Assembly (NCBI GenBank): GCA_052033835.1
Contig: JBPOJG010000025.1
Span: 1,763-65,762, forward strand
Reading direction: 5' to 3'
DNA length: 64,000 bases
Source: Spirochaetota bacterium
Lineage (GTDB): Bacteria; Spirochaetota; Leptospiria; Leptospirales; Leptospiraceae
The translations under genes were made by a program, and so were the position numbers. Positions within the stretch are counted from its first letter, which is position 1. The number at the start of each line of letters is the position of its first letter. The notes beneath the pieces are model-generated. The model was given only the letters and a program-made list of their open reading frames with translations. It did no database searches and was not told the DNA's origin. This document shows positions 1-64,000 of the stretch, piece after piece.

Positions 1-2
1 CT

Positions 3-119
3 AAGGCAAAGAAATCCTCTTTCAGTCTGAAGAAAAAGGCTGTCCTTATGGAAAACTTCAAGGCCGGTGAAAATGAAGTGAAAATTCCAGGAAAGAAAGA
101 TTCCTCATTTTCTTACTGA
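3..119 (+). CDS. 3' end of a CDS that starts left of the window (product unknown)
   Basis: Frame 3 is open from the window edge (..KIPGKKDSSFSY) and stops at TGA 117-119. Too short to assign. Confidence 0.3.
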   Translation, partial: KAKKSSFSLKKKAVLMENFKAGENEVKIPGKKDSSFSY

Positions 120-250
120 CTTTTTACGATCATAAACTTGCATATGATCCGGCTCAGGGAAATTCCTCTTCTCATATCCAGAAGATGTTTCAGTTCATCC
201 TGAGTCGGCTATCCAGTTTTTTTAAAAGAAAAAATGCAGCTGCTCAATCT

Positions 251-322
251 AGCAGCACCCAGCTCCACGCAGTTACCATTAACCCATGTTTCACCTACGG
301 GCGGTTTCGCAAGTATGGAAAC
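251..322. repeat. Modular intergenic repeat, copy 1 (modules D+B, inverted orientation)
   Basis: The reverse complement of ccattaacccatgtttcacctacgggcggtttcgcaagtatggaa closely matches cttccatacttgcgaaaccgccggtaggcgtgaaatgttggttaa at 63483-63528. Confidence 0.8.
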
Positions 323-450
323 TATTAGCGCCGGAACATCCCATTAAAATCATTCTCATTTTAAAAATGCTGCAGATGAGAGTCTTTTTCATCTACTTAT
401 CCGGCAGATCCTCTATACTAAGACCTGAAGTAGAAATGAAGTTTTCTCGA

Positions 451-753
451 CTACTGAAATTTTTCCTTTCTGAGAACCTTCACTTCCTGCAGAAATGCAA
501 TCATCTTGTATTTTGGAAAATATTCTTTTTGTAGAAATTCCATTATAGACTCAGCCAGCTCCTGTTTTGCCAGAATTTCTATCCGAATATTTCTGCCTTC
601 CCAGTTATCTGCCCTTCTTGTGCTTAGACCCTCTCCGTGAGCCTCACTGACTGTATAACCTTTCATTCCCAGAGCTTTCAGATCCTGAATCAGTGCATCT
701 TCCAGAGAATCCAGTGCTATGACTGTAACCAATTGAACTGTGCTTAAATTCAT
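451..753 (-). CDS. P-II-like signal protein (SbtB-like partner of the bicarbonate permease)
   Basis: 100 aa with a P-II-like pattern (VTVIALDSLEDALIQDLKALGMKGYTVSEAHGEGL..., T-loop-like STRRADNWEGRN). Overlaps the upstream permease gene by 4 nt. Confidence 0.65.
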   Translation of the reverse strand: MNLSTVQLVTVIALDSLEDALIQDLKALGMKGYTVSEAHGEGLSTRRADNWEGRNIRIEILAKQELAESIMEFLQKEYFPKYKMIAFLQEVKVLRKEKFQ

Positions 754-1727
754 ACGGACACTCCATAAATTAATTTTGCTATATTTGTATATATCGGAAA
801 TCCCAGTACGATGTTGAATGGGAATGTGATCGCGAGAGAAGAGGTCAGATAGTAGGAAGTGTTAGCCTCAGGGATGGCAATTCTTACGGCCGCCGGTGCT
901 GCGATATAAGAGGCACTTGCACATAGCACACCGAAAATGATCGACCCTCCCATAGAAAGTCCAATCAGTCTGCCTAATGCCATACCTATGGTAGAATGAA
1001 TCACAGGCATCATCAGTGCAAAGCAGAACAGGAAAACTCCTGCTTTCTTTAAGTCCTCAAGTTTTCTGCCTGTGACCATTCCTACTTCCAGAAGAAACAG
1101 AGTAAGAACTCCTTTGAATGGTGTGTCAAAAAGAGGTGCGACCTGCTCAAATCCCTTTTTTCCACTGAGCATTCCTATTATCAGTCCGCCTATCAAAAGA
1201 ACAGTTCCTTTTCCGGTAAACAGTTCATGGAAGAGTTTTTTATAAGAAGATTTATCATTCTTGATATGAATTCTTGCCAGAAAAATTGCCACCAGAATTC
1301 CGGGTATTTCCATAATTGCAAGCATTGTAGGCATATAACCTTCGAATGATATGTTTCTCTGCTCGAGAAATGTAAGAGCGGCACTGAAGGTGACAACAGA
1401 CACAGAGGCGTAATGAGCTGCAATTGCTGCCGAATCCGATGCATTGAATTTTCCCAGTCTGTTCAGTATGAAAAATGACCAGACCGGAATCAATGAACAC
1501 ATCAGAATTGCAATCATCGCCGGTTTAAAAAATTCCGCTATCGGTGTGGAAGAAAGTTTGACTCCTCCTTTTATCCCGATTGCAAGAAGAAGATAAATCG
1601 TGAGTCCGATATACAGTCCTTCCGGTACTTTCAGATCACTTTTTATCAGAGTGGCAAATATGCCCAGAGCAAAGGCCAGCACCATCGGTGTCATAAGACC
1701 ATTCATTAAAGAATCTATCATTTCCAT
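750..1727 (-). CDS. sbtA: Sodium-dependent bicarbonate transport family permease (SbtA-like)
   Basis: 325-aa polytopic membrane protein. The N-terminus (PMVLAFALGIFATLIKSDLKVPEGLY) and overall layout are typical of the SbtA/DUF897 family. Coupled to a P-II-like gene. Confidence 0.65.
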   Translation of the reverse strand: MEMIDSLMNGLMTPMVLAFALGIFATLIKSDLKVPEGLYIGLTIYLLLAIGIKGGVKLSSTPIAEFFKPAMIAILMCSLIPVWSFFILNRLGKFNASDSAAIAAHYASVSVVTFSAALTFLEQRNISFEGYMPTMLAIMEIPGILVAIFLARIHIKNDKSSYKKLFHELFTGKGTVLLIGGLIIGMLSGKKGFEQVAPLFDTPFKGVLTLFLLEVGMVTGRKLEDLKKAGVFLFCFALMMPVIHSTIGMALGRLIGLSMGGSIIFGVLCASASYIAAPAAVRIAIPEANTSYYLTSSLAITFPFNIVLGFPIYTNIAKLIYGVSV

Positions 1728-1752
1728 TATTTTTTGTCCTTCTTTACTGTAT

Positions 1753-2067
1753 TTAAGAAATTATCAGGCAGTATTTACACCTTTCCTGTTTCAAGATGAA
1801 TAAATCACCGAGTCCCTGATCAAAAATAATCTCATTCGGAACTCTTGAATCAGAACACCCGACGATAACTGCAAATGGTTTCTGACCTGCAGACAGTTCC
1901 TTTATTTTCTCGGGAGTCTGATTCGGGTGAATTGATTTTCCCTGAGTGAACCTTTTATTCCCTTCGATCAGCCTGCTGAGTGCTTCATCCGGACTGATTT
2001 CAGACTGAACTGAGCTGACAATACTCAGGAAAATAATCAAAGCTGAACTTATCTGTTTCATTTTCAT
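1753..2067 (-). pseudogene. Beta-carbonic anhydrase, 3'-truncated (N-terminal ~100 aa only)
   Basis: Signal peptide, then EGNKRF...GQKPFAVIVGCSDSRVPNEIIFDQGLGDLF. Homology stops where (V/I)RNAGN should follow. The HxxC zinc-ligand half is absent, and only about 25 nt separate the stop from the sbtA start. Confidence 0.65.
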
Positions 2068-2415
2068 TTAACCTCCTGTATCTTACGGCAGAGTGGCAGG
2101 GGTATTTACAGTGTCCTGACACTTGACCGTAATTACCATAGTATTAGACATGAAATAAAACACAACACTTTTAAAGCATGAAATTAAATTCATGTATTAA
2201 GATGCAGTATACTCCTCTGAAACACTGAATTTCAGACTGCTTAGGGTTGATTCGGATTGGTTCTTTATCCTGATATTCACAAATAGAGTGTTTTTTCCTG
2301 CAGACAGGCTTGATTTCATTGAGTCGAAAAAGAATAATCCGCAAAGGCTTTTGAAAATCAGCAGAATGGGATCAATAGCGAAGCGGCGAAGCGAAATCAG
2401 TGTTCCGCGAACCTG

Positions 2416-2727
2416 CTATTTGAGCAGTTTTAATAAATCCCCTATAGTTTTGTGGGATTCCAGTTTATGTCTAAGAGGAATATTATCAAAAACTTTATAT
2501 TTATTGCGTCGACCCTCTTTGAATCGGACAAGGACATTGGCTGCCTCAAGGTCTTCGATAATTCGAATGACTGCCCTTTCCGTTATGCCGACATTAAATG
2601 CCAGATCGCGCAGACGCACATTCTCATCTCGATACAGGCAGATGAGCACATGAGCATGGTTGCTCAAAAAAGTCCATTCCTGTTTGCCGGACAATGTTTC
2701 TACTGCTCTGCTGTTTTTTTTGGGCAT
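2416..2727 (-). CDS. Winged-helix (ArsR/MarR-like) transcriptional regulator
   Basis: 103 aa with an HTH-like stretch, LRDLAFNVGITERAVIRIIEDLEAANVLVRFKEGRRNKY. Confidence 0.55.
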   Translation of the reverse strand: MPKKNSRAVETLSGKQEWTFLSNHAHVLICLYRDENVRLRDLAFNVGITERAVIRIIEDLEAANVLVRFKEGRRNKYKVFDNIPLRHKLESHKTIGDLLKLLK

Positions 2728-2922
2728 AAGAATAAGCTAACATTTTCTTGAGCTGAACAAATTGTCAATAGAATTGAAAATTTTTGTATGGCGGATTTTA
2801 TCTTTGGCTTGAAATCAAACAGGAAAAACTGATTCTGCATTGAAGAGCGGAATCCGAATCTGTACGGGTTTCACATTCGTTTATCAGGAATAAAGTTTTG
2901 TCAGTAGGGAGTGGTTTTGTAA

Positions 2923-4932
2923 ATGAGTGATCCAAAAAAAATAGATTTGGGAAATCAGAAGCTGAAATTTATTCCAGAGGAATTGTTTGCAAAGACGGAT
3001 ATCACTGAACTGAATCTGAGCTCTAATGAAATTTCTGTAATTCCGGAGAAGATAGGAAAACTGAAAAACCTGAAAAGGCTTCGACTGATGGGAAATCCGA
3101 TTTCCTCTCTTCCGGAAAGTCTGCAGGAACTCAGAAAACTGGAAAACATTGATCTTTCCAGTACAAATATAAAAAACCTTCCATCGTCCCTGTTTTCCGT
3201 CGTCGGGTTAAAAGAAATCAGTCTATGGGGGACATCATTAGAATATATACCAGAGGAAATCGGAAATCTGAAAAACCTGATTTCCCTGTCCGTATGGACT
3301 GATCATCTTCCAAATTCCATCGGAAATCTGATTCATTTGGAACGGCTGCATTTGACAGGAAAAAATCTGAGATCAATTTCGTCTCAGATAGGGAATCTCA
3401 TTTCTCTAGAATCATTATTTTTAAATCATACGAATATAGAAAATATACCGGATACATTCGGGAATCTTCTGAATCTGAAGACGGCTGATCTTTCGGCAAA
3501 CAGCCGTCTGAGAGATATTCCGGCTTCCATAGGGAAACTGAAAAAATTAGAAAAACTGAATCTTATGTTCTGTGATCTGAAATCTGTTCCGGAAGAAATC
3601 GGTCATCTGAATTCGCTGAAAGAACTGCAGATCCAGACTGCATCACTGCCCTCATCAGTCGGAAAACTGAACTCTCTGGAGATTCTGGTTCTGTCCTCCC
3701 TGCAGTCGGCAGATCTTCCTGTTGAAATTCAGCAGTTGATTCATTTAAAGATTTTGAAAATTATGGATACTCAGATTGAGTCGATTGATCTCGATTTCGG
3801 AAAATTCCAGAATTTGAATGAACTTGGTATTTCGAGGAATTTCAATCTGACGAGAATGTCCGGTTCTATAGGAGAATCTTCTGTAAGAAAAATATATTGT
3901 AATGATAATCCTCAATGGAAGAGTCTGCCGGAGGAATTGGGACAGTGCCGATTTTTGGAAGACATTGAGATGATTTATTCTGATTTCGATGAACTTCCGG
4001 AATCCCTGTCTCAGTTGAAATCTTTGAAAAAGCTTCGTTTTGCGTGGAATAAGAATCTGAAGAATCTTCCATTTTCGGAAGAGCAGACGGAGAATCTTGA
4101 TTATCTAGATCTGGATGAAAATCAGAATCTTTCAGTACCTGCCTATTTTCAGAAAATTCCTTCCGGAATTCTTTCATCACCTGCAAAGAATCTAATCATT
4201 AGAATGTATCCCAAAGTGTATTCATCAAAGCAGGAGATTATGGATAAAATGATTTCTGAACTGAATGAAGGAGTTGAACATTTTGAATTTCCATATTGGG
4301 ATGATTATTCCACATATCACAGTGCTGTAGGAAAGATGAGGCTGTCCGCTTTTTATTCAGACGAGGGAATGGCGCTTATTTTTGAGTCGATTGAATACAG
4401 TTCCGGGGCTGGTGAAATCTCGGACTGTGCCAGAGGGTTTGCCACATTCAGTATTTCAGAAAGGATGCCGAATATAGAAAATTCCATACGAATTGTAATG
4501 AATGATTATAAATTGGAAAGAGATACGATATTCCGTTTAGAGCTGAGCGGTGAGATGTTTGCGATCTCTCTGGATTCTGAATTCATTGATTTTTGTGAAT
4601 CTCATATCAACAGTACTGGGGATAAACCTATTGACGAAGCTGTTCTTCTTTTTAAAATTGCAGAGACAGTTCCTTCTGAAAAACTTTTTCCAGACATCAG
4701 GGAAATCCGAAAAGTTTTTCAAATTCCAGAAACAATGGAGCATATTTATTCTGTAACTGAATGGCGTCATCCTACTGCGGATGAAATTTTTGGAGAAGAG
4801 AAAAAGATGGAAGAATATGAATCCATAAAGGAGCTTATAAAGGCAGCTTCTGAAAATCGTAAGCCTTTTCTGAATGAGGAATCGAATACGGATTGGAAAA
4901 AAATGTTCCGTGTTTCTAACTGCTCAGCCTAA
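2923..4932 (+). CDS. Leucine-rich-repeat protein with an unassigned ~240-aa C-terminal domain
   Basis: About 17 LxxLxLxxNxLxxLPxxIGxL repeats over aa 1-420. No signal peptide (MSDPKKIDLGNQKLKFIPEELF). The C-terminal 240 aa is non-repetitive. Confidence 0.85.
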   Translation: MSDPKKIDLGNQKLKFIPEELFAKTDITELNLSSNEISVIPEKIGKLKNLKRLRLMGNPISSLPESLQELRKLENIDLSSTNIKNLPSSLFSVVGLKEISLWGTSLEYIPEEIGNLKNLISLSVWTDHLPNSIGNLIHLERLHLTGKNLRSISSQIGNLISLESLFLNHTNIENIPDTFGNLLNLKTADLSANSRLRDIPASIGKLKKLEKLNLMFCDLKSVPEEIGHLNSLKELQIQTASLPSSVGKLNSLEILVLSSLQSADLPVEIQQLIHLKILKIMDTQIESIDLDFGKFQNLNELGISRNFNLTRMSGSIGESSVRKIYCNDNPQWKSLPEELGQCRFLEDIEMIYSDFDELPESLSQLKSLKKLRFAWNKNLKNLPFSEEQTENLDYLDLDENQNLSVPAYFQKIPSGILSSPAKNLIIRMYPKVYSSKQEIMDKMISELNEGVEHFEFPYWDDYSTYHSAVGKMRLSAFYSDEGMALIFESIEYSSGAGEISDCARGFATFSISERMPNIENSIRIVMNDYKLERDTIFRLELSGEMFAISLDSEFIDFCESHINSTGDKPIDEAVLLFKIAETVPSEKLFPDIREIRKVFQIPETMEHIYSVTEWRHPTADEIFGEEKKMEEYESIKELIKAASENRKPFLNEESNTDWKKMFRVSNCSA

Positions 4933-4935
4933 CGT

Positions 4936-5030
4936 CAGCGACTTCAAAGCTTGCTTCGTAGTTACTTTTAACCCACTTTTCACGCGGGATGTTGATACCT
5001 GCCCGCGGTTTCGCAAATATGGAAGCTCAC
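4936..5030. repeat. Modular intergenic repeat, copy 2 (modules D+B, inverted)
   Basis: cagcgacttcaaagcttgcttcgtagttacttttaaccc...cgcggtttcgcaaatatggaagc is the reverse complement of the 63461-63557 copy, with a small insertion. Starts 4 nt after the LRR gene stop. Confidence 0.85.
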
Positions 5031-5075
5031 TCGGTAAAATTGAAATATTCTGCCGAGCAGCTGCCGTATTTCACA

Positions 5076-5414
5076 TCATCTCTTAAAAGAAAAAAGATTT
5101 GTGGAAGACTCATTCCCTACGAAAATTCCATCCAGATCAAAACCAAGTTCCTTTAAGTACAGAAGTCTGTAGGATTCAGTTTCGTCATCAGAATGAAATG
5201 TGAGTTCCATCTCATTCCAGAAATTTTCAGGTGTCCAGCCGAACCCCAGATTTTTATCCAGATACTGAATTGCATTCAGAACAGGGGCATTCAGAAAAAA
5301 GGATACAATGTCAATCAGAGCTTCTTTTTCATCCATTGCTCTGATCTGTCTGTAGAAATGAGTTTCAAAAAATCTTGAGTTGAATGTGAACTTGCATAAA
5401 TAATTCTTAATCAT
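5076..5414 (-). CDS. Hypothetical protein
   Basis: ORF with GGGAG 6-7 nt upstream of the ATG at 5414. The longer start at 5471 has no SD. No recognisable motifs. Confidence 0.45.
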   Translation of the reverse strand: MIKNYLCKFTFNSRFFETHFYRQIRAMDEKEALIDIVSFFLNAPVLNAIQYLDKNLGFGWTPENFWNEMELTFHSDDETESYRLLYLKELGFDLDGIFVGNESSTNLFSFKR

Positions 5415-5599
5415 AATTTTCTCCCTTTTTCCTTCCTTGAATGACTGCGGAATATCGATCCGTTCTTTCATTTACAAGTATACCGATGATCAGGACAAAA
5501 TAAGACTGATTGTAAAGAAAATTTTAGAAAAATCTTCATCTTTATATCCGAAAGATTTCTTATAAATCTGAAGCCGTTGAAAAATCAGGAAATCATTAC

Positions 5600-5872
5600 T
5601 CAGATTAAAATATAATGTATCCCCAAAAATCTCAATAATTTTCTCCAGGGTTTTTTCTGTTTTTTCTGGAATTCTGCATACTCTCTTTTCATTTTATAAC
5701 TTGAGGAGGCAAGCTCAAGTCCTTCCTTGTCGATTGTAATCATCTCTTCGGTTTCTTTGGAACTGAGTCCGAACTTAAGGCAGGATTTTTCTCTGTCTGA
5801 ATAAAAAGCCGTCTTGAATTTTTCGTCTGTGTACAAAAGTGCAAGAAATGTTTCAAACTTGGGTGAACTCAT
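5600..5872 (-). CDS. Small helical protein coupled to the DUF692 gene (weak LigA-subunit-like pattern)
   Basis: 90 aa. The ATG at 5872 follows GAGGAAGG and lies 20 nt inside the DUF692 3' end. FETFLALLYTDEKFKTAFYSDREKSCLKFGLSSKETEEMITID resembles small LigA-like helical proteins. Confidence 0.5.
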   Translation of the reverse strand: MSSPKFETFLALLYTDEKFKTAFYSDREKSCLKFGLSSKETEEMITIDKEGLELASSSYKMKREYAEFQKKQKKPWRKLLRFLGIHYILI

Positions 5873-6797
5873 AGATTGACCTTCCTCTCTTCACTGTTTC
5901 TTCTGCACGATGAAGTTCGTCTAGTATCTGTGTGAAAGCAGGATAATTTCCGTCTCTTTCCAGAATCACATCAAAGCTGTTTCTGTGGACTGAGGATGTT
6001 AATTCCAGAAGTTCGTATACTTTTTCAGGAACAGCGTGCCTGTGAGTGTCTAGAACAGTATTCCCGACACGTCTGCCTCCTGCAATATGGACAGTGCCTA
6101 TTTTACCTTGCGGGATAGATAATATAAACTGCTTAGGATCAAAATGGAAATTCACAGAGTCTGCATACAGATTGTGCAGATCCAGAAGAATCCTGTTTTC
6201 CGCAGTCTCGGAGATTTTCTGCATCCATTCTGTATGAGAAAAATGACTCGCGGGTGGATCAACTGGAGATGCCGGATTTTCGAGGCTCGGAGAAATCCCA
6301 ATGATCTTTTTTGTCTTCTCCAGATTTGCGAGAAGTCCTTCCAATGTGTTCTGATTTCTGGGAGGTGCACCCAGATGATGAAGCTCCACACCGAGTCCTC
6401 TCACAAATGCAATATGTTCAGACCAGTACTGCGGGCGTATGAGATGAATGAGTTTTGCAAAACGGGAAAGTCTTTTTTCTGCAACTGGAATCGTGGAGGC
6501 AAGTCCAAGTTCGATTCCGTGCAGAGTGATCGGAGACTGAGAGGAAATAAATTTCAGAAGCTGAATGTCTTTTCGGGAAAAATCCAGATAGTCGTCAATG
6601 ATGACTTCGAGAATTGCGATCTTATCCAGATGTTTCAGAATGGCTGAAGAGATTTCATTTCTCCAGCCGAGTCCAATCCTGACTTCAGTCTCCGCCGCCG
6701 CCACAGCCGCCCCCACATCCTCCGCCGCAGCTGCTTCCTCCGTCTGAAGAACTGCAGGAAGAACCCGAGCTGCAGGATGATCCGCAGGAGGAATCAC
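5853..6797 (-). CDS. DUF692 family (MbnB/TglH/BufB-like, TIM-barrel multinuclear-iron) enzyme; start uncertain
   Basis: The family motif series is present: IGLGWR, ILEVIIDDY, LHGIELGLAS, YWSEHIAF, LENPAS, LLDLHNLYADS, TVHIAGG. No in-frame ATG near the N-terminus. GTG candidates lie at 6797, 6716 and 6704. Confidence 0.8.
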   Translation of the reverse strand: MIPPADHPAARVLPAVLQTEEAAAAEDVGAAVAAAETEVRIGLGWRNEISSAILKHLDKIAILEVIIDDYLDFSRKDIQLLKFISSQSPITLHGIELGLASTIPVAEKRLSRFAKLIHLIRPQYWSEHIAFVRGLGVELHHLGAPPRNQNTLEGLLANLEKTKKIIGISPSLENPASPVDPPASHFSHTEWMQKISETAENRILLDLHNLYADSVNFHFDPKQFILSIPQGKIGTVHIAGGRRVGNTVLDTHRHAVPEKVYELLELTSSVHRNSFDVILERDGNYPAFTQILDELHRAEETVKRGRSIYEFTQV

Positions 6798-7584
6798 TTC
6801 CCCATGAGGAACTCCACGAATTGGAATAGGATCTGGGATACAGTTCCTGCATAAAGGAAAACTCTGTGCCGAAAGCAGTGATGCCGAGAACTGCCGCTGC
6901 GAGATAAAGTCCTGAATCAGTTCCGGGCTGAGAGGAAACAGTTCTGTCTCTGTTGACTGTATTCTGAATGTCTCTTAAAAGTGTTTTTCCTTTTACTGTC
7001 TGTCTCGGATTCCAGGTGACCAGAAAAATGATAAAAAAGAATAATGTCAAAAGAATTAGAAAAAGCACATTTGTATGGCCGCTCATAATGCTCAGAAAAA
7101 TTCTTGTTCCGGAAAGACCGACGAGTGCCGTCAGGGAAAGAAGCAGAACTGTCATTCTCATATTTTTGATCTGATCATCCGGAATGAGCTGAAGTTTTTT
7201 TAATGTATTCTCGTATTTTCTGCATACAGCCTGTACATCCAAATCCGTAAAGACGCTGAACGCATCCTTTTCGAAGGAGAAATGTTGCAGAACGGTCTTT
7301 TCTAGAGGATTGTCCTCAAGTGTGATATGTGCATCGCTTCTAAGCAGGTTCTGTCCGTTTTTTTCGAGAGCATTTCTGTGAAGAAGAGATGCCACAGAGA
7401 GACGGACAGTTTCCTTGTCGCCCGCACGGAGCATACTGAATATATATGGATCTGTCAGGGGGACTTTAGGAAGTTCTCCGTTTTCTTTCAGAAGTCGGAT
7501 AATGAAGGAGAGTAATAGAAGCACTGCCCCGAGTCCTGCGTAAAAACCCAGGAACTCAGGACCGTTTAAATGAAAAGGATTCAT
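6685..7584 (-). CDS. TIGR04222-like membrane protein with a Ser/Gly/Cys-rich C-terminal tail
   Basis: N-terminal TM (FLGFYAGLGAVLLLLSFII), an LTDPYIFSMLRAGDKETVRLSVASLL motif and central TMs. The tail is SSWSSSWGSDSSCGSSCSSGSSCSSSDGGSSCGGGCGGGCGGGGD, with 6 Cys in the last 33 aa. Confidence 0.7.
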   Translation of the reverse strand: MNPFHLNGPEFLGFYAGLGAVLLLLSFIIRLLKENGELPKVPLTDPYIFSMLRAGDKETVRLSVASLLHRNALEKNGQNLLRSDAHITLEDNPLEKTVLQHFSFEKDAFSVFTDLDVQAVCRKYENTLKKLQLIPDDQIKNMRMTVLLLSLTALVGLSGTRIFLSIMSGHTNVLFLILLTLFFFIIFLVTWNPRQTVKGKTLLRDIQNTVNRDRTVSSQPGTDSGLYLAAAVLGITAFGTEFSFMQELYPRSYSNSWSSSWGSDSSCGSSCSSGSSCSSSDGGSSCGGGCGGGCGGGGD

Positions 7585-7585
7585 T

Positions 7586-8026
7586 TCATTTGTCCAGAGG
7601 AATGATCAGGACAGGAACCTTGGATTCGTTTACAATCACTCCGTCTACGTCATTTACAAAAATCTTATATAATAAACCATGCTTATGATGACCGAGGATG
7701 ATCAGGTCGATCCCGAGTTTTTCCGATTCCTTCAGAATTGCATCTGTTGCTGCTCCCTGAATCAGAAATCCGTCACATTCAATGTTTCTTGCTCTCAGTT
7801 CATCAAGATGCTTGAGGATGATTTTGTGCTCTTTTTTCAGTTCCTTTGCTCTGAAATCTCTGACATGCTGAGGACCGACATCATAGCCGATGAATTCGGG
7901 GTTCGGCATTGCGATATGGACAATCCAGATTTTGGAACCGAATTTTTCGGAAATTTCAACGGCTTTTTTCAGAAGAACAGAGGACTCCTTGTCTTCGAAA
8001 TTGATGGCTACGAGTATATTTTTCAT
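7586..8026 (-). CDS. Universal stress protein (UspA family)
   Basis: 146 aa. ILVAINFED..., DLIILGHHKHG and VPVLIIP are typical USP motifs. The stop lies 1 nt from the next gene's ATG. Confidence 0.85.
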   Translation of the reverse strand: MKNILVAINFEDKESSVLLKKAVEISEKFGSKIWIVHIAMPNPEFIGYDVGPQHVRDFRAKELKKEHKIILKHLDELRARNIECDGFLIQGAATDAILKESEKLGIDLIILGHHKHGLLYKIFVNDVDGVIVNESKVPVLIIPLDK

Positions 8027-8130
8027 GAGAATCCTTCCTTCCTAAATCAAAAATCTTCCTCATTTAGAGTCAACCGCTTTTCCTCAAATTCACTGCTTGA
8101 CTGATAAAAGAGACGTTTATAATCAGCCAT

Positions 8131-9222
8131 ATGCAGACAATTTGGGGCGGAACAGCAAAAAAGTTAAAAGGCAATTGCCTTGTGATCGGTGCATTCATTT
8201 CGGAAGGCGACAATGTGTGGACTGTTGAAGAAAAGAAATCGACCTGGGCGGATGTAGAGAAGGCAATGAACTGGATTTCCGAACAGGCCAAAGAATACGA
8301 TACAGAGGTCAGTTTTGAGCTGCTTCCAGTCAATTTGGAAGAAGGGAGCGAAGAAGAGGCAGGGGATGCGATTATTGACAGACTGCCTCGCCTGGCAGAT
8401 GATGTAAAGCTCAAGAACAAGGCGGTGGAGCAGGCCTGCATTGAGCTGGGTTATGAGTCGGTGACTGATTTTTATCACTCTCTCATCGAAGGATACTCAG
8501 ACTACAGCGTGCATTTTATGCTGCTTCTGAATGCAGATGACAGATCGTATATGACCACATGTCCCATAGACGATGAAAAGAAATTTCTCGAGCTGAATAT
8601 GGTGTTCAAGAACAACGGGAAGATCAATTCTTTTGTGTTGGCTCATGAAACACTTCATGCATACAGTGCGATGGATCTTTACAATGTTGGCGGAAGTGAA
8701 GAGGGAAAAACTGCAGAAGATGCTTCCAAAGAAAAATGTCCAAACGAAGTGATGTGTTCTTATCAGCATGATGTTTCCGATTCTGCTGTTTCTGATTATA
8801 CAGCATTTCTGGTTGGCTGGCATGATGAACCGGAAGACTGGTATGCTGAAATCACCCAGCCTCACAATAAGGCAAGACTGGAATTCATTATGAATTCATT
8901 TTCCTATTTTGACGATGACGGAAATCTTTCAGTAGAAAGCGAGGAAGAAATTCTCAAGTATTCCTATGAAGGAGGCGAATTTACTAGAATCCGTCTCAAT
9001 GAAGACGACAATCTGATTCAGTGGAGACACTATGACAATGAAACCGAGGAGGAAGAAGAATACTGGGAAACTTTAAAAGATGCAAACTATTATTATCTGG
9101 AAGGCAAATTTGTGCATACCAACATTACAGTTCCAGTCAGTTCAGTCGGGCAGGGTTATATTCTGTATGATGTTGGCGGTAAGTATGAACCCTGGGTGCA
9201 GATGACTCAGATGGAAACCTGA
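8131..9222 (+). CDS. HExxH (zincin-like) protein of an unassigned family, paralogue A
   Basis: 363 aa, no signal peptide. Shares WGGTAKKLKGNC, AHETLHAYSAMDLYN, NEVM and TAFLVGWHDEPEDWY with the ORFs at 53403 and 55782. Confidence 0.75.
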   Translation: MQTIWGGTAKKLKGNCLVIGAFISEGDNVWTVEEKKSTWADVEKAMNWISEQAKEYDTEVSFELLPVNLEEGSEEEAGDAIIDRLPRLADDVKLKNKAVEQACIELGYESVTDFYHSLIEGYSDYSVHFMLLLNADDRSYMTTCPIDDEKKFLELNMVFKNNGKINSFVLAHETLHAYSAMDLYNVGGSEEGKTAEDASKEKCPNEVMCSYQHDVSDSAVSDYTAFLVGWHDEPEDWYAEITQPHNKARLEFIMNSFSYFDDDGNLSVESEEEILKYSYEGGEFTRIRLNEDDNLIQWRHYDNETEEEEEYWETLKDANYYYLEGKFVHTNITVPVSSVGQGYILYDVGGKYEPWVQMTQMET

Positions 9223-9262
9223 ATGTGCAGCGTCAGGTGAGAGGTCTGCATCAGAGATAAAA

Positions 9263-10822
9263 ATGCTGAACTGGAAAACGGAAGAATCCATATACAATTT
9301 TATAGTAAGCAGTCTTGATTCTTCAGGCAAACTGAAAGAGTCAGGGATGGAGCTTCCTGACGAACCGAAGACGGAAGCCGGTCTTCGATATGCTCCCGGA
9401 ATGGCAGATGCTGTTTTCGGGAATGCTGAATCTGCACTCTCAGATGAGGAGCTTGAAGAGTTTTCTGAACTGATATTGCGTTCAGCATTGGGAGATGAAG
9501 AGTCTGAGAGCAGGCTGTACGAAAATGTATGCTCCAGATACAGTGTCATCTCAATCATTGACAGAGTTTTGGGGAAACTGGAAGAGGACAGCTTCAGTCT
9601 GAAGGAAAATCTGGCAGTAACGGCAGCTGATTTTGCCTTCAAGTCCGCAGACAGAAATGCAGTAAAGTTCGGAATAGCTCTTCTCGGTTTCTGCAGAAGC
9701 AAAGATGACCTTGATGGAATCAAAACACTCGGCCTTCATGATGAATTTACATTATTTGCAACCGTAGCTGTAATGAATATATCATCTGATACGGAAAAAG
9801 ACCTTCTGGAAATTGCAAAGAAGGCAGAGGGCTGGGGCAGAATACAAAGTGTTCAGAGACTTGCTGAAATAGTGCATTCTTCTGAAACAGAAGACTGGCT
9901 TGTATATGAAGGCTATAAGAACAGTATTATGTATGAGTATCTTACCTACATTGCAGCAGTTCACGGAAAACTCTATGAAAGACTCTGTGTTCCCAAAATT
10001 GACAGACGGCTTTTTGAATCTGCAGGAGAAATCATTGAAGGGCTGATTTCCGGAGGTCCTGCTGAAGATATCTCCGATTATGACCGTGCCGCCATGACAG
10101 TAGGACAGTATATTCGGCATTCCATTCTTCTTGCAGAAGAACTGCAGGATTTTATTGTTCTGCATTCTATTAAAGATTTTCTGGAAGAAATCAGAGATGA
10201 TATACAAAATCATGAAAGAAATGGCTGGAATCAGGACAATATTGCAGACTGCCTGATTGACATCAACTCTGTTACCAGACGGTCTGACTGGAAAAAGAAA
10301 ACTGAAGATGCACTTGACAGTCCTCGCCTGTCTGTTTTTTTCAAAGGAAAAATTGCCGCATCCATTCTGGGAATAAACTATTGGGAAAATGTCTGGGTGC
10401 GTCTCAAAGAAAATCCGGAAAATGTTTCCCTCTGGTCAGATGCAGTGAATACTGCCCCTCCTGAAATGACAGATGCCCTCATTGAATTGTCTTTGAAATC
10501 GCTTCCTCTGGAGCGTCTGGCATCCGGGCCGGCTGACAGTGTCGGACTTGGTGAAAATTATGCATATTATATGTGTCTGGAATATCTGATTACTTATCTT
10601 GGAGGTTTTCCCGGAAGAGGTGATCAGCTGATTCTGTGCGGACTTCAGGCTCCCGTCACAAGAACAAGAAATATGTGTGTGATGACTCTTGGCAGATGGG
10701 GCAGGGAAAACTGGAGTGAGACAATTCGGCAGGCGGTGCAGAATCTTTCAAAAATTGAACCGAATCCCAGAACAAAAAGCAATCTCGAAAAACTCCTTCT
10801 AGGTGAAAAGCAGGTCTGGTAA
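9263..10822 (+). CDS. Hypothetical helical (HEAT-like?) protein following HExxH paralogue A
   Basis: 519-aa uninterrupted ORF starting 40 nt after paralogue A. Composition suggests an alpha-helical protein. No catalytic motif recognised. Confidence 0.65.
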   Translation: MLNWKTEESIYNFIVSSLDSSGKLKESGMELPDEPKTEAGLRYAPGMADAVFGNAESALSDEELEEFSELILRSALGDEESESRLYENVCSRYSVISIIDRVLGKLEEDSFSLKENLAVTAADFAFKSADRNAVKFGIALLGFCRSKDDLDGIKTLGLHDEFTLFATVAVMNISSDTEKDLLEIAKKAEGWGRIQSVQRLAEIVHSSETEDWLVYEGYKNSIMYEYLTYIAAVHGKLYERLCVPKIDRRLFESAGEIIEGLISGGPAEDISDYDRAAMTVGQYIRHSILLAEELQDFIVLHSIKDFLEEIRDDIQNHERNGWNQDNIADCLIDINSVTRRSDWKKKTEDALDSPRLSVFFKGKIAASILGINYWENVWVRLKENPENVSLWSDAVNTAPPEMTDALIELSLKSLPLERLASGPADSVGLGENYAYYMCLEYLITYLGGFPGRGDQLILCGLQAPVTRTRNMCVMTLGRWGRENWSETIRQAVQNLSKIEPNPRTKSNLEKLLLGEKQVW

Positions 10823-10828
10823 AACAGC

Positions 10829-11025
10829 CCCGTTTTCGTAAGGTAAGTTATCAATTGAGTATTAATTAAAAGCATGATTGTAAAATTACGGAATATGACA
10901 AAAAGCGGGGATTCCAAAGAGGTTGCAAAACCCCTTTGGGCCTTGTCCGGCAGGACCCACATTCATCCCAGATTTCTAATCGAACGAAGTAGCGGCTTCC
11001 ACGCTTGCGAGATTAGAAATCTGGG
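10829..11025. repeat. Composite modular repeat (half module A, module E, D-like segment, module C hairpin)
   Basis: cgtaaggtaagtta resembles module A, and gcatgattgtaaaattacgga resembles module E. A perfect 15-bp inverted repeat, cccagatttctaatc/gattagaaatctggg (10967-10981 and 11011-11025), encloses agcggcttccacgcttgcg. Confidence 0.8.
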
Positions 11026-12799
11026 TAATAAATTACTTGCAGCACTCGTTGCTGCTCTCACTCTTTATTTTCTCAGATTCACATTCAGTTCTGAATGGTT
11101 CGGGGAAGAGCTGGGAAGAAACGACTGGGATCTTCATTTTTTTTATCTGGAGTCCCTTAGAAAACCTGTCGCGGATTTTTTTCAGATCCCTTTCTGGAAT
11201 CCGTATTATACAGGCGGGATGCCAGTTCTCGAAAACCCTCAGATAAAGTTTTTTTCACCGAGTTTTATGCTTTCGATTTTTTTCGGAAGCATTGCTGCAC
11301 TCAAGTTTTCCGTGATCCTGTATTATCTTGCTGGAGCATTCGGTGCAGTGTATTTATTTAAGAATACGCTTCGAATGAATTTTTCAGGAACACTGTTTTC
11401 TTCGATTCTGTTTCTTTTCTGCGGATGGCATCTCCAGCACGTTTATCCGGGGCATGGAAATTTCTTTTCCACACCAGTCATTGTCTGGACAGCAGCATTT
11501 TTGATTCAGTATCTGAAAAAAAAGAGAGTTTTGCATCTTTTTCTTTTCTCTTCTTCAGTCAGCCTTCTTCTGTCTGAAGGAAATATTCATATATTTTTAT
11601 ATATTTATTTAATAATATCATTATCATTTATATATTGCCTTTTTACAGACAGGCAGGCAGCATACAGGATATGTATCGCCGCACTGACAGGTACTGTTTT
11701 CTCCTCTTACAGACTGATTCCAGAAATGGAGTTTCTTTTCAGAAACGGTGTTTTTTATCATCCTGCGGACAGAAACTTTTTAGTCCTGTCAGATCTCTGG
11801 AAAATATTCACAGCATCTTCTCAGCACCCCGAACTTTCCTTTCATTTTCAGAATCAGGAGTACAGATGGTGGGAATATGGAAATTATATCGGAACTATTC
11901 CTTTTCTTATTTTTATTCCTCTTTCAGTTTTTTTGAAAAGAAAGGATATCCCTCTGATTCTTCTGGCATTATTTACAGCACTGTATTCACTTGGAAATTT
12001 TCATTTTCTTTCACCGGCAAATATCATCAGTCATCTTCCCGGGTTCTCCAATATGAGATGTCATTCCAGATGGACACTTTTTACTGTATTCTTTTTTTCA
12101 ACTCTGCTTGGGATTCTGATTACAAGGATGCAGATCTGGACTTTCGGAAAAATCCGAAACAGATGGAAAGGTTGGATCAGATATCTTCCGTTTTTTGCAC
12201 CGATCTTTTTCTGTGCTCTACTTTATAATGACTTGAACAGGAAAAATGCAAAGCTTATTTCTGGGATATTTAATATCCCTTTTTCAGAAATGAATGTGCA
12301 GAAAAAAGAATTTCATACAGTGAAAAATATGAAGAGTTACGGAGCAAATTCGTCCATGCTTCCAGCCATTCTTTCCGGAGTCTCGATCAAGGAAGGTTAT
12401 GAAACTCTGAACAGAAGTACAAATCAGAAAACAGTCGATGATACTGATTATAGAGGTGAATATTATTTAAGCGGAAATGGAGATGTAAAGCTTATTTCCC
12501 GAACTCCTTCCTGGATGTACTTTTCTGCAAGTCTCTCAGAAAAAAATACATTATATTTAAATATGAATTACAGCAGGCACTGGAAGACAGACAGAGGTGT
12601 AATAATGTCAGACAGTCAGGGACTCTTGAAGATGGAACTTCCTGCAGGTGTTTATCAGTTTGAACTCTATTATTCGAATATTTATTTCTGGATCGGATTC
12701 TGGATTTCTCTTGTCTCGATGCTGCTTACTGCTTATCAAATATATCGGACAAGGAGCAGGCCTGTCTGCTGTGTCGGCAGGCCAATTCTGTCAAATTAA
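10874..12799 (+). CDS. Polytopic membrane protein (YfhO-like/glycosyltransferase-like); 5' end uncertain
   Basis: More than 10 predicted TM segments. FWNPYYTGGMPVLENPQ...LKFSVILYYLAGAFGAVYLF resembles YfhO-type proteins. The first ~50 codons are repeat-element sequence. Confidence 0.65.
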   Translation: MIVKLRNMTKSGDSKEVAKPLWALSGRTHIHPRFLIERSSGFHACEIRNLGNKLLAALVAALTLYFLRFTFSSEWFGEELGRNDWDLHFFYLESLRKPVADFFQIPFWNPYYTGGMPVLENPQIKFFSPSFMLSIFFGSIAALKFSVILYYLAGAFGAVYLFKNTLRMNFSGTLFSSILFLFCGWHLQHVYPGHGNFFSTPVIVWTAAFLIQYLKKKRVLHLFLFSSSVSLLLSEGNIHIFLYIYLIISLSFIYCLFTDRQAAYRICIAALTGTVFSSYRLIPEMEFLFRNGVFYHPADRNFLVLSDLWKIFTASSQHPELSFHFQNQEYRWWEYGNYIGTIPFLIFIPLSVFLKRKDIPLILLALFTALYSLGNFHFLSPANIISHLPGFSNMRCHSRWTLFTVFFFSTLLGILITRMQIWTFGKIRNRWKGWIRYLPFFAPIFFCALLYNDLNRKNAKLISGIFNIPFSEMNVQKKEFHTVKNMKSYGANSSMLPAILSGVSIKEGYETLNRSTNQKTVDDTDYRGEYYLSGNGDVKLISRTPSWMYFSASLSEKNTLYLNMNYSRHWKTDRGVIMSDSQGLLKMELPAGVYQFELYYSNIYFWIGFWISLVSMLLTAYQIYRTRSRPVCCVGRPILSN

Positions 12800-12836
12800 G
12801 ACAGCACAAGTGCAAGTTGCAGGCTTGTGTAAAGTC

Positions 12837-13379
12837 TCAGTCCTGTTTTGGGAAAATCAGCTTGGATATATCGAATCCTGATGAGGCAGCTTTCTGCAGA
12901 AGTTTCTTTTTCAGATCATCACTGATTTTAGGAGTTCTGGAAAGAAGCCAAAGATAACTTCTGTCCGGTCCGCAGATCAGCGCATACTGATAATTTTCTT
13001 TATCAAGATCAAATATAATATAAGCACCATAGAATGGTCCGAAGAATGAAACTTTCAGGTATCCTTTTTCTTTGTTTTCAACGAAGGATGCTTTTCCTTC
13101 CGCCTGTTTCCATATTTTCTTTTCATCCAGAAAACCTCGGTTCAGAACTCTAACGGAACCGTCTTCTTTGAGAGCGTATTCTGCTGTCACATTGGAAAGC
13201 CCTCTTTCAAAGGAATGATCCAGTCTGGCAATCTCATACCATTTCCCCAGATATCTTTCGAGTTGAAAACTTTCAACAGGCTGAATTCCTTGAGGGATAC
13301 TTACGCAGGTGCTGAAAAAGAGGAATGCAAAGACAGTGAATACAGAAAATGACCATTTTGATCTGAGTGAATGAATCAT
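12837..13379 (-). CDS. blc: Bacterial lipocalin (Blc-like outer-membrane lipoprotein)
   Basis: Signal/lipobox (FFSTC), then YLGKWYEIARLDHSFERGL..VTAEY....VLNRG, the classic Blc signature. Confidence 0.85.
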   Translation of the reverse strand: MIHSLRSKWSFSVFTVFAFLFFSTCVSIPQGIQPVESFQLERYLGKWYEIARLDHSFERGLSNVTAEYALKEDGSVRVLNRGFLDEKKIWKQAEGKASFVENKEKGYLKVSFFGPFYGAYIIFDLDKENYQYALICGPDRSYLWLLSRTPKISDDLKKKLLQKAASSGFDISKLIFPKQD

Positions 13380-13489
13380 ATAATCATCTTTTATCGGAGG
13401 CAGCTTTTGTCACGTATGTTCTGGTCTTCCCGCAGGGCTGTCCTTGGATTGAGCGAAGCAAGACCTATTCGCTGACTGTGGCACTCGCG

Positions 13490-13635
13490 GCATCATCTGC
13501 AAAATGGAACGGTTCAGTGCTTGCTCCCAATGGAAAGATTTACGGGATACCATTTGAATCCTCGTCATCGATCCCAAATCCAACGGAACCTGGCCAGCTG
13601 ATCTGTATCTGTCGCCGTATTTTAATAGGTTTTGA
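13490..13635 (+). pseudogene. 3' fragment of a paralogue of the 20202-21641 repeat lipoprotein (last blade only, frameshifted)
   Basis: The nucleotide match to 21495-21641 (..gcttgctcccaatggaaagatttacgg..) includes the terminal ...DLYLSPYFN(R/K)F*. Between the PF and DP codons the fragment has 14 nt against 24 nt in the parent, which breaks the frame. Confidence 0.75.
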
Positions 13636-13760
13636 TGATAGTGTTTATGCAGTCAAAAAATCTGCTTGAAAGAATGACAAAAGTATTTGGGCGTAGGTGA
13701 CGTTTCAAAACGTCACTTTCATTCGTCCTGAAGAAACTGATCTATGTTTCTCAGAATAAG

Positions 13761-13967
13761 ATGGAAATAAATGCTTTTTTGGACAGTTTCGAAATTGTTG
13801 AAACTAACAGTGAGATCAGAAGAAAGGTGATTGATTACAGGAAAAAGAAGAAAATAAAAATTCCTGATGCAATCATTATAGCAACGGCAAGTTGGCTGGA
13901 AGCTGATCTGCTGACAAACAATGTAAAAGCCTATTTACCGCAGATAAACACCGATGAACGCGGATAA
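13761..13967 (+). pseudogene. PIN-domain (VapC-like) toxin, C-terminal fragment
   Basis: FEIVETNSEIRRKVIDYRKKKKIKIPDAIIIATASWLEADLLTNN matches the C-terminal half of VapC/PIN proteins. The N-terminal acidic residues are missing, and the 3' end diverges into non-homologous sequence. Confidence 0.5.
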
Positions 13968-14268
13968 TATATAGGATAATTTTAATATAATTATATTGCA
14001 TATTGAATAAACTTCAGTATTATGAAATTTAATTCAATAGACTTGCCGCAGCCTTCTCGTTCTTTGTGTCCTTCGTGGTAAAATGTAGCTTTTACTCAAT
14101 CCCCTCATTCGAAACATCGCATTCATATTTTGGAAAAAGGTTTTCGCAATGAATGAAAATAATTAATAATTATCCTGTTATAATTATTTTCCTTTCAGTG
14201 CCATTTTTACTGTATCCAGAGCAGAACTCCTGAAATACTGATGCTGAATATTCTTCGCAGGTATCTGA

Positions 14269-14461
14269 GTTCGTCAGAGCACAACTGCAGTCCAAGTTTA
14301 TGGACAGCCGGGGAGTTTTACATCCAACGCTGCCAACAACCGAGGGATCAGTGCGAACAGTTTAAATGGAGCAGCTGGAGTTGTCAGTGACAAAAACGGG
14401 AATATACGCAGCAGACAATCTTAATAACCGAGTTGTTACTGCTCAGCAAAATAAAAAGTGA
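14269..14461 (+). pseudogene. NHL-repeat protein, C-terminal fragment with frameshift
   Basis: VYGQPGSFTSNAANNRGISANSLNGAAGVVSDKNGNI continues as IYAADNLNNRVVTAQQNKK* in the +1 frame. There is no upstream coding continuation. Confidence 0.4.
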
Positions 14462-14467
14462 GGAAAA

Positions 14468-14530
14468 AGCAGGGATTTTTAGCAGCTTCCACGTTTGCGA
14501 AACCGCCGGCAGGCGAGAAACGTGGGTCAA
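14468..14530. repeat. Modular intergenic repeat, copy 4 (modules B+D)
   Basis: agcagggatttttagcagcttccacgtttgcgaaaccgccggcaggcgagaaacgtgggtcaa. Its left end is the reverse complement of 62100-62126. Confidence 0.85.
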
Positions 14531-14608
14531 TAGTCAGAAAGAAAGGCTGTCCTATTGTCTGACAAAACAACCTTGACAGAAGTTTTGCTCCAAATCAAGG
14601 TATCAATT

Positions 14609-16174
14609 ATGAAAAGACTTCCGTTGGGCATTCAGACATTCTCGAAGATGATTGAAGATGATTGCTATTACGTGGATAAGACCGGATTTATTCCCAAGCT
14701 CTTTCAATTGGGCACTTACTTTTTTCTTTCCCGTCCACGTCGTTTTGGGAAAAGTTCTTTTTTGGATACACTGAGGGAAGCGGTTGAGGGAAATAAGAAA
14801 CTATTTAAGGGACTTTACTTAGAAAAGAATTGGGATTGGTCAAAGAAATATCCTGTAATTAAAATCAGCTTTGGTGGCGGACAGACCATTCATTTAGATA
14901 ATCTGAAATTAATGATGGGGGATATGTTTTTAGCTTTCGAGAGAGAGTTTCAGCTCAAACTGGAGAGTTCCTCTCCTGCAGGGAAGTTCAAAGAATTAAT
15001 TGAAATTCTATACAAGAGGGAAAAGCAAAAGGTTGTTATCCTCGTAGATGAATACGATAAGCCGATTCTGGATATAATTGAAAAGGAAGAACTTGCCTTA
15101 TTGGTTCGAGATGAATTAAAAAATTTGTATTCCGTCATCAAAGACTCGGACCAATATATTAAATTTGTCTTTATCACCGGAGTCAGTAAATTTTCTAAAG
15201 TAAATCTTTTCAGTGGACTGAACAATTTGACTGACATTACTCTTGATCCTGAGTTTGCGAGTATTTGCGGATATACCCAAGAGGAACTGAAAGTCTTTCA
15301 AGATTTGCTTGCAGATGTTTCACTTTCGGATTTGAAGGAATGGTACAACGGTTATAATTTTCGAGGAGAAAAGATATATAACCCCTATGATGTTCTGAAC
15401 TATTTAAAAAACAAAGAATTCAAGAACTATTGGTTTGAAACAGGAACCCCGTCTTTTCTAATCAAGTTAATTGAAAAAAGAAAATTTCCGATTCCTGACT
15501 TGGAGAAAATTGAACTCACAGAAACATCTTTAAACAGTTTTGATGTGGGTTCGATTGAACTAGAAGCACTCTTATTTCAGACAGGGTATTTAACGATTCA
15601 GGAGATAGAACGTTTGGGGGATATGATTATCTATCATCTAAGATATCCAAACAAGGAAGTGAAAAGCAGTCTGACTGATTCCATATTAAAATTTTTAGCA
15701 AATACATCTTCTACAGATAAAGAGAAAAATAAAAGCAATCTTTTTAAACTCCTGCACAAGGGTGATGTAGAAGGACTAAAGAATTTATTTTATGCGTTCT
15801 TTGCATCGATTCCTTACAACTGGTATACGAATAACACCATCGCAAATTATGAAGGTTACTATGCCTCCGTGTTCTATACCTATTTTACCGCTACAGGAAT
15901 AGAAGTGTATGTAGAAGATGCAACTAATCTGGGACGCATTGATTTGGTCGCCATATTGAATCATCGCTGTTATGTGCTGGAGTTCAAAGTAAATGAAATG
16001 ACTGGGGTCGGTAAAGCGATCACTCAAATCAAAGAGAAAAAGTATCACGAGAAATATGTCGGTTATGCAAGCACACATCTCTATTCGGGAACGGTAGGTG
16101 AAATCTATTTGATTGGAGTAGAGTTTAATAAATCGGATAGAAATATCACTGCCTTTGATTGGGAGAAGGTGTAG
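14609..16174 (+). CDS. Predicted AAA-ATPase fused to a PD-(D/E)xK nuclease domain (AAA-ATPase_like + PDDEXK_9 architecture), paralogue 1
   Basis: LPLGIQTFSKMIEDDCYYVDKTGFI...FFLSRPRRFGKSSFL at the N-terminus, VILVDEYDKP as Walker B, and GRIDLVAI...YVLEFKV (D...ExK) at the C-terminus. Confidence 0.85.
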   Translation: MKRLPLGIQTFSKMIEDDCYYVDKTGFIPKLFQLGTYFFLSRPRRFGKSSFLDTLREAVEGNKKLFKGLYLEKNWDWSKKYPVIKISFGGGQTIHLDNLKLMMGDMFLAFEREFQLKLESSSPAGKFKELIEILYKREKQKVVILVDEYDKPILDIIEKEELALLVRDELKNLYSVIKDSDQYIKFVFITGVSKFSKVNLFSGLNNLTDITLDPEFASICGYTQEELKVFQDLLADVSLSDLKEWYNGYNFRGEKIYNPYDVLNYLKNKEFKNYWFETGTPSFLIKLIEKRKFPIPDLEKIELTETSLNSFDVGSIELEALLFQTGYLTIQEIERLGDMIIYHLRYPNKEVKSSLTDSILKFLANTSSTDKEKNKSNLFKLLHKGDVEGLKNLFYAFFASIPYNWYTNNTIANYEGYYASVFYTYFTATGIEVYVEDATNLGRIDLVAILNHRCYVLEFKVNEMTGVGKAITQIKEKKYHEKYVGYASTHLYSGTVGEIYLIGVEFNKSDRNITAFDWEKV

Positions 16175-16418
16175 CATTCGAAATGTGTAAAAATGGCTTG
16201 TAAGTGGGCAGATTACCTGTAAATTTAACCATTTGAGCAGCAGAATGCCGGGTAAAGTCCTTCCAATCGGTAACAGGCAATCAATGAGACTCATTATTTG
16301 AGAATTATAGTAATTCTCAAAATCCGGCGTCCTGCAAAGTCGAAAAAGCTGTTGAAAATATGATGAATATATTGTAAATATTTATATTTTAGACAATGTT
16401 GATGTTTTCAGCTAAACA

Positions 16419-16475
16419 GCCGCATACCTTGAAGCTGCTGCAAGCCTTGAAACTGCGCTTTGCTCACTTGAGATA
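16419..16475. repeat. Modular intergenic repeat, short copy (module B variant)
   Basis: gccgcataccttgaagctgctgcaagccttgaaactgcg parallels gctcgcatacttggaagctgctgcaagctagaaaactgc at 35799-35836. Confidence 0.6.
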
Positions 16476-16610
16476 TGAACTTCTGCAGATCTTTTCTCTT
16501 TTCCTTGACGCTTCCGTCGGGGTTGCGGCAGCCAAAAAAAGGGACGAAAAATTTTTTGGAAGAGAGCTTTTTCTATTGCCTCTGCCTAAAAAGTTTAATT
16601 CGGTGAAACT

Positions 16611-19025
16611 ATGTCCATCTCTGGAAAGAAAATACTCGGAATTGATGAGAATAAAGAAAACCTGATCGAATTAATTTCGAATATTATGGAAATCAGTCCT
16701 GTCGGAATGACAATCGTTGATTTCAAAGGAAATATTACTTATGCAAATTCCTGGGCAGTCAGGATATTCGGTTTAACAGAAGACGAAGTAACACAAAGAA
16801 CTTATAATACTCCAATATGGAAAATCACTGACTTCTCAGGCAATCCATTTCCGGAGGAGAAACTTCCCTTTAATCTGATAATGCGTTATGGCAAGCCTGT
16901 TGTGGACGTGCGACATGCAATTGAATGGCCGAATGGAAAAAGAGTTTATCTGTCTATCAATGCATCCCCTTTGAAAGATGATCAAGGAAACATAACCGGG
17001 ATGGTTGCGACAATTGATGATATCACTGATCGAATCAAAACAGAAGAAAAGCTGCAGCTCAACTATGAGGAACTCGCTGCAACAGAAGAAGAAATACGTT
17101 CAGCAAACAAAGAATTGATCATCTCTATTGCAAATGAGGAAAAAATCGGAAAACAGTATAAGCAGTTATTTGAAAATCTGACAGTCGGTTTTGCTCTGCA
17201 TGAAATAATATGTGATAAAAATAATATTCCGATTGATTATAAATTTATTCATGTGAATGCGGCATTTGAGCGTTTAACGGGCTTAAAGGCTTCTGAGATA
17301 AATGGAAAACGTGTTCTGGAAATACTTCCAAAAACAGAAATGTTCTGGATTGAGAAATACGGTCGGACTGCATTGACTGGTGAAGAAATGGAATTCGAAA
17401 ACTATTCAGTGGAGCTGAATAAATATTTCCATGTGCGTGCTTACTGTCCTCAGCTGAAACAGTTTGCTGTAATTATTGAAGATGTTACAGAGATGAAGCG
17501 GGGTGAGAAAGATTTAATACAGAAAAATCAGGAGTTAGCCGCCGCTTATGAAGAAATGCAGGCTTCATTTGAAGAGCTGGAAGCAGCTACGCGGGCATTG
17601 ACTGCTTCAAACTATGAGCTCAGGAAAACTGCACTGCTTCTGCAGTCAAGCATCGAAAGCCAAAAAGATATGATTATTTTGGCTATAGATAATAAATATA
17701 ATTATTTATATTTCAACAACACTCACAGAATTTCAATGCAGTATGCGTATGGAAAGGATGTAGAAGTCGGAATGAATATCCTGGACTGTATCACATCGGT
17801 CGATGACCTGAAGACTGCTGAGGAATACTATGACCGAGCACTGAATGGTGAATCTCATTCGAAAATTCAGGAGTTTGGAGATATTCAAAAATCATATTAT
17901 GAAAGTTTTTATAATCCTATCCGGAACAGTCAGAATGAAATTATAGGAATTACTGCCTTTGCAAGAGACATCACCGAACGCAGGCAGATGGAAAATGCAC
18001 TGCAGAAATCAGAAAAACGCTTCCGGGAACTGGTAGAAGGAATTCCTGGAATTGTATATTCGTTTTCCGGTAAAAAAGGCGGAGTATATTATTCGTCACA
18101 CGTTACAAAATTATTAGGATACACGCCTGAAGAATTGTATTCGCGGCCTTTTCTGTGGCAGAATTCCATTCATCCGGAAGACCTTCCTCTGATAAAACAG
18201 GCGATTGCGGAAGCATCGGAAAATAAACCATTTGATCTGGAATATCGAATTCGGGATGCAGATGGAAAATGGCACTGGTTTGATGATCGGTCATTTTATT
18301 ATCAGAAGGGCGACACTGATTTCACTATTGAAGGTATTGCACTGGATATTACAGAGCAGAAGGCGACTGAGGAAAGAATGCTTCAATCCCTGAATGAAAA
18401 AGAAACATTAATTCAGGAACTTTTTCACAGAACAAAAAATACCCTGCAATTGATAAGAGGAATGCTCATCCTTCAAGCCGTCGAATTTTCAGAGAATCTT
18501 GAGCTTCAAAAACTGGTGGATGATACTGAAAAAAGAATAATGGCAATCTCTCTTGTGCATCAGATGCTTTATCAGAAACAGGACTTGTCTCAAATTTCCA
18601 TAAAGGAATATATAGGGGACCTATCCTCTTTAATTATGGACAGCTTTAATGATACTAAGGACAGAATTTCTTTGAATATAAATATTATTGATCAATATTT
18701 TCTGCTCGACATAGCAGTTCCATTTGGATTGATAATAAGTGAACTTATGACTAATTCCTTAAAATACGGATTTCCGGAAAATAGAAAAGGGAACATATCC
18801 ATCAGTCTGTCCAATGACGGATCAGAAAAATATATTTTGCGATATTCGGACAATGGAGCAGGAGTTCCGTCCGGATTTGATTTTCGAAAACAAAGTACAT
18901 TGGGAATGAAACTTATCTTTGATATCGGAGAAATACAAATGAAAGGAAGAGTCAGTCTGGAAAATAAAGAAGGAGTCTCATGTTTTTTCGAATTTCCGAA
19001 AACTCTATACAAAGCGAGGGTTTGA
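16611..19025 (+). CDS. Multi-PAS sensor histidine kinase (HisKA_2/HWE-type)
   Basis: 804 aa with about four PAS/PAC modules (e.g. DITERRQMENALQKSEKRFREL). H-box LFHRTKNTLQLIRGML. HATPase_c region ELMTNSLKYGFPE...YSDNGAGVP. Confidence 0.9.
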   Translation: MSISGKKILGIDENKENLIELISNIMEISPVGMTIVDFKGNITYANSWAVRIFGLTEDEVTQRTYNTPIWKITDFSGNPFPEEKLPFNLIMRYGKPVVDVRHAIEWPNGKRVYLSINASPLKDDQGNITGMVATIDDITDRIKTEEKLQLNYEELAATEEEIRSANKELIISIANEEKIGKQYKQLFENLTVGFALHEIICDKNNIPIDYKFIHVNAAFERLTGLKASEINGKRVLEILPKTEMFWIEKYGRTALTGEEMEFENYSVELNKYFHVRAYCPQLKQFAVIIEDVTEMKRGEKDLIQKNQELAAAYEEMQASFEELEAATRALTASNYELRKTALLLQSSIESQKDMIILAIDNKYNYLYFNNTHRISMQYAYGKDVEVGMNILDCITSVDDLKTAEEYYDRALNGESHSKIQEFGDIQKSYYESFYNPIRNSQNEIIGITAFARDITERRQMENALQKSEKRFRELVEGIPGIVYSFSGKKGGVYYSSHVTKLLGYTPEELYSRPFLWQNSIHPEDLPLIKQAIAEASENKPFDLEYRIRDADGKWHWFDDRSFYYQKGDTDFTIEGIALDITEQKATEERMLQSLNEKETLIQELFHRTKNTLQLIRGMLILQAVEFSENLELQKLVDDTEKRIMAISLVHQMLYQKQDLSQISIKEYIGDLSSLIMDSFNDTKDRISLNINIIDQYFLLDIAVPFGLIISELMTNSLKYGFPENRKGNISISLSNDGSEKYILRYSDNGAGVPSGFDFRKQSTLGMKLIFDIGEIQMKGRVSLENKEGVSCFFEFPKTLYKARV

Positions 19026-19026
19026 A

Positions 19027-19404
19027 ATGAATATTCTGCTCGTTGAGGATGAAGTAATCACTGCAAGGGTTATGGCTTATCAATTTCAAAAAATCGGATA
19101 CAATATCACACATCATGTCGTGACAGGAGAAGAAGCAGTTGACTACGTAAAATTAAATTCCCCTGATCTCATTTTAATGGATATACGACTCGCGGGAAAA
19201 ATAGACGGAATTGAAGCAGCTGAGATGATTATAAAATCAGAAACTGGCATCCCTATTGTGTTTATTACCGGTTATGAAGACAGTCTGACTAAAGTTAGAG
19301 CAGAAAAATTTAAGCCTTTGGGATATTATATAAAACCTATAGATTTGGAAAAACTGAAGAATCTTTTAAATAATCATTTTGAAAATGGAAATATAAACCC
19401 TTAA
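19027..19404 (+). CDS. Single-domain response regulator (CheY-like receiver)
   Basis: MNILLVEDE...DLILMDIRL...PIVFITGY...KP. Starts 1 nt after the kinase stop. Confidence 0.9.
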   Translation: MNILLVEDEVITARVMAYQFQKIGYNITHHVVTGEEAVDYVKLNSPDLILMDIRLAGKIDGIEAAEMIIKSETGIPIVFITGYEDSLTKVRAEKFKPLGYYIKPIDLEKLKNLLNNHFENGNINP

Positions 19405-19584
19405 TCTGCAAAGTGATGCATTAGAAAAGGTTAAAAAAAAGAAAAATCCGTAATGTCCGTTATTTATCATTCTGTTTCTTCCCGCCCTTGTTCTCTGCCA
19501 AAGAGTTAGTCCGTTTTTCGAAGCAGACTCAGGAGCTTCTGGCCTTATTGCCGGAAAGAGTTTCGTCTTCAAAGGTAGTGCTTG

Positions 19585-20073
19585 ATGATAATTTCTAATG
19601 ATCGTGCATATGTCTGGATTTTTCTGCCGGGTGCAAGTGATCCTGTTCCGGCAGGACTGATTCAGAAGAAGGAAGACAAATACTTTTTCACCTATGGGCA
19701 GAGTTATCTGAAAAGAAAGAACTCTATCCCCATTTTTGCACATGAGCTTCCGCTTCAATATGGAACATTCGAGCCCAAGTGGGACATAGCATCCTGTCTG
19801 AGAGATGCAGCGCCTGATGCCTGGGGCAGACTGATTCACTGTATCAGTGCCTCGGAACATTTTCAGTTGAGCATTGAGGAATCTGTAAAGATTATTAATC
19901 ATTTAATTTCATCAATACTTCATTACTGGAAGCCTGTATCCGATGAGGCTGGGCTGTCTGTGTCAGAGAAAAATTTCTTCCGGAAAAATCAGTTTCTGAA
20001 TCCATACATATTTCAGGAATTAGGAGATTATGCAGATAGAATAACAATATGGAGCCATACGAACGATTGCTGA
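19585..20073 (+). pseudogene. HipA-family toxin remnant (N-terminal domain plus short C-terminal piece, kinase core missing)
   Basis: VWIFLPGASDPVPAGLIQKKEDKYFFTYGQSYL...ELPLQ...LRDAAPDAWGRLI resembles the HipA N-terminal domain. At 163 aa it is far shorter than the usual ~400+ aa, and no catalytic-loop motifs are seen. Confidence 0.5.
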
Positions 20074-20201
20074 AGACAGAAAACTGTTTGAAAGAAACTT
20101 AGTACACAGATAGTCCTCCTCACTTAGAGATGTGGAGTTTTTTTATAAAGGGAAATGAATTTTGCGTTGCAGGAAATTTAAAAAAATATTCTTGTATCCC
20201 A

Positions 20202-21641
20202 ATGCTGAGAAAACTTTACATTCTAATCATCATTTTTTTTTCCTTCTGCAAACCCCACCTCAGTAAATCCTTCGGACATTATTCCGGTTTATCGGGAATC
20301 TTTATTACTTCTGGACAACCGCCTACACTCAGTTATCAGGCAGCCTCGTATGCATTTACCCAAAATGTGGCGGTTCCTGCAATCACACCGACTGTGACAG
20401 GAACAATCACAAGCTGCAGATCTACTCCTGCGATGCCTTCGGGATTGGGTTTGAACAATACGACCTGTGCAATCAGCGGGACACCCACGAGTATCCAAGC
20501 ATCAGCTTATTATACAATTACAGCAGCAAATGCCTACGGGAATAAGACAGCAGCCATTTCCATTCTTGTAAATTACTTCCAAGATTGGTCAGCAATTCAG
20601 TCGACTTTACAAGCACAGGCTGCACTTGGTAAGAGTGCAAATGAAACAGCAAATGGTGCTGCAATTACCGGGTTGGGAGGTGGAAACAAATGGCAGGGAG
20701 GAGTGCTTGCTCCCAATGGAAAGATTTATGGAATTCCATGGGATTCTGGCAGTGTATTAATTATAGATCCAAGTACAAATACATCAGATATTTCTACGAT
20801 TACAGGATTGACAGGCGCTCTTAAATGGCTTGGTGGTGTGCTTGCTCCCAATGGAAAGATTTATGGAATTCCTTATGATTCAACCAGTGTATTGATTATA
20901 GATCCGACTGCGAATACAGCAGATACCACTACGATTTCCGGATTGACAGGTACTTGTAAATGGATTGGAGGAGTGCTTGCCCCCAATGGAAAGATTTATG
21001 GAATACCTGGTGATTCAACAAGTGTATTGATCATAGATCCGACATCTAATTCAGTCGATACTGCTGCGATCAGCGGACTAAGTGGTTCGCAAAAATGGAT
21101 GGGAGGAGTGCTTGCTCCCAATGGAAAAATCTATGGAATTCCGCGTGATTCTAATAATGTTTTGGTCATAGACCCAACTGTGAATACAGCAGCGACCTTC
21201 AGCAGCGGATTGACGGGAACTGCTAAATTTCATGGAGGTGTTCTTGCTCCGAGCGGAAAGATCTATGGAATTCCTAACAATTCAACAAGTGTACTGATCA
21301 TAGACCCGACTGCGAATACAGCAGATGGGACTACGATTTCCGGATTGACAGGAACTACTAAATGGGTTGGAGGTGCCCTTGCTCCCAATGGGAAGATCTA
21401 TGGAATACCATGGGATTCTAGCAGTGTATTAATTATAGATCCGACTGCGAATACTGCTGATACAACTGCAATGACCGGGCTGGGAGTTGGCGGCACTAAA
21501 TGGATTGGAGGTGTCCTTGCTCCCAATGGAAAAATCTATGGAATTCCTTTTACTCAGACCAGTGCGCTGATCATTGACCCAAAATCCAACGGTTTCTGGC
21601 CAAATGATCTCTATCTGTCACCGTATTTTAATAAGTTTTGA
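20202..21641 (+). CDS. Lipoprotein with an Ig-like (He_PIG-type) segment and seven ~45-aa tandem repeats (probable 7-bladed beta-propeller)
   Basis: Lipobox (IIIFFSFC). ITPTVTGTITSCRSTPAMPSGLGLNNTTCAISGTPT. Seven copies of KWxGGVLAPNGKIYGIPxDSxSVLIIDPTxNTADTTxISGLTG with a 132-135-nt period. Confidence 0.85.
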   Translation: MLRKLYILIIIFFSFCKPHLSKSFGHYSGLSGIFITSGQPPTLSYQAASYAFTQNVAVPAITPTVTGTITSCRSTPAMPSGLGLNNTTCAISGTPTSIQASAYYTITAANAYGNKTAAISILVNYFQDWSAIQSTLQAQAALGKSANETANGAAITGLGGGNKWQGGVLAPNGKIYGIPWDSGSVLIIDPSTNTSDISTITGLTGALKWLGGVLAPNGKIYGIPYDSTSVLIIDPTANTADTTTISGLTGTCKWIGGVLAPNGKIYGIPGDSTSVLIIDPTSNSVDTAAISGLSGSQKWMGGVLAPNGKIYGIPRDSNNVLVIDPTVNTAATFSSGLTGTAKFHGGVLAPSGKIYGIPNNSTSVLIIDPTANTADGTTISGLTGTTKWVGGALAPNGKIYGIPWDSSSVLIIDPTANTADTTAMTGLGVGGTKWIGGVLAPNGKIYGIPFTQTSALIIDPKSNGFWPNDLYLSPYFNKF

Positions 21642-21982
21642 TGAAAGCATACTCCAACACGCAAGCATAGAAACACCCGTCGGCAGACAGGCTAGTAAAG
21701 CGAGCGGCTGCGCAGATTTTTTCGACAGAGAAGTTGCAGAACTGCGGGCAGTTTAAGAAACTGTGTGATAAAAAAGATTTTTAATAATTAATTTTAATTA
21801 TAATAAAATAAAAAATAAATCAGAACACCGAAATTTCTGTCATGGATGAACCTCTGATTTCTTTGATAAATATCAAAGACTTTTTGGCCAGTTCAGGAAT
21901 TTTTCAGTTGACTTTGGAAATAAGAAAGCAGATAAATAAATCAAGCCGCAAGGCAAAACGAAAATCAGAATCGGAGAAAACA

Positions 21983-22771
21983 ATGTTAAAGAAAATCAAC
22001 GCAGTCCTTTTTACTTCCCTCATCCTCGGTGCAGCTCAGTTAAGTGCAGCATCAGTCACTGTATTTGTCCACGGCAAGTCAGGCAAGAACCACAACGGAA
22101 CAGGCACAACTGATGTGAACAGCTACTGGGGTGCAAATGCAAACACTGTATCCGGCACAAAATACTTTGTGGGATACGACGGGACATCTGATCCAAGAAC
22201 TTACGGAACTGCCCGTGCTCAGACAAATCTGACAACTGTAATGGTAAATATCTGCAAGACAAATACCTGCAAAATCGTATGTCACAGTGCAGGATGTTAT
22301 GCAACTGAATACTGGCTTTCCAATCTCGGCGGATCTGCTGCAAGTAAGGGTTATCAAATTTCCGGCGTAACTGCTCTGGCTGCTGCTTCTGGTGGATCTG
22401 AACTCGCATCTGCACTGAATGGAATCACTTTCGGTTATTCCGGAAATGCAATGGACAAGGCTCTCATCGTAAACACAGCAAGATCTTCCTTCAATCACAA
22501 CAACACTGCAGGTGTAACCATCTCTCATGTTCCAGGATACAAGGGAATGGCAGGTGCATCTCTGATTCTCCCAGGTGAGGATGATTATGCAGTAGCTTAT
22601 CACTCTTCATGCGGTTACAATATTGCAGGCGGTGCTTCAAAATGCCAAAGTTCTCTTTCTGAAGGCGGAAAAACTTTCATCCAGTTTACCGGTCACGTAA
22701 GGGCTCCTTCAGTTCCTGTTCAGGGACTCTATGAAAATCATGGAGAACTGACAAACGACGGTTGGAGATAA
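21983..22771 (+). CDS. Secreted alpha/beta-hydrolase (lipase/esterase-like)
   Basis: GGAGAAAACA then ATG at 21983. Signal peptide MLKKINAVLFTSLILGAAQLSAAS. VFVHGKSG, a nucleophile-elbow-like CHSAG, GEDDYAV and ENHGEL suggest a Ser-Asp-His triad. Confidence 0.65.
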   Translation: MLKKINAVLFTSLILGAAQLSAASVTVFVHGKSGKNHNGTGTTDVNSYWGANANTVSGTKYFVGYDGTSDPRTYGTARAQTNLTTVMVNICKTNTCKIVCHSAGCYATEYWLSNLGGSAASKGYQISGVTALAAASGGSELASALNGITFGYSGNAMDKALIVNTARSSFNHNNTAGVTISHVPGYKGMAGASLILPGEDDYAVAYHSSCGYNIAGGASKCQSSLSEGGKTFIQFTGHVRAPSVPVQGLYENHGELTNDGWR

Positions 22772-22795
22772 TCTATAATTAAATAATAACCCTCA

Positions 22796-22825
22796 CCCGT
22801 GCAGTCCCGCTGCATGGGTTTTTTT
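22796..22825. terminator. Rho-independent terminator between convergent genes
   Basis: cccgtgcag-tcccg-ctgcatggg forms a 9-bp stem with one G-U pair, followed by T7. It lies between the lipase stop (22771) and the MFS gene stop (22846). Confidence 0.7.
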
Positions 22826-22845
22826 ATGTACAGATCATACTATTC

Positions 22846-24348
22846 TTACGCAGTTTCCGCTTTTAGAAATGTTCTTCTGAAAATCAAAAGTCCAATCGGT
22901 GAAAGAACTGACATTCCCCCAATCCAAATCCATATCAGATATTGATCAGGAAAGGATGATGCACCGGAAGGTGCGTATCTGACAATAAGCCATCCTGACA
23001 TTGGGCCTGCAATCATTTTTGCAAGAAAGTAGGGCAGGTATGATAAAGCCAGATATGTGCCTTCCTTTCCTTCCGGTGCAATCTCTGCTGAGAATTGAAA
23101 AAGTCGAGGCGACCATATTGCCTCACCGACTGTAAAAACTATTATGAATAATATAAGTCCAAATATAATTGGATTCTGTCTGTCGGGAGTCAGCTCAAGC
23201 CACTGAATCAGAATCAGATCTCCAATCCAGGTATTCAAAAAAGGTGCGAAAACCGAAGAGGGCAGGGCTGCGATGAATATGGATAAAGCGGAAACTGCAG
23301 TTCCTATAGTCAGCATATAATAAGAGCGGATCTCCTTCGTCAGATGTGCAGTCAGCGGAACAAGAAAAACAATCAGCACAGGATTTAATATTCCATATAT
23401 ATTGCCTATTTTTATCCCTTCTCCAAGAACCCGGATTCCGTACTTTGGAAAGGTATAATGAAAATGATAGAATACGAGTTTTATGAATACGAGGATTCCG
23501 AGCATAAACAGATAAACCCAGAATGATCTTTCTGTAAATACTTCCTTCATAATAGTAAATGTATCAATAGAGGATTTTTTTACTGCCAGGAACAGTTCAG
23601 AAGAGGTTCTTTTTTCCGGTGCGTCAGTGACCTCAATAGATATGTTTTCGTCACTGTCCATCTGAACTCCGTCTCTCATCAGAAGAATGAGAAGAAGCGT
23701 AGGTATGGAAAGAAGAAAGCTGACTGCGAATATAATCTGATATGTGGACATATTGACTGAAAGCAGCGGGATCTTTACATAACTGTGTTCTCCGAAGACA
23801 GTTCTTATTTTGTCGAATGTGTATCCTCCCAGTGCAAAACCTGTATTCATCAATGTATAAAAGAGTCCGAACCCGAGTGCGGCACTTTTCTTTGTCGTAT
23901 ACTTTTTGATGCCCACAGAAAGGACAGGTCCAAGAAGAGCATTGCCTGCAGCGACCGGAATGAATGCAAGCAGAGTGGTTATCCAGAGATTCGATGTGAA
24001 CGGCATCACCAGTCTGCCTAAAAGAAGGAAAGACATTCCTATAATAAGAGTTTTTCTTATTCCGACTGCATCTACGACAGAACCCACCAGGATGGAAAAA
24101 CAGGTGAGAAGCATTGACCAGGTTCCGATGTACGAACCTGCCTGCACATCGCCCAGACCGCAGTCTTCGGAGAGGTACAGAACAAATGTCATATTGGATG
24201 CTCCGTATGCTGCATACTCAATCAGTTTGGCTCCGAAAAGTATCCAGATTTCTCTTGGGGAATTTTTCAGTCCTTTTGCATAATTCCATATTATATAGGA
24301 AAATCCGAAAAGAAGAACTGCGGTTGAAAAAGTCAGAATAATGTTCAT
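22846..24348 (-). CDS. MFS transporter (POT/PTR2-like N-terminal signature)
   Basis: 500 aa with at least 12 TM segments. WILFGAKLIEYAAYGASNMTFVLYL...GSVVDAVGIRKTLIIG parallels the POT ExxERFxYYG / ADrxxG region. Confidence 0.75.
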   Translation of the reverse strand: MNIILTFSTAVLLFGFSYIIWNYAKGLKNSPREIWILFGAKLIEYAAYGASNMTFVLYLSEDCGLGDVQAGSYIGTWSMLLTCFSILVGSVVDAVGIRKTLIIGMSFLLLGRLVMPFTSNLWITTLLAFIPVAAGNALLGPVLSVGIKKYTTKKSAALGFGLFYTLMNTGFALGGYTFDKIRTVFGEHSYVKIPLLSVNMSTYQIIFAVSFLLSIPTLLLILLMRDGVQMDSDENISIEVTDAPEKRTSSELFLAVKKSSIDTFTIMKEVFTERSFWVYLFMLGILVFIKLVFYHFHYTFPKYGIRVLGEGIKIGNIYGILNPVLIVFLVPLTAHLTKEIRSYYMLTIGTAVSALSIFIAALPSSVFAPFLNTWIGDLILIQWLELTPDRQNPIIFGLILFIIVFTVGEAIWSPRLFQFSAEIAPEGKEGTYLALSYLPYFLAKMIAGPMSGWLIVRYAPSGASSFPDQYLIWIWIGGMSVLSPIGLLIFRRTFLKAETA

Positions 24349-24349
24349 A

Positions 24350-25042
24350 TTATCTGTCCGAATTTATAAAAAAAGAGATAAAATATTTTATAAAATGAAG
24401 TCCTTGCTTGGATTCATGAAATTCTTCAGGGTGCGACTGGACTGAAAACGCAGGAAATTTTTTGTGCATCAGTCCCTCAATTCTGCATTTTTCGCCCGTG
24501 CAGCAGACTTCAAGAAATTCGCTGTTGACCGTTTTTACTTCCTGCTCATGTTTTGCCTTTGAAATGAACTGATCCAGTCCTCCAAGAAGATTTTTCAGTC
24601 TCTCCTGAGTGACTTTGATATTCCTGAATTCATTGTATTTTCCCTCAGGTATCTGCTCTCTGTCTTTTACGAAATCTATCTCTGATCCGTAAATCCATCC
24701 AAAAAGCTGATGCGAAAAACAGATTCCCAGGAATGGAATACTCTTTTCTATGATGCAGTTTTTCAGATCTTCTCCAAATTTATTAATCCATTCAGGTCTG
24801 TCCGTGATATTTACATAACTGCCGAGAGAAATCACTCCAATGACTTTTTTATTATCCTGAATCATACGAGACATATATTCCTGTAAAGTTCTGTCTGAAT
24901 ACAGCGGGAAAAAAAGTTCGAGATGGGATTCCACTGTTTTTAATTCTTTCTGCACCATACAGTGCAGATGTGAGATCGTATTGAATGCTGCTGCTGCGGG
25001 CTGTCTTAAAAACGGGTCTATAACTAAAATGACTTTACTCAT
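24350..25042 (-). CDS. Class I glutamine amidotransferase-like protein
   Basis: PFLGICFSHQL (nucleophile Cys) and FSVQSHPE (His/Glu). The stop lies 1 nt upstream of the MFS gene start. Confidence 0.75.
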   Translation of the reverse strand: MSKVILVIDPFLRQPAAAAFNTISHLHCMVQKELKTVESHLELFFPLYSDRTLQEYMSRMIQDNKKVIGVISLGSYVNITDRPEWINKFGEDLKNCIIEKSIPFLGICFSHQLFGWIYGSEIDFVKDREQIPEGKYNEFRNIKVTQERLKNLLGGLDQFISKAKHEQEVKTVNSEFLEVCCTGEKCRIEGLMHKKFPAFSVQSHPEEFHESKQGLHFIKYFISFFINSDR

Positions 25043-25396
25043 TGATTTTCCTTCTGTACGGGCACTGCTTTATCATTTATTCAGAAACAGGAAACACAGT
25101 CAATTCCAGATCTGATCCAAAAGCCTTCCCGTAACTTTTGTAAAGGTCCCCAGTGACTACTCTGTTTTAAGTAGTAGATATCACCTAGCATCAAAAAACT
25201 GAAGCAGAATAAAAATCTGAAAGGGAAGGAGGAATCTGTTCTCTTTCTAAATCTGAGAAAGTTGAAATTTATTTAGCTTGCCTGTCTGGAGAGAAACTGC
25301 GAACTTTTATTTTGGGATAATTCTTCTGAGTATTCCAATGTAAGGAAAAATATAACTCTGTATGTGTGATTTTTTAAGGACCCGGGGGTATCTGAT

Positions 25397-28300
25397 ATGA
25401 TTCAGCTGCCTGGATACGATTTTCTGGAGAAAGTATATGAGGGTGAACGGAATGTAATATATAAAGCAGTAAAAAATAATAATAAAATAATTATAAAAAC
25501 ATCAAAATACAGTTATCCAAAACTTGCTGAAATCAGAAGACTGGTTCACGAATATGAAATGATCAGCAGGTTCAGTTCTCAATGGATTATAAGACCTGTT
25601 GAACTGATTGATTTTCAGAATAAACCGTATTTGGCAATGGAGGACATTGAGGGGACTTCACTCGATACGCTGATTCAGGGGCAGGGTCTGCAGCTGAATC
25701 TGTTTCTGGATCTGGCCGTAAAAATTGTAACTGCAGTTTCTGAAATTCACAAAAATAATATTATTCACAAAGATATAAAACCTCAGAATATTATCTACAA
25801 CGCAGTGAGCGGTGAACTTAATATTATCGATTTTGAAAATGCGGCATACTTTCAGACGGAGGAAGCTGATCCGTCAACGGATGAATTCTTTGAAGGCAGT
25901 ATTGCATATATGTCTCCGGAACAGTCGGGGAGGATGAACCGTAGTGCTGATTACAGATCCGATTATTATTCTCTTGGAGTGACATTCTATCAGCTTCTGA
26001 CTTCCGAGCTCCCTTTTCTGACAGATGATACGATGAAGGTATTTCACGCTCACCTTGCTCAAATGCCGGAATCACCCAGCAGAAAGAATCAGACTCCGGA
26101 AATTATATCCGATATTATAATGAAACTTATGGAAAAGAATCCTGAAAGCAGATATCAGAGTTCGTACGGAATACTTCAGGATCTGAAAAAATGCAGGCAG
26201 GCAGTAAATGAGCTTGGTGAAGAGGGTTTTAAGTCATTTTATTTTCCAGTAGCCCTGTCTGACGGTTTTTCCGAACTTCGTATATCAAAAAGACTGTACG
26301 GCAGAGAAAAGGAAACTGAAAGTCTTCTGAATGCTTTCAAGTCCGTTCACGAAACGGGCAGTATCCATTTAACTTTACTTTCCGGTTATTCAGGTATTGG
26401 TAAATCTGCACTCGCAATGGAACTGCAGAGATCAGTCGTCTCTGCCGGCGGATATTTTCTTTCAGGAAAATTTGATCAGTTGAATTCAAATAAGCCTTTT
26501 TATGCAGTCATCCAAGTTTTTTCAAGGCTGATTACTCAGCTTTTGGGGGAAAACAAAGAAACATCTGCTGAGTTTAAAGACCGAATCCTTTCCGCACTTG
26601 GCAAGAATGGACGGCTTCTTACAGATTTGATTCCAGAGCTTGAAGTCATTGTCGGAAAGCAGCCTGATGTATTTGAAGTCAGTTCACAGGAGAATGCCAA
26701 TAGATTCAATATACTTTTTATAAATTTCCTTAAAGTATTTACGCAGAAAGAAAATCCGGTTACAATTTTTCTGGATGATATGCAGTGGGCAGACAGTTCT
26801 TCACTTGGGCTCATTCTGAATATTCTTCAGGAGCCTTCACTGAAATGGTTCTGCCTTATCCTTGCATACCGAAAAAACGAAGTTCCTGAAAACCATCCTT
26901 TTCATAAGATGATTCAGAAATTGAAACTGGATGAGACTAAAATTTCGAAAATAGATCTTCTCTCCCTTTCTGTAAATAACATCAGTGAGATGCTCTGTGA
27001 TACATTTCACCTTCCCTTAGATGAGGTCAAGTCTCTGGCTGAACTGCTTTATAGAAAAACCGAAGGAAATCCTTTTTTTGTGCGTGAGACTTTAGTAAAA
27101 CTGTATAATGAGAAATTATTAGTTTTTGATTCAGAGAAAGGGAAATGGTTCTGGGATATCGGGAATATTCAAAATATTCAGTTTGCTGAAAATGTGATCG
27201 ATCTTCTTGTAAAAAAAATCAAAAGTTTTACTGCCGAAACGATTGATGTTTTGAGGCTGGCTTCGTGCATTGGGAACAGGTTCGATCTTAAAACTGTCAG
27301 TATTATCAGTGAAACTGATTATAAAAAAATATTAAAATATATTGAACCTGCAATTCAGGAAGAATTAATCGTATCCAGTGAGAATCTTGAGAAAGGTTTT
27401 TTCCAGTTTCAGCATGATAAAGTACAGCAGGCCTGCCAGGAACAGATAAAGGAGGAGGAACGTGCTCATATTCGTCTGAAGATTGGGAAACTCCTGCTGA
27501 AGTCCCTTTCTTCGGAAGAGAAACATAATCGAATATTCGAAATTACAGAACATCTGAATGCAGGAAGTCATTTAATTTCTGATGAGAATGAAAAAGTCAG
27601 TCTGATTGAAATGAATCTTTCAGCTGCCGAAAGAGCAAAACATTCGGCGGCATACGCAGCCTCTCTGCTTTATCTGAGAAAAGCTAAGGAGCTTTTTTTT
27701 GACAGTCTCTGGGAAAGGAATTTCTATCTTTCATACAGGCTTTTTAAGGAACAGGCAGAAGCAGAACATTTGAACGGTAATTTTGAAAACTCGGTAGATT
27801 TGATTGAATATGCTGAACAGAAATGTGTAAAAAATACCGATAAGGGCAGTCTGTTAAACCTCCTGATTATAATATATTCAGTACAGGGTAAATTTGATAA
27901 ATCATATAAAATAATTATAAAAATATTATCTTTATTCAATATAGAAATAGAAGGGAGGGATTCCAGTGAAATTTTTTCGGAAGAAGTAAGTGAGATCAGA
28001 TCTGCGATGGGAGAAAGAAGTTTTGCTTCACTGGATTCTCTGCCGCTGATCAGCAGTCCGGAACAGGAGCTGATTGCCCGGACTCTTGCAAATGCAACAG
28101 CCACGTCCTACCAGTACGCAACTCATTTATTTCCGATCCTGGGAGCAAAACTTGTCAATATATATCTGAAATACGGAAATATGAAAGATTCATACGGATA
28201 TGCCTTATACGGTATTATGCTGAATGCATCTTTTTCAGATTATAAAAGAGCTTATGAGTGTTTTGAACTGACTTACAGATTGAGTGAAAAATACAGTAAT

Positions 28301-31036
28301 ATTTCAGCGAAAGCCAAAGCAGCAAATCTGCTTGCAAATTACGGATCTCCTTTCCTTAAACCTCTTAAGGATTCGGAACGGATCAATCGGGAATGTATAG
28401 AGGCAGGACTGGAATCCGGGGAGTTTGAGCATGGAGGTTATGGGATAGGAAATGATCTGGTAAATTCTTTTTTTCAGGGAATGCATCTAGGTGCAATTCG
28501 TCTTAAAGTCAATGAACTGAGACCGGTTGCAGGAAAATTTAAACATTCCATTGCTCTAGGTATTGTTTCCGGAACAGAACTGATTCTTGCATATCTTGCT
28601 GAAACTGATCTGAAAAAAGAAAGTCGGGATGAAGAAGATTTTCTGAAATTATTCGGATCAGATAACGGCAGTTATCCTCTGGCAATGTATAGGATAATGA
28701 AAGAATATTCTAATTTCATTCTCGACAGGGCAGATATATGCTGCAGAGAGTCTGCGGAAACAGGCAGTCTTCTTCAGTATGTGACTGGCACATATTTGGC
28801 AGTGGAGCATACATTTATTCATTCACTCTCCTTAGCTGGGCAGTTTGAAGTATTCTCTGAAAAAGAAAAGCGGACAGCATCCGAAAAAATTTCAGAGAAC
28901 ATCCTGCTTCTTAAAAATTGGTCAGATACCTGTCCTGAAAATTTTCTGAATCAGTATCTGCTGGTTTTGGCTGAACAGTTTCGGATACAGGGTGATTTCT
29001 GGAATGCTATGATTTATTACGATAAATCGGCCGCTGAGGCAAATATGAATGGGTTTCTTCAGAATGAAGCTCTCGCAAATGAGCTGGCGGGAAAAATGTT
29101 CTTAGTTCAGGGCAAGACTGAATTTGCTCGTCCGTATCTGATGAAATCGTACCAGATATATGAAACTTGGGGAGCCGGTTTTAAGTGCGAGAAATTGAAA
29201 GAAAAATATCCCAATATATTTCGGAGTGAACTGAAGGCATCAGCACAGTATATGGATATGAATGATGATTCTGTTTTTAACAGAACGCTCAGATATATTT
29301 CCAGCCGACTGAATGAAAAACTGGATCTTCAGACCGTGATAAGGACGACTCACATTCTTTCTGAGGAAATTGATTTTGACAGACTGATTGTTAAAATTAT
29401 GAACAGTCTTCTGGAAAACTCCGGTGCTGACAGAGGTGTTTTTATTGCAGTAGAAGAGGATAGAAGAACCGGTGAAGAGCAGCTTCTGATCGAGGCTGAC
29501 TGCAGAGTGGAAAGAAGCGGTTTAAATATCCGTCGAAAGAAAAAACTGGCAGATTCAGATATTCCGCTATCGATAGTCAATAATGTGTACAGAACCGGAA
29601 AGATGCTTGTCTTGGAAAATGCTTCAATGTCGGAAGATTTCCTGAATGATTCCTACATTCAAAGAAACGGTACTAAATCCATTCTTTGTTTTCCTGTGGA
29701 AAATCAGAATAAGCTTCTTGGCATTATTTATCTGGAAAACAGTCTTGCTACTCATATTTTTTCTGAAAGCAGAGTTGACATTCTGAATATACTTTCCCTT
29801 CAGATTGCAATATCCCTTCAGAATGCTAAATTCATTATAGATCTTGAGGAGGCCAGAAAAAAGGCAGAGGAGGCCAGCGCGGTAAAATCGGATTTTCTTG
29901 CAAATATGAGTCATGAAATTAAGACTCCGATGAACGGCATTCTGGGGATGAAATCTCTTATGGAAATGACTGCTCTGACAGAAGAACAGAAAGAATATCT
30001 TAGAGTGATAGGTGTATGTTCAGAGAGTCTTCTTATAATTATAAATGATATACTGAATATTTCAAGACTTGAATCTGGAAGTATTTCACTGGAAGAAGCT
30101 CCATTCGATTTATTCAAATCAACTGCTGATGCGGCAAAAATTGTACAAAGTGAGATTCGCCAGAAAAAACTGTACTTAAACTATTCTATCGATAAGAATT
30201 TACCTCAGTTCATAGTAGGGGATGAATCCAGGCTCCGGCAGATTCTGCTGAATCTGCTGAACAATGCTGTAAAATTCACAAACGAGGGTGGGATTGATTT
30301 CAGTATAAAGCTGAAGCAGAAAACCAAGAACGTGTATTCCATTGAATTTTCAATAAGGGATACAGGAATTGGAATAGTAGAGGAAAAACTTTCAAAAATC
30401 TTTGATCCGTTTACTCAGGCAGACAATTCTATTTCCAGAAAATTCGGGGGAACCGGTCTTGGTCTGTCAATTTCCAGAAAATTGGCTGAACTTCTGGGCG
30501 GTACAGTCAGTGCTGAATCAGTCTTCGGTGTCGGAAGTACTTTCACTCTGAGGCTGAATGTCGTGGAATATGAGTTTTCTGAAAAAATGAAGATTGAAAA
30601 TTCTGATACAGCTCAGTCAGAACGTATAAAAGAGAATTATCCTTCCATACTTCTTATTGAAGAAAATATTATTGATCAAAACTTAATTATAAAACTTCTA
30701 AAAAATATAGGATATAGAATTAAGAATGCAGTTCAGACTCATACTGAGGCAGTAAGTCTTTTTTCTGTTCAGAATTATGATCTGGTCCTGCTGGATATTG
30801 AAGATTTTCGGATTAGCGGCAGTGTTGCAGAGACAGTAAGATTATTTCAAGAAGGTTTCAAGGATAAGAATATCCCTTTCATCATTGCTTTAGCCAAGGA
30901 CAATATGTCAGCTGAAGAAAAAGATCTGTATATAAAATCCGGTATCAGCGATTATATAAGTAAGCCGATTGACATAAATGAGATGAAGCACAAGATACTG
31001 TATTGGGTATCTTCAATTAAAAAACTGAAAGGTTAA
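25397..31036 (+). CDS. Giant signalling protein: Ser/Thr kinase, AAA(STAND-like) ATPase, TPR-like helical region, GAF, histidine kinase, receiver
   Basis: HKDIKPQNIIY and SPEQSGRMNR (kinase). LLSGYSGIGKSALAMEL and IFLDDMQWADSSS (P-loop, Walker B). A GAF region. SHEIKTPMNGILGM (H-box). GGTGLGLSISRKLAELLGG (G2). C-terminal receiver ILLIEEN...LVLLDIE. Confidence 0.9.
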   Translation: MIQLPGYDFLEKVYEGERNVIYKAVKNNNKIIIKTSKYSYPKLAEIRRLVHEYEMISRFSSQWIIRPVELIDFQNKPYLAMEDIEGTSLDTLIQGQGLQLNLFLDLAVKIVTAVSEIHKNNIIHKDIKPQNIIYNAVSGELNIIDFENAAYFQTEEADPSTDEFFEGSIAYMSPEQSGRMNRSADYRSDYYSLGVTFYQLLTSELPFLTDDTMKVFHAHLAQMPESPSRKNQTPEIISDIIMKLMEKNPESRYQSSYGILQDLKKCRQAVNELGEEGFKSFYFPVALSDGFSELRISKRLYGREKETESLLNAFKSVHETGSIHLTLLSGYSGIGKSALAMELQRSVVSAGGYFLSGKFDQLNSNKPFYAVIQVFSRLITQLLGENKETSAEFKDRILSALGKNGRLLTDLIPELEVIVGKQPDVFEVSSQENANRFNILFINFLKVFTQKENPVTIFLDDMQWADSSSLGLILNILQEPSLKWFCLILAYRKNEVPENHPFHKMIQKLKLDETKISKIDLLSLSVNNISEMLCDTFHLPLDEVKSLAELLYRKTEGNPFFVRETLVKLYNEKLLVFDSEKGKWFWDIGNIQNIQFAENVIDLLVKKIKSFTAETIDVLRLASCIGNRFDLKTVSIISETDYKKILKYIEPAIQEELIVSSENLEKGFFQFQHDKVQQACQEQIKEEERAHIRLKIGKLLLKSLSSEEKHNRIFEITEHLNAGSHLISDENEKVSLIEMNLSAAERAKHSAAYAASLLYLRKAKELFFDSLWERNFYLSYRLFKEQAEAEHLNGNFENSVDLIEYAEQKCVKNTDKGSLLNLLIIIYSVQGKFDKSYKIIIKILSLFNIEIEGRDSSEIFSEEVSEIRSAMGERSFASLDSLPLISSPEQELIARTLANATATSYQYATHLFPILGAKLVNIYLKYGNMKDSYGYALYGIMLNASFSDYKRAYECFELTYRLSEKYSNISAKAKAANLLANYGSPFLKPLKDSERINRECIEAGLESGEFEHGGYGIGNDLVNSFFQGMHLGAIRLKVNELRPVAGKFKHSIALGIVSGTELILAYLAETDLKKESRDEEDFLKLFGSDNGSYPLAMYRIMKEYSNFILDRADICCRESAETGSLLQYVTGTYLAVEHTFIHSLSLAGQFEVFSEKEKRTASEKISENILLLKNWSDTCPENFLNQYLLVLAEQFRIQGDFWNAMIYYDKSAAEANMNGFLQNEALANELAGKMFLVQGKTEFARPYLMKSYQIYETWGAGFKCEKLKEKYPNIFRSELKASAQYMDMNDDSVFNRTLRYISSRLNEKLDLQTVIRTTHILSEEIDFDRLIVKIMNSLLENSGADRGVFIAVEEDRRTGEEQLLIEADCRVERSGLNIRRKKKLADSDIPLSIVNNVYRTGKMLVLENASMSEDFLNDSYIQRNGTKSILCFPVENQNKLLGIIYLENSLATHIFSESRVDILNILSLQIAISLQNAKFIIDLEEARKKAEEASAVKSDFLANMSHEIKTPMNGILGMKSLMEMTALTEEQKEYLRVIGVCSESLLIIINDILNISRLESGSISLEEAPFDLFKSTADAAKIVQSEIRQKKLYLNYSIDKNLPQFIVGDESRLRQILLNLLNNAVKFTNEGGIDFSIKLKQKTKNVYSIEFSIRDTGIGIVEEKLSKIFDPFTQADNSISRKFGGTGLGLSISRKLAELLGGTVSAESVFGVGSTFTLRLNVVEYEFSEKMKIENSDTAQSERIKENYPSILLIEENIIDQNLIIKLLKNIGYRIKNAVQTHTEAVSLFSVQNYDLVLLDIEDFRISGSVAETVRLFQEGFKDKNIPFIIALAKDNMSAEEKDLYIKSGISDYISKPIDINEMKHKILYWVSSIKKLKG

Positions 31037-31062
31037 TATTTTTTAATCAAAAGGATTACCGT

Positions 31063-31647
31063 ATGAATGTAGATGAGTTTTGGAGTCTGATAAAAACTGC
31101 CAGAGAGACCAAAAAAACAGATGCATCTGTTTTGAGCTTTCTCAAGAAAGAAATGTCTGGAAGATCGGAAAGAGAGATTGGAGAATTCAGTTCTATATAT
31201 GATCATTATGTAAGAATTGCAGAAAGGGCACCTGCAGCATTTCTGATTTATGAGATCTCGGGAAGCAGAACGAGTTTAATTAAGGAAGGCAGGGGTTATT
31301 CTTTTCTTACTGGAGACAGTTTCTTTTATTTCTGCTTTTGGCTTGTATCCCTGGGAAAAGAACTGTTTTTCTCCATAATGGGGAATCCGGATATTCTTAC
31401 AGAAGTCGTAAAAAAGAATCAGTTTAAGAATCATGAGAGTTTTCTTTACATTGCAAGTGATGCCTATCAGAAGAAAACCGGTTCAATGGACGGATATGAA
31501 CAGATCGCAGATGCAGATTATAATATAAAGTATGATGATAAAAAAATTAAACATATTACGCTTCCTAAAGATTGGAAAAAGATTCCTGAAAAATGCCCTA
31601 AACTTTCTAAAATGTTCAAATACTCATCTCCGGAGGAACTCTTCTGA
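31063..31647 (+). CDS. Hypothetical protein (DUF4240-like N-terminus)
   Basis: 194 aa. MNVDEFWSLIKTARE... resembles the DUF4240 start. Lies 26 nt after the giant kinase gene. Confidence 0.5.
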   Translation: MNVDEFWSLIKTARETKKTDASVLSFLKKEMSGRSEREIGEFSSIYDHYVRIAERAPAAFLIYEISGSRTSLIKEGRGYSFLTGDSFFYFCFWLVSLGKELFFSIMGNPDILTEVVKKNQFKNHESFLYIASDAYQKKTGSMDGYEQIADADYNIKYDDKKIKHITLPKDWKKIPEKCPKLSKMFKYSSPEELF

Positions 31648-31796
31648 CCGATAGTAATCTGCCATTTTGAAAAATTTATGTACCGCTTCTGGCTGGAAAA
31701 TTCAATTTGGCATTCTCTGGAGGGAAAGAATACACTGACAGCTCTTCAGGAGGAATATATAAATCATTATAAAAAAATTAAAAGTGAATAATTTAT

Positions 31797-31985
31797 AACC
31801 CATGTTTCCGGCAGCGGAGCGCCGTAAGCCGCTGCTCTTCAGTCTATAGAAATCGAAAAGGTTTATCGGCAGCAGCTTCCAAGTTTGCGGGAGTCTACCT
31901 GATTTCAAAAACTTGGCAGCTGATTTCAAAAACTTGGCGGCTGATTTCAAAAACTTGGCGGCTGTCCTCCAAATATTGGCCAGCG
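31797..31985. repeat. Modular intergenic repeat, copy 6 (D-like, B, and 21-nt tandem array)
   Basis: aacccatgtttccggcagcgg..., then ggcagcagcttccaagtttgcg, then the tandem units. Confidence 0.85.
31900..31962. repeat. Tandem repeat, 3 x 21 nt (tgatttcaaaaacttggc[a/g]gc), plus a degenerate 4th unit
   Basis: Three head-to-tail units at 31900, 31921 and 31942. The unit contains aaacttgg, the reverse of the module B core. Confidence 0.9.
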
Positions 31986-32162
31986 AACATTATCGGCTGA
32001 TAGAGTCTGGAAAGTAATTTCAGAAATTCACTGCAGAAGTTTCAGAGAAATAATTTATTCAACACTCTTTTGTTAGGAGAAAGTCCCTATTTATGTTGTT
32101 TTTTTGCTCAGACTCAAAAGCTTGTTGCAAAAAAAGAAACTGCATTTTGTCTGTAATCTGCA

Positions 32163-35100
32163 ATGAAGTTCTGGATATTATATTTTTTCATATTTCCTTT
32201 TTTTGTCATCTATCATTGCAAAAATCACAGTTCGACAATCCATCCAAAAGCGGTTCAGGGAGTTCTGGATCTTCGTTCCGTTCGAGATACCTCTTCTGTG
32301 AATCCGGAGAAAGTATCCAGGGAATGGAATTTTGAGACGGACGGAACTGTCAGGCTGGATGGGGATTGGGAATTTTACTGGGAGCAGTTTCTGATTCCTT
32401 CAGAAAAGTCTGCTTTGCCTGCTTACGACTATATCCCTGTACCTCATTCTTGGAACGGACATTCGGTAAAATCGCCGGACGGCAGTCAGAAAATTATTGA
32501 AGGTCTGGGATATGCCACATACCGTATGAAAGTCCTTCTTCCGGAAAATTCTGCCGGCGAAATTCTAGCCTTGAGCAGTAAATATCAGGGGACTGCTTAC
32601 CGTATATTTGCCAATTCAAAACTGATTCAGTCAGCAGGAAAGGTCAGTTCTGATATGGAAAGTGCAGAAGCACTTCATCTGCCGACACTTGGATATATTC
32701 CTGTTCAGGGAAAAGAACTGGATATTGTCATTCATATATCAAATTATCACAACCGTCTCGGCGGTGTCTGGAACTCACTGTATCTTGGCAAGGTTTCTCA
32801 TATTTCGGCAATGGTCTCTGAAAGAAGAGAAACTGATTTTTTCAGCGTTGGAATTATATTCATAATGTCTTTGTATCATTTTTTGATATGGTATATCCGT
32901 AAGAAAACTGTTTCGCCGCTTCTCTTTGCTGTTTTATGTTTGATAGTTCTTATCCGTCTTCTGACTACAAGTGAGTATCTTCTTATTGAGTGGATGCCGT
33001 ATCTGGGATATAAAGTGTTTTCTTTTATTGAATACTGTTCCATGTATTTCTGTGTGCCTGTCGGAATACATTATTTCAGCAGAATATTTCCGAACCGTTT
33101 CAACCGACCTGTTCTGACAGTCACATATCCGCTTTCAATTCTGTTTGCAGTTTTTGCATTATTTACTCCAGTAAGAATTTTTTCGAGGACTGCTGAAATT
33201 TATCAGATTGTACTGCTCGCAGGGGTAATATATCTTGCCTGGCTGCTGGTTAATTCAGTCAGAAATAAATTGGAATATTCCGTGTTCTCTCTTTCCGGTT
33301 TTCTGATCCTTTCAATGACTATGGTAAACGATATTATGTATGCGAGAGAATTGATCAGCACAGGATTTTATGCACCGTTTGGACTTCTTGCTCTGATATT
33401 CAGTCAGGCAGTCATTCTTTCTCTTCGGTTTTCAAAGGCATTTACTCAGGTTGAGGAGCTGACCGGAACTCTTGAGCAGAAAGTGGAGGAAAGAACGTCT
33501 GAGCTGAATCAGTCAAAGAAAGAGATCGAGGCACTGAACAATTTTTCCAAGATTGTAAATTCATTTTCGGATCTGAATCAGATATTTGTGGAGATATCTA
33601 AATATGTATATAAAAGATATAATATAGCTGCAGTATGGCTTTTTCTTCCTGATGAGAAAGAAGCTTTTCTGCATACTTTCAAGGTTTACAGTCACAACAA
33701 GATGCCGGAGGGAGCCTATCAGTATATGAAATCGCTTCAGATTCCTCTGAATGAAGAAGGGGGCAATTCATATTCAGTCTGGAAAAGAAAGAAACCTTTT
33801 TATCTGAGACGGATACCTGAGCTGAAATCGGAAATAGACAGGGCGTTTGTAGAGAAGGCAGGTTCCATTTCTCTGCTGCAGGTTCCTCTTCTGATGAAAC
33901 AGAGAACAGTAGGACTGATGGCATTTTCAAATATCGGATCTCCTATGTATCTCAATAAACCTGATATTCAGAATATCAGCGGGTTCTGTGCTCAGATCGC
34001 AGGTGTGGTGAATACAGCAAATCTGCTTCAGCAGACGGCGAGACAGAAAAAGGAAACCGAAGAGCAGAAGAAATATATTGAAGAACTGAGCATACTTGTA
34101 AAGAGTCTGAATGAAAATCTTGATATACAGATTATAATGAAAAAACTGCACGAGTATCTGAAGCAGCATTTTGGAATTCAGCATTACGGTCTGTCCGGAG
34201 TGAATTCTGACAGAACAAAGATTAATACTGTAGACTGTTCTCTGCCTGATTCTGTTTCTGCTGAAGACAGGGAAAAGGTTCTCAAAATGCAGTCTTCAAT
34301 TGATACAGGGGCTCATTCAATTGCTTTCCGGTCAAAAAAAGTTCTTTATTCAAAAATAAGAAAATCTGTATTAAATGCAGAAGAACTGTTTCTAGTGGAA
34401 ATGATAAAGGCTGAGAATATAATGATTTTACCATTAATTCTTCAGAATGAGCCGATCGGCTTTCTTGAACTGTTCAATTCAGGCAGACTCAGTCTGAGAA
34501 AGGATGATATCATTCAGCTTTCCATTTTAGGAGAACAGCTTGCTGGGATTATCTGCAGTTCAAATCTTTTCAAGCAGGTCCAGGAGGAAAAAAAGAAAGC
34601 GGAGACAGAGAAAGGGATTGCAGTGGCTGCTCAATGTGAAGCTGAACAGGAAAGAAAGAAATCAGACAAACTCCTTCTGAACATTCTTCCGGAAAAAGTT
34701 GCAGAGGAACTGAAGGAGAAAGGGATTACTGAACCTGTAGTATATGAATCTGCCACTGTGCTCTTTACTGATTTTAAGGGCTTTACGAACATTGCTGAAA
34801 AAATGCACCCTCATCTTCTGATAAAGGAACTCGATGAATGTTTTTCCCAGTTTGACAGAATTATCGAAAAATACGGTCTGGAAAAACTGAAGACAATAGG
34901 GGACAGTTATATGTGTGCCGGCGGCCTGCCGAGAGTCAACGAAACTCATGCTGTCGATTCCTGTCTTGCAGCATTGGAAATTCTGCTTTTTATGAATGCA
35001 CTCATTGATGCAAAAAAAGTCAGAGAACTTCCGTATTGGGAACTTCGAATTGGAATTCATTCAGGATCTGTGATCGCAGGAGTGATTGGGGAAAAGAAAT

Positions 35101-35408
35101 TTGCATATGATGTCTGGGGTGATACAGTCAATACGGCGAGCAGAATGGAATCGAGCGGCACCTCAGGCAAAATCAATATCAGTTTTTCCACATATACACT
35201 TGTTCAGGAGTTTTTTGAATGCGAATACAGGGGCGAGGTGGATGCGAAGAATAAAGGACAGGTAAAAATGTATTATCTTCGCAGACTGAAATCTAAATAT
35301 TCCAAAGATGAAAATGGTTTTATTCCGAATGAAATATTTCTCGACCAAGTTTCCGCAGGAAAACTTACACAGATGGAAGGCCGAGAAGTTCAGAAAAATC
35401 TGCCATAA
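32163..35408 (+). CDS. 7TMR-DISM sensor adenylate/guanylate cyclase (class III) with GAF domains
   Basis: N-terminal extracellular domain, 7 TM segments, coiled coil and two GAF-like regions. Cyclase motifs: TVLFTDFKGFT, KTIGDSYMCAGGLP, RIGIHSGSVIAGVIG, WGDTVNTASRMES. Confidence 0.9.
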   Translation: MKFWILYFFIFPFFVIYHCKNHSSTIHPKAVQGVLDLRSVRDTSSVNPEKVSREWNFETDGTVRLDGDWEFYWEQFLIPSEKSALPAYDYIPVPHSWNGHSVKSPDGSQKIIEGLGYATYRMKVLLPENSAGEILALSSKYQGTAYRIFANSKLIQSAGKVSSDMESAEALHLPTLGYIPVQGKELDIVIHISNYHNRLGGVWNSLYLGKVSHISAMVSERRETDFFSVGIIFIMSLYHFLIWYIRKKTVSPLLFAVLCLIVLIRLLTTSEYLLIEWMPYLGYKVFSFIEYCSMYFCVPVGIHYFSRIFPNRFNRPVLTVTYPLSILFAVFALFTPVRIFSRTAEIYQIVLLAGVIYLAWLLVNSVRNKLEYSVFSLSGFLILSMTMVNDIMYARELISTGFYAPFGLLALIFSQAVILSLRFSKAFTQVEELTGTLEQKVEERTSELNQSKKEIEALNNFSKIVNSFSDLNQIFVEISKYVYKRYNIAAVWLFLPDEKEAFLHTFKVYSHNKMPEGAYQYMKSLQIPLNEEGGNSYSVWKRKKPFYLRRIPELKSEIDRAFVEKAGSISLLQVPLLMKQRTVGLMAFSNIGSPMYLNKPDIQNISGFCAQIAGVVNTANLLQQTARQKKETEEQKKYIEELSILVKSLNENLDIQIIMKKLHEYLKQHFGIQHYGLSGVNSDRTKINTVDCSLPDSVSAEDREKVLKMQSSIDTGAHSIAFRSKKVLYSKIRKSVLNAEELFLVEMIKAENIMILPLILQNEPIGFLELFNSGRLSLRKDDIIQLSILGEQLAGIICSSNLFKQVQEEKKKAETEKGIAVAAQCEAEQERKKSDKLLLNILPEKVAEELKEKGITEPVVYESATVLFTDFKGFTNIAEKMHPHLLIKELDECFSQFDRIIEKYGLEKLKTIGDSYMCAGGLPRVNETHAVDSCLAALEILLFMNALIDAKKVRELPYWELRIGIHSGSVIAGVIGEKKFAYDVWGDTVNTASRMESSGTSGKINISFSTYTLVQEFFECEYRGEVDAKNKGQVKMYYLRRLKSKYSKDENGFIPNEIFLDQVSAGKLTQMEGREVQKNLP

Positions 35409-35421
35409 AAAATAATGAAAA

Positions 35422-35661
35422 TCATTCCTGAGCTTTTCTGATTTCACAGATAGGTTTGACTCCCAGATAATAAAGTATGTTTGTCATTATGCAGAATCCG
35501 GTAATCGAGTATATGACAAGGTTGATTCCGACCAGAATGGGAAGAGTTATCCAGTATGGATGTACAAATACAGTGAGCAGAATTCCTATGAGATTGAATA
35601 ATCCTCCGACTAAATAAGTAACTCTTTCCAGATACCAGAATTTTTTTTCAGAAATATACAT
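35422..35661 (-). CDS. DUF2892 (YgaP-like) small membrane protein
   Basis: 79 aa with two TM segments and ITGFCIMTNILYYLG near the C-terminus. Confidence 0.65.
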   Translation of the reverse strand: MYISEKKFWYLERVTYLVGGLFNLIGILLTVFVHPYWITLPILVGINLVIYSITGFCIMTNILYYLGVKPICEIRKAQE

Positions 35662-35732
35662 TTGAAACCTTCTTTTTTGAATCTATATACCATAGTGGGT
35701 ATGGTATAAAAACTGTCAACTGAATTTTATTC

Positions 35733-35850
35733 ACTCACCTTACACACTTCGTGTTTAGGTGAGTTAAAGACGCACTGGCCTGTCGGCGGCCCTAAGGGCT
35801 CGCATACTTGGAAGCTGCTGCAAGCTAGAAAACTGCTAGATTTTCCTAAT
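35733..35850. repeat. Modular intergenic repeat, copy 7 (module A hairpin, B variant, C-like end)
   Basis: actcacct-tacacacttcgtgttt-aggtgagt, then gcatacttggaagctgctgcaagc, then tagattttcctaat. Confidence 0.8.
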
Positions 35851-36005
35851 ACGTTTATAAAATTACAGATTCCGGCAATTCTATCCTTTTTGCGTAATGT
35901 GCGATTTTATGGGAATTTTTTCATACAGGGCTGTTTTTATAGGTCGTCAGTGCCGATAGAAATTCTGCTTTACATACGGAATCTTGTCTTCGATTCTGCT
36001 CATAT

Positions 36006-37751
36006 ATGCTGAAGATTGCGTATGGCGAGGCCAGTTTTGACAACCTGAGAAGCGGGGGGGCTGTGTATGTAGATAAAACACATTATATCCCGCTCTTGGA
36101 AAACCATAAGAAGTTCTTTTTCATCCGTCCCCGCAGGTTTGGAAAAAGTCTCTGGGTGAGCGTCCTGCAGGCCTATTATGATATCGCCAAAAAGGACAAA
36201 TTCGACAGACTGTTTGACGGTCTGTACATACAGAAAAATCCTACCGAATACAAAAGCACTTATCTTATCCTCAAACTTGATTTCTCGGGCATCAGCACAG
36301 AAAACGAGGAAAGTCTCAGGAAGTCATTTTCGCATAGAGTAAGAAGCGAGATTTACCGATTCCTCAGAAATTATAAAGAGTATTACAGTGAAGGTCTCTT
36401 CAGTAAATTTGAAGCAAAGATGGAAAATATGCTTCCGTCCGAAATGATTCTGGATCTGAGAAATGAGACTGCACTCACAGACAAAAAACTGTATGTCTTC
36501 ATTGATGAATACGATCATTTTGCCAATAAACTTGCCTCTGAAGGGAGAGAAACGTTTATCAGGGATATCATGTCCCGCTCCGGTTTTGTCCGCGAGTTTT
36601 ATGAGCAGATGAAAATTGCAAGCGGGGAAGGGGTGATTGAACGTTTCTTCATCACAGGTGTTTCACCGATTATGCTAGATGAGCTTTCGAGCGGATTCAA
36701 TATTCTGAGTGATATGACAACGGACGCAAGGTTTAATGAAATGCTCGGTTTTACAAACGAAGAAGTAAAAAGTCTGATGAACCGGATTTCTGAGGAAAGA
36801 TACAGGGACAAGTCCAGAGAAGATGTACTTCAGGATATGATTCATTATTATAACGGTTACAGATTTTCAGACGAGGCAAGTGTAAAAGTATTCAATTCGG
36901 ATATGGTTCTGTATTTCCTGGAAAAATTTTCAGGCTCCGCCTATCCGAAAGACCTTCTGGATGAAAATGTAAAGACCGATTACAGTAAACTTCGAGGACT
37001 GATTGTAGGCACAGGCGGGAAGGATAAGCTGCAGTCAATTATTGAAGAAATCAATCTGAATAATTCTCTTGAACTGAGTCTCGTCAAAAGATTCAACTTT
37101 ACGCAGAGGTTCAGCGACAATGAGCTGAAGTCTCTTCTTTTCTATCTTGGGCTTCTTACTTTTTCAGACAGCCCGAATCAGTTTTCCATTCCGAACCATG
37201 TCATCCGCACACTGTATTGGGAGTATCTGCGCAGGTTTCTGGAAGAGAGTCTGACGATAGAGCTGGATGTGAGACTTCTGAACCGGGCAGTCAACGGAAT
37301 GGCTGTTTCAGGGGACCCGTCTGCATTGAAGGAGATGGCAGTTGATTTCTTTCAGAAGAAACTTTCGAGTTATGACTACACTCATTTTTCAGAAAAGCAT
37401 GTGAAGTTTTTATTTATATGTTACTTTACTTTAAGTCAATTATACAATATAATATCAGAAAGAGAACTGCCTGAGAGAAAAAGAATAGACCTTCTGTTTG
37501 AGGCTCATCCTGCCTACTATCATTATGTAAAATACAATTTCATTATAGAGTTCAAATACATCCGCAAGGAAGACAGCCCCAGTGAAGCCGCTGCGAAACG
37601 CGAACAGGCAGTGAAGCAGGCAGCGGAATATTATGAAATCTACAGACGCGACTTCAAGCAGTTTGGACGCGAACTTCGCTCAGCTGCACTGATTGTAAGT
37701 CATACAAAGGATGTGGAACTGATTGAAGTCGGCGGGTTCGGCGTTGAGTAA
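36006..37751 (+). CDS. Predicted AAA-ATPase fused to a PD-(D/E)xK nuclease domain, paralogue 2
   Basis: VYVDKTHYIPLL...FFFIRPRRFGKSLWVSVL, VFIDEYDHF, and KRIDLLFE...FIIEFKYIRK at the C-terminus. Confidence 0.85.
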   Translation: MLKIAYGEASFDNLRSGGAVYVDKTHYIPLLENHKKFFFIRPRRFGKSLWVSVLQAYYDIAKKDKFDRLFDGLYIQKNPTEYKSTYLILKLDFSGISTENEESLRKSFSHRVRSEIYRFLRNYKEYYSEGLFSKFEAKMENMLPSEMILDLRNETALTDKKLYVFIDEYDHFANKLASEGRETFIRDIMSRSGFVREFYEQMKIASGEGVIERFFITGVSPIMLDELSSGFNILSDMTTDARFNEMLGFTNEEVKSLMNRISEERYRDKSREDVLQDMIHYYNGYRFSDEASVKVFNSDMVLYFLEKFSGSAYPKDLLDENVKTDYSKLRGLIVGTGGKDKLQSIIEEINLNNSLELSLVKRFNFTQRFSDNELKSLLFYLGLLTFSDSPNQFSIPNHVIRTLYWEYLRRFLEESLTIELDVRLLNRAVNGMAVSGDPSALKEMAVDFFQKKLSSYDYTHFSEKHVKFLFICYFTLSQLYNIISERELPERKRIDLLFEAHPAYYHYVKYNFIIEFKYIRKEDSPSEAAAKREQAVKQAAEYYEIYRRDFKQFGRELRSAALIVSHTKDVELIEVGGFGVE

Positions 37752-37878
37752 AAGTAAATTCTTGAATTACAGTCTAATCTTATACAAATGGGATACTATA
37801 TCATTACAGAGAATTTGCCGCCAATGTGCTGTTATATACCACTGCCGCAAAAACACTGTTTCCGTAGGCAATTGACAG

Positions 37879-38285
37879 CTAGTTGGAAGAACTCGGCAGG
37901 GGCGTGCAGTCCAGGAGACTCAATCCAGCAGGCAGACTTGGACTCACAGTGCAGCTTGTAAAGGTTCCTCCTTCCTGCACATAACTTAACAATGGCAGGA
38001 AGAAGTATTGTAGTGAGAGGTGTGTCTGCAAGTGTGATTTGGCTTGCTCCCGTTCCCGTCAAATACTCCGTCTTCAAAATCAGTCGCAAATGCGTTGATG
38101 ACATTTGCAAGATCATCAGGATTTGTATTGGTTCCGGTCTTTGTTTTATTTGTTATATAGGATAAGCCTGCAAGAATGGAAAGATTTTTTACAGTGAGAG
38201 AATGATCCGAATTTTTCAAATTAAGCAAAAGATCATCAAGTTTCGGATAATCAGAATCATTAATAACAGCTTTGGGTACAATCAT
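37879..38285 (-). pseudogene. Frameshifted remnant of an Ig-like (He_PIG-type) lipoprotein gene
   Basis: Coding-like sequence is spread over three frames: ...NPDDLANVINAFATDFEDGVFDGNGS, then ITLADTPLTTILLPAIVKLCAG, then GGTFTSCTVSPSLPAGLSLLDCTP. The last matches the CxxSPxLPxGLxL motif also seen in the 20202 gene. Confidence 0.4.
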
Positions 38286-38835
38286 GGTCCTTGCAGATGA
38301 AAGTCCTGAACTCAGTGCAAACCGAATTGCAATTTCCTTGCCATCTTTTGAGAGAATTGAGCTGGGCAAGATGCTCTATTTTGATCCACGGCTTTCCGGC
38401 TCCAACTGGATCAGCTGTGCATCCTGTCACAATCCGTCTCTCGGCTGGTCAGACGGTCTGAAGACAGCAATTGGACACGGCTTCGGCGTTCTGTCAAGAA
38501 ATTTACCTACGATTGTCAATTCTGCATACAGTCCGCTGCAGTTCTGGGATGGAAGAGCGGAGAGTCTGGAAGAGCAGGCTGTCGGGCCGATACAGTCGCC
38601 AGGAGAGATGAATCAGAACTTGGATGAACTGGTGACTGAACTGAAGGCAGTGCGAGGTTATGCAGAACTGTTTGAAAAGGCATATCCGGGACAGGGAATC
38701 AGCAAGGATACAATTGCCAAGGCAATTGCGAATTTTGAAAGAACTGTCATTTCCAAGGATTCCCCTTTCGATGAATGGATGGCGGGAACTCAGAATGCAG
38801 TAAGTGAATCCGCAAAAAAGGGATATGAAATACTT
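38284..38835 (+). pseudogene. Di-haem cytochrome c peroxidase (CCP/MauG family) fragment: first haem domain only
   Basis: LGKMLYFDPRLSGSNWISCASCHNPSLGWSDGL...FWDGRAESLEEQA.GPI..P.EM...FERT. No signal peptide. Homology ends near AKKGYEI, where the MCP gene starts, and the second CxxCH domain is absent. Confidence 0.7.
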
Positions 38836-40531
38836 CAGATCTGTAAAATCCCGACTTCTGCTGATCTGCGGCTTTTCGGTTTTGGGAATTTCTGTTTCTT
38901 CTGTCATCACTGTTGTCCGGTTCAATATATCAAATAATGTACTCAATACAGTTGTATACGATTCTAATGAAAAGATTGGGAAAGTAAATGATTTAAAAAA
39001 TCTCATTTTCAGGATTGATCTGGATGTCAGTACTGTTCTGTCTACAAATGATGATTTCGTGTATTCAGAAAAGACTGTAAAGACAGAAGAAAATATCAAA
39101 ATTCTGAGGGAGAAATTTGAATCAGTGAAAAAAATTCCCGGACTGACCGAATTTGGGGCAGATGAGGATTTTAATGCCAAAATAGAACAGATTCTGAATG
39201 TCAGTACGGCTCTGACTGAAAACCTGAAAAAAAAAGAAAACGAATCATCAAAGATTCTGTTTACACGAGGTCTGCATCCGATGACTTCCGGTCTTGCTGA
39301 AAAAATTGATCTAATTTTGGGAGAAGTGGAGAAACATAACAGAGCCGATGTTGACAGGATTATTTTTGGGAATACTTCATTTTTTTATACAAGTATATTT
39401 TTCAGTGTAATCTTAATTATGCTCCTGGCGGCATTTTCTTATAAGCTGATTCTGGATATCACCGGATCTGTTCAGACAGCACTGTCTGTAACTGAGCAGG
39501 TCTCGCAGGGAAACTTGAGTTTTGATATTCAGGATTCAAATGACAGAACTGAACTTGCAAAACTGATCGGCAACATAAAAAAGATGCAGTTATCATTAAA
39601 AAACACTATTAATGATCTGAAAACATCCGCATCCGGATCAATTCAGACTGCTGATGATTTTGTTTTACTGTCGGGAAATTTTTTCGGAATTGTAAATGAG
39701 ATGGAGTCTGTTCTGGGAAATGTAGATGCATCCGTGAAGAATTTTTTATCCAAAAATAATGATGTTCGGATCTCTCTGGAAAAAGCCAAAAAGGACATTG
39801 AACTGATTGACCGAAATGTGGAAAGTCTCAATGATTCCGGAGACAGGGTTGAGAATCAGCTTCAGGTCTTTGTTTCTGAATTCAAGAAGACAAATTCTCA
39901 GACTATCCTTGGAGAAAAAAGAATTCAGTCAGCCTTCGATATTATGGAAAAAATACGGCGCAGTTCAGATGAGATCCAGAAAGTCGTCAGGATCATTATT
40001 GATATTTCCAAAAGGACAAATCTTCTTGCTTTGAATGCATCTATTGAATCAGAACGTGCAGGTGAAACGGGAAAGGGTTTTGCTGTCGTTGCCGATGAAA
40101 TCACTAAGCTTTCAGCAGTCACAAGCTCGAATGTGAATGAGATCAGAACTTTGGTTGCAGATTCTGTATTCAATATTTCACAGGGAGTAGGGGAGTTTCA
40201 TGAGATCGCGGTCATATTCAAGGCTATCAAGGAAAACGTTCAGACATTGGAGAAAAGTTCTGAAACGATTCTTTCGGATCTGAACGGTCAGAATCAGAAT
40301 TCCATAGAGATGCAGAAAAACATATCGGGCCTTCTTCTTTTTCTGAAGGATATTGAAAGTATAATGACAGTTCAGAAGCAGTCCGCAGGTGAGATCAGGA
40401 ATATTTTCGAAATGCTGAATGAAAAGTCCAGAGATATCTACTCGGGATCTCAGCAGATAGAGGAAAGGTCCAGATCGCTCCATCAGTCTTCCGAAGAAAT
40501 TCGCGGAAAAATGGATATGTTCAGCGTTTAG
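38825..40531 (+). CDS. Methyl-accepting chemotaxis protein
   Basis: N-terminal TM (MKYFRSVKSRLLLICGFSVLGISV), a second TM with a HAMP region, and the signalling-domain core RTNLLALNASIESERAGETGKGFAVVADEITKLS. Confidence 0.9.
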   Translation: MKYFRSVKSRLLLICGFSVLGISVSSVITVVRFNISNNVLNTVVYDSNEKIGKVNDLKNLIFRIDLDVSTVLSTNDDFVYSEKTVKTEENIKILREKFESVKKIPGLTEFGADEDFNAKIEQILNVSTALTENLKKKENESSKILFTRGLHPMTSGLAEKIDLILGEVEKHNRADVDRIIFGNTSFFYTSIFFSVILIMLLAAFSYKLILDITGSVQTALSVTEQVSQGNLSFDIQDSNDRTELAKLIGNIKKMQLSLKNTINDLKTSASGSIQTADDFVLLSGNFFGIVNEMESVLGNVDASVKNFLSKNNDVRISLEKAKKDIELIDRNVESLNDSGDRVENQLQVFVSEFKKTNSQTILGEKRIQSAFDIMEKIRRSSDEIQKVVRIIIDISKRTNLLALNASIESERAGETGKGFAVVADEITKLSAVTSSNVNEIRTLVADSVFNISQGVGEFHEIAVIFKAIKENVQTLEKSSETILSDLNGQNQNSIEMQKNISGLLLFLKDIESIMTVQKQSAGEIRNIFEMLNEKSRDIYSGSQQIEERSRSLHQSSEEIRGKMDMFSV

Positions 40532-40575
40532 ATTTCGCTGGACTTATCTGAACCGTATGTATTTCTGTCAGAACT

Positions 40576-42489
40576 ATGTGCGGAATTGCCGGTGCTTATG
40601 ATCTGAAAGGAAGAAGACATTTTCCTGAAAGTGTAATTCGAAAAATGACAGATGCTCTGATTCACAGAGGTCCTGATTCAGAGGGTTATTTTTCTTCTCC
40701 TGGATATGCGACAGGAGTGAGAAGACTGATTCTAAGAGATCCTTCCGGAGGCGGTCAGCCTATGCAGGATGCAGAAAGAGTGATCTCTCTGAACGGTGAA
40801 CTTTTTTCATTTCAGAAAGACAGAGACAGGCTTCTGTCAAAAAAAATTATTTTATATACAAAATCGGATACAGAGATTTTCCTGAAAGGAATTGAATATG
40901 AGGGAACTCAATTTCTGAAAAATGCGGACGGTCAGTTTGCGCTTTCGGTTTATAATAAGAAAAACCATTCGCTTTTTATTGCAAGGGACAGATTCGGGAT
41001 TACTCCTCTTTTTTATGCTGTGGCAGACGGGTGGCTTCTTTTTGCATCGGAAGTGAAATCGATTCTTGCTTCCGGAATGGTGAATGCAGTTCTTAATCCT
41101 GAGGCAGTGGATCATATTCTTTGTCGGCTTGCACTCGATCCAGGAGAATCCTGTTTTGAAAATATATATTCTCTTCCGCCCGGAAACTGTCTTGAACCCA
41201 AAGACGAAAATCTGAATCTCCGGAAATATTTCACTCTGGATTATTCTCTTTTTGAAAAAAATAATTATATAAAAGTTGAATATAATGATAAAAAGTATGC
41301 GGATATTCTGGACGAACTTCTGACGGATTCTGTCCGCAGAAGACTGGAGGCTGATGCTGAAGTCGGGCTTTATCTGAGCGGAGGGGTGGATTCTTCAATC
41401 ATCGCCGCTATCGCTGCATCCGGCATTTCTTCCGAAAAAAAATCTTCTCTGACTGCCTACAGTGTCCGGCTTGAAACACCTCTCACACCCAAGGACGAAT
41501 CAGAGTATGCAGAAGAAACTGTGCTTGAGCTGGGAATCAGGCATAAAATACTTCGAGTCACTGATGAGAGTATTATGATAAAATATCCTAGGGCAGTTTA
41601 TTCTGCAGAAACACCCGTACTCGATCATGCAAATGTATGTCTTCTTCAGCTCGCAGATCATGTGCGTTCAGACGGAAAAAAAGCAGTGCTCACCGGTGAG
41701 GGAGCAGATGAGGCATTTGGAGGATACCCCTGGCAGGCTGTTTCTAGGATGCCTTCTTTTTTGAGAAAACATTTTCTGAACAGAGCAGGGGTTGTTTTTT
41801 CTTCCGGTCTGACTAAATCAAAAAATGCAGAGTTCAGGGATTTTGCACAGTTTCCTCTGTTCACTGTTCTTTCTTCTGTCCGAAATCTTTTTTACAGCAG
41901 AGGCTTCAAGGAAAGAATTCGAGATACAGAAAGTTCATTTATCATTACAAAATATGACAATCGGAAGAATCTCAGTGTTCTGCAGAGATCGCTTCTTCTG
42001 GACTATGAATGGCTTCTTGCGGGGCATCTCCTTGCAGACAAAGGGGACAGAGTGTCAATGTCCGCTTCAGTAGAAGCCAGATATCCGTTTTTGGATTCTG
42101 AACTTGTAAAATTTGCATCTGAGCTTCCGGACAGAATGAAGATCAGAAATGGCAGAAATAAATTTATTCTGAGACAGGTCGCGGAAAGATATCTCAGACC
42201 TGAGGCAGCATGGCGGAAAAAACATCTTTTCAGAGCAGAACCCGTGACTCATGGATCAGGACGATTGAAATGGGCTGAGCAGCTTCTGTCTGAGGATTCC
42301 ATCAAAAAGGTCGGACTCTTTGATTCGAAGCTTGTACAGCGCAATCTTCAGAAAAGAGACAATCCGTCTTTCTTTTCATTCAAAAACTCATTCATTCAGG
42401 CAGGCCTTTCCGGGGTCTTAAGCACACAGCTTCTGTATCATATATTCTGCGGGGGCGGACTCTGTGATCTTGATTCGCATTCTTTTTGA
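40576..42489 (+). CDS. asnB: Asparagine synthetase (glutamine-hydrolysing)
   Basis: MCGIAG N-terminal nucleophile, YLSGGVDSS PP-loop, 637 aa. Confidence 0.9.
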   Translation: MCGIAGAYDLKGRRHFPESVIRKMTDALIHRGPDSEGYFSSPGYATGVRRLILRDPSGGGQPMQDAERVISLNGELFSFQKDRDRLLSKKIILYTKSDTEIFLKGIEYEGTQFLKNADGQFALSVYNKKNHSLFIARDRFGITPLFYAVADGWLLFASEVKSILASGMVNAVLNPEAVDHILCRLALDPGESCFENIYSLPPGNCLEPKDENLNLRKYFTLDYSLFEKNNYIKVEYNDKKYADILDELLTDSVRRRLEADAEVGLYLSGGVDSSIIAAIAASGISSEKKSSLTAYSVRLETPLTPKDESEYAEETVLELGIRHKILRVTDESIMIKYPRAVYSAETPVLDHANVCLLQLADHVRSDGKKAVLTGEGADEAFGGYPWQAVSRMPSFLRKHFLNRAGVVFSSGLTKSKNAEFRDFAQFPLFTVLSSVRNLFYSRGFKERIRDTESSFIITKYDNRKNLSVLQRSLLLDYEWLLAGHLLADKGDRVSMSASVEARYPFLDSELVKFASELPDRMKIRNGRNKFILRQVAERYLRPEAAWRKKHLFRAEPVTHGSGRLKWAEQLLSEDSIKKVGLFDSKLVQRNLQKRDNPSFFSFKNSFIQAGLSGVLSTQLLYHIFCGGGLCDLDSHSF

Positions 42490-42616
42490 TAAAAATCTTG
42501 ACACAAAGAAAAGCAGATAAATTATTTAACGAGAGTTCTGCTGACCTCTCGCCTGTGCGGTGAGTTACTATATTAAAAAGCAGCTGCTCAGTGGAATATA
42601 AAGTCAGGAAAAAATC

Positions 42617-43606
42617 ATGAAACAGCCAAGCAGGGATTGGAAAGAAATTATTCAGCCGGATGAAAATGAAAGATACGGAAAGTATATCGAAATTTTCAAA
42701 AACATTCAGAAAGAAAAATCAGCCAAGTACGGAAACGGAAGAGCACTTCACAGAAAACAGCTTCTTGCAGCAAAGGCAGAATTTGAAGTTCTTTCAGGTC
42801 TTCCTGAATATGCTTCTTTCGGCCTTTTTGCAAAACCGGGAAAGTATGAATCACAGATCAGGCTGTCCAACGGCGGAATGGATGTGAAGTCAGATTCAAC
42901 GCCTGACATCAGAGGTTTTGCAGTCAAGGTGCTCGGTGTAAACGGCCCGAGTGCACTTGGAACGGGAAATACTGACTGCCAGGATTTTCTTCTGATCAAT
43001 CAGGAAGCTTTTGGAGTGAAGTCAAGTATTCCCTTTGTGGAACTGGTTCAGGCAGCGGCAAAAGGTCCTCTTTCTATATTCGGATTTTTTATGAAGGAGC
43101 ACGGTTTTTTCGGAGCATTCTCTCAGATGAAGCAGGCTCTCGGAAGGATTGGAAAAAAATTTACAGGATTTGCAACTGAACCTTTTTTCAGTTCTGTTCC
43201 GATTTCCTGCGGCCCTTATGCGGCCCGTGTGAGGATGCTGCCCGCAGCAAAGGATGTAAATCCAAATGCAAAAAATAACTGGGGCGCTGAACTGAGTCAG
43301 AGACTGAAAAATAATATGCTTACTTATGAATTTCAGCTTCAGTTTTATGCAGATGAAAAAAGCACTCCAATTGAAGATGCTTCGGTCAACTGGGAGGAAT
43401 CAGAAATTCCTTATGTTACAGTCGCAAAACTCCATATTCTGAAGCAGGACACAGATTCTCCGGAAGGAAAAAAGTTTTCAGAACTTGCGGAAAAATCAGT
43501 CTTTGATCCATGGAAGGCACTTGCAGATCACAGACCTCTCGGAGATGTGATGAGGGCCAGAAAAGCAGTGTATTACGCGAGTCAAAAAGAGAGAGGCGCA
43601 TCCTGA
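42617..43606 (+). CDS. Catalase-related haem protein (y4iL-like clade)
   Basis: RALHRKQLLAAKAEFEV...FGLFAKPGKYESQIRLSNG......PDIRGFAVKVLGV...DFLLINQEAF follows the catalase-core-like pattern. Confidence 0.65.
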   Translation: MKQPSRDWKEIIQPDENERYGKYIEIFKNIQKEKSAKYGNGRALHRKQLLAAKAEFEVLSGLPEYASFGLFAKPGKYESQIRLSNGGMDVKSDSTPDIRGFAVKVLGVNGPSALGTGNTDCQDFLLINQEAFGVKSSIPFVELVQAAAKGPLSIFGFFMKEHGFFGAFSQMKQALGRIGKKFTGFATEPFFSSVPISCGPYAARVRMLPAAKDVNPNAKNNWGAELSQRLKNNMLTYEFQLQFYADEKSTPIEDASVNWEESEIPYVTVAKLHILKQDTDSPEGKKFSELAEKSVFDPWKALADHRPLGDVMRARKAVYYASQKERGAS

Positions 43607-43624
43607 TAATTCAAGGAATAAACT

Positions 43625-44119
43625 TTGGAAACAGAAATATATGAAGCAGTCATTGATTTCAGCAGAATGCAGGACGGATATCTGTTAGAATATTCTAATA
43701 CACCGTCACCTTCCTTATTGGGTGACGGACTTCCGATCCATTTTAATGAAATTAAATTTCCCAGACTGTCCGAAAAAAAGGACAGTTTTACGGGAACCTA
43801 TTCATTGGGAGATGATGTATATGCAGACTGGATAAATAAAAATACAGAAAGATCTCTTCTTTCTGTGCTGGCTGACCATTCTGAAATTCATCTTATGCCT
43901 GAGGAAGGTTTTAATTCTCTGCAGAGTGAATACAGACATTCCTGGTCAATGTTTTTTACTCTGACAAAGCCGGGAATATCTAAGGATGGAAAAACTGCAA
44001 TTGTGCAGATCACCGGTTTCTGTCCGGGAGGAATTCCGAACTACGGAAGCATTCTGTATCTGGAATACAGTGGCGGAAAATGGCAGGTTCTTTCCTCATT
44101 CGGCTTATACAATCAATGA
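43625..44119 (+). CDS. Hypothetical protein
   Basis: 164-aa ORF with a TTG start 8 nt after AAGGA. ATGA overlap with the next gene. Confidence 0.45.
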   Translation: METEIYEAVIDFSRMQDGYLLEYSNTPSPSLLGDGLPIHFNEIKFPRLSEKKDSFTGTYSLGDDVYADWINKNTERSLLSVLADHSEIHLMPEEGFNSLQSEYRHSWSMFFTLTKPGISKDGKTAIVQITGFCPGGIPNYGSILYLEYSGGKWQVLSSFGLYNQ

Positions 44120-44571
44120 ATAAATGTAAAAGAATACTATATTCACTGATTATATCATTCTCTCTTTTTGGCTGTTTTGGAAAGAAGGAAGCAGTCAGCT
44201 TTCTGAAGTCAATGCCTGCAGAAAAAATCAGAGAAATCAGACTTGAGCCTTTTAATATAGAAGGATCTCTTGTGAAGAAAGAGATTGTCATTCAGGACAG
44301 GAAAAAAATTGCAGAGATAGCATCACTGATCCGTCAGGCAGAGGATTTCCGTCCTGATCATCCAGCACTGAAGTGGCAGGTTGTGCTTCGTATCGTCTCT
44401 GACAGAGAGTTTGGAGGGCTTGTCATCTCTTCCACTGAAAGGCATCAGGGAGTGATGTTTACAATGTTCAGCAATGTGACTGACGGATGGAATTACGGCT
44501 CTGTCAGAAATGATCTTCTCGGCGAGGTTCTCGAAAAAATTGCGGAGCAGAATGGGGGACTGAAAAAATAA
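44116..44571 (+). CDS. Putative lipoprotein
   Basis: MNKCKRILYSLIISFSLFGC lipobox. The ATG overlaps the preceding stop (ATGA). Confidence 0.6.
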   Translation: MNKCKRILYSLIISFSLFGCFGKKEAVSFLKSMPAEKIREIRLEPFNIEGSLVKKEIVIQDRKKIAEIASLIRQAEDFRPDHPALKWQVVLRIVSDREFGGLVISSTERHQGVMFTMFSNVTDGWNYGSVRNDLLGEVLEKIAEQNGGLKK

Positions 44572-44574
44572 GCA

Positions 44575-44708
44575 ACTCACCTGCACACGAAGTGCGTAAG
44601 GTGAGTAAGTAATTGCTGGATTTCTAATAGCCCGAAGGGCGGAGTGCAGCAGCATCCAAGTTTGCAGCAGCATCCAAGTTTGCGACGCTTCGTTATTAGA
44701 AATCTGAG
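44575..44708. repeat. Modular intergenic repeat, copy 8 (module A hairpin, then a module C inverted repeat enclosing 2 x 18-nt module B)
   Basis: actcacct-gcacacgaagtgcgta-aggtgagt sits 4 nt after the stop. ggatttctaata ... gcagcagcatccaagttt x2 (44646-44681) ... tattagaaatc. Confidence 0.9.
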
Positions 44709-44731
44709 TCGACCTTACAAAAGAGAATGTT

Positions 44732-45130
44732 TTACTTCTTTTCAGGAAAAGGATACTTCTTTTTTTTCAGAAGCATTACATCGTCCGGCTTTCTCATAAT
44801 CAGCATAAAGTCTTCAAAAAAACCGAAAGTGATTTTATCATCTTTTCCCTGCTTGTCGGTGACTGTCAGAACGAGATCATTCAGAACCCATGTGAATTCA
44901 ATAATTTCTTTCTTTCCCTGATGTTCCATTCTGATATACCCTGTTCCGTCTTCTCGAAAACTCCAGAGTGCAGTGGAAGTGAGAGGGATCTCAATGTTCT
45001 GAGTGCTGTCTGAAATTTTTTTAAGATCCCACTGTCCAAGCAGTTTTTCTCTGTAGGAATCTGCAAAAAGATTTACTGAACTTAAGGCAAGGGTGATTAG
45101 AAATAGTGTTCTGAAGGTTAGTATTTTCAT
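44732..45130 (-). CDS. Secreted hypothetical protein
   Basis: Signal peptide MKILTFRTLFLITLALSSVNLFA. 132 aa. Confidence 0.55.
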   Translation of the reverse strand: MKILTFRTLFLITLALSSVNLFADSYREKLLGQWDLKKISDSTQNIEIPLTSTALWSFREDGTGYIRMEHQGKKEIIEFTWVLNDLVLTVTDKQGKDDKITFGFFEDFMLIMRKPDDVMLLKKKKYPFPEKK

Positions 45131-45228
45131 TTTGCAATAATGTCTGTTCTGTTTTTTGAGGCAAGCAGAAACTGCCCAAACTGAATAATCTTCTTTAAAA
45201 TTAAAAGCCTGAGTACAGTATTGCTTTT

Positions 45229-45693
45229 ATGAGACAGTTTCTGATTTTGCAAATTTTTTCTTTTTCTCTGATTTTTTCCGAACCTCTGAAGGTCGGTGAT
45301 GAACTGAAACTGATTCAGTACCAGACTCAGTTTGGTGATGAAGTGACTGTGGCTCCGACGGTATCCAAGCTGATTTTCGCAGCCGAAATGGAAGCATCGA
45401 AAATTGCTCATTCTGTTTTGGAGATTTCAGGTGCTGACTATCTGAAGAACAGATCTGCGGTTCTTGTTTCGGATATTCACAGGATGCCATATTTTATCAC
45501 TAAATTTGTTGCTCTTCCTAAAATGAAATCTTACAGTTATACAATTCATCTGATCCGAGAAGAAGGGCCGGGGGAGATTTTTCCTAGAGAGAAGGGGAAG
45601 CTGACTCTAGTTTCCTTAAAGAATTATAAGGTTCTTTCTATAAAATTTATTTCCAATTCAGATGAACTCAAGGAAGAGCTGGGAAAAAAATGA
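45229..45693 (+). CDS. Secreted hypothetical protein
   Basis: Signal-like N-terminus MRQFLILQIFSFSLIFS. 154 aa. Confidence 0.55.
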   Translation: MRQFLILQIFSFSLIFSEPLKVGDELKLIQYQTQFGDEVTVAPTVSKLIFAAEMEASKIAHSVLEISGADYLKNRSAVLVSDIHRMPYFITKFVALPKMKSYSYTIHLIREEGPGEIFPREKGKLTLVSLKNYKVLSIKFISNSDELKEELGKK

Positions 45694-45770
45694 CAATAAA
45701 ACAGTCTGCAAGATTTGGATGCGGCAAATCCTCCCGATAGGGACCACCTTTTTCTTGCTTTTTTAAAAGC

Positions 45771-45870
45771 AAATTATCGAATTGAACGATGATTGTAACT
45801 ACGACGCAATTTTGGAAGATGCTGCAAGAGTGGACGCTACTGCGCCTACGCTGAGCAGTTACAGTTGATT
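45771..45870. repeat. Modular intergenic repeat, copy 9 (module E with a B-like insert)
   Basis: attgaacgatgattgtaactacgacg...ggaagatgctgcaag...gctgagcagttacag. A shorter version lies at 55653-55700. Confidence 0.8.
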
Positions 45871-45888
45871 TACTAAAGGAGTGAATGC

Positions 45889-48800
45889 ATGTTTCAGCTT
45901 CCAGGATATGATCTGACATCCAGACTTCATCAAAGCAGAAAGACCTTTGTCTATAAGGGATTCAGACTGAAAGACAATAAACCTGTAGCGGTCAAAATAC
46001 TCAGGAAGGATATAGGTCTGAATTATTCAGGAAGCCTGAAGTATGAGTTTGACATCATTCAGTCAATTCATTCCAGTTTCGTGATTCGGGCCATTGATTA
46101 TTTTCATCATTCCGACACTTCCATCATTGTGATGGAGGAGACGGGAGGTGAATCACTTAAGAATCTGATTCATAAGTACAAATTTTCTCTGGATGAGAAA
46201 CTTTCCATAGCAGCAAAGACAGTAAAAGGACTTATTGATATTCATTCCGAAAATATCGTACATAAGGATCTGAATCCGTCCAACATTATATATAATCCTG
46301 AAAATGGATCATTAAAAATTATAGATTTCGGGATATCCTCTCAGCTCTCTAAGGAAAAAGCCGCCGCAGAAACTGTGAACAGACTGGAAGGAACGCTTGC
46401 TTACATTTCGCCTGAGCAGACAGGCAGAATGAACAGGATGACTGATTATAGAACTGATTATTATTCTTTGGGGGCCGCTCTGTATGAACTTTTTGCAGGC
46501 AGACCTCCTTTTGAGTCGGATGATCCTATGGAACTGGTATACTCGCATCTTGCACTTATTCCTGCTGATCTTCATGCACTCATTCCTGACTTTCCTTATA
46601 CTCTTTCGAATCTCATAATGAAACTTCTTTCCAAGAATGCGGAGGCGCGATATATCAGCGGGAAAGGAATACTGAGCGATATTGAAGAATGTCAGAAGCA
46701 GCTTGCCGAATCAGGAGCGGTATCAGTGTTTGCTCTTGGAAGATATGATTATTCCGGAAAACTTGTTCTGCCCGAAAAACTTTATGGAAGAGAGAAAGAT
46801 GTATCCGGTCTGATGTCTATTTTTTCCGAAATCAGCAATCCCTATGATCTTCTTCTGAGAAAACAGAGAGGCCTGGATTTTGTGATAGTCAGCGGTTCTT
46901 CCGGAATTGGAAAATCCAGTCTCGTCAGAGAACTTCAGAAACCGATAGCCGAAAGAAAGGGACATTTTGTTCAGGGCAAATTCGGTAAACTGACAAGAAA
47001 CGTTCCTTATAAGGGATTCATTTCTGCGTTAGGCGAGCTAACACGTCATGTGCTCAGTGTGGAAGAGTCTTCTGAAAAATACAGACGGCTTTTCAGGGAG
47101 GCACTGGGAGAAAATCTTTCCATCGTGACTGAAGTCATTCCGGAAATGGAGGATCTCCTTGGAAAACATTTTGCAGAGTTTGAAAGAGACTCGATGGAAT
47201 ATCAGACCAGATTCAAAAATGCTATATTAGGTTTTTTGAAGACTTTCTGCAGCGGTTCAAATCCGCTCGTGATTTTTCTTGATGATATGCAGTGGGCAGA
47301 CATTGCGAGTCTTCAGCTTCTCTCCAAGATCCTGGAAGACGAGACTATTCAGGGACTGATGATTATATGTGCTGTCAGAGATAACGAACTTGATGAAAGC
47401 CATCCTCTGAATATGCTTCTTACAGAACTGTCAAGAACGGGAATCACTCCCAAGAAATTCAGACTGGAGCCTCTGACGATCGAATCGGTTCAGGACTATC
47501 TTATGGATTCTCTTCAGGCCGACCGAGAGGATATAAAATCACTGTCTTCTGTTTTTATGCACAAGACAGACGGGAATCCTTTCTTTATGAACGAGATGCT
47601 CAAAATTATATATGAAAGAGGTTATCTAAAGTTTTACTTTCCTGATTCTGCTGACCGTACTGCAGGGAGATGGAAATGGGATATTGCTGAAATTGAAAAA
47701 ATGTCCGTTACGGAAAATGTGGCTGATCTTCTTATAGACAAGATCAAAAAACTTCCGTCAGAATCTCAGAAAGTACTGAAACTGGCGGCCTGTATAGGAA
47801 GCAGTTTTGATCTGAAGACTCTTTCAATTATTTATGAAAAAGATATGAATTATACCGGAGCAGTTCTTTGGAATGCAATGCATATGGAACTGATTTATCC
47901 TGTAGGAGAGGAATACAAATATCTTCAGGAAGATAATCTGGGACTGCCCGATTCCATCAGGATTATTTATAAATTCACTCATGACAAGGTTCTGCAGGCA
48001 GCATACAATCTGCTTCCTCCTGAATCCAGGCAGTCTGTTCATCTGCAGATAGGAAGACTTCTCTATAAATACACTCGAACTGAGGACCTGGAGGAGAGAC
48101 TTTTTGACATAGTCAATCATTATAATCTGGGGATGGAAAAGATTGAGTCGGAAGAGGAGAGTTTTCTTCTTGCAGCAGTGAATCTGGGGGCTGCAAAGAA
48201 AGCTATGAATTCAGTGGCCTACAATGCTGTCATCCAGTACTGTCAGGCAGGGATCAGATGCATTCAGGATGAGACTTGGACAATCAATTATAAACTTGCT
48301 TACAGTCTCCACAAACTTCGGGCTGAAGCTGAATATCTGATCGGACATTTTGAAAAATCGGAAAGTTATCTTCTGGCACTTCTCGAAAAAGCAAACTCGG
48401 CACATGACAAGACTGAGATATATTCCATACTTGTTTCGCAATATAATATACATGCAGAGTATTCAAAGGCACTCACTGCAGGCAGAACTGCACTGAAGCT
48501 TCTTGGAATTGTTGTGCCTGAAAAGGACTACGGTACCTGGCTTCTGATTGAAAACGAGGAGATACAGAGATATCTCGAACAGAACAGCATTGAAAGTCTG
48601 ATTGACCTTCCGAGAATGACAGAAGGGGAAAAACAGTCTGCAATGAAACTGCTGGCAAGAGTGAAGTCGACAACTTATCTCTATGATATTCAGCTTTATC
48701 CGCTCATCGTTACCGTGATGGTAAGACTTTCTCTTAAATACGGAAATGCTCCTGAATCTTGTTTTGCATATTCGACATACGGTATCATTAATGCAACCTT

Positions 48801-51180
48801 TTTGAACAATCCCGAAGCAGGTTATTCCTTTGCAAAACTTGCATTTGAGCTGTCTGAAAAATTCAAGGACAAGATTCAGAAGTGCAAGACAGGATATATT
48901 CTTGCAGGTTATCTGAATTTCAGAAAAGAGCATATAAAAAAGTCATTTGTATATTTTGAAGAGGCAGGAAAGGCAGGGCTGGAATCTGGAGAGATTCAGT
49001 TTACCGGTTATAATTTTCTGTTCAAGGCACTCATTTCATTTCATTCAGGAAAAAAACTTCAGGAGATATTTGCTGAGGCTGATGCTGCAGTCAGTTTTGC
49101 CATGAAGTCAAATAATTTCTGGGCAATGGATATGGGAAGGGCGCTTAAACTTGCACTTGCCTCATATACAGCAATTTCCGGTTCCGCAGAATTTTATCAT
49201 ACTACTGAATTCTCGGAAGAGAAATTTCTTGATGAGGCAGTTGAACATTCCAGCAGGAGTGCTGTCTGCAATCTCAGAATTTATAAAGGAATGATGCTTT
49301 TTCTTCTCCTTCAGTATTCTGCAGCTGCCAAGGAATTCAGTTCAGCAAAAGAAAATACTGAATCGATTCTGGGGCTGATAGAGGAAGTCCTTCTTGCATT
49401 TTATTCCGGTCTCTGTTCGGCGGCGCTGTATAAGGAGTCATCAGATCTTCGGGAGTCGGCAAGGCTGCTTTCCGAATTTCGTGAACATATCGAAACAGTA
49501 AAAAAATGGGCAGATTCATGTCCTGAAAACTTTCAGCATAAATATTATTTAATGAAAGCTGAAGAACATTTCATTATCGGAGAAAACGAAGAAGCTTCTG
49601 TCTTATATGAAAAATCCATTAATCTTGCAAAGGAAAACGGTTTTCTTCATGAACTCGGAGTATCTTATGAACTGGCAGGACGATATTATCTCAAGAGAGG
49701 ATTGAAAATTGCCGCCAGAAATTATCTGAAAGGAGCATATATCTCTTATAATGAATGGGGCGCGTTCAGAAAGACTGAACAGCTTGAAGAAGAGTTCCCC
49801 AACCTTGAAGGAATTATCCAGTCAGATACGTTTTCAATGCTGGAGGGAACCGGAAGCATTACTCTTTCAATGAGTGCCTCGGGCAGTCTGGACGTACTCT
49901 CTCTTTTCAAAGTGACTCAGGCGATTTCAGGAGAGATTGTGCTTGGAAAACTTCTGGAGAATCTGGTGAAGATCATGGTTGAGAATTCCGGTGCAGAAAA
50001 GGGATATTTAATCATGGAAAAAAAAGGAAAATTGTATGTAGAAAATGCAATTGTATCCGGACATCTGCTTTCCAACGCATCCACCCCGATCGAATCTGTG
50101 ACTGCTCTTCCGGCAAGCGTCATTCAGTTCATAAGAAGGACAAAGGAGAGTCTCATCATTGATGATGCCGCACTGGATATCCAGTTTTCCAATGATCCTT
50201 ATATAAGAGAAAAGAAGCCCAGGTCCATTCTTTGTCTGCCCTTGGCAAATCAGGGAAAACTCCTGGGGATTGTGTACCTAGAGAATAATCTGATGGTGGG
50301 GGCATTTCCGAAGGAGAGACTGCAGATACTGAAGATCATCGCATCTCAGGCTGCAATCTCCATTGAGAATGCAGTTCTTTACGAACATCTCGAAGAAAAG
50401 GTTGCCGAAAGAACGAAAGAGCTGAACGACAGTCTGAGAATTATAAAATCTGATCTCATTACTGCAAAAGAGATACAGAATAATATTCTTCCGAAGCAGA
50501 AACTTAAAAACCCTGCTGTTGATTATTATTATGAATACATTCCTATGGCTGAGGTGGGAGGAGATTTTATCGATATTACTGAAATATCCGAAAATCATAT
50601 ACGGGTATTTCTCTCTGACGCAACCGGTCATGGAGTTCATGCTTCGTTGATGACTATGCTTATCAAAGCGGAGTATGAGAATCTTAGGAAATATTCTCTG
50701 CAGCCTTCTCTCCTTCTGGAAAGATTCAATCAGGAATTCTGTGAAAAATATTCAAGCCTGGGTACATTTTTTACCTGCTGCATCACTGATATATATATTA
50801 ATGAAAAAAAGATACTTTATGCATCCTGCGGTCATCCAAATCAGTATCTGGTGAACAGCACTGGTCTGCATACAATGAGCAGAACAGGAAATCTCATCGG
50901 GCTTGATACAGAAAACAAGGTACACCTTCAGGAGCTTGAACTGGAGACAAACAGCAGAATCATTCTTTTTACAGACGGAGTTTATGAAGAATTTAATCCT
51001 GATATGGAAATTTACGGGGAAGAGAGACTCAGTTCCTTCATTCTGAAAAACAGTCAGGAAACGGCTTCATCCTTCTCTAAAAAGCTCATCAGTGAGGTGA
51101 AACTCTTTACTCGCGGAAAACCTTTTCAGGATGATGTGACAATTCTTGTTCTGAACGTAAATATGGATAAACTGAAATGA
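45889..51180 (+). CDS. Giant signalling protein: Ser/Thr kinase, AAA(STAND-like) ATPase, TPR-like region, GAF, PP2C/SpoIIE phosphatase
   Basis: VAVKIL, HKDLNPSNIIY, IIDFGIS and SPEQTGRMNR (kinase). VSGSSGIGKSSLVREL and IFLDDMQWADIAS (ATPase). A GAF region. VGGDFIDI...LSDATGHGVHASL...LFTDGVYE (SpoIIE). Confidence 0.9.
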   Translation: MFQLPGYDLTSRLHQSRKTFVYKGFRLKDNKPVAVKILRKDIGLNYSGSLKYEFDIIQSIHSSFVIRAIDYFHHSDTSIIVMEETGGESLKNLIHKYKFSLDEKLSIAAKTVKGLIDIHSENIVHKDLNPSNIIYNPENGSLKIIDFGISSQLSKEKAAAETVNRLEGTLAYISPEQTGRMNRMTDYRTDYYSLGAALYELFAGRPPFESDDPMELVYSHLALIPADLHALIPDFPYTLSNLIMKLLSKNAEARYISGKGILSDIEECQKQLAESGAVSVFALGRYDYSGKLVLPEKLYGREKDVSGLMSIFSEISNPYDLLLRKQRGLDFVIVSGSSGIGKSSLVRELQKPIAERKGHFVQGKFGKLTRNVPYKGFISALGELTRHVLSVEESSEKYRRLFREALGENLSIVTEVIPEMEDLLGKHFAEFERDSMEYQTRFKNAILGFLKTFCSGSNPLVIFLDDMQWADIASLQLLSKILEDETIQGLMIICAVRDNELDESHPLNMLLTELSRTGITPKKFRLEPLTIESVQDYLMDSLQADREDIKSLSSVFMHKTDGNPFFMNEMLKIIYERGYLKFYFPDSADRTAGRWKWDIAEIEKMSVTENVADLLIDKIKKLPSESQKVLKLAACIGSSFDLKTLSIIYEKDMNYTGAVLWNAMHMELIYPVGEEYKYLQEDNLGLPDSIRIIYKFTHDKVLQAAYNLLPPESRQSVHLQIGRLLYKYTRTEDLEERLFDIVNHYNLGMEKIESEEESFLLAAVNLGAAKKAMNSVAYNAVIQYCQAGIRCIQDETWTINYKLAYSLHKLRAEAEYLIGHFEKSESYLLALLEKANSAHDKTEIYSILVSQYNIHAEYSKALTAGRTALKLLGIVVPEKDYGTWLLIENEEIQRYLEQNSIESLIDLPRMTEGEKQSAMKLLARVKSTTYLYDIQLYPLIVTVMVRLSLKYGNAPESCFAYSTYGIINATFLNNPEAGYSFAKLAFELSEKFKDKIQKCKTGYILAGYLNFRKEHIKKSFVYFEEAGKAGLESGEIQFTGYNFLFKALISFHSGKKLQEIFAEADAAVSFAMKSNNFWAMDMGRALKLALASYTAISGSAEFYHTTEFSEEKFLDEAVEHSSRSAVCNLRIYKGMMLFLLLQYSAAAKEFSSAKENTESILGLIEEVLLAFYSGLCSAALYKESSDLRESARLLSEFREHIETVKKWADSCPENFQHKYYLMKAEEHFIIGENEEASVLYEKSINLAKENGFLHELGVSYELAGRYYLKRGLKIAARNYLKGAYISYNEWGAFRKTEQLEEEFPNLEGIIQSDTFSMLEGTGSITLSMSASGSLDVLSLFKVTQAISGEIVLGKLLENLVKIMVENSGAEKGYLIMEKKGKLYVENAIVSGHLLSNASTPIESVTALPASVIQFIRRTKESLIIDDAALDIQFSNDPYIREKKPRSILCLPLANQGKLLGIVYLENNLMVGAFPKERLQILKIIASQAAISIENAVLYEHLEEKVAERTKELNDSLRIIKSDLITAKEIQNNILPKQKLKNPAVDYYYEYIPMAEVGGDFIDITEISENHIRVFLSDATGHGVHASLMTMLIKAEYENLRKYSLQPSLLLERFNQEFCEKYSSLGTFFTCCITDIYINEKKILYASCGHPNQYLVNSTGLHTMSRTGNLIGLDTENKVHLQELELETNSRIILFTDGVYEEFNPDMEIYGEERLSSFILKNSQETASSFSKKLISEVKLFTRGKPFQDDVTILVLNVNMDKLK

Positions 51181-52277
51181 ATGTATATATAAAAAATGCG
51201 GCACTCAGCAAGTTTGGAAAACATGACTGTTCTGTTCTGGATCTCTCGGCGGAAACCTGTGAGAAGATACTCTCTGTTACTGAAAGAGAAAAAATAGATG
51301 CACTTATTATATCATCGTTTGCTCCTGAAAAGTATACCGAGGAATATCACTTGGGAGCAAAACTGGCCGACCGGCTCCGTCTGAAGGATATATTCTGTCT
51401 TCGGACAGAGACTGCTTCCTCGAGCGGAGCAAGTGCAGTCATTCTGGGATCGAATCTGATCCATTCCGGAAAATTCAACAATGTGCTTGTTGTAGGAACA
51501 GAGATTATGAGCCGACTGGACAGGGAAAGGAACAATGTGCTTCTCGGGTCTGTTCTTTCGGATACTCAGAGAGGTTTTGCAATGTCTATGGCGCAGGGAG
51601 CAGCGATGATCACAAGGCTGTATCTGCAGAAATACAATTATCATGAAGAAGATTTATTTTATATAGCAGAAAAACTTCATCAGAACGGAAGCAGAAATCC
51701 AATAGCACATATTCAGAAACCGATTACGAGAGAAATGTACAGTGCAGGACCTAAATTTTCATCCCCTCTGGGACTTTACGATATTTCTCCTCTTTCGGAC
51801 GGTTCGGCGGCCCTGCTTCTATCCTCAGAAAAAGGACCTTTGAAAATTTTGGGAACAGGATACGGCACGTCCGGATTTTCGATATCGGACGCGGTGCCCT
51901 CTTTTTCGGCTTCCTTGTCTGCATTTAGAAGAGCTTTTACCGAAGCAGGAATTCTTCCTTCTCAGATTCACTGTGCTGAACTTCACGATGCATTTACGAC
52001 ATTTGAACTTATCGGTGCCGAAGATGCAGGGATATTTCCGCGCGGTGAGGCCTTGAGAGCAGTGATGCAGGGACAAACTCATCCGGATTCCATCAAACCG
52101 ATCAACGCTTCAGGAGGACTGAAGACAAGGGGACATCCGATTGGAGCAAGCGGCACTGCACAGATCGCGGAGCTGTTTTCCTTTATGCAGAGGAAAAAAC
52201 TTCAGTTTGGTCTGACTCATTCTATCGGGGGGCTGGCTACAAATAATTTTGCAATGATTTTGGAGAACTGCGGATGA
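51177..52277 (+). CDS. Thiolase-like (SCP-x/archaeal-type) protein with Ser in place of the nucleophilic Cys
   Basis: FGKH..., TETASSSGASAV (normally xCaSG), LVVGTEIMS, NASGGLKTRGHPIGASG. ATGA overlap with the kinase gene. Confidence 0.8.
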   Translation: MNVYIKNAALSKFGKHDCSVLDLSAETCEKILSVTEREKIDALIISSFAPEKYTEEYHLGAKLADRLRLKDIFCLRTETASSSGASAVILGSNLIHSGKFNNVLVVGTEIMSRLDRERNNVLLGSVLSDTQRGFAMSMAQGAAMITRLYLQKYNYHEEDLFYIAEKLHQNGSRNPIAHIQKPITREMYSAGPKFSSPLGLYDISPLSDGSAALLLSSEKGPLKILGTGYGTSGFSISDAVPSFSASLSAFRRAFTEAGILPSQIHCAELHDAFTTFELIGAEDAGIFPRGEALRAVMQGQTHPDSIKPINASGGLKTRGHPIGASGTAQIAELFSFMQRKKLQFGLTHSIGGLATNNFAMILENCG

Positions 52278-53296
52278 AAAATATTCTCATCATACAGACT
52301 GCATTTTTGGGTGATCTGATACTGACTACCGGATTTATCAGAAGAGTGAGAGAAAGAAATTCGGAGAGCAGAATTTCTGTACTTGTAAACAAGGGTGCTG
52401 AGGACGTTCTCGCTGGAAATCCGCATCTGAATGAAGTCATTGTTTTGGATAAAAAAAAGATAAAATCTTCTATATTCGGCTTTTTTAAGTTTGCGGCTGA
52501 GATCAGAGCAAAGAAATTTGATACTGTGCTGAGTCCTCATTTTTCTCACCGTTCGAGCATTCTGTCCTTTCTTTCCGGTGCAAAGGAGAGGATCGGATAC
52601 AATGAAGCAGGATTCAGTTTTTTTCTGAACAGGAAAATTTCAAGGCCTCTTCAGGGCAGGCATGAAGTGGAAAAACTTTTCAGTCTGATCGGGGAAGACA
52701 AATCTCCTTACAGACCTGAACTTTTTCTTCCTGTCAATAGAATACAAAATATAGAAAAAATATTCAAGGAAGAGATTGGTGAAGGCAGAAAATATATTGT
52801 CATTGCACCATCCTCTGTCTGGGAGACCAAAAGGATGCCGGAGGATAAATTCCGCCGCATAGTCGAACTGATTCTTACGAATACAGATTATATTCCTGTT
52901 CTGACAGGCGCACCGAAGGACAGAGAGCTGTGTATGACGATAGGGGCTGGACTCAAGGCAGTGGATCTTACAGGAAGAACGAACCTTGTGGAATTGCATT
53001 ATATTATATCTAAATCGAAAGGTATTGTATCCAATGATTCATCTCCGATTCATATTGCATCTGCATTTAATATACCCATTGTCGCAGTCTTCGGAGCCAC
53101 AGTGAGAGATTTCGGATATACACCTCTTTCAGATAAGCAGTTCATTGCGGAGATTTCGGGACTGAAATGCAGGCCTTGTGGAATTCATGGAGGAAATGTC
53201 TGTCCCGAAAAACATTTCAGATGTATGAGAGAACAGGAGCCGGATTTGATTTTTGCTGAACTGATGAAGCTCTTGTCTGATTGGCGATGGCGGTAG
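52274..53296 (+). CDS. Glycosyltransferase family 9 (heptosyltransferase-like)
   Basis: MKNILIIQTAFLGDLILTTGFIRRV..., VIAPSSVWETKRMP, SNDSSPIHIASAFNIPIVAVFG. ATGA overlap with the thiolase-like gene. Confidence 0.85.
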   Translation: MKNILIIQTAFLGDLILTTGFIRRVRERNSESRISVLVNKGAEDVLAGNPHLNEVIVLDKKKIKSSIFGFFKFAAEIRAKKFDTVLSPHFSHRSSILSFLSGAKERIGYNEAGFSFFLNRKISRPLQGRHEVEKLFSLIGEDKSPYRPELFLPVNRIQNIEKIFKEEIGEGRKYIVIAPSSVWETKRMPEDKFRRIVELILTNTDYIPVLTGAPKDRELCMTIGAGLKAVDLTGRTNLVELHYIISKSKGIVSNDSSPIHIASAFNIPIVAVFGATVRDFGYTPLSDKQFIAEISGLKCRPCGIHGGNVCPEKHFRCMREQEPDLIFAELMKLLSDWRWR

Positions 53297-53390
53297 CGGC
53301 TTTCAAGTTTGCAGCCGCGTCCAAGTTTGCGAGCCCTCAAGCCGCCGGCAGGCAAAACTCCAAAAACGCCCCACCTGCGTAAGGTGAGTT
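53294..53390. repeat. Modular intergenic repeat, copy 10 (2 x module B, D-like, half module A)
   Basis: Starts at the GT9 stop codon: tagcggctttcaagtttgcagccgcgtccaagtttgcg..gccgccggcaggc...cacctgcgtaaggtgagt. Ends 12 nt before the paralogue B ATG. Confidence 0.85.
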
Positions 53391-53402
53391 AGGAGAATAT
53401 AT

Positions 53403-54470
53403 ATGGTTATCTTTTGGGACGGATCAGCAAAAAAACTCAATGGGAAATGTATGATCATTGTTCTTTTCGTATCCAGAAAGGATAAACCTTGGAAGAAGAA
53501 AGCCAGGAAACGCGCAATGCAGAGTCTGGAAAAAGGAATCGACTGGATTAAGAACGAGTCAAAGAAATACAAAGTAAAGCTTGATTTTGATTTTATTTGC
53601 CTCAATATGGATGAACATATTTTCATTAAAAAAATTCCTAAGATTGAAGCTCCCTATGAAGATATGGAAGTTGTCATGTTCAAGGTTTTGAAAAAGCTCG
53701 GATACGAATCTCCTGAGGATTTTTATGAAAAAATGAGTATAGAATACAAAGACACAAGTTTTCATATCATCTTTTTTGCAAATGAAAAGGGAAGACCTTA
53801 TATGCATTATGTGGATATGAACAATGAAAAGAAGATGCTTGAATTTAATTTGATTTTCAAGGAAAATGGAAAGATTGATCCGATGACTGTTGTCCATGAA
53901 ACACTTCATGCTTACAGTGCTGTTGATCTCTACAACGTGAAAGAAACTAAAAAAGCTCAGAAAATTTCAGACCGGGTTGAAAAAAAATTTCCAAATGAAG
54001 TGATGCTCTGCGCTTCTGAGGATATTGAAAACCCTGAACTTTCTGAGCTGACCGCATTTCTGATCGGATGGCACAATAAACCGAAAGACTGGTATGCTTC
54101 TATGATACAGCCGGACGATCAGGAAGAGGTGGATTTTCTTCTGAAACATCATGAAAGCTTTGATGAAAAAGGATTTGTAATTATAAAAAAAGAGAAAGAA
54201 GTTCTTTGGTACGAATCTGATGAATTTACCATAACTAGGATAGAAATTAATGATAATCCTGAACTTGTTCATTGGAAGCAGGTAGATAAAAAAACAAAAG
54301 AGACTGTCGAATATTGGGAAAACAGTCAGGACAGCTATTATTATAATATGACAGATAAAAAGTCTCTTCTTACAATTGCAATTCCCAAAAGAAAAAAGGG
54401 ATACTGTTACAAAGAGGATGCTGAAGGCGACTATATTAAGACAGTTAAGGTAAGGAAAATCAGTACCTGA
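53403..54470 (+). CDS. HExxH (zincin-like) protein of an unassigned family, paralogue B
   Basis: AGGAG 7 nt upstream. MVIFWDGSAKKLNGKC, VHETLHAYSAVDLYN, NEVM, TAFLIGWHNKPKDWY. Confidence 0.75.
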   Translation: MVIFWDGSAKKLNGKCMIIVLFVSRKDKPWKKKARKRAMQSLEKGIDWIKNESKKYKVKLDFDFICLNMDEHIFIKKIPKIEAPYEDMEVVMFKVLKKLGYESPEDFYEKMSIEYKDTSFHIIFFANEKGRPYMHYVDMNNEKKMLEFNLIFKENGKIDPMTVVHETLHAYSAVDLYNVKETKKAQKISDRVEKKFPNEVMLCASEDIENPELSELTAFLIGWHNKPKDWYASMIQPDDQEEVDFLLKHHESFDEKGFVIIKKEKEVLWYESDEFTITRIEINDNPELVHWKQVDKKTKETVEYWENSQDSYYYNMTDKKSLLTIAIPKRKKGYCYKEDAEGDYIKTVKVRKIST

Positions 54471-54478
54471 ATAATTAA

Positions 54479-54510
54479 CTTTACGCACTTCGTGTTTCAG
54501 GTGAGTGAGA
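54479..54510. repeat. Modular intergenic repeat, half module A
   Basis: ctttacgcacttcgtgtttcaggtgagt lies 8 nt after the paralogue B stop and matches the right half of the 35733 and 44575 hairpins. Confidence 0.7.
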
Positions 54511-54627
54511 GATGCAGTGATCCTGCCCTCAAAGTCTTTCTCGTTCACTCTGCGGAATATCTTTTCATAAAATAAAGTCGCTCAGCTGCTCTTAAAAAAA
54601 ACTTTCCTTGTCCTGTTCATCTCCTCC

Positions 54628-54882
54628 TCAGTGCTGAACAGGCTTGAATGCAAATGCGATCTGTTTTCCTGAAACATTTTCAGAAACTTTCATATCAACA
54701 TAGCTTGAACGCATTACTACAACTGGATCATCATCAAGGAATAAAGAATATACCTCTTTTAATAAAGCAGGAGAATTAAAAACTTCTTTTATTACATTTT
54801 CTGCTTCGCCTACTGAAGTTCGTTTTCCACCTGACAGTAGTTTTTTAATTTTTCCTTTCATGATATATATGCCTTCCCCCAT
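54628..54882 (-). pseudogene. N-terminal fragment of a HEAT-repeat (AlkD-like) protein
   Basis: The 84-aa ORF LSGGKRTSVGEAENVIKEVFNSPALLKEVYSLFLDDDPVVVMRSS follows the N-terminal pattern of ~220-aa HEAT-repeat proteins. It is truncated after about 70 aa. Confidence 0.35.
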
Positions 54883-54989
54883 TTACTGAACAAAAAAAAC
54901 TTATTTCCCAAAACAAATTATTTTCAGCTTCTTTAAATAGGAAGAAACAGAAAAACTCTGATCTTCTTTCTCCACACGCTGATTTCCTT

Positions 54990-55600
54990 TTTATGCCTGG
55001 TTCAGTTTCTGTCAAGCACTTCCTCTAGGAAGCCTTGGTGTCCAAATACGCTTCAGCAGGACGAAGCTTCAGTGCCTTGCCTCTCCCTTCAAAAACTGTG
55101 TCAATTTCGGACTCCCGTAGAGGGGATGTCTTGCATATTCACGTTCAATCAGATTCATTATCATTATATTGTATTCCGACTCTCCGACCGGATTGAAATA
55201 AAAACGTGACCGAGAGAGGCCGAGAAGCTTGCACTGCTTCTGTATCGGCAGTCAGCTCTCAAGTTCAATAAGGCTTTTCCTTTCCGACTGGGTCAGTTCA
55301 GAAGTCTTTTTAAGATAATCATTCTCAACTTTCAGCTTCCGGATTTCGCGGTAAAGATCATCTATCTTCTTTTAGGATTCCTCCATCTCTTTCCCGTCTG
55401 TCTTCATGAACATCTGAGGAAATTTCTCGACAGCTTCCTTCTTCCATTTCAAAATCATATTTGAATGAATTTTGCAGTCTGAGGACAGCTTACCTATTGT
55501 CCTCACGTCCCGTATCGCTCCAAGGCAACCTTCGCTCTGAATGCAGGCTCTTAGTTTCTTCTTCCTCTCATTGCTTCTCCTTTCTCTGGATTTGCAATTT
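54990..55600 (-). mobile_element. Decayed IS3-family transposase remnant (orfA plus the first ~60 codons of orfB)
   Basis: My minus-strand translation gives EPAFRAKVALE / AIRDVRTIGKLSSDCKIHSNMILKWKKEAVEKFPQMF...KKIDDLYREIRKLKVENDYLKK...IQKQCKLLGLSRSRFYFNP...MIMNLIEREYARHPLYGSPKLTQFLKGEG. It is interrupted by TAA and TGA stops and frameshifts, and no intact ends are seen. Confidence 0.75.
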
Positions 55601-55652
55601 TTTTATACCTTTTTTTTGCTTTTTTACTGTCTCTTTTTTGAGGGGAAACTAT

Positions 55653-55700
55653 AAATTGAATGATGATTGTAACTACGAAGTTACGATGAGCAGTTACGAT
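55653..55700. repeat. Modular intergenic repeat, short module E copy
   Basis: aaattgaatgatgattgtaactacgaagttacgatgagcagttacgat is the 45771 copy minus its internal B-like insert. Confidence 0.75.
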
Positions 55701-55781
55701 TTTTCTCATATTGATCACTGACTTTCCTTGACAGTTTCTTCTGTGCAATTAATATGTCTTCCAATTTATTCAGGAGCATTT

Positions 55782-64000: not shown

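Follow-up and report, generated by a model that had tools for sequence, protein, structure and literature searches.

We identified, on the minus strand of the window (the whole 64,000-nucleotide stretch of DNA that was analysed), a Leptospiraceae copy of a cassette in which a TIGR04222-family membrane protein, an MNIO (DUF692) enzyme and a small partner protein are encoded in succession, co-transcribed with a universal stress protein (USP). We consider it somewhat probable, though far from secure, that the MNIO and the 90-residue partner oxidatively modify six Cys residues in the tail of the membrane protein, most likely to 5-thiooxazoles, giving a membrane-tethered, copper-binding tail. The idea that the tail is the substrate is not new, being a published bioinformatic prediction: Antoine, Leprevost et al. 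had already put forward TIGR04222–MNIO–PME-type 2 clusters on the basis of genome data (Microb Genom 2025; PMC12452194). What is new here is that the small partner is near-universal in this TIGR04222–MNIO subfamily, that its detectable homology is to the NHLP/LigA clan (the Os1348/PosA leader and SonA) and not to DUF2063, and that a nucleotidyltransferase-like gene accompanies the cassette in most lineages, in place of the USP of this clade.

The four minus-strand genes are tightly coupled. The operon begins with the gene for a USP of 146 residues (7586..8026), whose TGA is followed by a single base and then by the ATG at 7584 of the gene for the polytopic membrane protein (6685..7584, 299 residues), the proposed substrate. 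The MNIO gene follows (5853..6716, 287 residues from GTG 6716), and the ATG of the ORF encoding the 90-residue helical protein (5600..5872) lies 20 nt within the 3' end of the MNIO gene, with a strong Shine-Dalgarno sequence, AGAGGAAGG, 7 nt upstream. All the features of gene packing and overlap given in the preliminary description, including the start and ribosome-binding site of the small ORF, were seen in the sequence. It had also placed the start of the DUF692 gene within the preceding gene, and this holds, since the interval from the upstream stop (6687-6685) to the conserved RIGLGWR motif contains no ATG, GTG or TTG and the MNIO start must therefore lie inside the tail-coding region. The candidates are GTG 6716, which was the choice of the gene caller in a related locus (L003), and GTG 6704, which would give a protein of 283 residues. 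The longest MNIO ORF (5853..6797, GTG start) encodes 314 residues, with the Pfam match beginning at residue 41; this reading was rejected because residues 1-27 come from reading the GC-rich tail-coding DNA in the alternative frame, and because homologues begin 5-15 residues ahead of the GLGWR motif. As the genes overlap, there is no room in the window for another precursor ORF, and second copies of any cassette gene were not found in the window. A promoter and terminator scan of positions 5000-8400 was uninformative, with 9 promoter-like sites against 5.2 expected and 6 terminator-like sites against 3.1 expected, none of them well placed.

The MNIO matched the Pfam profile PF05114 (MbnB_TglH_ChrH) with an E-value of 1e-59 and a score of 202.4 bits (cutoff 25), across profile positions 2-261 of 263. 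The putative Fe ligands, in the numbering of the 287-residue form, are H66, H101, E146, D179, N182, H210, D223, H225 and E253. The reference ligands were those of TglH (H71, H107, E151, D184, N187, H216, D229, H231 and E258), and the equivalents of H71 and H107 were placed using an alignment to 3bww together with the conserved LHG and SEH motifs. All nine ligand positions are present in the window protein, and at least 68 of the 70 family members retain them; both the profile search and the full set of metal ligands thus uphold the earlier reading of this gene as a DUF692 enzyme. Matches in the PDB were to 3bww and to TglH (8hci; E-value for TglH 2.9e-12), and the MbnB model scored 34.6 bits. 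The best NCBIfam matches were to BufB (NF050167, 167.8 bits against an equivalog cutoff of 310) and HvfB (NF003818, 134.7 against 360). Judged by these scores, the enzyme lies outside the BufB and HvfB equivalogs, though these are its nearest characterised relatives, and their chemistry is therefore not simply transferable. The statement in the preliminary description that every characterised DUF692 enzyme rewrites Cys proved too broad; PflD contains an MNIO domain that hydroxylates Asp, and for ApyH, too, an Asp is the proposed target of oxidation (PMC12636437).

The membrane protein scored 68.4 bits against NCBIfam TIGR04222 (cutoff 43), with residues 14-237 aligned to positions 1-227 of the 229 in the model, and 1682 homologues were found. 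It contains Cys residues at positions 121, 267, 271, 277, 286, 290 and 294, so that six of the seven fall in the last 33 residues, as had been read from the sequence earlier. This Ser/Gly/Cys-rich tail (residues 267-299, encoded by 6688..6786), CGSSCSSGSSCSSSDGGSSCGGGCGGGCGGGGD, is the proposed site of modification by the MNIO; each of its six Cys has Gly or Ser as the next residue, and the AlphaFold2 (AF2) model is disordered here, with pLDDT below 50 over residues 255-299. In two alignments (A1 and A4) the Cys columns of the tail were near-invariant inside an otherwise low-complexity region with the consensus SSCGSSCGGGGCGGGCGGCGG, and the near-invariant motif across homologues is ...SSCGSSCGGGCGGGCGGCG. 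Of the 120 best-ranked homologues, 119 retained the Cys-rich tail, and among the complete genes in the genomic loci, 67 of 72 encoded at least four Cys within the last 40 residues; the conservation in orthologues that the preliminary description had looked for is therefore present. With its low-complexity, Cys-rich segment close to the C-terminus and the MNIO gene next to it, the locus agrees with the TIGR04222–MNIO subset of Antoine et al.

The AF2 model of the membrane protein (pLDDT 80) contains strong transmembrane helices at residues 8-34, 137-168 and 174-191, a marginal fourth helix at 223-238, and a soluble region made up of two helices and a beta-hairpin. Kyte-Doolittle hydropathy gave the same picture, with values of 2.5-2.7 for the three strong helices and a marginal fourth (family mean 1.62, window 1.47). 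If the fourth helix spans the membrane, the tail would be periplasmic while the enzyme is cytoplasmic, and modification would have to precede translocation. The 15 residues following this helix average about 2.1 Lys and Arg, which, together with its marginal hydropathy, means that a topology with three transmembrane helices and the tail inside is at least as compatible with the positive-inside rule. A Foldseek search of the full model against the PDB returned nothing meaningful (best E-value 1.7, probability 0.08), and we do not claim an RRE or winged-helix identity for the helix-helix-hairpin region.

To evaluate how well the arrangement is conserved, we compared 80 related loci, drawn from about ten phyla, with fractions counted over the loci that had enough downstream DNA. 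The MNIO gene was downstream of the TIGR04222 gene in 68 of 69 loci and the small protein downstream of the MNIO in 66 of 67, in line with the synteny expected from the preliminary description, and the couplings between genes were typically ATGA or TGATG. Reverse look-ups starting from three of the small proteins all reached the same cassette. The same order and strand in at least 66 independent loci, across about ten phyla, is far beyond chance. In most lineages a nucleotidyltransferase-like gene is added to the cassette, and no homologue of it was found in the window; this Leptospiraceae clade has the USP instead. This protein matched Pfam Usp (PF00582) with an E-value of 4.9e-19 and 69.7 bits (cutoff 24), and scored below all NCBIfam equivalog cutoffs for the E. 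coli Usp proteins. A USP gene 1 nt upstream of the TIGR04222 gene was also present in two Leptospiraceae relatives (L088 and L089), and was missing from the other 80 loci and from L032, indicating that the USP is an accessory gene restricted to this clade.

The small ORF encodes a real, conserved protein. A word-index homology search with the 90-residue protein alone found six close relatives only, and the family emerged only on running jackhmmer locally over the related loci followed by a profile search, which gave 915 matches; the family comprises 1168 representative clusters. The AF2 model (pLDDT 85.7) contains five helices, with pLDDT 90-96 over residues 1-70, and the helical domain (residues 1-63, encoded by 5684..5872) ends in a conserved S-x3-K-R motif. 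The best Foldseek match of this model was Os1348 (6lk7; probability 1.0, TM 0.55-0.70), followed by SonA and OphMA. Among 32 members of the family, NF038399 weakly matched 30 (best E-value 2.7e-11), LigA matched 26 and TIGR04509 matched 17. The window protein itself scored 21.9 bits against NF038399 (cutoff 40) and 14.9 bits against LigA (cutoff 25.3), while the family profile, searched against PDB sequences, reached the nitrile hydratase alpha subunit (3.4e-6) and LigA-domain proteins and SonA (about 4e-4). By these scores the protein is a clan-level relative of the NHLP/Os1348 family that stands outside its membership.

No match to DUF2063 was seen at E <= 1 in the 32 members, and Pfam searches of the 90-residue protein and the same 32 members gave no PME-type 1 (DUF2063 plus RRE), MbnC or Anthrone_oxy signature. 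Similarly, 3dee (NGO1945) and 8hi7 (TglI) were absent from the PDB profile search at E <= 10 and from the best 50 Foldseek matches, although a remote relation at the level detected by HHpred is possible. The protein nevertheless resembles PME-type 2 in that its gene directly follows that of an MNIO and that it shows no Pfam DUF2063 signature, and one family member (MBX7222117.1, P0139) appears in the PME-type 2 accession list of PMC12452194. Five other family accessions were not found there, and another ten members are without a GenBank accession. We had also considered the category 'adjamnio-V', very small proteins encoded after MNIO genes, but the accession search gave PME-type 2 for the one member found. 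Past the KR motif, the segment has a median length of 19 residues (range 5 to 59) and averages 5.5 Lys and Arg against 0.7 Asp and Glu across the family. In the window protein this C-terminal extension (residues 64-90, encoded by 5603..5683) is basic and then hydrophobic (...KKQKKPWRKLLRFLGIHYILI), and may bind the membrane. The extension is absent from the fused and the shortest forms of the small protein; at nine loci the small domain is fused to the C-terminus of the MNIO in a single ORF, and these fusions end just past the KR motif.

In the mechanism that we favour, the cytoplasmic iron enzyme would form a complex with the 90-residue helical protein, and this complex would oxidatively modify the six Cys in the disordered tail of the TIGR04222 protein. 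By analogy with BufB, HvfB and FonB, the products would most likely be 5-thiooxazole-type heterocycles (-4 Da per Cys), and the outcome would be a membrane-tethered tail that binds a thiophilic metal, presumably copper, and has a role under metal or oxidative stress. That the tail is the substrate, and likewise the chemistry, the metal, the membrane side of the tail and the link to stress, we infer. In favour of the mechanism, the MNIO, TIGR04222 and USP family assignments clear curated cutoffs, the tail Cys are near-invariant, all nine Fe-ligand positions are conserved, and synteny is near-obligate with translational coupling. The order substrate, MNIO, partner is the usual one, and the hypothesis of an MNIO-modified Cys tail on TIGR04222 proteins was reached independently (PMC12452194). 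The BufB/HvfB clade installs 5-thiooxazoles on Cys (PMC13097082), and the preference of FonB for a small residue following the target Cys agrees with the Gly or Ser after every tail Cys. The nine natural MNIO–small-domain fusions parallel an engineered HvfB–HvfC fusion that was active (bioRxiv 2026.07.17.739211). The preliminary description had taken the tail as substrate and the small ORF as partner, and the intact ligands, tail conservation, synteny and fusions support both roles, though this proposal had been published before. Several points weigh against the mechanism. The enzyme scores below the BufB and HvfB equivalog cutoffs, and the reactions of MNIOs extend to Asp and to other chemistry. 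A membrane-spanning fourth helix would place the tail in the periplasm, opposite a cytoplasmic enzyme. TIGR04222 genes without an MNIO and TIGR04222 proteins without a Cys tail occur, as does a Cys tail with no MNIO gene beside it. Lastly, the leader-like small protein could itself be the substrate.

The same domain similarities allow other divisions of labour. The tail could be the substrate while the 90-residue protein is not a substrate-binding partner in the manner of DUF2063 or MbnC proteins and instead acts as a free-standing NHLP-type leader, binding the MNIO and activating it in trans or when fused to it. The leader, which serves for recognition, and the core, which is modified, would then be on two polypeptides. 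We regard this as possible though doubtful. It is consistent with the nearest sequence and fold relatives being RiPP leader or recognition domains (Os1348/PosA, SonA, NHLP, Nif11), with PosA being the substrate of an MNIO-nitroreductase pathway, with the small protein having no conserved core past its domain, with natural fusions to the enzyme C-terminus stopping right after the KR motif, and with the tail protein having no recognisable leader of its own. However, Antoine et al. class a family member as PME-type 2, defined by HHpred similarity to 3dee and TglI, and iron dioxygenases, too, have LigA-type domains as normal small subunits, either free or, in gallate dioxygenase (3wku), fused; a plain structural-subunit role fits equally well. 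Alternatively, the 90-residue protein could be the precursor, with an NHLP-type leader and a basic C-terminal core, and the TIGR04222 protein an exporter, immunity protein or receptor. The NHLP-clan similarity, including the NF038399 and TIGR04509 matches, would agree with this, as would PosA/Os1348 being a genuine substrate of an MNIO domain and the OphMA matches, since borosin-type enzymes bear their substrate fused at the C-terminus. This is nonetheless quite improbable: 56 of 126 members have no Cys, no conserved core or Cys column follows the KR motif across the family, the segment there is highly variable in length and the fused and shortest forms end near the domain, the 90-residue protein lacks a double-Gly site, its gene comes after the MNIO gene and not before it, and the strikingly conserved upstream Cys tail would be left unexplained.

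It could also be that the tail is not modified at all, and is metallothionein-like, an Fe-S ligand or part of a disulfide relay, with the MNIO acting on another substrate, or that the MNIO carries out C-beta excision, cross-linking or cleavage of the tail. One third of complete genomes with TIGR04222 genes have no MNIO, more than a quarter of TIGR04222 proteins have no C-proximal Cys (PMC12452194), and we found one Cys tail without an adjoining MNIO (L038); the window enzyme, moreover, is below the equivalog cutoffs of every characterised subfamily, and MNIO reactions are diverse. Against this, coupling to the MNIO is near-obligate and translational within the subfamily, the overlapping genes leave no space for a different precursor in the window, and at two loci (L066 and L068) two Cys-tailed paralogues precede a single MNIO, resembling multi-precursor clusters, and we judge it unlikely. 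Finally, short overlapping ORFs are often artefacts, and this general caution is all that could be said for the view that unrelated genes lie together by chance or that the small ORF is spurious, a view refuted by the order, strand and coupling shared by at least 66 loci across phyla and by the number of representative clusters, the confident fold and the MNIO fusions of the small-protein family.

The oxidative modification of the tail that we favour would extend MNIO chemistry from secreted peptides to integral membrane proteins, and would mean that spirochaetes, Acidobacteriota and many other phyla have a relative of the copper-binding captophorins that is tethered to the membrane. About 11% of all MNIO genes have a TIGR04222 protein as companion (PMC12452194, Table S1), and these proteins are the largest predicted class of MNIO substrates without experimental data. 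The near-universal third component named here is probably needed for reconstitution, and with a compact locus that has no hidden precursor it makes a direct test easy to design. That the partner resembles RiPP leader domains is also relevant to the way in which MNIO partners function. At its most speculative, the locus could be a split RiPP-like system, in which a stand-alone NHLP-type leader activates the MNIO in trans, or in cis in the nine natural fusions, the leaderless tail is the core, and the product is a membrane-anchored poly-thiooxazole metallophore; we would give this only a modest chance, and if true it would be the first system designed with its leader and its core on separate polypeptides, and the first MNIO that matures an integral membrane protein.

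The clusters of Antoine et al. share with this locus the same three families in the same order, and the same proposal of an MNIO-modified Cys-rich C-terminus. They reported PME-type 2 proteins in 'at least 10%' of TIGR04222 clusters, with many clusters partnerless, whereas we found the partner at 66 of 67 loci. The tie of PME-type 2 to DUF2063 (3dee, 8hi7) was made by HHpred, whereas HMMER and Foldseek led here to the NHLP/LigA clan. In the window, the USP replaces the nucleotidyltransferase-like gene of most lineages, and Leptospiraceae were not singled out in their work. The bufferins and captophorins (BufABC, the HvfABC oxazolin and the FonABC fontiphorin) depend on an MNIO of the same large clade, and have in common with the present system multiple Cys flanked by small residues, the substrate–MNIO–partner order and, likely, a role in metal stress. 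However, captophorin substrates are small secreted DUF2282, Buf_6/12Cys or EGKCG peptides, whereas the candidate here belongs to a polytopic membrane protein, of which it forms the tail and which has no Sec signal peptide; the window cassette also lacks both a DoxX gene and a partner of the DUF2063 (PME-type 1) kind, its Cys motifs have no flanking Lys, and its MNIO is below the equivalog cutoffs.

The pfl/pos pathway (PosA; PflD/PosD; PMC12636437, PMC7726476) provides the best fold and NCBIfam match of the 90-residue protein in the PosA leader, and also contains an MNIO enzyme, the MNIO-nitroreductase PflD/PosD. PosA is itself modified and contains a conserved core, made up of a Gln run and an ARMD motif, which the present family lacks. 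The MNIO here is not fused to a nitroreductase, and there is no HEXXH enzyme. In LigAB and gallate dioxygenase (3wku), as here, a small all-helical LigA-type domain is found beside a non-haem iron enzyme, free or fused at the C-terminus, but the similarity is weak, the catalytic partner here is an MNIO, presumably a TIM barrel, and not of the LigB fold, and the proposed substrate is a protein tail and not a small aromatic molecule. MbnB and TglH are more distant relatives of the window MNIO, and the folds of MbnC and the DUF2063-like TglI were not recovered for the 90-residue protein, but in MbnABC and TglHI, much as proposed here, an MNIO with an identical set of iron ligands acts together with an obligatory small partner to modify Cys of a ribosomal peptide.

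The four minus-strand genes were re-read in the window sequence and are packed as claimed in the preliminary description. The USP gene (7586..8026, minus strand; 69.7 bits to Pfam Usp) ends in TGA, and a single base separates this stop from the ATG of the membrane protein gene (6685..7584, minus strand), so that the proposed 1-nt distance is correct. The 299-aa membrane protein passed the curated cutoff of 43 for TIGR04222 (NCBIfam) with 68.4 bits, and six of its seven Cys (positions 267, 271, 277, 286, 290 and 294) indeed lie in the last 33 residues. The MNIO (DUF692) ORF has its 3' end at 5853 on the same strand, and its longest reading begins at GTG 6797, with the Pfam match extending from residue 41 on. 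From the upstream stop to the conserved RIGLGWR motif of this ORF, the window sequence contains no start codon, and the MNIO start is therefore GTG 6716 or GTG 6704, both in tail-coding DNA. The suggestion that this gene starts inside the previous one was thus retained, while its longest reading was not; in the identical contig of locus L003, the gene caller picked 6716. The ATG of the 90-aa ORF (5600..5872, minus strand) is 20 nt inside the 3' end of the MNIO gene, behind AGAGGAAGG, as originally described. A 131-aa ORF (5076-5471, minus strand), called as a 112-aa version in L003, follows the small-protein gene at a distance of 128 nt and in the same orientation; it gave no Pfam or NCBIfam match and was not seen in cassettes of other lineages. 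A 669-aa leucine-rich-repeat protein (2923-4932, plus strand) adjoins the operon.

The assignment of the enzyme to DUF692 was borne out by a match to PF05114 (E = 1e-59). Metal ligands were placed by combining alignments to TglH (8hci) and 3bww with the published TglH ligands, namely His71, His107, Glu151, Asp184, Asn187, His216, Asp229, His231 and Glu258 (PMC10880893). All nine positions are present in the window MNIO, and are kept in at least 68 of 70 family members. The best NCBIfam models were BufB (167.8 bits) and HvfB (134.7 bits), and since both scores fall under the equivalog cutoffs, the MNIO is, as judged from its sequence, related to the thiooxazole-forming clade but outside the characterised subfamilies.

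Of the membrane protein's 120 best homologues, 119 terminate in a Ser/Gly/Cys tail with the consensus ...SSCGSSCGGG(G)CGGGCGGCG[GS], and the lone homologue without it is a truncated record. The Cys columns are near-invariant in two alignments of homologues (A1 and A4), though the tail region is of low complexity; it is also predicted to be disordered. The word-based choice of homologue candidates may favour tailed proteins. Independently of this selection, 67 of the 72 complete TIGR04222 genes in the genomic loci encode at least four Cys in the last 40 residues, and the Cys-rich tail is thus conserved in orthologues. C-proximal Cys-rich segments were previously noted in a subset of TIGR04222 proteins and predicted by the authors to be periplasmic (PMC12452194). 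However, because TM1-3 are strongly hydrophobic (Kyte-Doolittle 2.5-2.7), the fourth segment is marginal (1.62 as the family mean, 1.47 in the window protein, where only residues 223-238 are helical in AF2) and about two K/R follow this segment, a topology with three TM helices and a cytoplasmic, directly enzyme-accessible tail would agree with the positive-inside rule no less well than periplasmic placement does.

A genome scan with A1 resulted in 80 loci from Acidobacteriota, Beta-, Delta- and Alphaproteobacteria, Methylomirabilota/Rokubacteria, Binatia, Bacillota (Heliomicrobium), Spirochaetota (Leptospiraceae), Verrucomicrobiota, Actinomycetota, Eisenbacteria and Omnitrophota, and synteny was counted by local jackhmmer on their six-frame ORFs. 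The gene order proved to be conserved in relatives. Of the 69 loci that extend 1 kb or more downstream, 68 have an MNIO (within 300 nt in 66 of these); of the 67 that extend 1.25 kb or more, 66 have a homologue of the small protein, most often with its start overlapping by 4 nt (ATGA). The junction between the TIGR04222 stop and the MNIO start is typically ATGA, TGATG or a gap of a few bases, and reverse look-ups starting from three unrelated small proteins all returned the same cassette. The sole exception among the 69 loci was L038 (4989-7625, Omnitrophota), which has a full Cys tail and no MNIO nearby; its TIGR04222 homologue has no stop codon and reads in-frame into Rossmann/TrkA-like sequence (…CGGCGGEPMKNHVILCGLGHIG…).

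Some loci showed further features. Tandem TIGR04222 paralogues, both Cys/Gly-tailed, precede one MNIO in L066:3943-5858 and L068:3841-5867, an arrangement like that of multi-precursor RiPP clusters. A TumE-family (PF20126) gene and a gene for 104 aa are found at L088:3499-4157, and the small gene is kept ~720 nt downstream. Apparent indel errors in the nanopore-type contigs L085 and L086 split the TIGR04222 and nucleotidyltransferase-like genes across frames, and neighbourhood counts from called genes would therefore miss such cassettes; the gene calls there include several short ORFs without Pfam matches. Long antisense ORFs were seen inside the MNIO gene of GC-rich loci, for example at L006:5746-6405 and L008:5782-6411 (both minus strand), and the 'conserved families' that they form (42 and 29 loci) are almost certainly artefactual, arising from conservation of the sense frame in high-GC DNA.

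A fourth gene abuts the TIGR04222 start in 57-59 of about 76 loci, or roughly three quarters (range L005-L084; examples are L006:4188-4991, L019:4239-4985 and L087:2455-3204). Its 245-aa product contains the motif YGSxAEGxLRxTSDVNxLLVL, with Asn at the second catalytic Asp position, and weakly matches Polbeta/NTP_transf_2 and AadA-type aminoglycoside adenylyltransferase (E about 0.003). This nucleotidyltransferase-like gene is likely to be a fourth component of the cassette. No homologue of it was found in the window; in this clade the USP fills the slot, with the same 1-nt spacing kept in the Leptospiraceae relatives L088 and L089, and another Leptospiraceae genome (L032) has the three core genes only.

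Profile searches of Pfam and NCBIfam gave nothing above any cutoff for the 90-aa window protein, with weak matches to the NHLP clan (NF038399, 1.4e-4; TIGR04509, 2e-3). The family is discrete (915 matches in a profile search; 1168 representative clusters at E <= 1e-3), and its consensus, MSxxxLEAFLARIYVDxxARxRFLADPRGEAxRAGLxxxExxALxxIDRVGLELAAxSFARKR, precedes a basic tail whose length varies. Among 32 family members, 26 matched Pfam LigA, 21 Frankia_peptide and 30 NF038399 (best E 2.7e-11). The AF2 model is a confident five-helix fold (pLDDT 85.7), for which the best Foldseek match in the PDB was Os1348 (6lk7; prob 1.0, TM 0.55-0.70), followed by the SonA borosin precursor domain and the OphMA clasp. 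The family profile matched nitrile hydratase alpha (3.4e-6) and LigA-domain/SonA (about 4e-4) among PDB sequences, and neither 3dee (DUF2063), TglI (8hi7) nor MbnC was among the Foldseek or profile matches. The detectable homology of the small partner therefore appears to lie in the NHLP/LigA clan, and the partner appears near-universal in the TIGR04222 subfamily of the window. Both points either extend or depart from the published account, in which a partner is apparently missing from many TIGR04222-MNIO clusters (PMC12452194).

Os1348 is PosA, an NHLP-type precursor whose pathway includes an MNIO-nitroreductase enzyme (PMC12636437), and this family resemblance raises the possibility that the small protein is a leader domain acting in trans. 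Unlike PosA, the small-protein family has no conserved core, and we therefore read its sequences as those of a probable partner or adaptor rather than a substrate. Cys is absent in 56 of 126 members, the segment after the KR motif that ends the helical domain ranges from 5 to 59 aa with about 5.5 K+R, and the fused forms stop a few residues past the domain. Such fusions, with the small protein in-frame at the MNIO C-terminus, occur in nine loci within the synteny counts, the full domain being matched in seven and a weak partial match (E about 3e-4) obtained in L044 and L052. They provide a Rosetta-stone argument for physical partnership.

Conservation, synteny and the MNIO fusions support in silico the proposed roles of the tail as substrate and of the small ORF as partner, and we consider it somewhat better than an even chance that the tail is modified and that the small protein is required; the specific chemistry and metal are less certain. 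The membrane protein, MNIO and small subunit would be co-translated from the operon, and the small protein, through its basic/hydrophobic C-terminus, may keep its complex with the MNIO at the membrane. The tail Cys would be oxidised by this complex, with 5-thiooxazoles as the most likely product, on the cytoplasmic face or else ahead of tail translocation. Once modified, the tail would bind a soft metal such as Cu. In the window's clade, the association with a USP suggests that expression is tied to stress.

According to Antoine et al. (Microb Genom 2025, PMC12452194), some 11% of MNIO genes have a TIGR04222 protein gene next to them, and the Cys-rich segments are probable MNIO substrates whose modification is still to be established. 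The small protein of locus L036, a family member (MBX7222117.1, P0139), is in the 'Fig6A PME-type 2' accession list of the same paper. Both the cassette architecture and the tail-substrate hypothesis are therefore already published as predictions, and our literature search found no paper with biochemistry on the TIGR04222-MNIO system. The window operon is a clean, compact test case for this acknowledged open question, and the small protein gives reconstitution a concrete third component. The nearest characterised MNIOs are BufB, HvfB and FonB, which convert Cys to copper-binding 5-thiooxazoles (PMC13097082). FonB favours a small residue after the target Cys, as the tail offers in its C-G and C-S dipeptides. 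HvfB reaches its active mixed-valent state only with its partner and is active in an engineered fusion with HvfC (bioRxiv 2026.07.17.739211), to which the natural MNIO-small-protein fusions form a parallel.

What the first reader, a model, noticed from the sequence alone, without database searches (positions are those of the whole stretch)
8131..10822. Unassigned cytoplasmic HExxH protein (paralogue A) paired with a 519-aa helical protein
The 363-aa protein has a strictly conserved HE(T/A)LH(A/V)YSA(M/V)DLYN block, which is an HExxH zincin signature. It also has a conserved N-terminus, M-x-x-(I/F)-W-(G/D)-G-(S/T)-AKKL-x-G-x-C, a possible third ligand in (N/K)EVM, and TAFL(V/I)GWH(D/N)(E/K)P. 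There is no signal peptide. I cannot place it in any peptidase family from memory. Only this copy is followed, 40 nt downstream, by a large helical protein. On sampled lines this pair looks more GC-rich than the very AT-rich paralogue B.
Basis: partly seen in the sequence, partly recalled or inferred. Interest (0 to 1): 0.6.

Follow-up and report, generated by a model that had tools for sequence, protein, structure and literature searches.

The report
Leaderless metzincin-type protease, incidental HEAT neighbour
The 363-residue protein is a probably intracellular zinc protease from an undescribed family that folds like the ADAM/snake-venom (metzincin) proteases, and the big helical protein beside it is an unrelated HEAT-like scaffold that neighbours it only in this one genus.

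Summary
Both ORFs, the 40-nt spacer, all quoted motifs, the missing leader and the GC contrast (43% vs 34.6%) are real.

No Pfam, NCBIfam, PADLOC, PHROG or PDB sequence match is significant. An exhaustive HMMER search does link residues 7-240 to about 400 unnamed protein clusters. Most are about 260 aa with signal peptides.

These clusters share HExxHxxGxxD-x-Y (Asp in 151/153, Tyr in 151/153) and a Met about 24-26 residues later. That is the extended metzincin zinc site with the rare Asp third ligand.

A confident AlphaFold model (pLDDT 89.7) matches only metzincins at the top: ADAM-8, ADAMTS-5, snake-venom enzymes and fragilysin. The third ligand is therefore D182.

The window's three paralogues belong to one monophyletic clade. 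Its marks are no leader, Ser for Gly at +3, and a private 100-aa eight-strand beta domain.

The 519-aa neighbour is a HEAT/ARM-like alpha-solenoid from a separate family found mostly in Bacteroidota. The two genes are adjacent only in this genus (2 of 114 Leptospiraceae genomes), and neither has conserved neighbours.

Verdict: a new metzincin-type family, function untested; the pairing is probably incidental.

The parts
8097..8123 (+). Promoter-like element TTGACT-15 nt-TATAAT. The -10 box ends 7 nt before the ATG and there is no Shine-Dalgarno sequence, so the mRNA may be leaderless or have a very short leader. It lies in the 104-nt divergent region shared with uspA.
   Evidence: Read from the sequence. 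The region is 95-98% identical to the orthologous locus L004, whereas gene A itself is 79% identical. The scan tool did not report it because the spacer is 15 nt, outside its 16-18 nt rule. Function is inferred, not shown.
8131..9222 (+). Gene A: 363-aa leaderless two-domain metzincin-type zinc peptidase candidate.
   Evidence: ORF. AlphaFold2 pLDDT 89.7, pTM 0.85. dN/dS 0.075 against the orthologue. The public gene call starts 17 codons later (P0001, 346 aa), but the N-terminal block is conserved in all homologues, which supports 8131 as the start.
8131..8910 (+). Catalytic domain (residues about 1-260). Order of elements: beta1, backing helix, beta2, two extra helices, beta3-beta5, active-site helix 167-177, Met-turn region, C-terminal helices.
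   Evidence: Secondary structure of the model. Foldseek top hits are ADAM-8 4dd8 (E 7e-4, prob 0.99), ADAMTS-5, acutolysin, bothropasin and fragilysin. Residues 7-240 match 397 cluster representatives.
8644..8682 (+). Zinc-site motif H172-E173-T-L-H176-A-Y-S179-A-M-D182-L-Y184. Inferred roles: H172, H176 and D182 as zinc ligands, E173 as general base, Y184 as a possible 'tyrosine switch'.
   Evidence: Invariant in the clade. Across the superfamily, Gly at +3 in 136/153 (Ser 12), Asp at +6 in 151/153 and Tyr at D+2 in 151/153. Roles are assigned by analogy with metzincins as described in PMC12237041.
8740..8754 (+). P204-N-E-V-M208: Met-turn candidate (superfamily consensus P-x-[D/S/E]-[I/V]-M).
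   Evidence: M208 is invariant in alignments A1-A3. A Met lies 19-28 residues after the Asp in most members, with modes at 24 and 26. The E206 position varies as D/S/E.
8914..9219 (+). C-terminal beta domain of about 100 aa with eight consecutive strands, specific to the leaderless clade. Its role (substrate recognition, or regulation or wrapping of the catalytic domain) is inferred.
   Evidence: Strands 271-361. It is found only fused to this catalytic domain in 114 Leptospiraceae genomes. It is duplicated in P0134 and P0010. Only weak lipocalin/FABP-like fold hits, prob 0.7 or less.
9223..9262 (+). 40-nt spacer between gene A and the partner. No terminator is predicted, and the spacer is not conserved in the orthologous locus.
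   Evidence: L004 has about 137 nt of unrelated sequence here.
9263..10822 (+). 519-aa all-alpha HEAT/ARM-like solenoid, a member of a separate family of about 535-aa proteins found mostly in Bacteroidota. Some sources label members 'limonene hydroxylase'.
   Evidence: 398 or more homologues at 41-49% identity. AlphaFold2 pLDDT 91.3 with about 30 helices. Foldseek hits are PP2A-A, AP-2 beta, beta-catenin and importins at high probability but low TM-score. No Pfam, NCBIfam or PADLOC hit. dN/dS 0.125.
53403..54470 (+). Paralogue B (355 aa, 35% identical to A, GC 34.6%).
   Evidence: Sister of C in the catalytic-domain tree, support 98.
55782..56840 (+). Paralogue C (352 aa from the conserved Met, 42% identical to A). 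It lies 1.3 kb downstream of B, across IS3 debris.
   Evidence: The B-C tandem is conserved in the sister genome (L005). dN/dS 0.074.

Best explanation
Gene A, like paralogues B and C, encodes a leaderless and therefore probably cytoplasmic zinc metalloendopeptidase. It belongs to an undescribed family of the metzincin type.

Inferred mechanism:
- The N-terminal domain of about 260 residues has the adamalysin-like metzincin fold.
- Zinc would be bound by H172, H176 and D182 of HExxHxxSxxD.
- E173 would polarise the catalytic water.
- Y184 would sit next to the metal as in 'tyrosine-switch' metzincins.
- M208 would form the Met-turn under the site.
- The C-terminal eight-strand beta domain, private to this clade, most likely selects substrates or restrains and stabilises the catalytic domain. 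That would stand in for the pro-peptide this family lacks.

The clade arose once, from a superfamily of mostly secreted single-domain enzymes of about 260 aa.

The 519-aa downstream gene is a HEAT/ARM-like scaffold protein from an independent family that entered this genus. It may be co-transcribed with A here, but it is not a general partner of the protease.

Shown: conservation, fold class, phylogeny, distribution and purifying selection. Inferred: metal binding, catalysis, cellular location and the role of the beta domain.
For: - Motif: HExxH is invariant. Across the superfamily HExxHxxGxxD holds in 151/153 cases, Tyr at D+2 in 151/153, and a Met follows about 24-26 residues later.
- Literature: metzincins are defined by HExxHxx(G/N)xx(H/D) plus a Met-turn and a C-terminal helix. 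Asp is the rare ligand of snapalysins and thuringilysins. A Tyr two residues after the ligand is described in the igalysin IgAse, and equivalent 'tyrosine-switch' residues are known in astacins, snapalysins and serralysins (PMC12237041; PMC3890501).
- Fold: the model has pLDDT 89.7 and pTM 0.85. All twelve best Foldseek PDB hits are metzincins, with probabilities from 0.75 to 0.99 (nine at 0.96-0.99): M12B adamalysins and fragilysin.
- Weak sequence echoes: sub-threshold hits cover residues 162-216, to the M6 domain TIGR03296 in 6/24 members, to SVAGG in 11/24, and to Reprolysin_4/5 and DUF2268.
- No leader. In contrast, 77/100 single-domain relatives have a hydrophobic leader, some with lipoboxes.
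- Clade: monophyletic, 19/19 members, support 99. The beta domain is found only in fusion.
- Selection: dN/dS 0.075.
- Pairing is local: the partner is adjacent only in L004. It occurs in 2/114 family genomes against 5/114 for the HExxH clade. Four distant HExxH loci and five partner loci show no shared neighbours. Three partner-bearing Bacteroidota genomes have no HExxH relative. The spacer is not conserved.
Against: - No sequence profile reaches significance against any known peptidase family, so the clan assignment rests on one predicted structure plus the motif.
- TM-scores are modest (0.41-0.51 on the target length) and the best E-value is only 7e-4.
- I could not read the model coordinates. 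The convergence of H172, H176 and D182, the position of M208 and the place where the beta domain docks are all unverified.
- The clade has Ser where metzincins have Gly or Asn.
- There is no experimental evidence for zinc binding, proteolysis or location. A leaderless protein could still be exported by a non-classical route.
- The A-partner adjacency has survived substantial divergence (dS about 1.3-1.5). That is weak evidence that the pairing is not meaningless.
Confidence: 0.6

Rival explanations
1. A and the 519-aa solenoid form a genuine two-component module in this genus. The HEAT-like protein would act as an adaptor, inhibitor, chaperone or substrate of the cytoplasmic protease, and the two would be co-transcribed from the conserved promoter upstream of A.
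For: The genes share a strand, lie 40 nt apart and have no predicted terminator between them. The adjacency is retained in the second species of the genus despite dS above 1. Both genes are under purifying selection. A cytoplasmic protease without a pro-peptide needs some form of control. An earlier scan note describes metzincin plus HEAT-containing partner pairs elsewhere (a lead only).
Against: The partner is absent from 5 of 6 related HExxH loci, and from the three other Leptospiraceae genomes that carry the clade. Paralogues B and C have no such neighbour. The partner family lives in Bacteroidota genomes that lack any HExxH relative, in five different contexts. The spacer is 40 nt here and about 137 nt of unrelated sequence in the sister genome. 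The partner shows no TIMP-like or other beta front end, being all helices.
Confidence: 0.17
2. The protein is an exported toxin or effector rather than a housekeeping cytoplasmic enzyme. It would leave the cell by a non-classical route, for example on a contact-dependent or type VI-like system, and the paralogue diversity would reflect an arms race.
For: There are 2-4 divergent paralogues per genome, and the distribution is patchy (5/114). Some homologues sit among toxin-antitoxin modules and IS debris. Three members weakly touch Peptidase_M91, an effector family. Other leaderless HExxHxxGxxD proteins in this scan were read as T6SS effectors (leads only).
Against: No T6SS sheath gene (PF05943) in any of the six genomes that carry the clade, while the E. 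coli control rang. No adjacent immunity-like gene is conserved. No PADLOC or PHROG hit. There are no recognisable trafficking domains. dN/dS of 0.07 is ordinary purifying selection.
Confidence: 0.1
3. It is a Glu-zincin. The third zinc ligand would be E206 of the (N/K)EVM block, and the similarity to metzincins would be superficial.
For: E206 is invariant among the 12 closest homologues and lies 30 residues after the second His, within the Glu-zincin spacing range.
Against: The equivalent position is Asp 70, Ser 37 and Glu 35 across the superfamily, whereas D182 is 151/153 and the following Met is nearly universal. No Glu-zincin appears among the top fold matches, which are all metzincins.
Confidence: 0.04
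4. It is a zincin-fold protein that is not a peptidase. It would either hydrolyse a non-peptide substrate or act as a binding protein that merely keeps the metal site.
For: No activity has been shown for any member of the roughly 400 clusters. Related minimal zincins (M94, M95) have no demonstrated peptidase activity (PMC3890501). Some tandem proteins carry a degenerate first copy (P0163).
Against: The complete catalytic set (two His, Glu, Asp, Tyr, Met) is nearly invariant over very deep divergence. That is the pattern of an active enzyme, and the nearest folds are all endopeptidases.
Confidence: 0.09

Closest known systems
Adamalysins/reprolysins (MEROPS M12B: ADAM-8, ADAMTS-5, snake-venom metalloproteinases) and fragilysin (M10C)
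   Same: These are the best structural matches of the predicted catalytic domain. They share the five-strand sheet, backing helix, extra helices between beta2 and beta3, active-site helix carrying HExxH, downstream Met and C-terminal helix.
   Different: The third ligand here is Asp, not His. There is no significant match to any Reprolysin Pfam model (best E 0.037). There is no pro-domain, no signal peptide in this clade and no disintegrin or Cys-rich modules. Sequence identity is 8-13%.
Thuringilysins (MEROPS M6, immune inhibitor A) and snapalysins (M7)
   Same: Both are metzincins that use the rare HExxHxxGxxD site with an Asp ligand plus a Met-turn (PMC12237041). The M6 domain model TIGR03296 and the SVAGG model give recurrent sub-threshold hits over residues 162-216.
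   Different: Scores are far below the cut-offs (12-20 bits against 110-150). M6 enzymes are large, secreted and multidomain. Snapalysin is a secreted enzyme of about 130 residues with a minimal lower subdomain. Neither appears among the top 50 fold matches.
Igalysins (M64, IgAse of Thomasclavelia ramosa)
   Same: Asp third ligand, a Tyr two residues after it, and a downstream all-beta 'wrapping' domain that packs on the catalytic domain and is needed for folding (PMC12237041). This is a possible analogy for the C-terminal beta domain here.
   Different: Igalysins have an extra residue before the Gly (HExxHxxxGxxD) and a second, structural zinc site. They are membrane-bound extracellular enzymes. 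No sequence or fold match was seen here.
Mini-zincins (MEROPS M94, Pfam PF06262, Acel_2062) and archaemetzincins (M54)
   Same: They are precedents for intracellular, leaderless zincins. M94 carries HExxHxxGxxD (PMC3890501).
   Different: M94 is about 115 residues, ends soon after the Asp and lacks a Met-turn. M54 uses a His ligand and a Cys4 zinc finger. Neither Pfam model is hit.
HEAT/ARM alpha-solenoids (PP2A A subunit, AP-2 beta, beta-catenin, importin-beta), for the 519-aa neighbour
   Same: An all-helical stack of paired helices along the whole length, with Foldseek probabilities up to 1.00.
   Different: TM-scores are only 0.2-0.3 and identity 9-15%. No HEAT or ARM Pfam model is hit. 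It is bacterial, about 535 aa, a stand-alone gene and of unknown function. The 'limonene hydroxylase' label on some relatives has no support in this fold.

Membership tests
Metzincin clan (MEROPS MA(M)) | Extended zinc motif HExxHxx(G/N)xx(H/D) | tested here: met
   Gene A has HETLHAYSAMD. The superfamily has Gly at +3 in 136/153 (Ser 12, mostly this clade) and Asp at +6 in 151/153. The Ser in this clade is a small-residue departure from the strict G/N rule.
Metzincin clan (MEROPS MA(M)) | Conserved methionine (Met-turn) beneath the zinc site, downstream of the third ligand | tested here: inconclusive
   M208 is invariant, and a Met lies 19-28 residues after the Asp in about 140/151 members.
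Metzincin clan (MEROPS MA(M)) | Catalytic-domain fold: five-strand sheet, backing helix, active-site helix and C-terminal helix | tested here: met
   The order of secondary-structure elements in the pLDDT 89.7 model fits. The top twelve Foldseek PDB hits are all metzincins, with probabilities up to 0.99, but TM-scores are only 0.41-0.51.
Metzincin clan (MEROPS MA(M)) | Zinc-dependent endopeptidase activity | not testable with these tools
   No member of the superfamily carries a name or a published assay.
Adamalysin/reprolysin family (M12B) | Significant match to the Reprolysin Pfam models and a His third ligand (HExxHxxGxxHD) | tested here: not met
   The best Reprolysin_4 and Reprolysin_5 E-values are 0.037 and 0.094, in single members and below cut-off. 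The ligand is Asp.
Thuringilysin / immune inhibitor A family (M6) | Match to TIGR03296 above its 110.8-bit cut-off | tested here: not met
   Only 6/24 members hit, with a best E of 0.014, far below the cut-off.
Mini-zincin (M94, PF06262) | Domain of about 115 aa ending shortly after HExxHxxGxxD, with no Met-turn | tested here: not met
   No PF06262 hit. The catalytic domain is about 260 aa and has a conserved Met and further helices.
Glu-zincins (MA(E)) | Conserved Glu third ligand 18-70 residues after HExxH | tested here: not met
   The only candidate, E206, is D/S/E across the superfamily and Ser in 37/142.
Conserved protease-partner operon (A plus the 519-aa protein) | Adjacency and co-occurrence across the phyletic range of either family | tested here: not met
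   The genes are adjacent in 2 of 7 loci, both in the same genus. The partner is in 2/114 family genomes against 5/114 for the HExxH clade. Partner-bearing Bacteroidota genomes have no HExxH member. The two families do not co-occur in a 201-genome sample.
HEAT/ARM repeat proteins (for the 519-aa neighbour) | Alpha-solenoid of stacked helical hairpins, and a match to HEAT or ARM sequence models | tested here: inconclusive
   The fold criterion is met. The sequence-model criterion is not met, since no HEAT or ARM Pfam hit appears at E of 1 or better.
T6SS metallopeptidase effectors | A type VI secretion apparatus encoded in the genome | tested here: not met
   No TssC/VipB (PF05943) in six genomes that carry the clade, while the control rang in E. 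coli.

The most novel reading that the evidence does not exclude
The leaderless clade is a new kind of intracellular metzincin. Its private eight-strand beta domain would act as a built-in latency or wrapping module in place of a pro-peptide. In this genus it would have recruited a horizontally acquired HEAT solenoid as an adaptor or inhibitor, under a strongly conserved promoter shared with uspA and linked to stress. That would make it a stress-triggered regulated-proteolysis module of a type not described in bacteria.
Probability: 0.1. Interest if true: 0.65.

Novelty: new variant of a known kind. Interest (0 to 1): 0.4.

Why it matters
A superfamily of about 400 sequence clusters (at 50% identity) has a complete, deeply conserved metzincin-type Asp-zinc site, yet it has no Pfam or NCBIfam model and is labelled 'hypothetical' wherever a source names it. 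Defining it would add a family to peptidase clan MA and give these proteins an annotation.

The leaderless branch with the beta domain adds to the short list of probably intracellular metzincins. It raises a concrete question: how is a pro-peptide-less adamalysin-like protease kept harmless in the cytoplasm?

The finding also corrects two likely annotation traps. One is the 346-aa truncated gene call. The other is the 'limonene hydroxylase' label on an all-helical scaffold family.

It is not a surprise of kind. Undescribed HExxHxxGxxD families keep turning up, and nothing here yet points to a new mechanism.

Tried and rejected
- Curated libraries gave nothing significant for either protein: Pfam, NCBIfam, PADLOC and PHROGs.
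- PDB by sequence: nothing for the single protein. The family profile gave only a spurious Rab11 hit at E 0.01 over a non-catalytic stretch.
- The viral structure library (BFVD) had no match at E of 0.001 or better.
- A profile-profile test against bona fide metzincins failed. I tried to harvest Reprolysin_4 (PF13583) and M6 (TIGR03296) domains from related genomes to build comparison profiles. Both searches were silent, the named control genomes included, so they say nothing about absence and no profile could be built.
It was rerun with A1.
- Haem lead for the partner: it was raised by HmuY and a TonB receptor in one locus and hemF and hemB in another. Three further loci showed unrelated contexts, so I dropped it.
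It shows no similarity to the partner at E = 10 and no Pfam hit.
- T6SS-effector reading: no sheath gene in six genomes.
- Active-site geometry and docking of the beta domain could not be measured, because model coordinates are not exposed to the Python box.
Full report
**Observation**

Gene A is at 8131-9222 (+, 363 aa) and the second gene at 9263-10822 (+, 519 aa), with a 40-nt spacer and no predicted terminator between them.

The window's genome is a 6.05-Mb Leptospiraceae-type assembly. It holds three paralogues of the 363-aa protein, all on this contig:
- A at 8131-9222
- B at 53403-54470 (35% identity to A)
- C at 55782-56840 (42% identity to A)

The GC remark is correct: A is 43.1%, the partner 43.3%, B 34.6%, C 40.4% and the window 39.7%.

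There is no room for an upstream leader, because the open frame extends only 10 codons beyond the ATG. Met1 aligns in all 12 close homologues. The public gene call for this protein (P0001, 346 aa) starts 17 codons too late, because the N-terminal block MxxFWGGSAKKLxGxC is conserved in every relative.

**Sequence placement**

Nothing curated recognises either protein. Pfam, NCBIfam, PADLOC, PHROGs and the PDB sequence set give only sub-threshold noise.

The word-indexed search finds just 11 relatives of A, all about 355 aa and mostly from Leptospiraceae, including Leptospira idonii. The exhaustive HMMER scan of 1.84 billion cluster representatives goes much further: 397 hits at E of 1e-3 or better and 83 at 1e-10 or better.

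Beyond the closest dozen, these hits cover only residues 7-240 of A. Most such proteins are 240-300 aa, and the domain starts near residue 30, behind a hydrophobic leader or lipobox. By a simple hydropathy test, 77 of 100 single-domain members have a leader. Others carry the domain at the end of longer proteins. One family fuses it to a DEAD/Lhr-type helicase (P0200). Several are tandem duplications whose first copy has lost the HExxH (P0163). Where a source names any of them, the name is 'hypothetical protein'.

**The zinc site**

Across 156 representatives, 152 carry HExxH. The extended pattern is the informative part:
- +3 after the second His: Gly in 136 of 153 motif instances, Ser in 12 (mostly the Leptospiraceae clade)
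- +6: Asp in 151 of 153
- two residues after the Asp: Tyr in 151 of 153
- 19-28 residues after the Asp (modes 24 and 26): P-x-[D/S/E]-[I/V]-M

So the signature is HExxHxxGxxD-x-Y ... PxxΦM.

The literature defines metzincins by HExxHxx(G/N)xx(H/D), a Met-turn and a closing C-terminal helix. Asp is the rare third ligand of snapalysins and thuringilysins. A Tyr two residues after the ligand is described in the igalysin IgAse, and equivalent 'tyrosine-switch' residues are reported for astacins, snapalysins and serralysins (PMC12237041; PMC3890501).

In the superfamily that position is Asp 70, Ser 37 and Glu 35. A Ser cannot be an obligatory metal ligand. D182 is therefore the ligand, and the Met of 'EVM' is the Met-turn candidate.

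**Fold**

An AlphaFold2 model built on a 16-sequence alignment is confident (mean pLDDT 89.7, pTM 0.85). The order of elements is:
- strand 14-25
- long helix 32-54
- strand 60-66
- two helices (92-105 and 111-119)
- strands 126-136, 140-145 and 152-161
- helix 167-177, which carries H172, E173 and H176
- helix 190-202
- M208
- helices 222-227, 238-241 and 244-259
- eight consecutive strands, 271-361

Foldseek against the PDB gives only metzincins in the first twelve places. These are ADAM-8 (E 7e-4, prob 0.99), ADAMTS-5, acutolysin, bothropasin, BmooMPalpha-I, Bacteroides fragilis metalloproteinase-II (a fragilysin), ADAM22 and adamalysin II. Further fragilysin-family (BFT) entries follow at ranks 14 and 15.

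TM-scores on the target length are modest (0.41-0.51), and the query includes a second domain. I therefore treat this as a clan-level assignment, not a family-level one.

Some sequence echoes point the same way but are all below threshold. They are the M6 domain TIGR03296 in 6 of 24 members, the SVAGG model in 11 of 24 over residues 162-216, and single hits to Reprolysin_4/5 and DUF2268.

I could not read the coordinates. The convergence of the three ligands and the position of M208 are therefore inferred, not measured.

**The clade in this window**

A tree of 155 catalytic domains places all 19 proteins that have the C-terminal extension on one side of a branch with support 99. This tree was built with FastTree, so it is only a guide to topology. 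B and C are sisters (support 98), and A sits with its orthologue elsewhere in the clade.

The clade has three marks: no leader, Ser instead of Gly at +3, and the beta domain of about 100 aa. That domain occurs in Leptospiraceae genomes only as part of these proteins. It is duplicated in a few homologues (P0134, P0010). Its only structural neighbours are weak lipocalin/FABP-like hits.

The clade is present in 5 of 114 Leptospiraceae species genomes (3 of 14 genera), always in 2-4 copies. It is absent from an even sample of 200 other genomes of the phylum. One MAG labelled Rikenella also has it.

A and C are under ordinary purifying selection, with dN/dS of 0.075 and 0.074 against the sister genome.

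**The 519-aa neighbour**

It has at least 398 homologues. A handful are at 74-85% identity, and the rest drop to 41-49% in proteins of about 535 aa from Chitinophaga, Snuella, Kordia, Cellulophaga, Tenacibaculum and many metagenomes. Some bear the UniRef name 'limonene hydroxylase'.

Its model is confident (pLDDT 91.3) and entirely helical, with about 30 helices in hairpin pairs. It matches HEAT/ARM solenoids such as PP2A-A, AP-2 beta, beta-catenin and karyopherins at high probability but low TM-score. No sequence model of any repeat family is hit.

A cofactor-free alpha-solenoid is an implausible monooxygenase. The label goes back to work on a Bacillus enzyme summarised in PMC4097962, and I could not verify the homology. 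I regard the name as unsupported for this family.

**Is it a pair?**

- Among seven loci that encode a relative of A, the partner follows only in L004, the same-genus orthologue.
- In 114 Leptospiraceae genomes the partner occurs in 2, both of this genus, against 5 for the HExxH clade.
- Four distant HExxH loci show unrelated neighbours, twice toxin-antitoxin modules.
- Five Bacteroidota partner loci also differ from one another.
- Three partner-bearing Bacteroidota genomes have no member of the HExxH superfamily at all.
- In a 201-genome Bacteroidota sample the two families are rare (1 and 2 genomes) and do not coincide.
- The spacer is 40 nt here and about 137 nt of unrelated sequence in L004.

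In favour of some local link, the adjacency has survived a synonymous divergence of about 1.3-1.5, and the partner is constrained (dN/dS 0.125). I put a genuine functional coupling in this genus at about one in six.

**Mechanism**

My best reading, at about 0.6 confidence, is a cytoplasmic metzincin-type endopeptidase:
- zinc on H172, H176 and D182
- E173 as the general base
- Y184 as transition-state helper
- M208 as the hydrophobic floor

The family has no pro-segment, because in secreted relatives the domain begins straight after the leader. The clade-specific beta domain is therefore the natural candidate for substrate selection or for restraining or stabilising the catalytic domain. The wrapping domains of igalysins and thuringilysins offer an analogy. 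The high pTM suggests the two domains have a fixed mutual orientation. This last step is inference.

The export-as-toxin rival loses weight because none of the six genomes that carry the clade has a T6SS sheath gene, while the control rang. No immunity-like neighbour is conserved either.

**Expression signals**

The 104-nt divergent region between uspA and gene A is 95-98% identical to the sister genome, against 79% for gene A and 91% for uspA. It is not a dispersed repeat in the window.

It contains TTGACT-15 nt-TATAAT, with the -10 box ending 7 nt before the ATG and no Shine-Dalgarno sequence. This hints at a leaderless or near-leaderless transcript and at shared regulation with a stress gene.

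**Verdict**

The protein is not unplaceable. It is a member of an undescribed, un-modelled family of the metzincin type that uses the rare Asp ligand, in a leaderless two-domain version. The neighbouring helical protein is an independent HEAT-like family and most likely an incidental neighbour, at best one specific to this genus.

Novelty is at the level of a new family or variant within a known clan, and interest is moderate.

Noticed in passing
window 8027-8130: The divergent intergenic region between uspA and gene A is 95-98% identical to the sister genome, while the flanking gene A is only 79% identical. It holds TTGACT-15 nt-TATAAT, with the -10 box ending 7 nt before the ATG and no Shine-Dalgarno sequence. 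This suggests a leaderless transcript and regulation shared with a universal stress protein gene.
   Followed up: partly
window 9263-10822 and relatives P0038, P0067: Some UniRef entries label the partner family 'limonene hydroxylase', yet the confident model is a pure HEAT/ARM-like alpha-solenoid with no cofactor-binding domain. The name looks like a propagated misannotation.
   Followed up: partly
window 8131-8181: The public gene call for gene A (P0001, 346 aa) starts 17 codons downstream of the ATG at 8131. It cuts off the N-terminal block that is conserved in every homologue, secreted ones included.
   Followed up: yes
P0200 (954 aa, metagenomic), P0225: The same HExxHxxGxxD domain is fused to the C-terminus of a DEAD/Helicase_C/Lhr-type helicase. 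This is a second, independent cytoplasmic context for the superfamily, and an architecture reminiscent of defence proteins.
   Followed up: no
P0163, P0167, P0173, P0237, P0243, P0246 (575-591 aa): These secreted proteins contain two tandem copies of the domain. In P0163 the first copy has lost the HExxH (it reads VYHLLSLFGAGF), giving a pseudo-protease plus protease arrangement.
   Followed up: no
window 54471-55781: The 1.3 kb between paralogues B and C holds IS3-type OrfA debris on the minus strand (about 55072-55602) and an 84-codon HEAT-like fragment (54631-54882, minus strand). The fragment is unrelated to the 519-aa partner. The B-C tandem itself is conserved in the sister genome (L005) with a much shorter gap of about 325 nt.
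   Followed up: partly
window 53403-54470 vs 55782-56840: Sister paralogues B and C differ by 6 points of GC (34.6% against 40.4%) although they sit 1.3 kb apart. B's orthologue (P0009/P0135) is similarly lysine-rich, so the compositional shift is old and belongs to the lineage.
   Followed up: no
L009 / genome G306 (MAG labelled Rikenella microfusus): A MAG assigned to Bacteroidota carries both a full-length leaderless protein with the beta domain (39% identity to A) and a 255-aa catalytic-only relative. This is either horizontal transfer or a binning error.
   Followed up: no
L013 (5448-5882, 7913-8529) and L016 (8295-9504): In two metagenomic homologue loci the HExxH gene sits among toxin-antitoxin modules (PIN, RHH-PIN, two BrnT-BrnA pairs). 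This points to accessory, variable genome regions.
   Followed up: no
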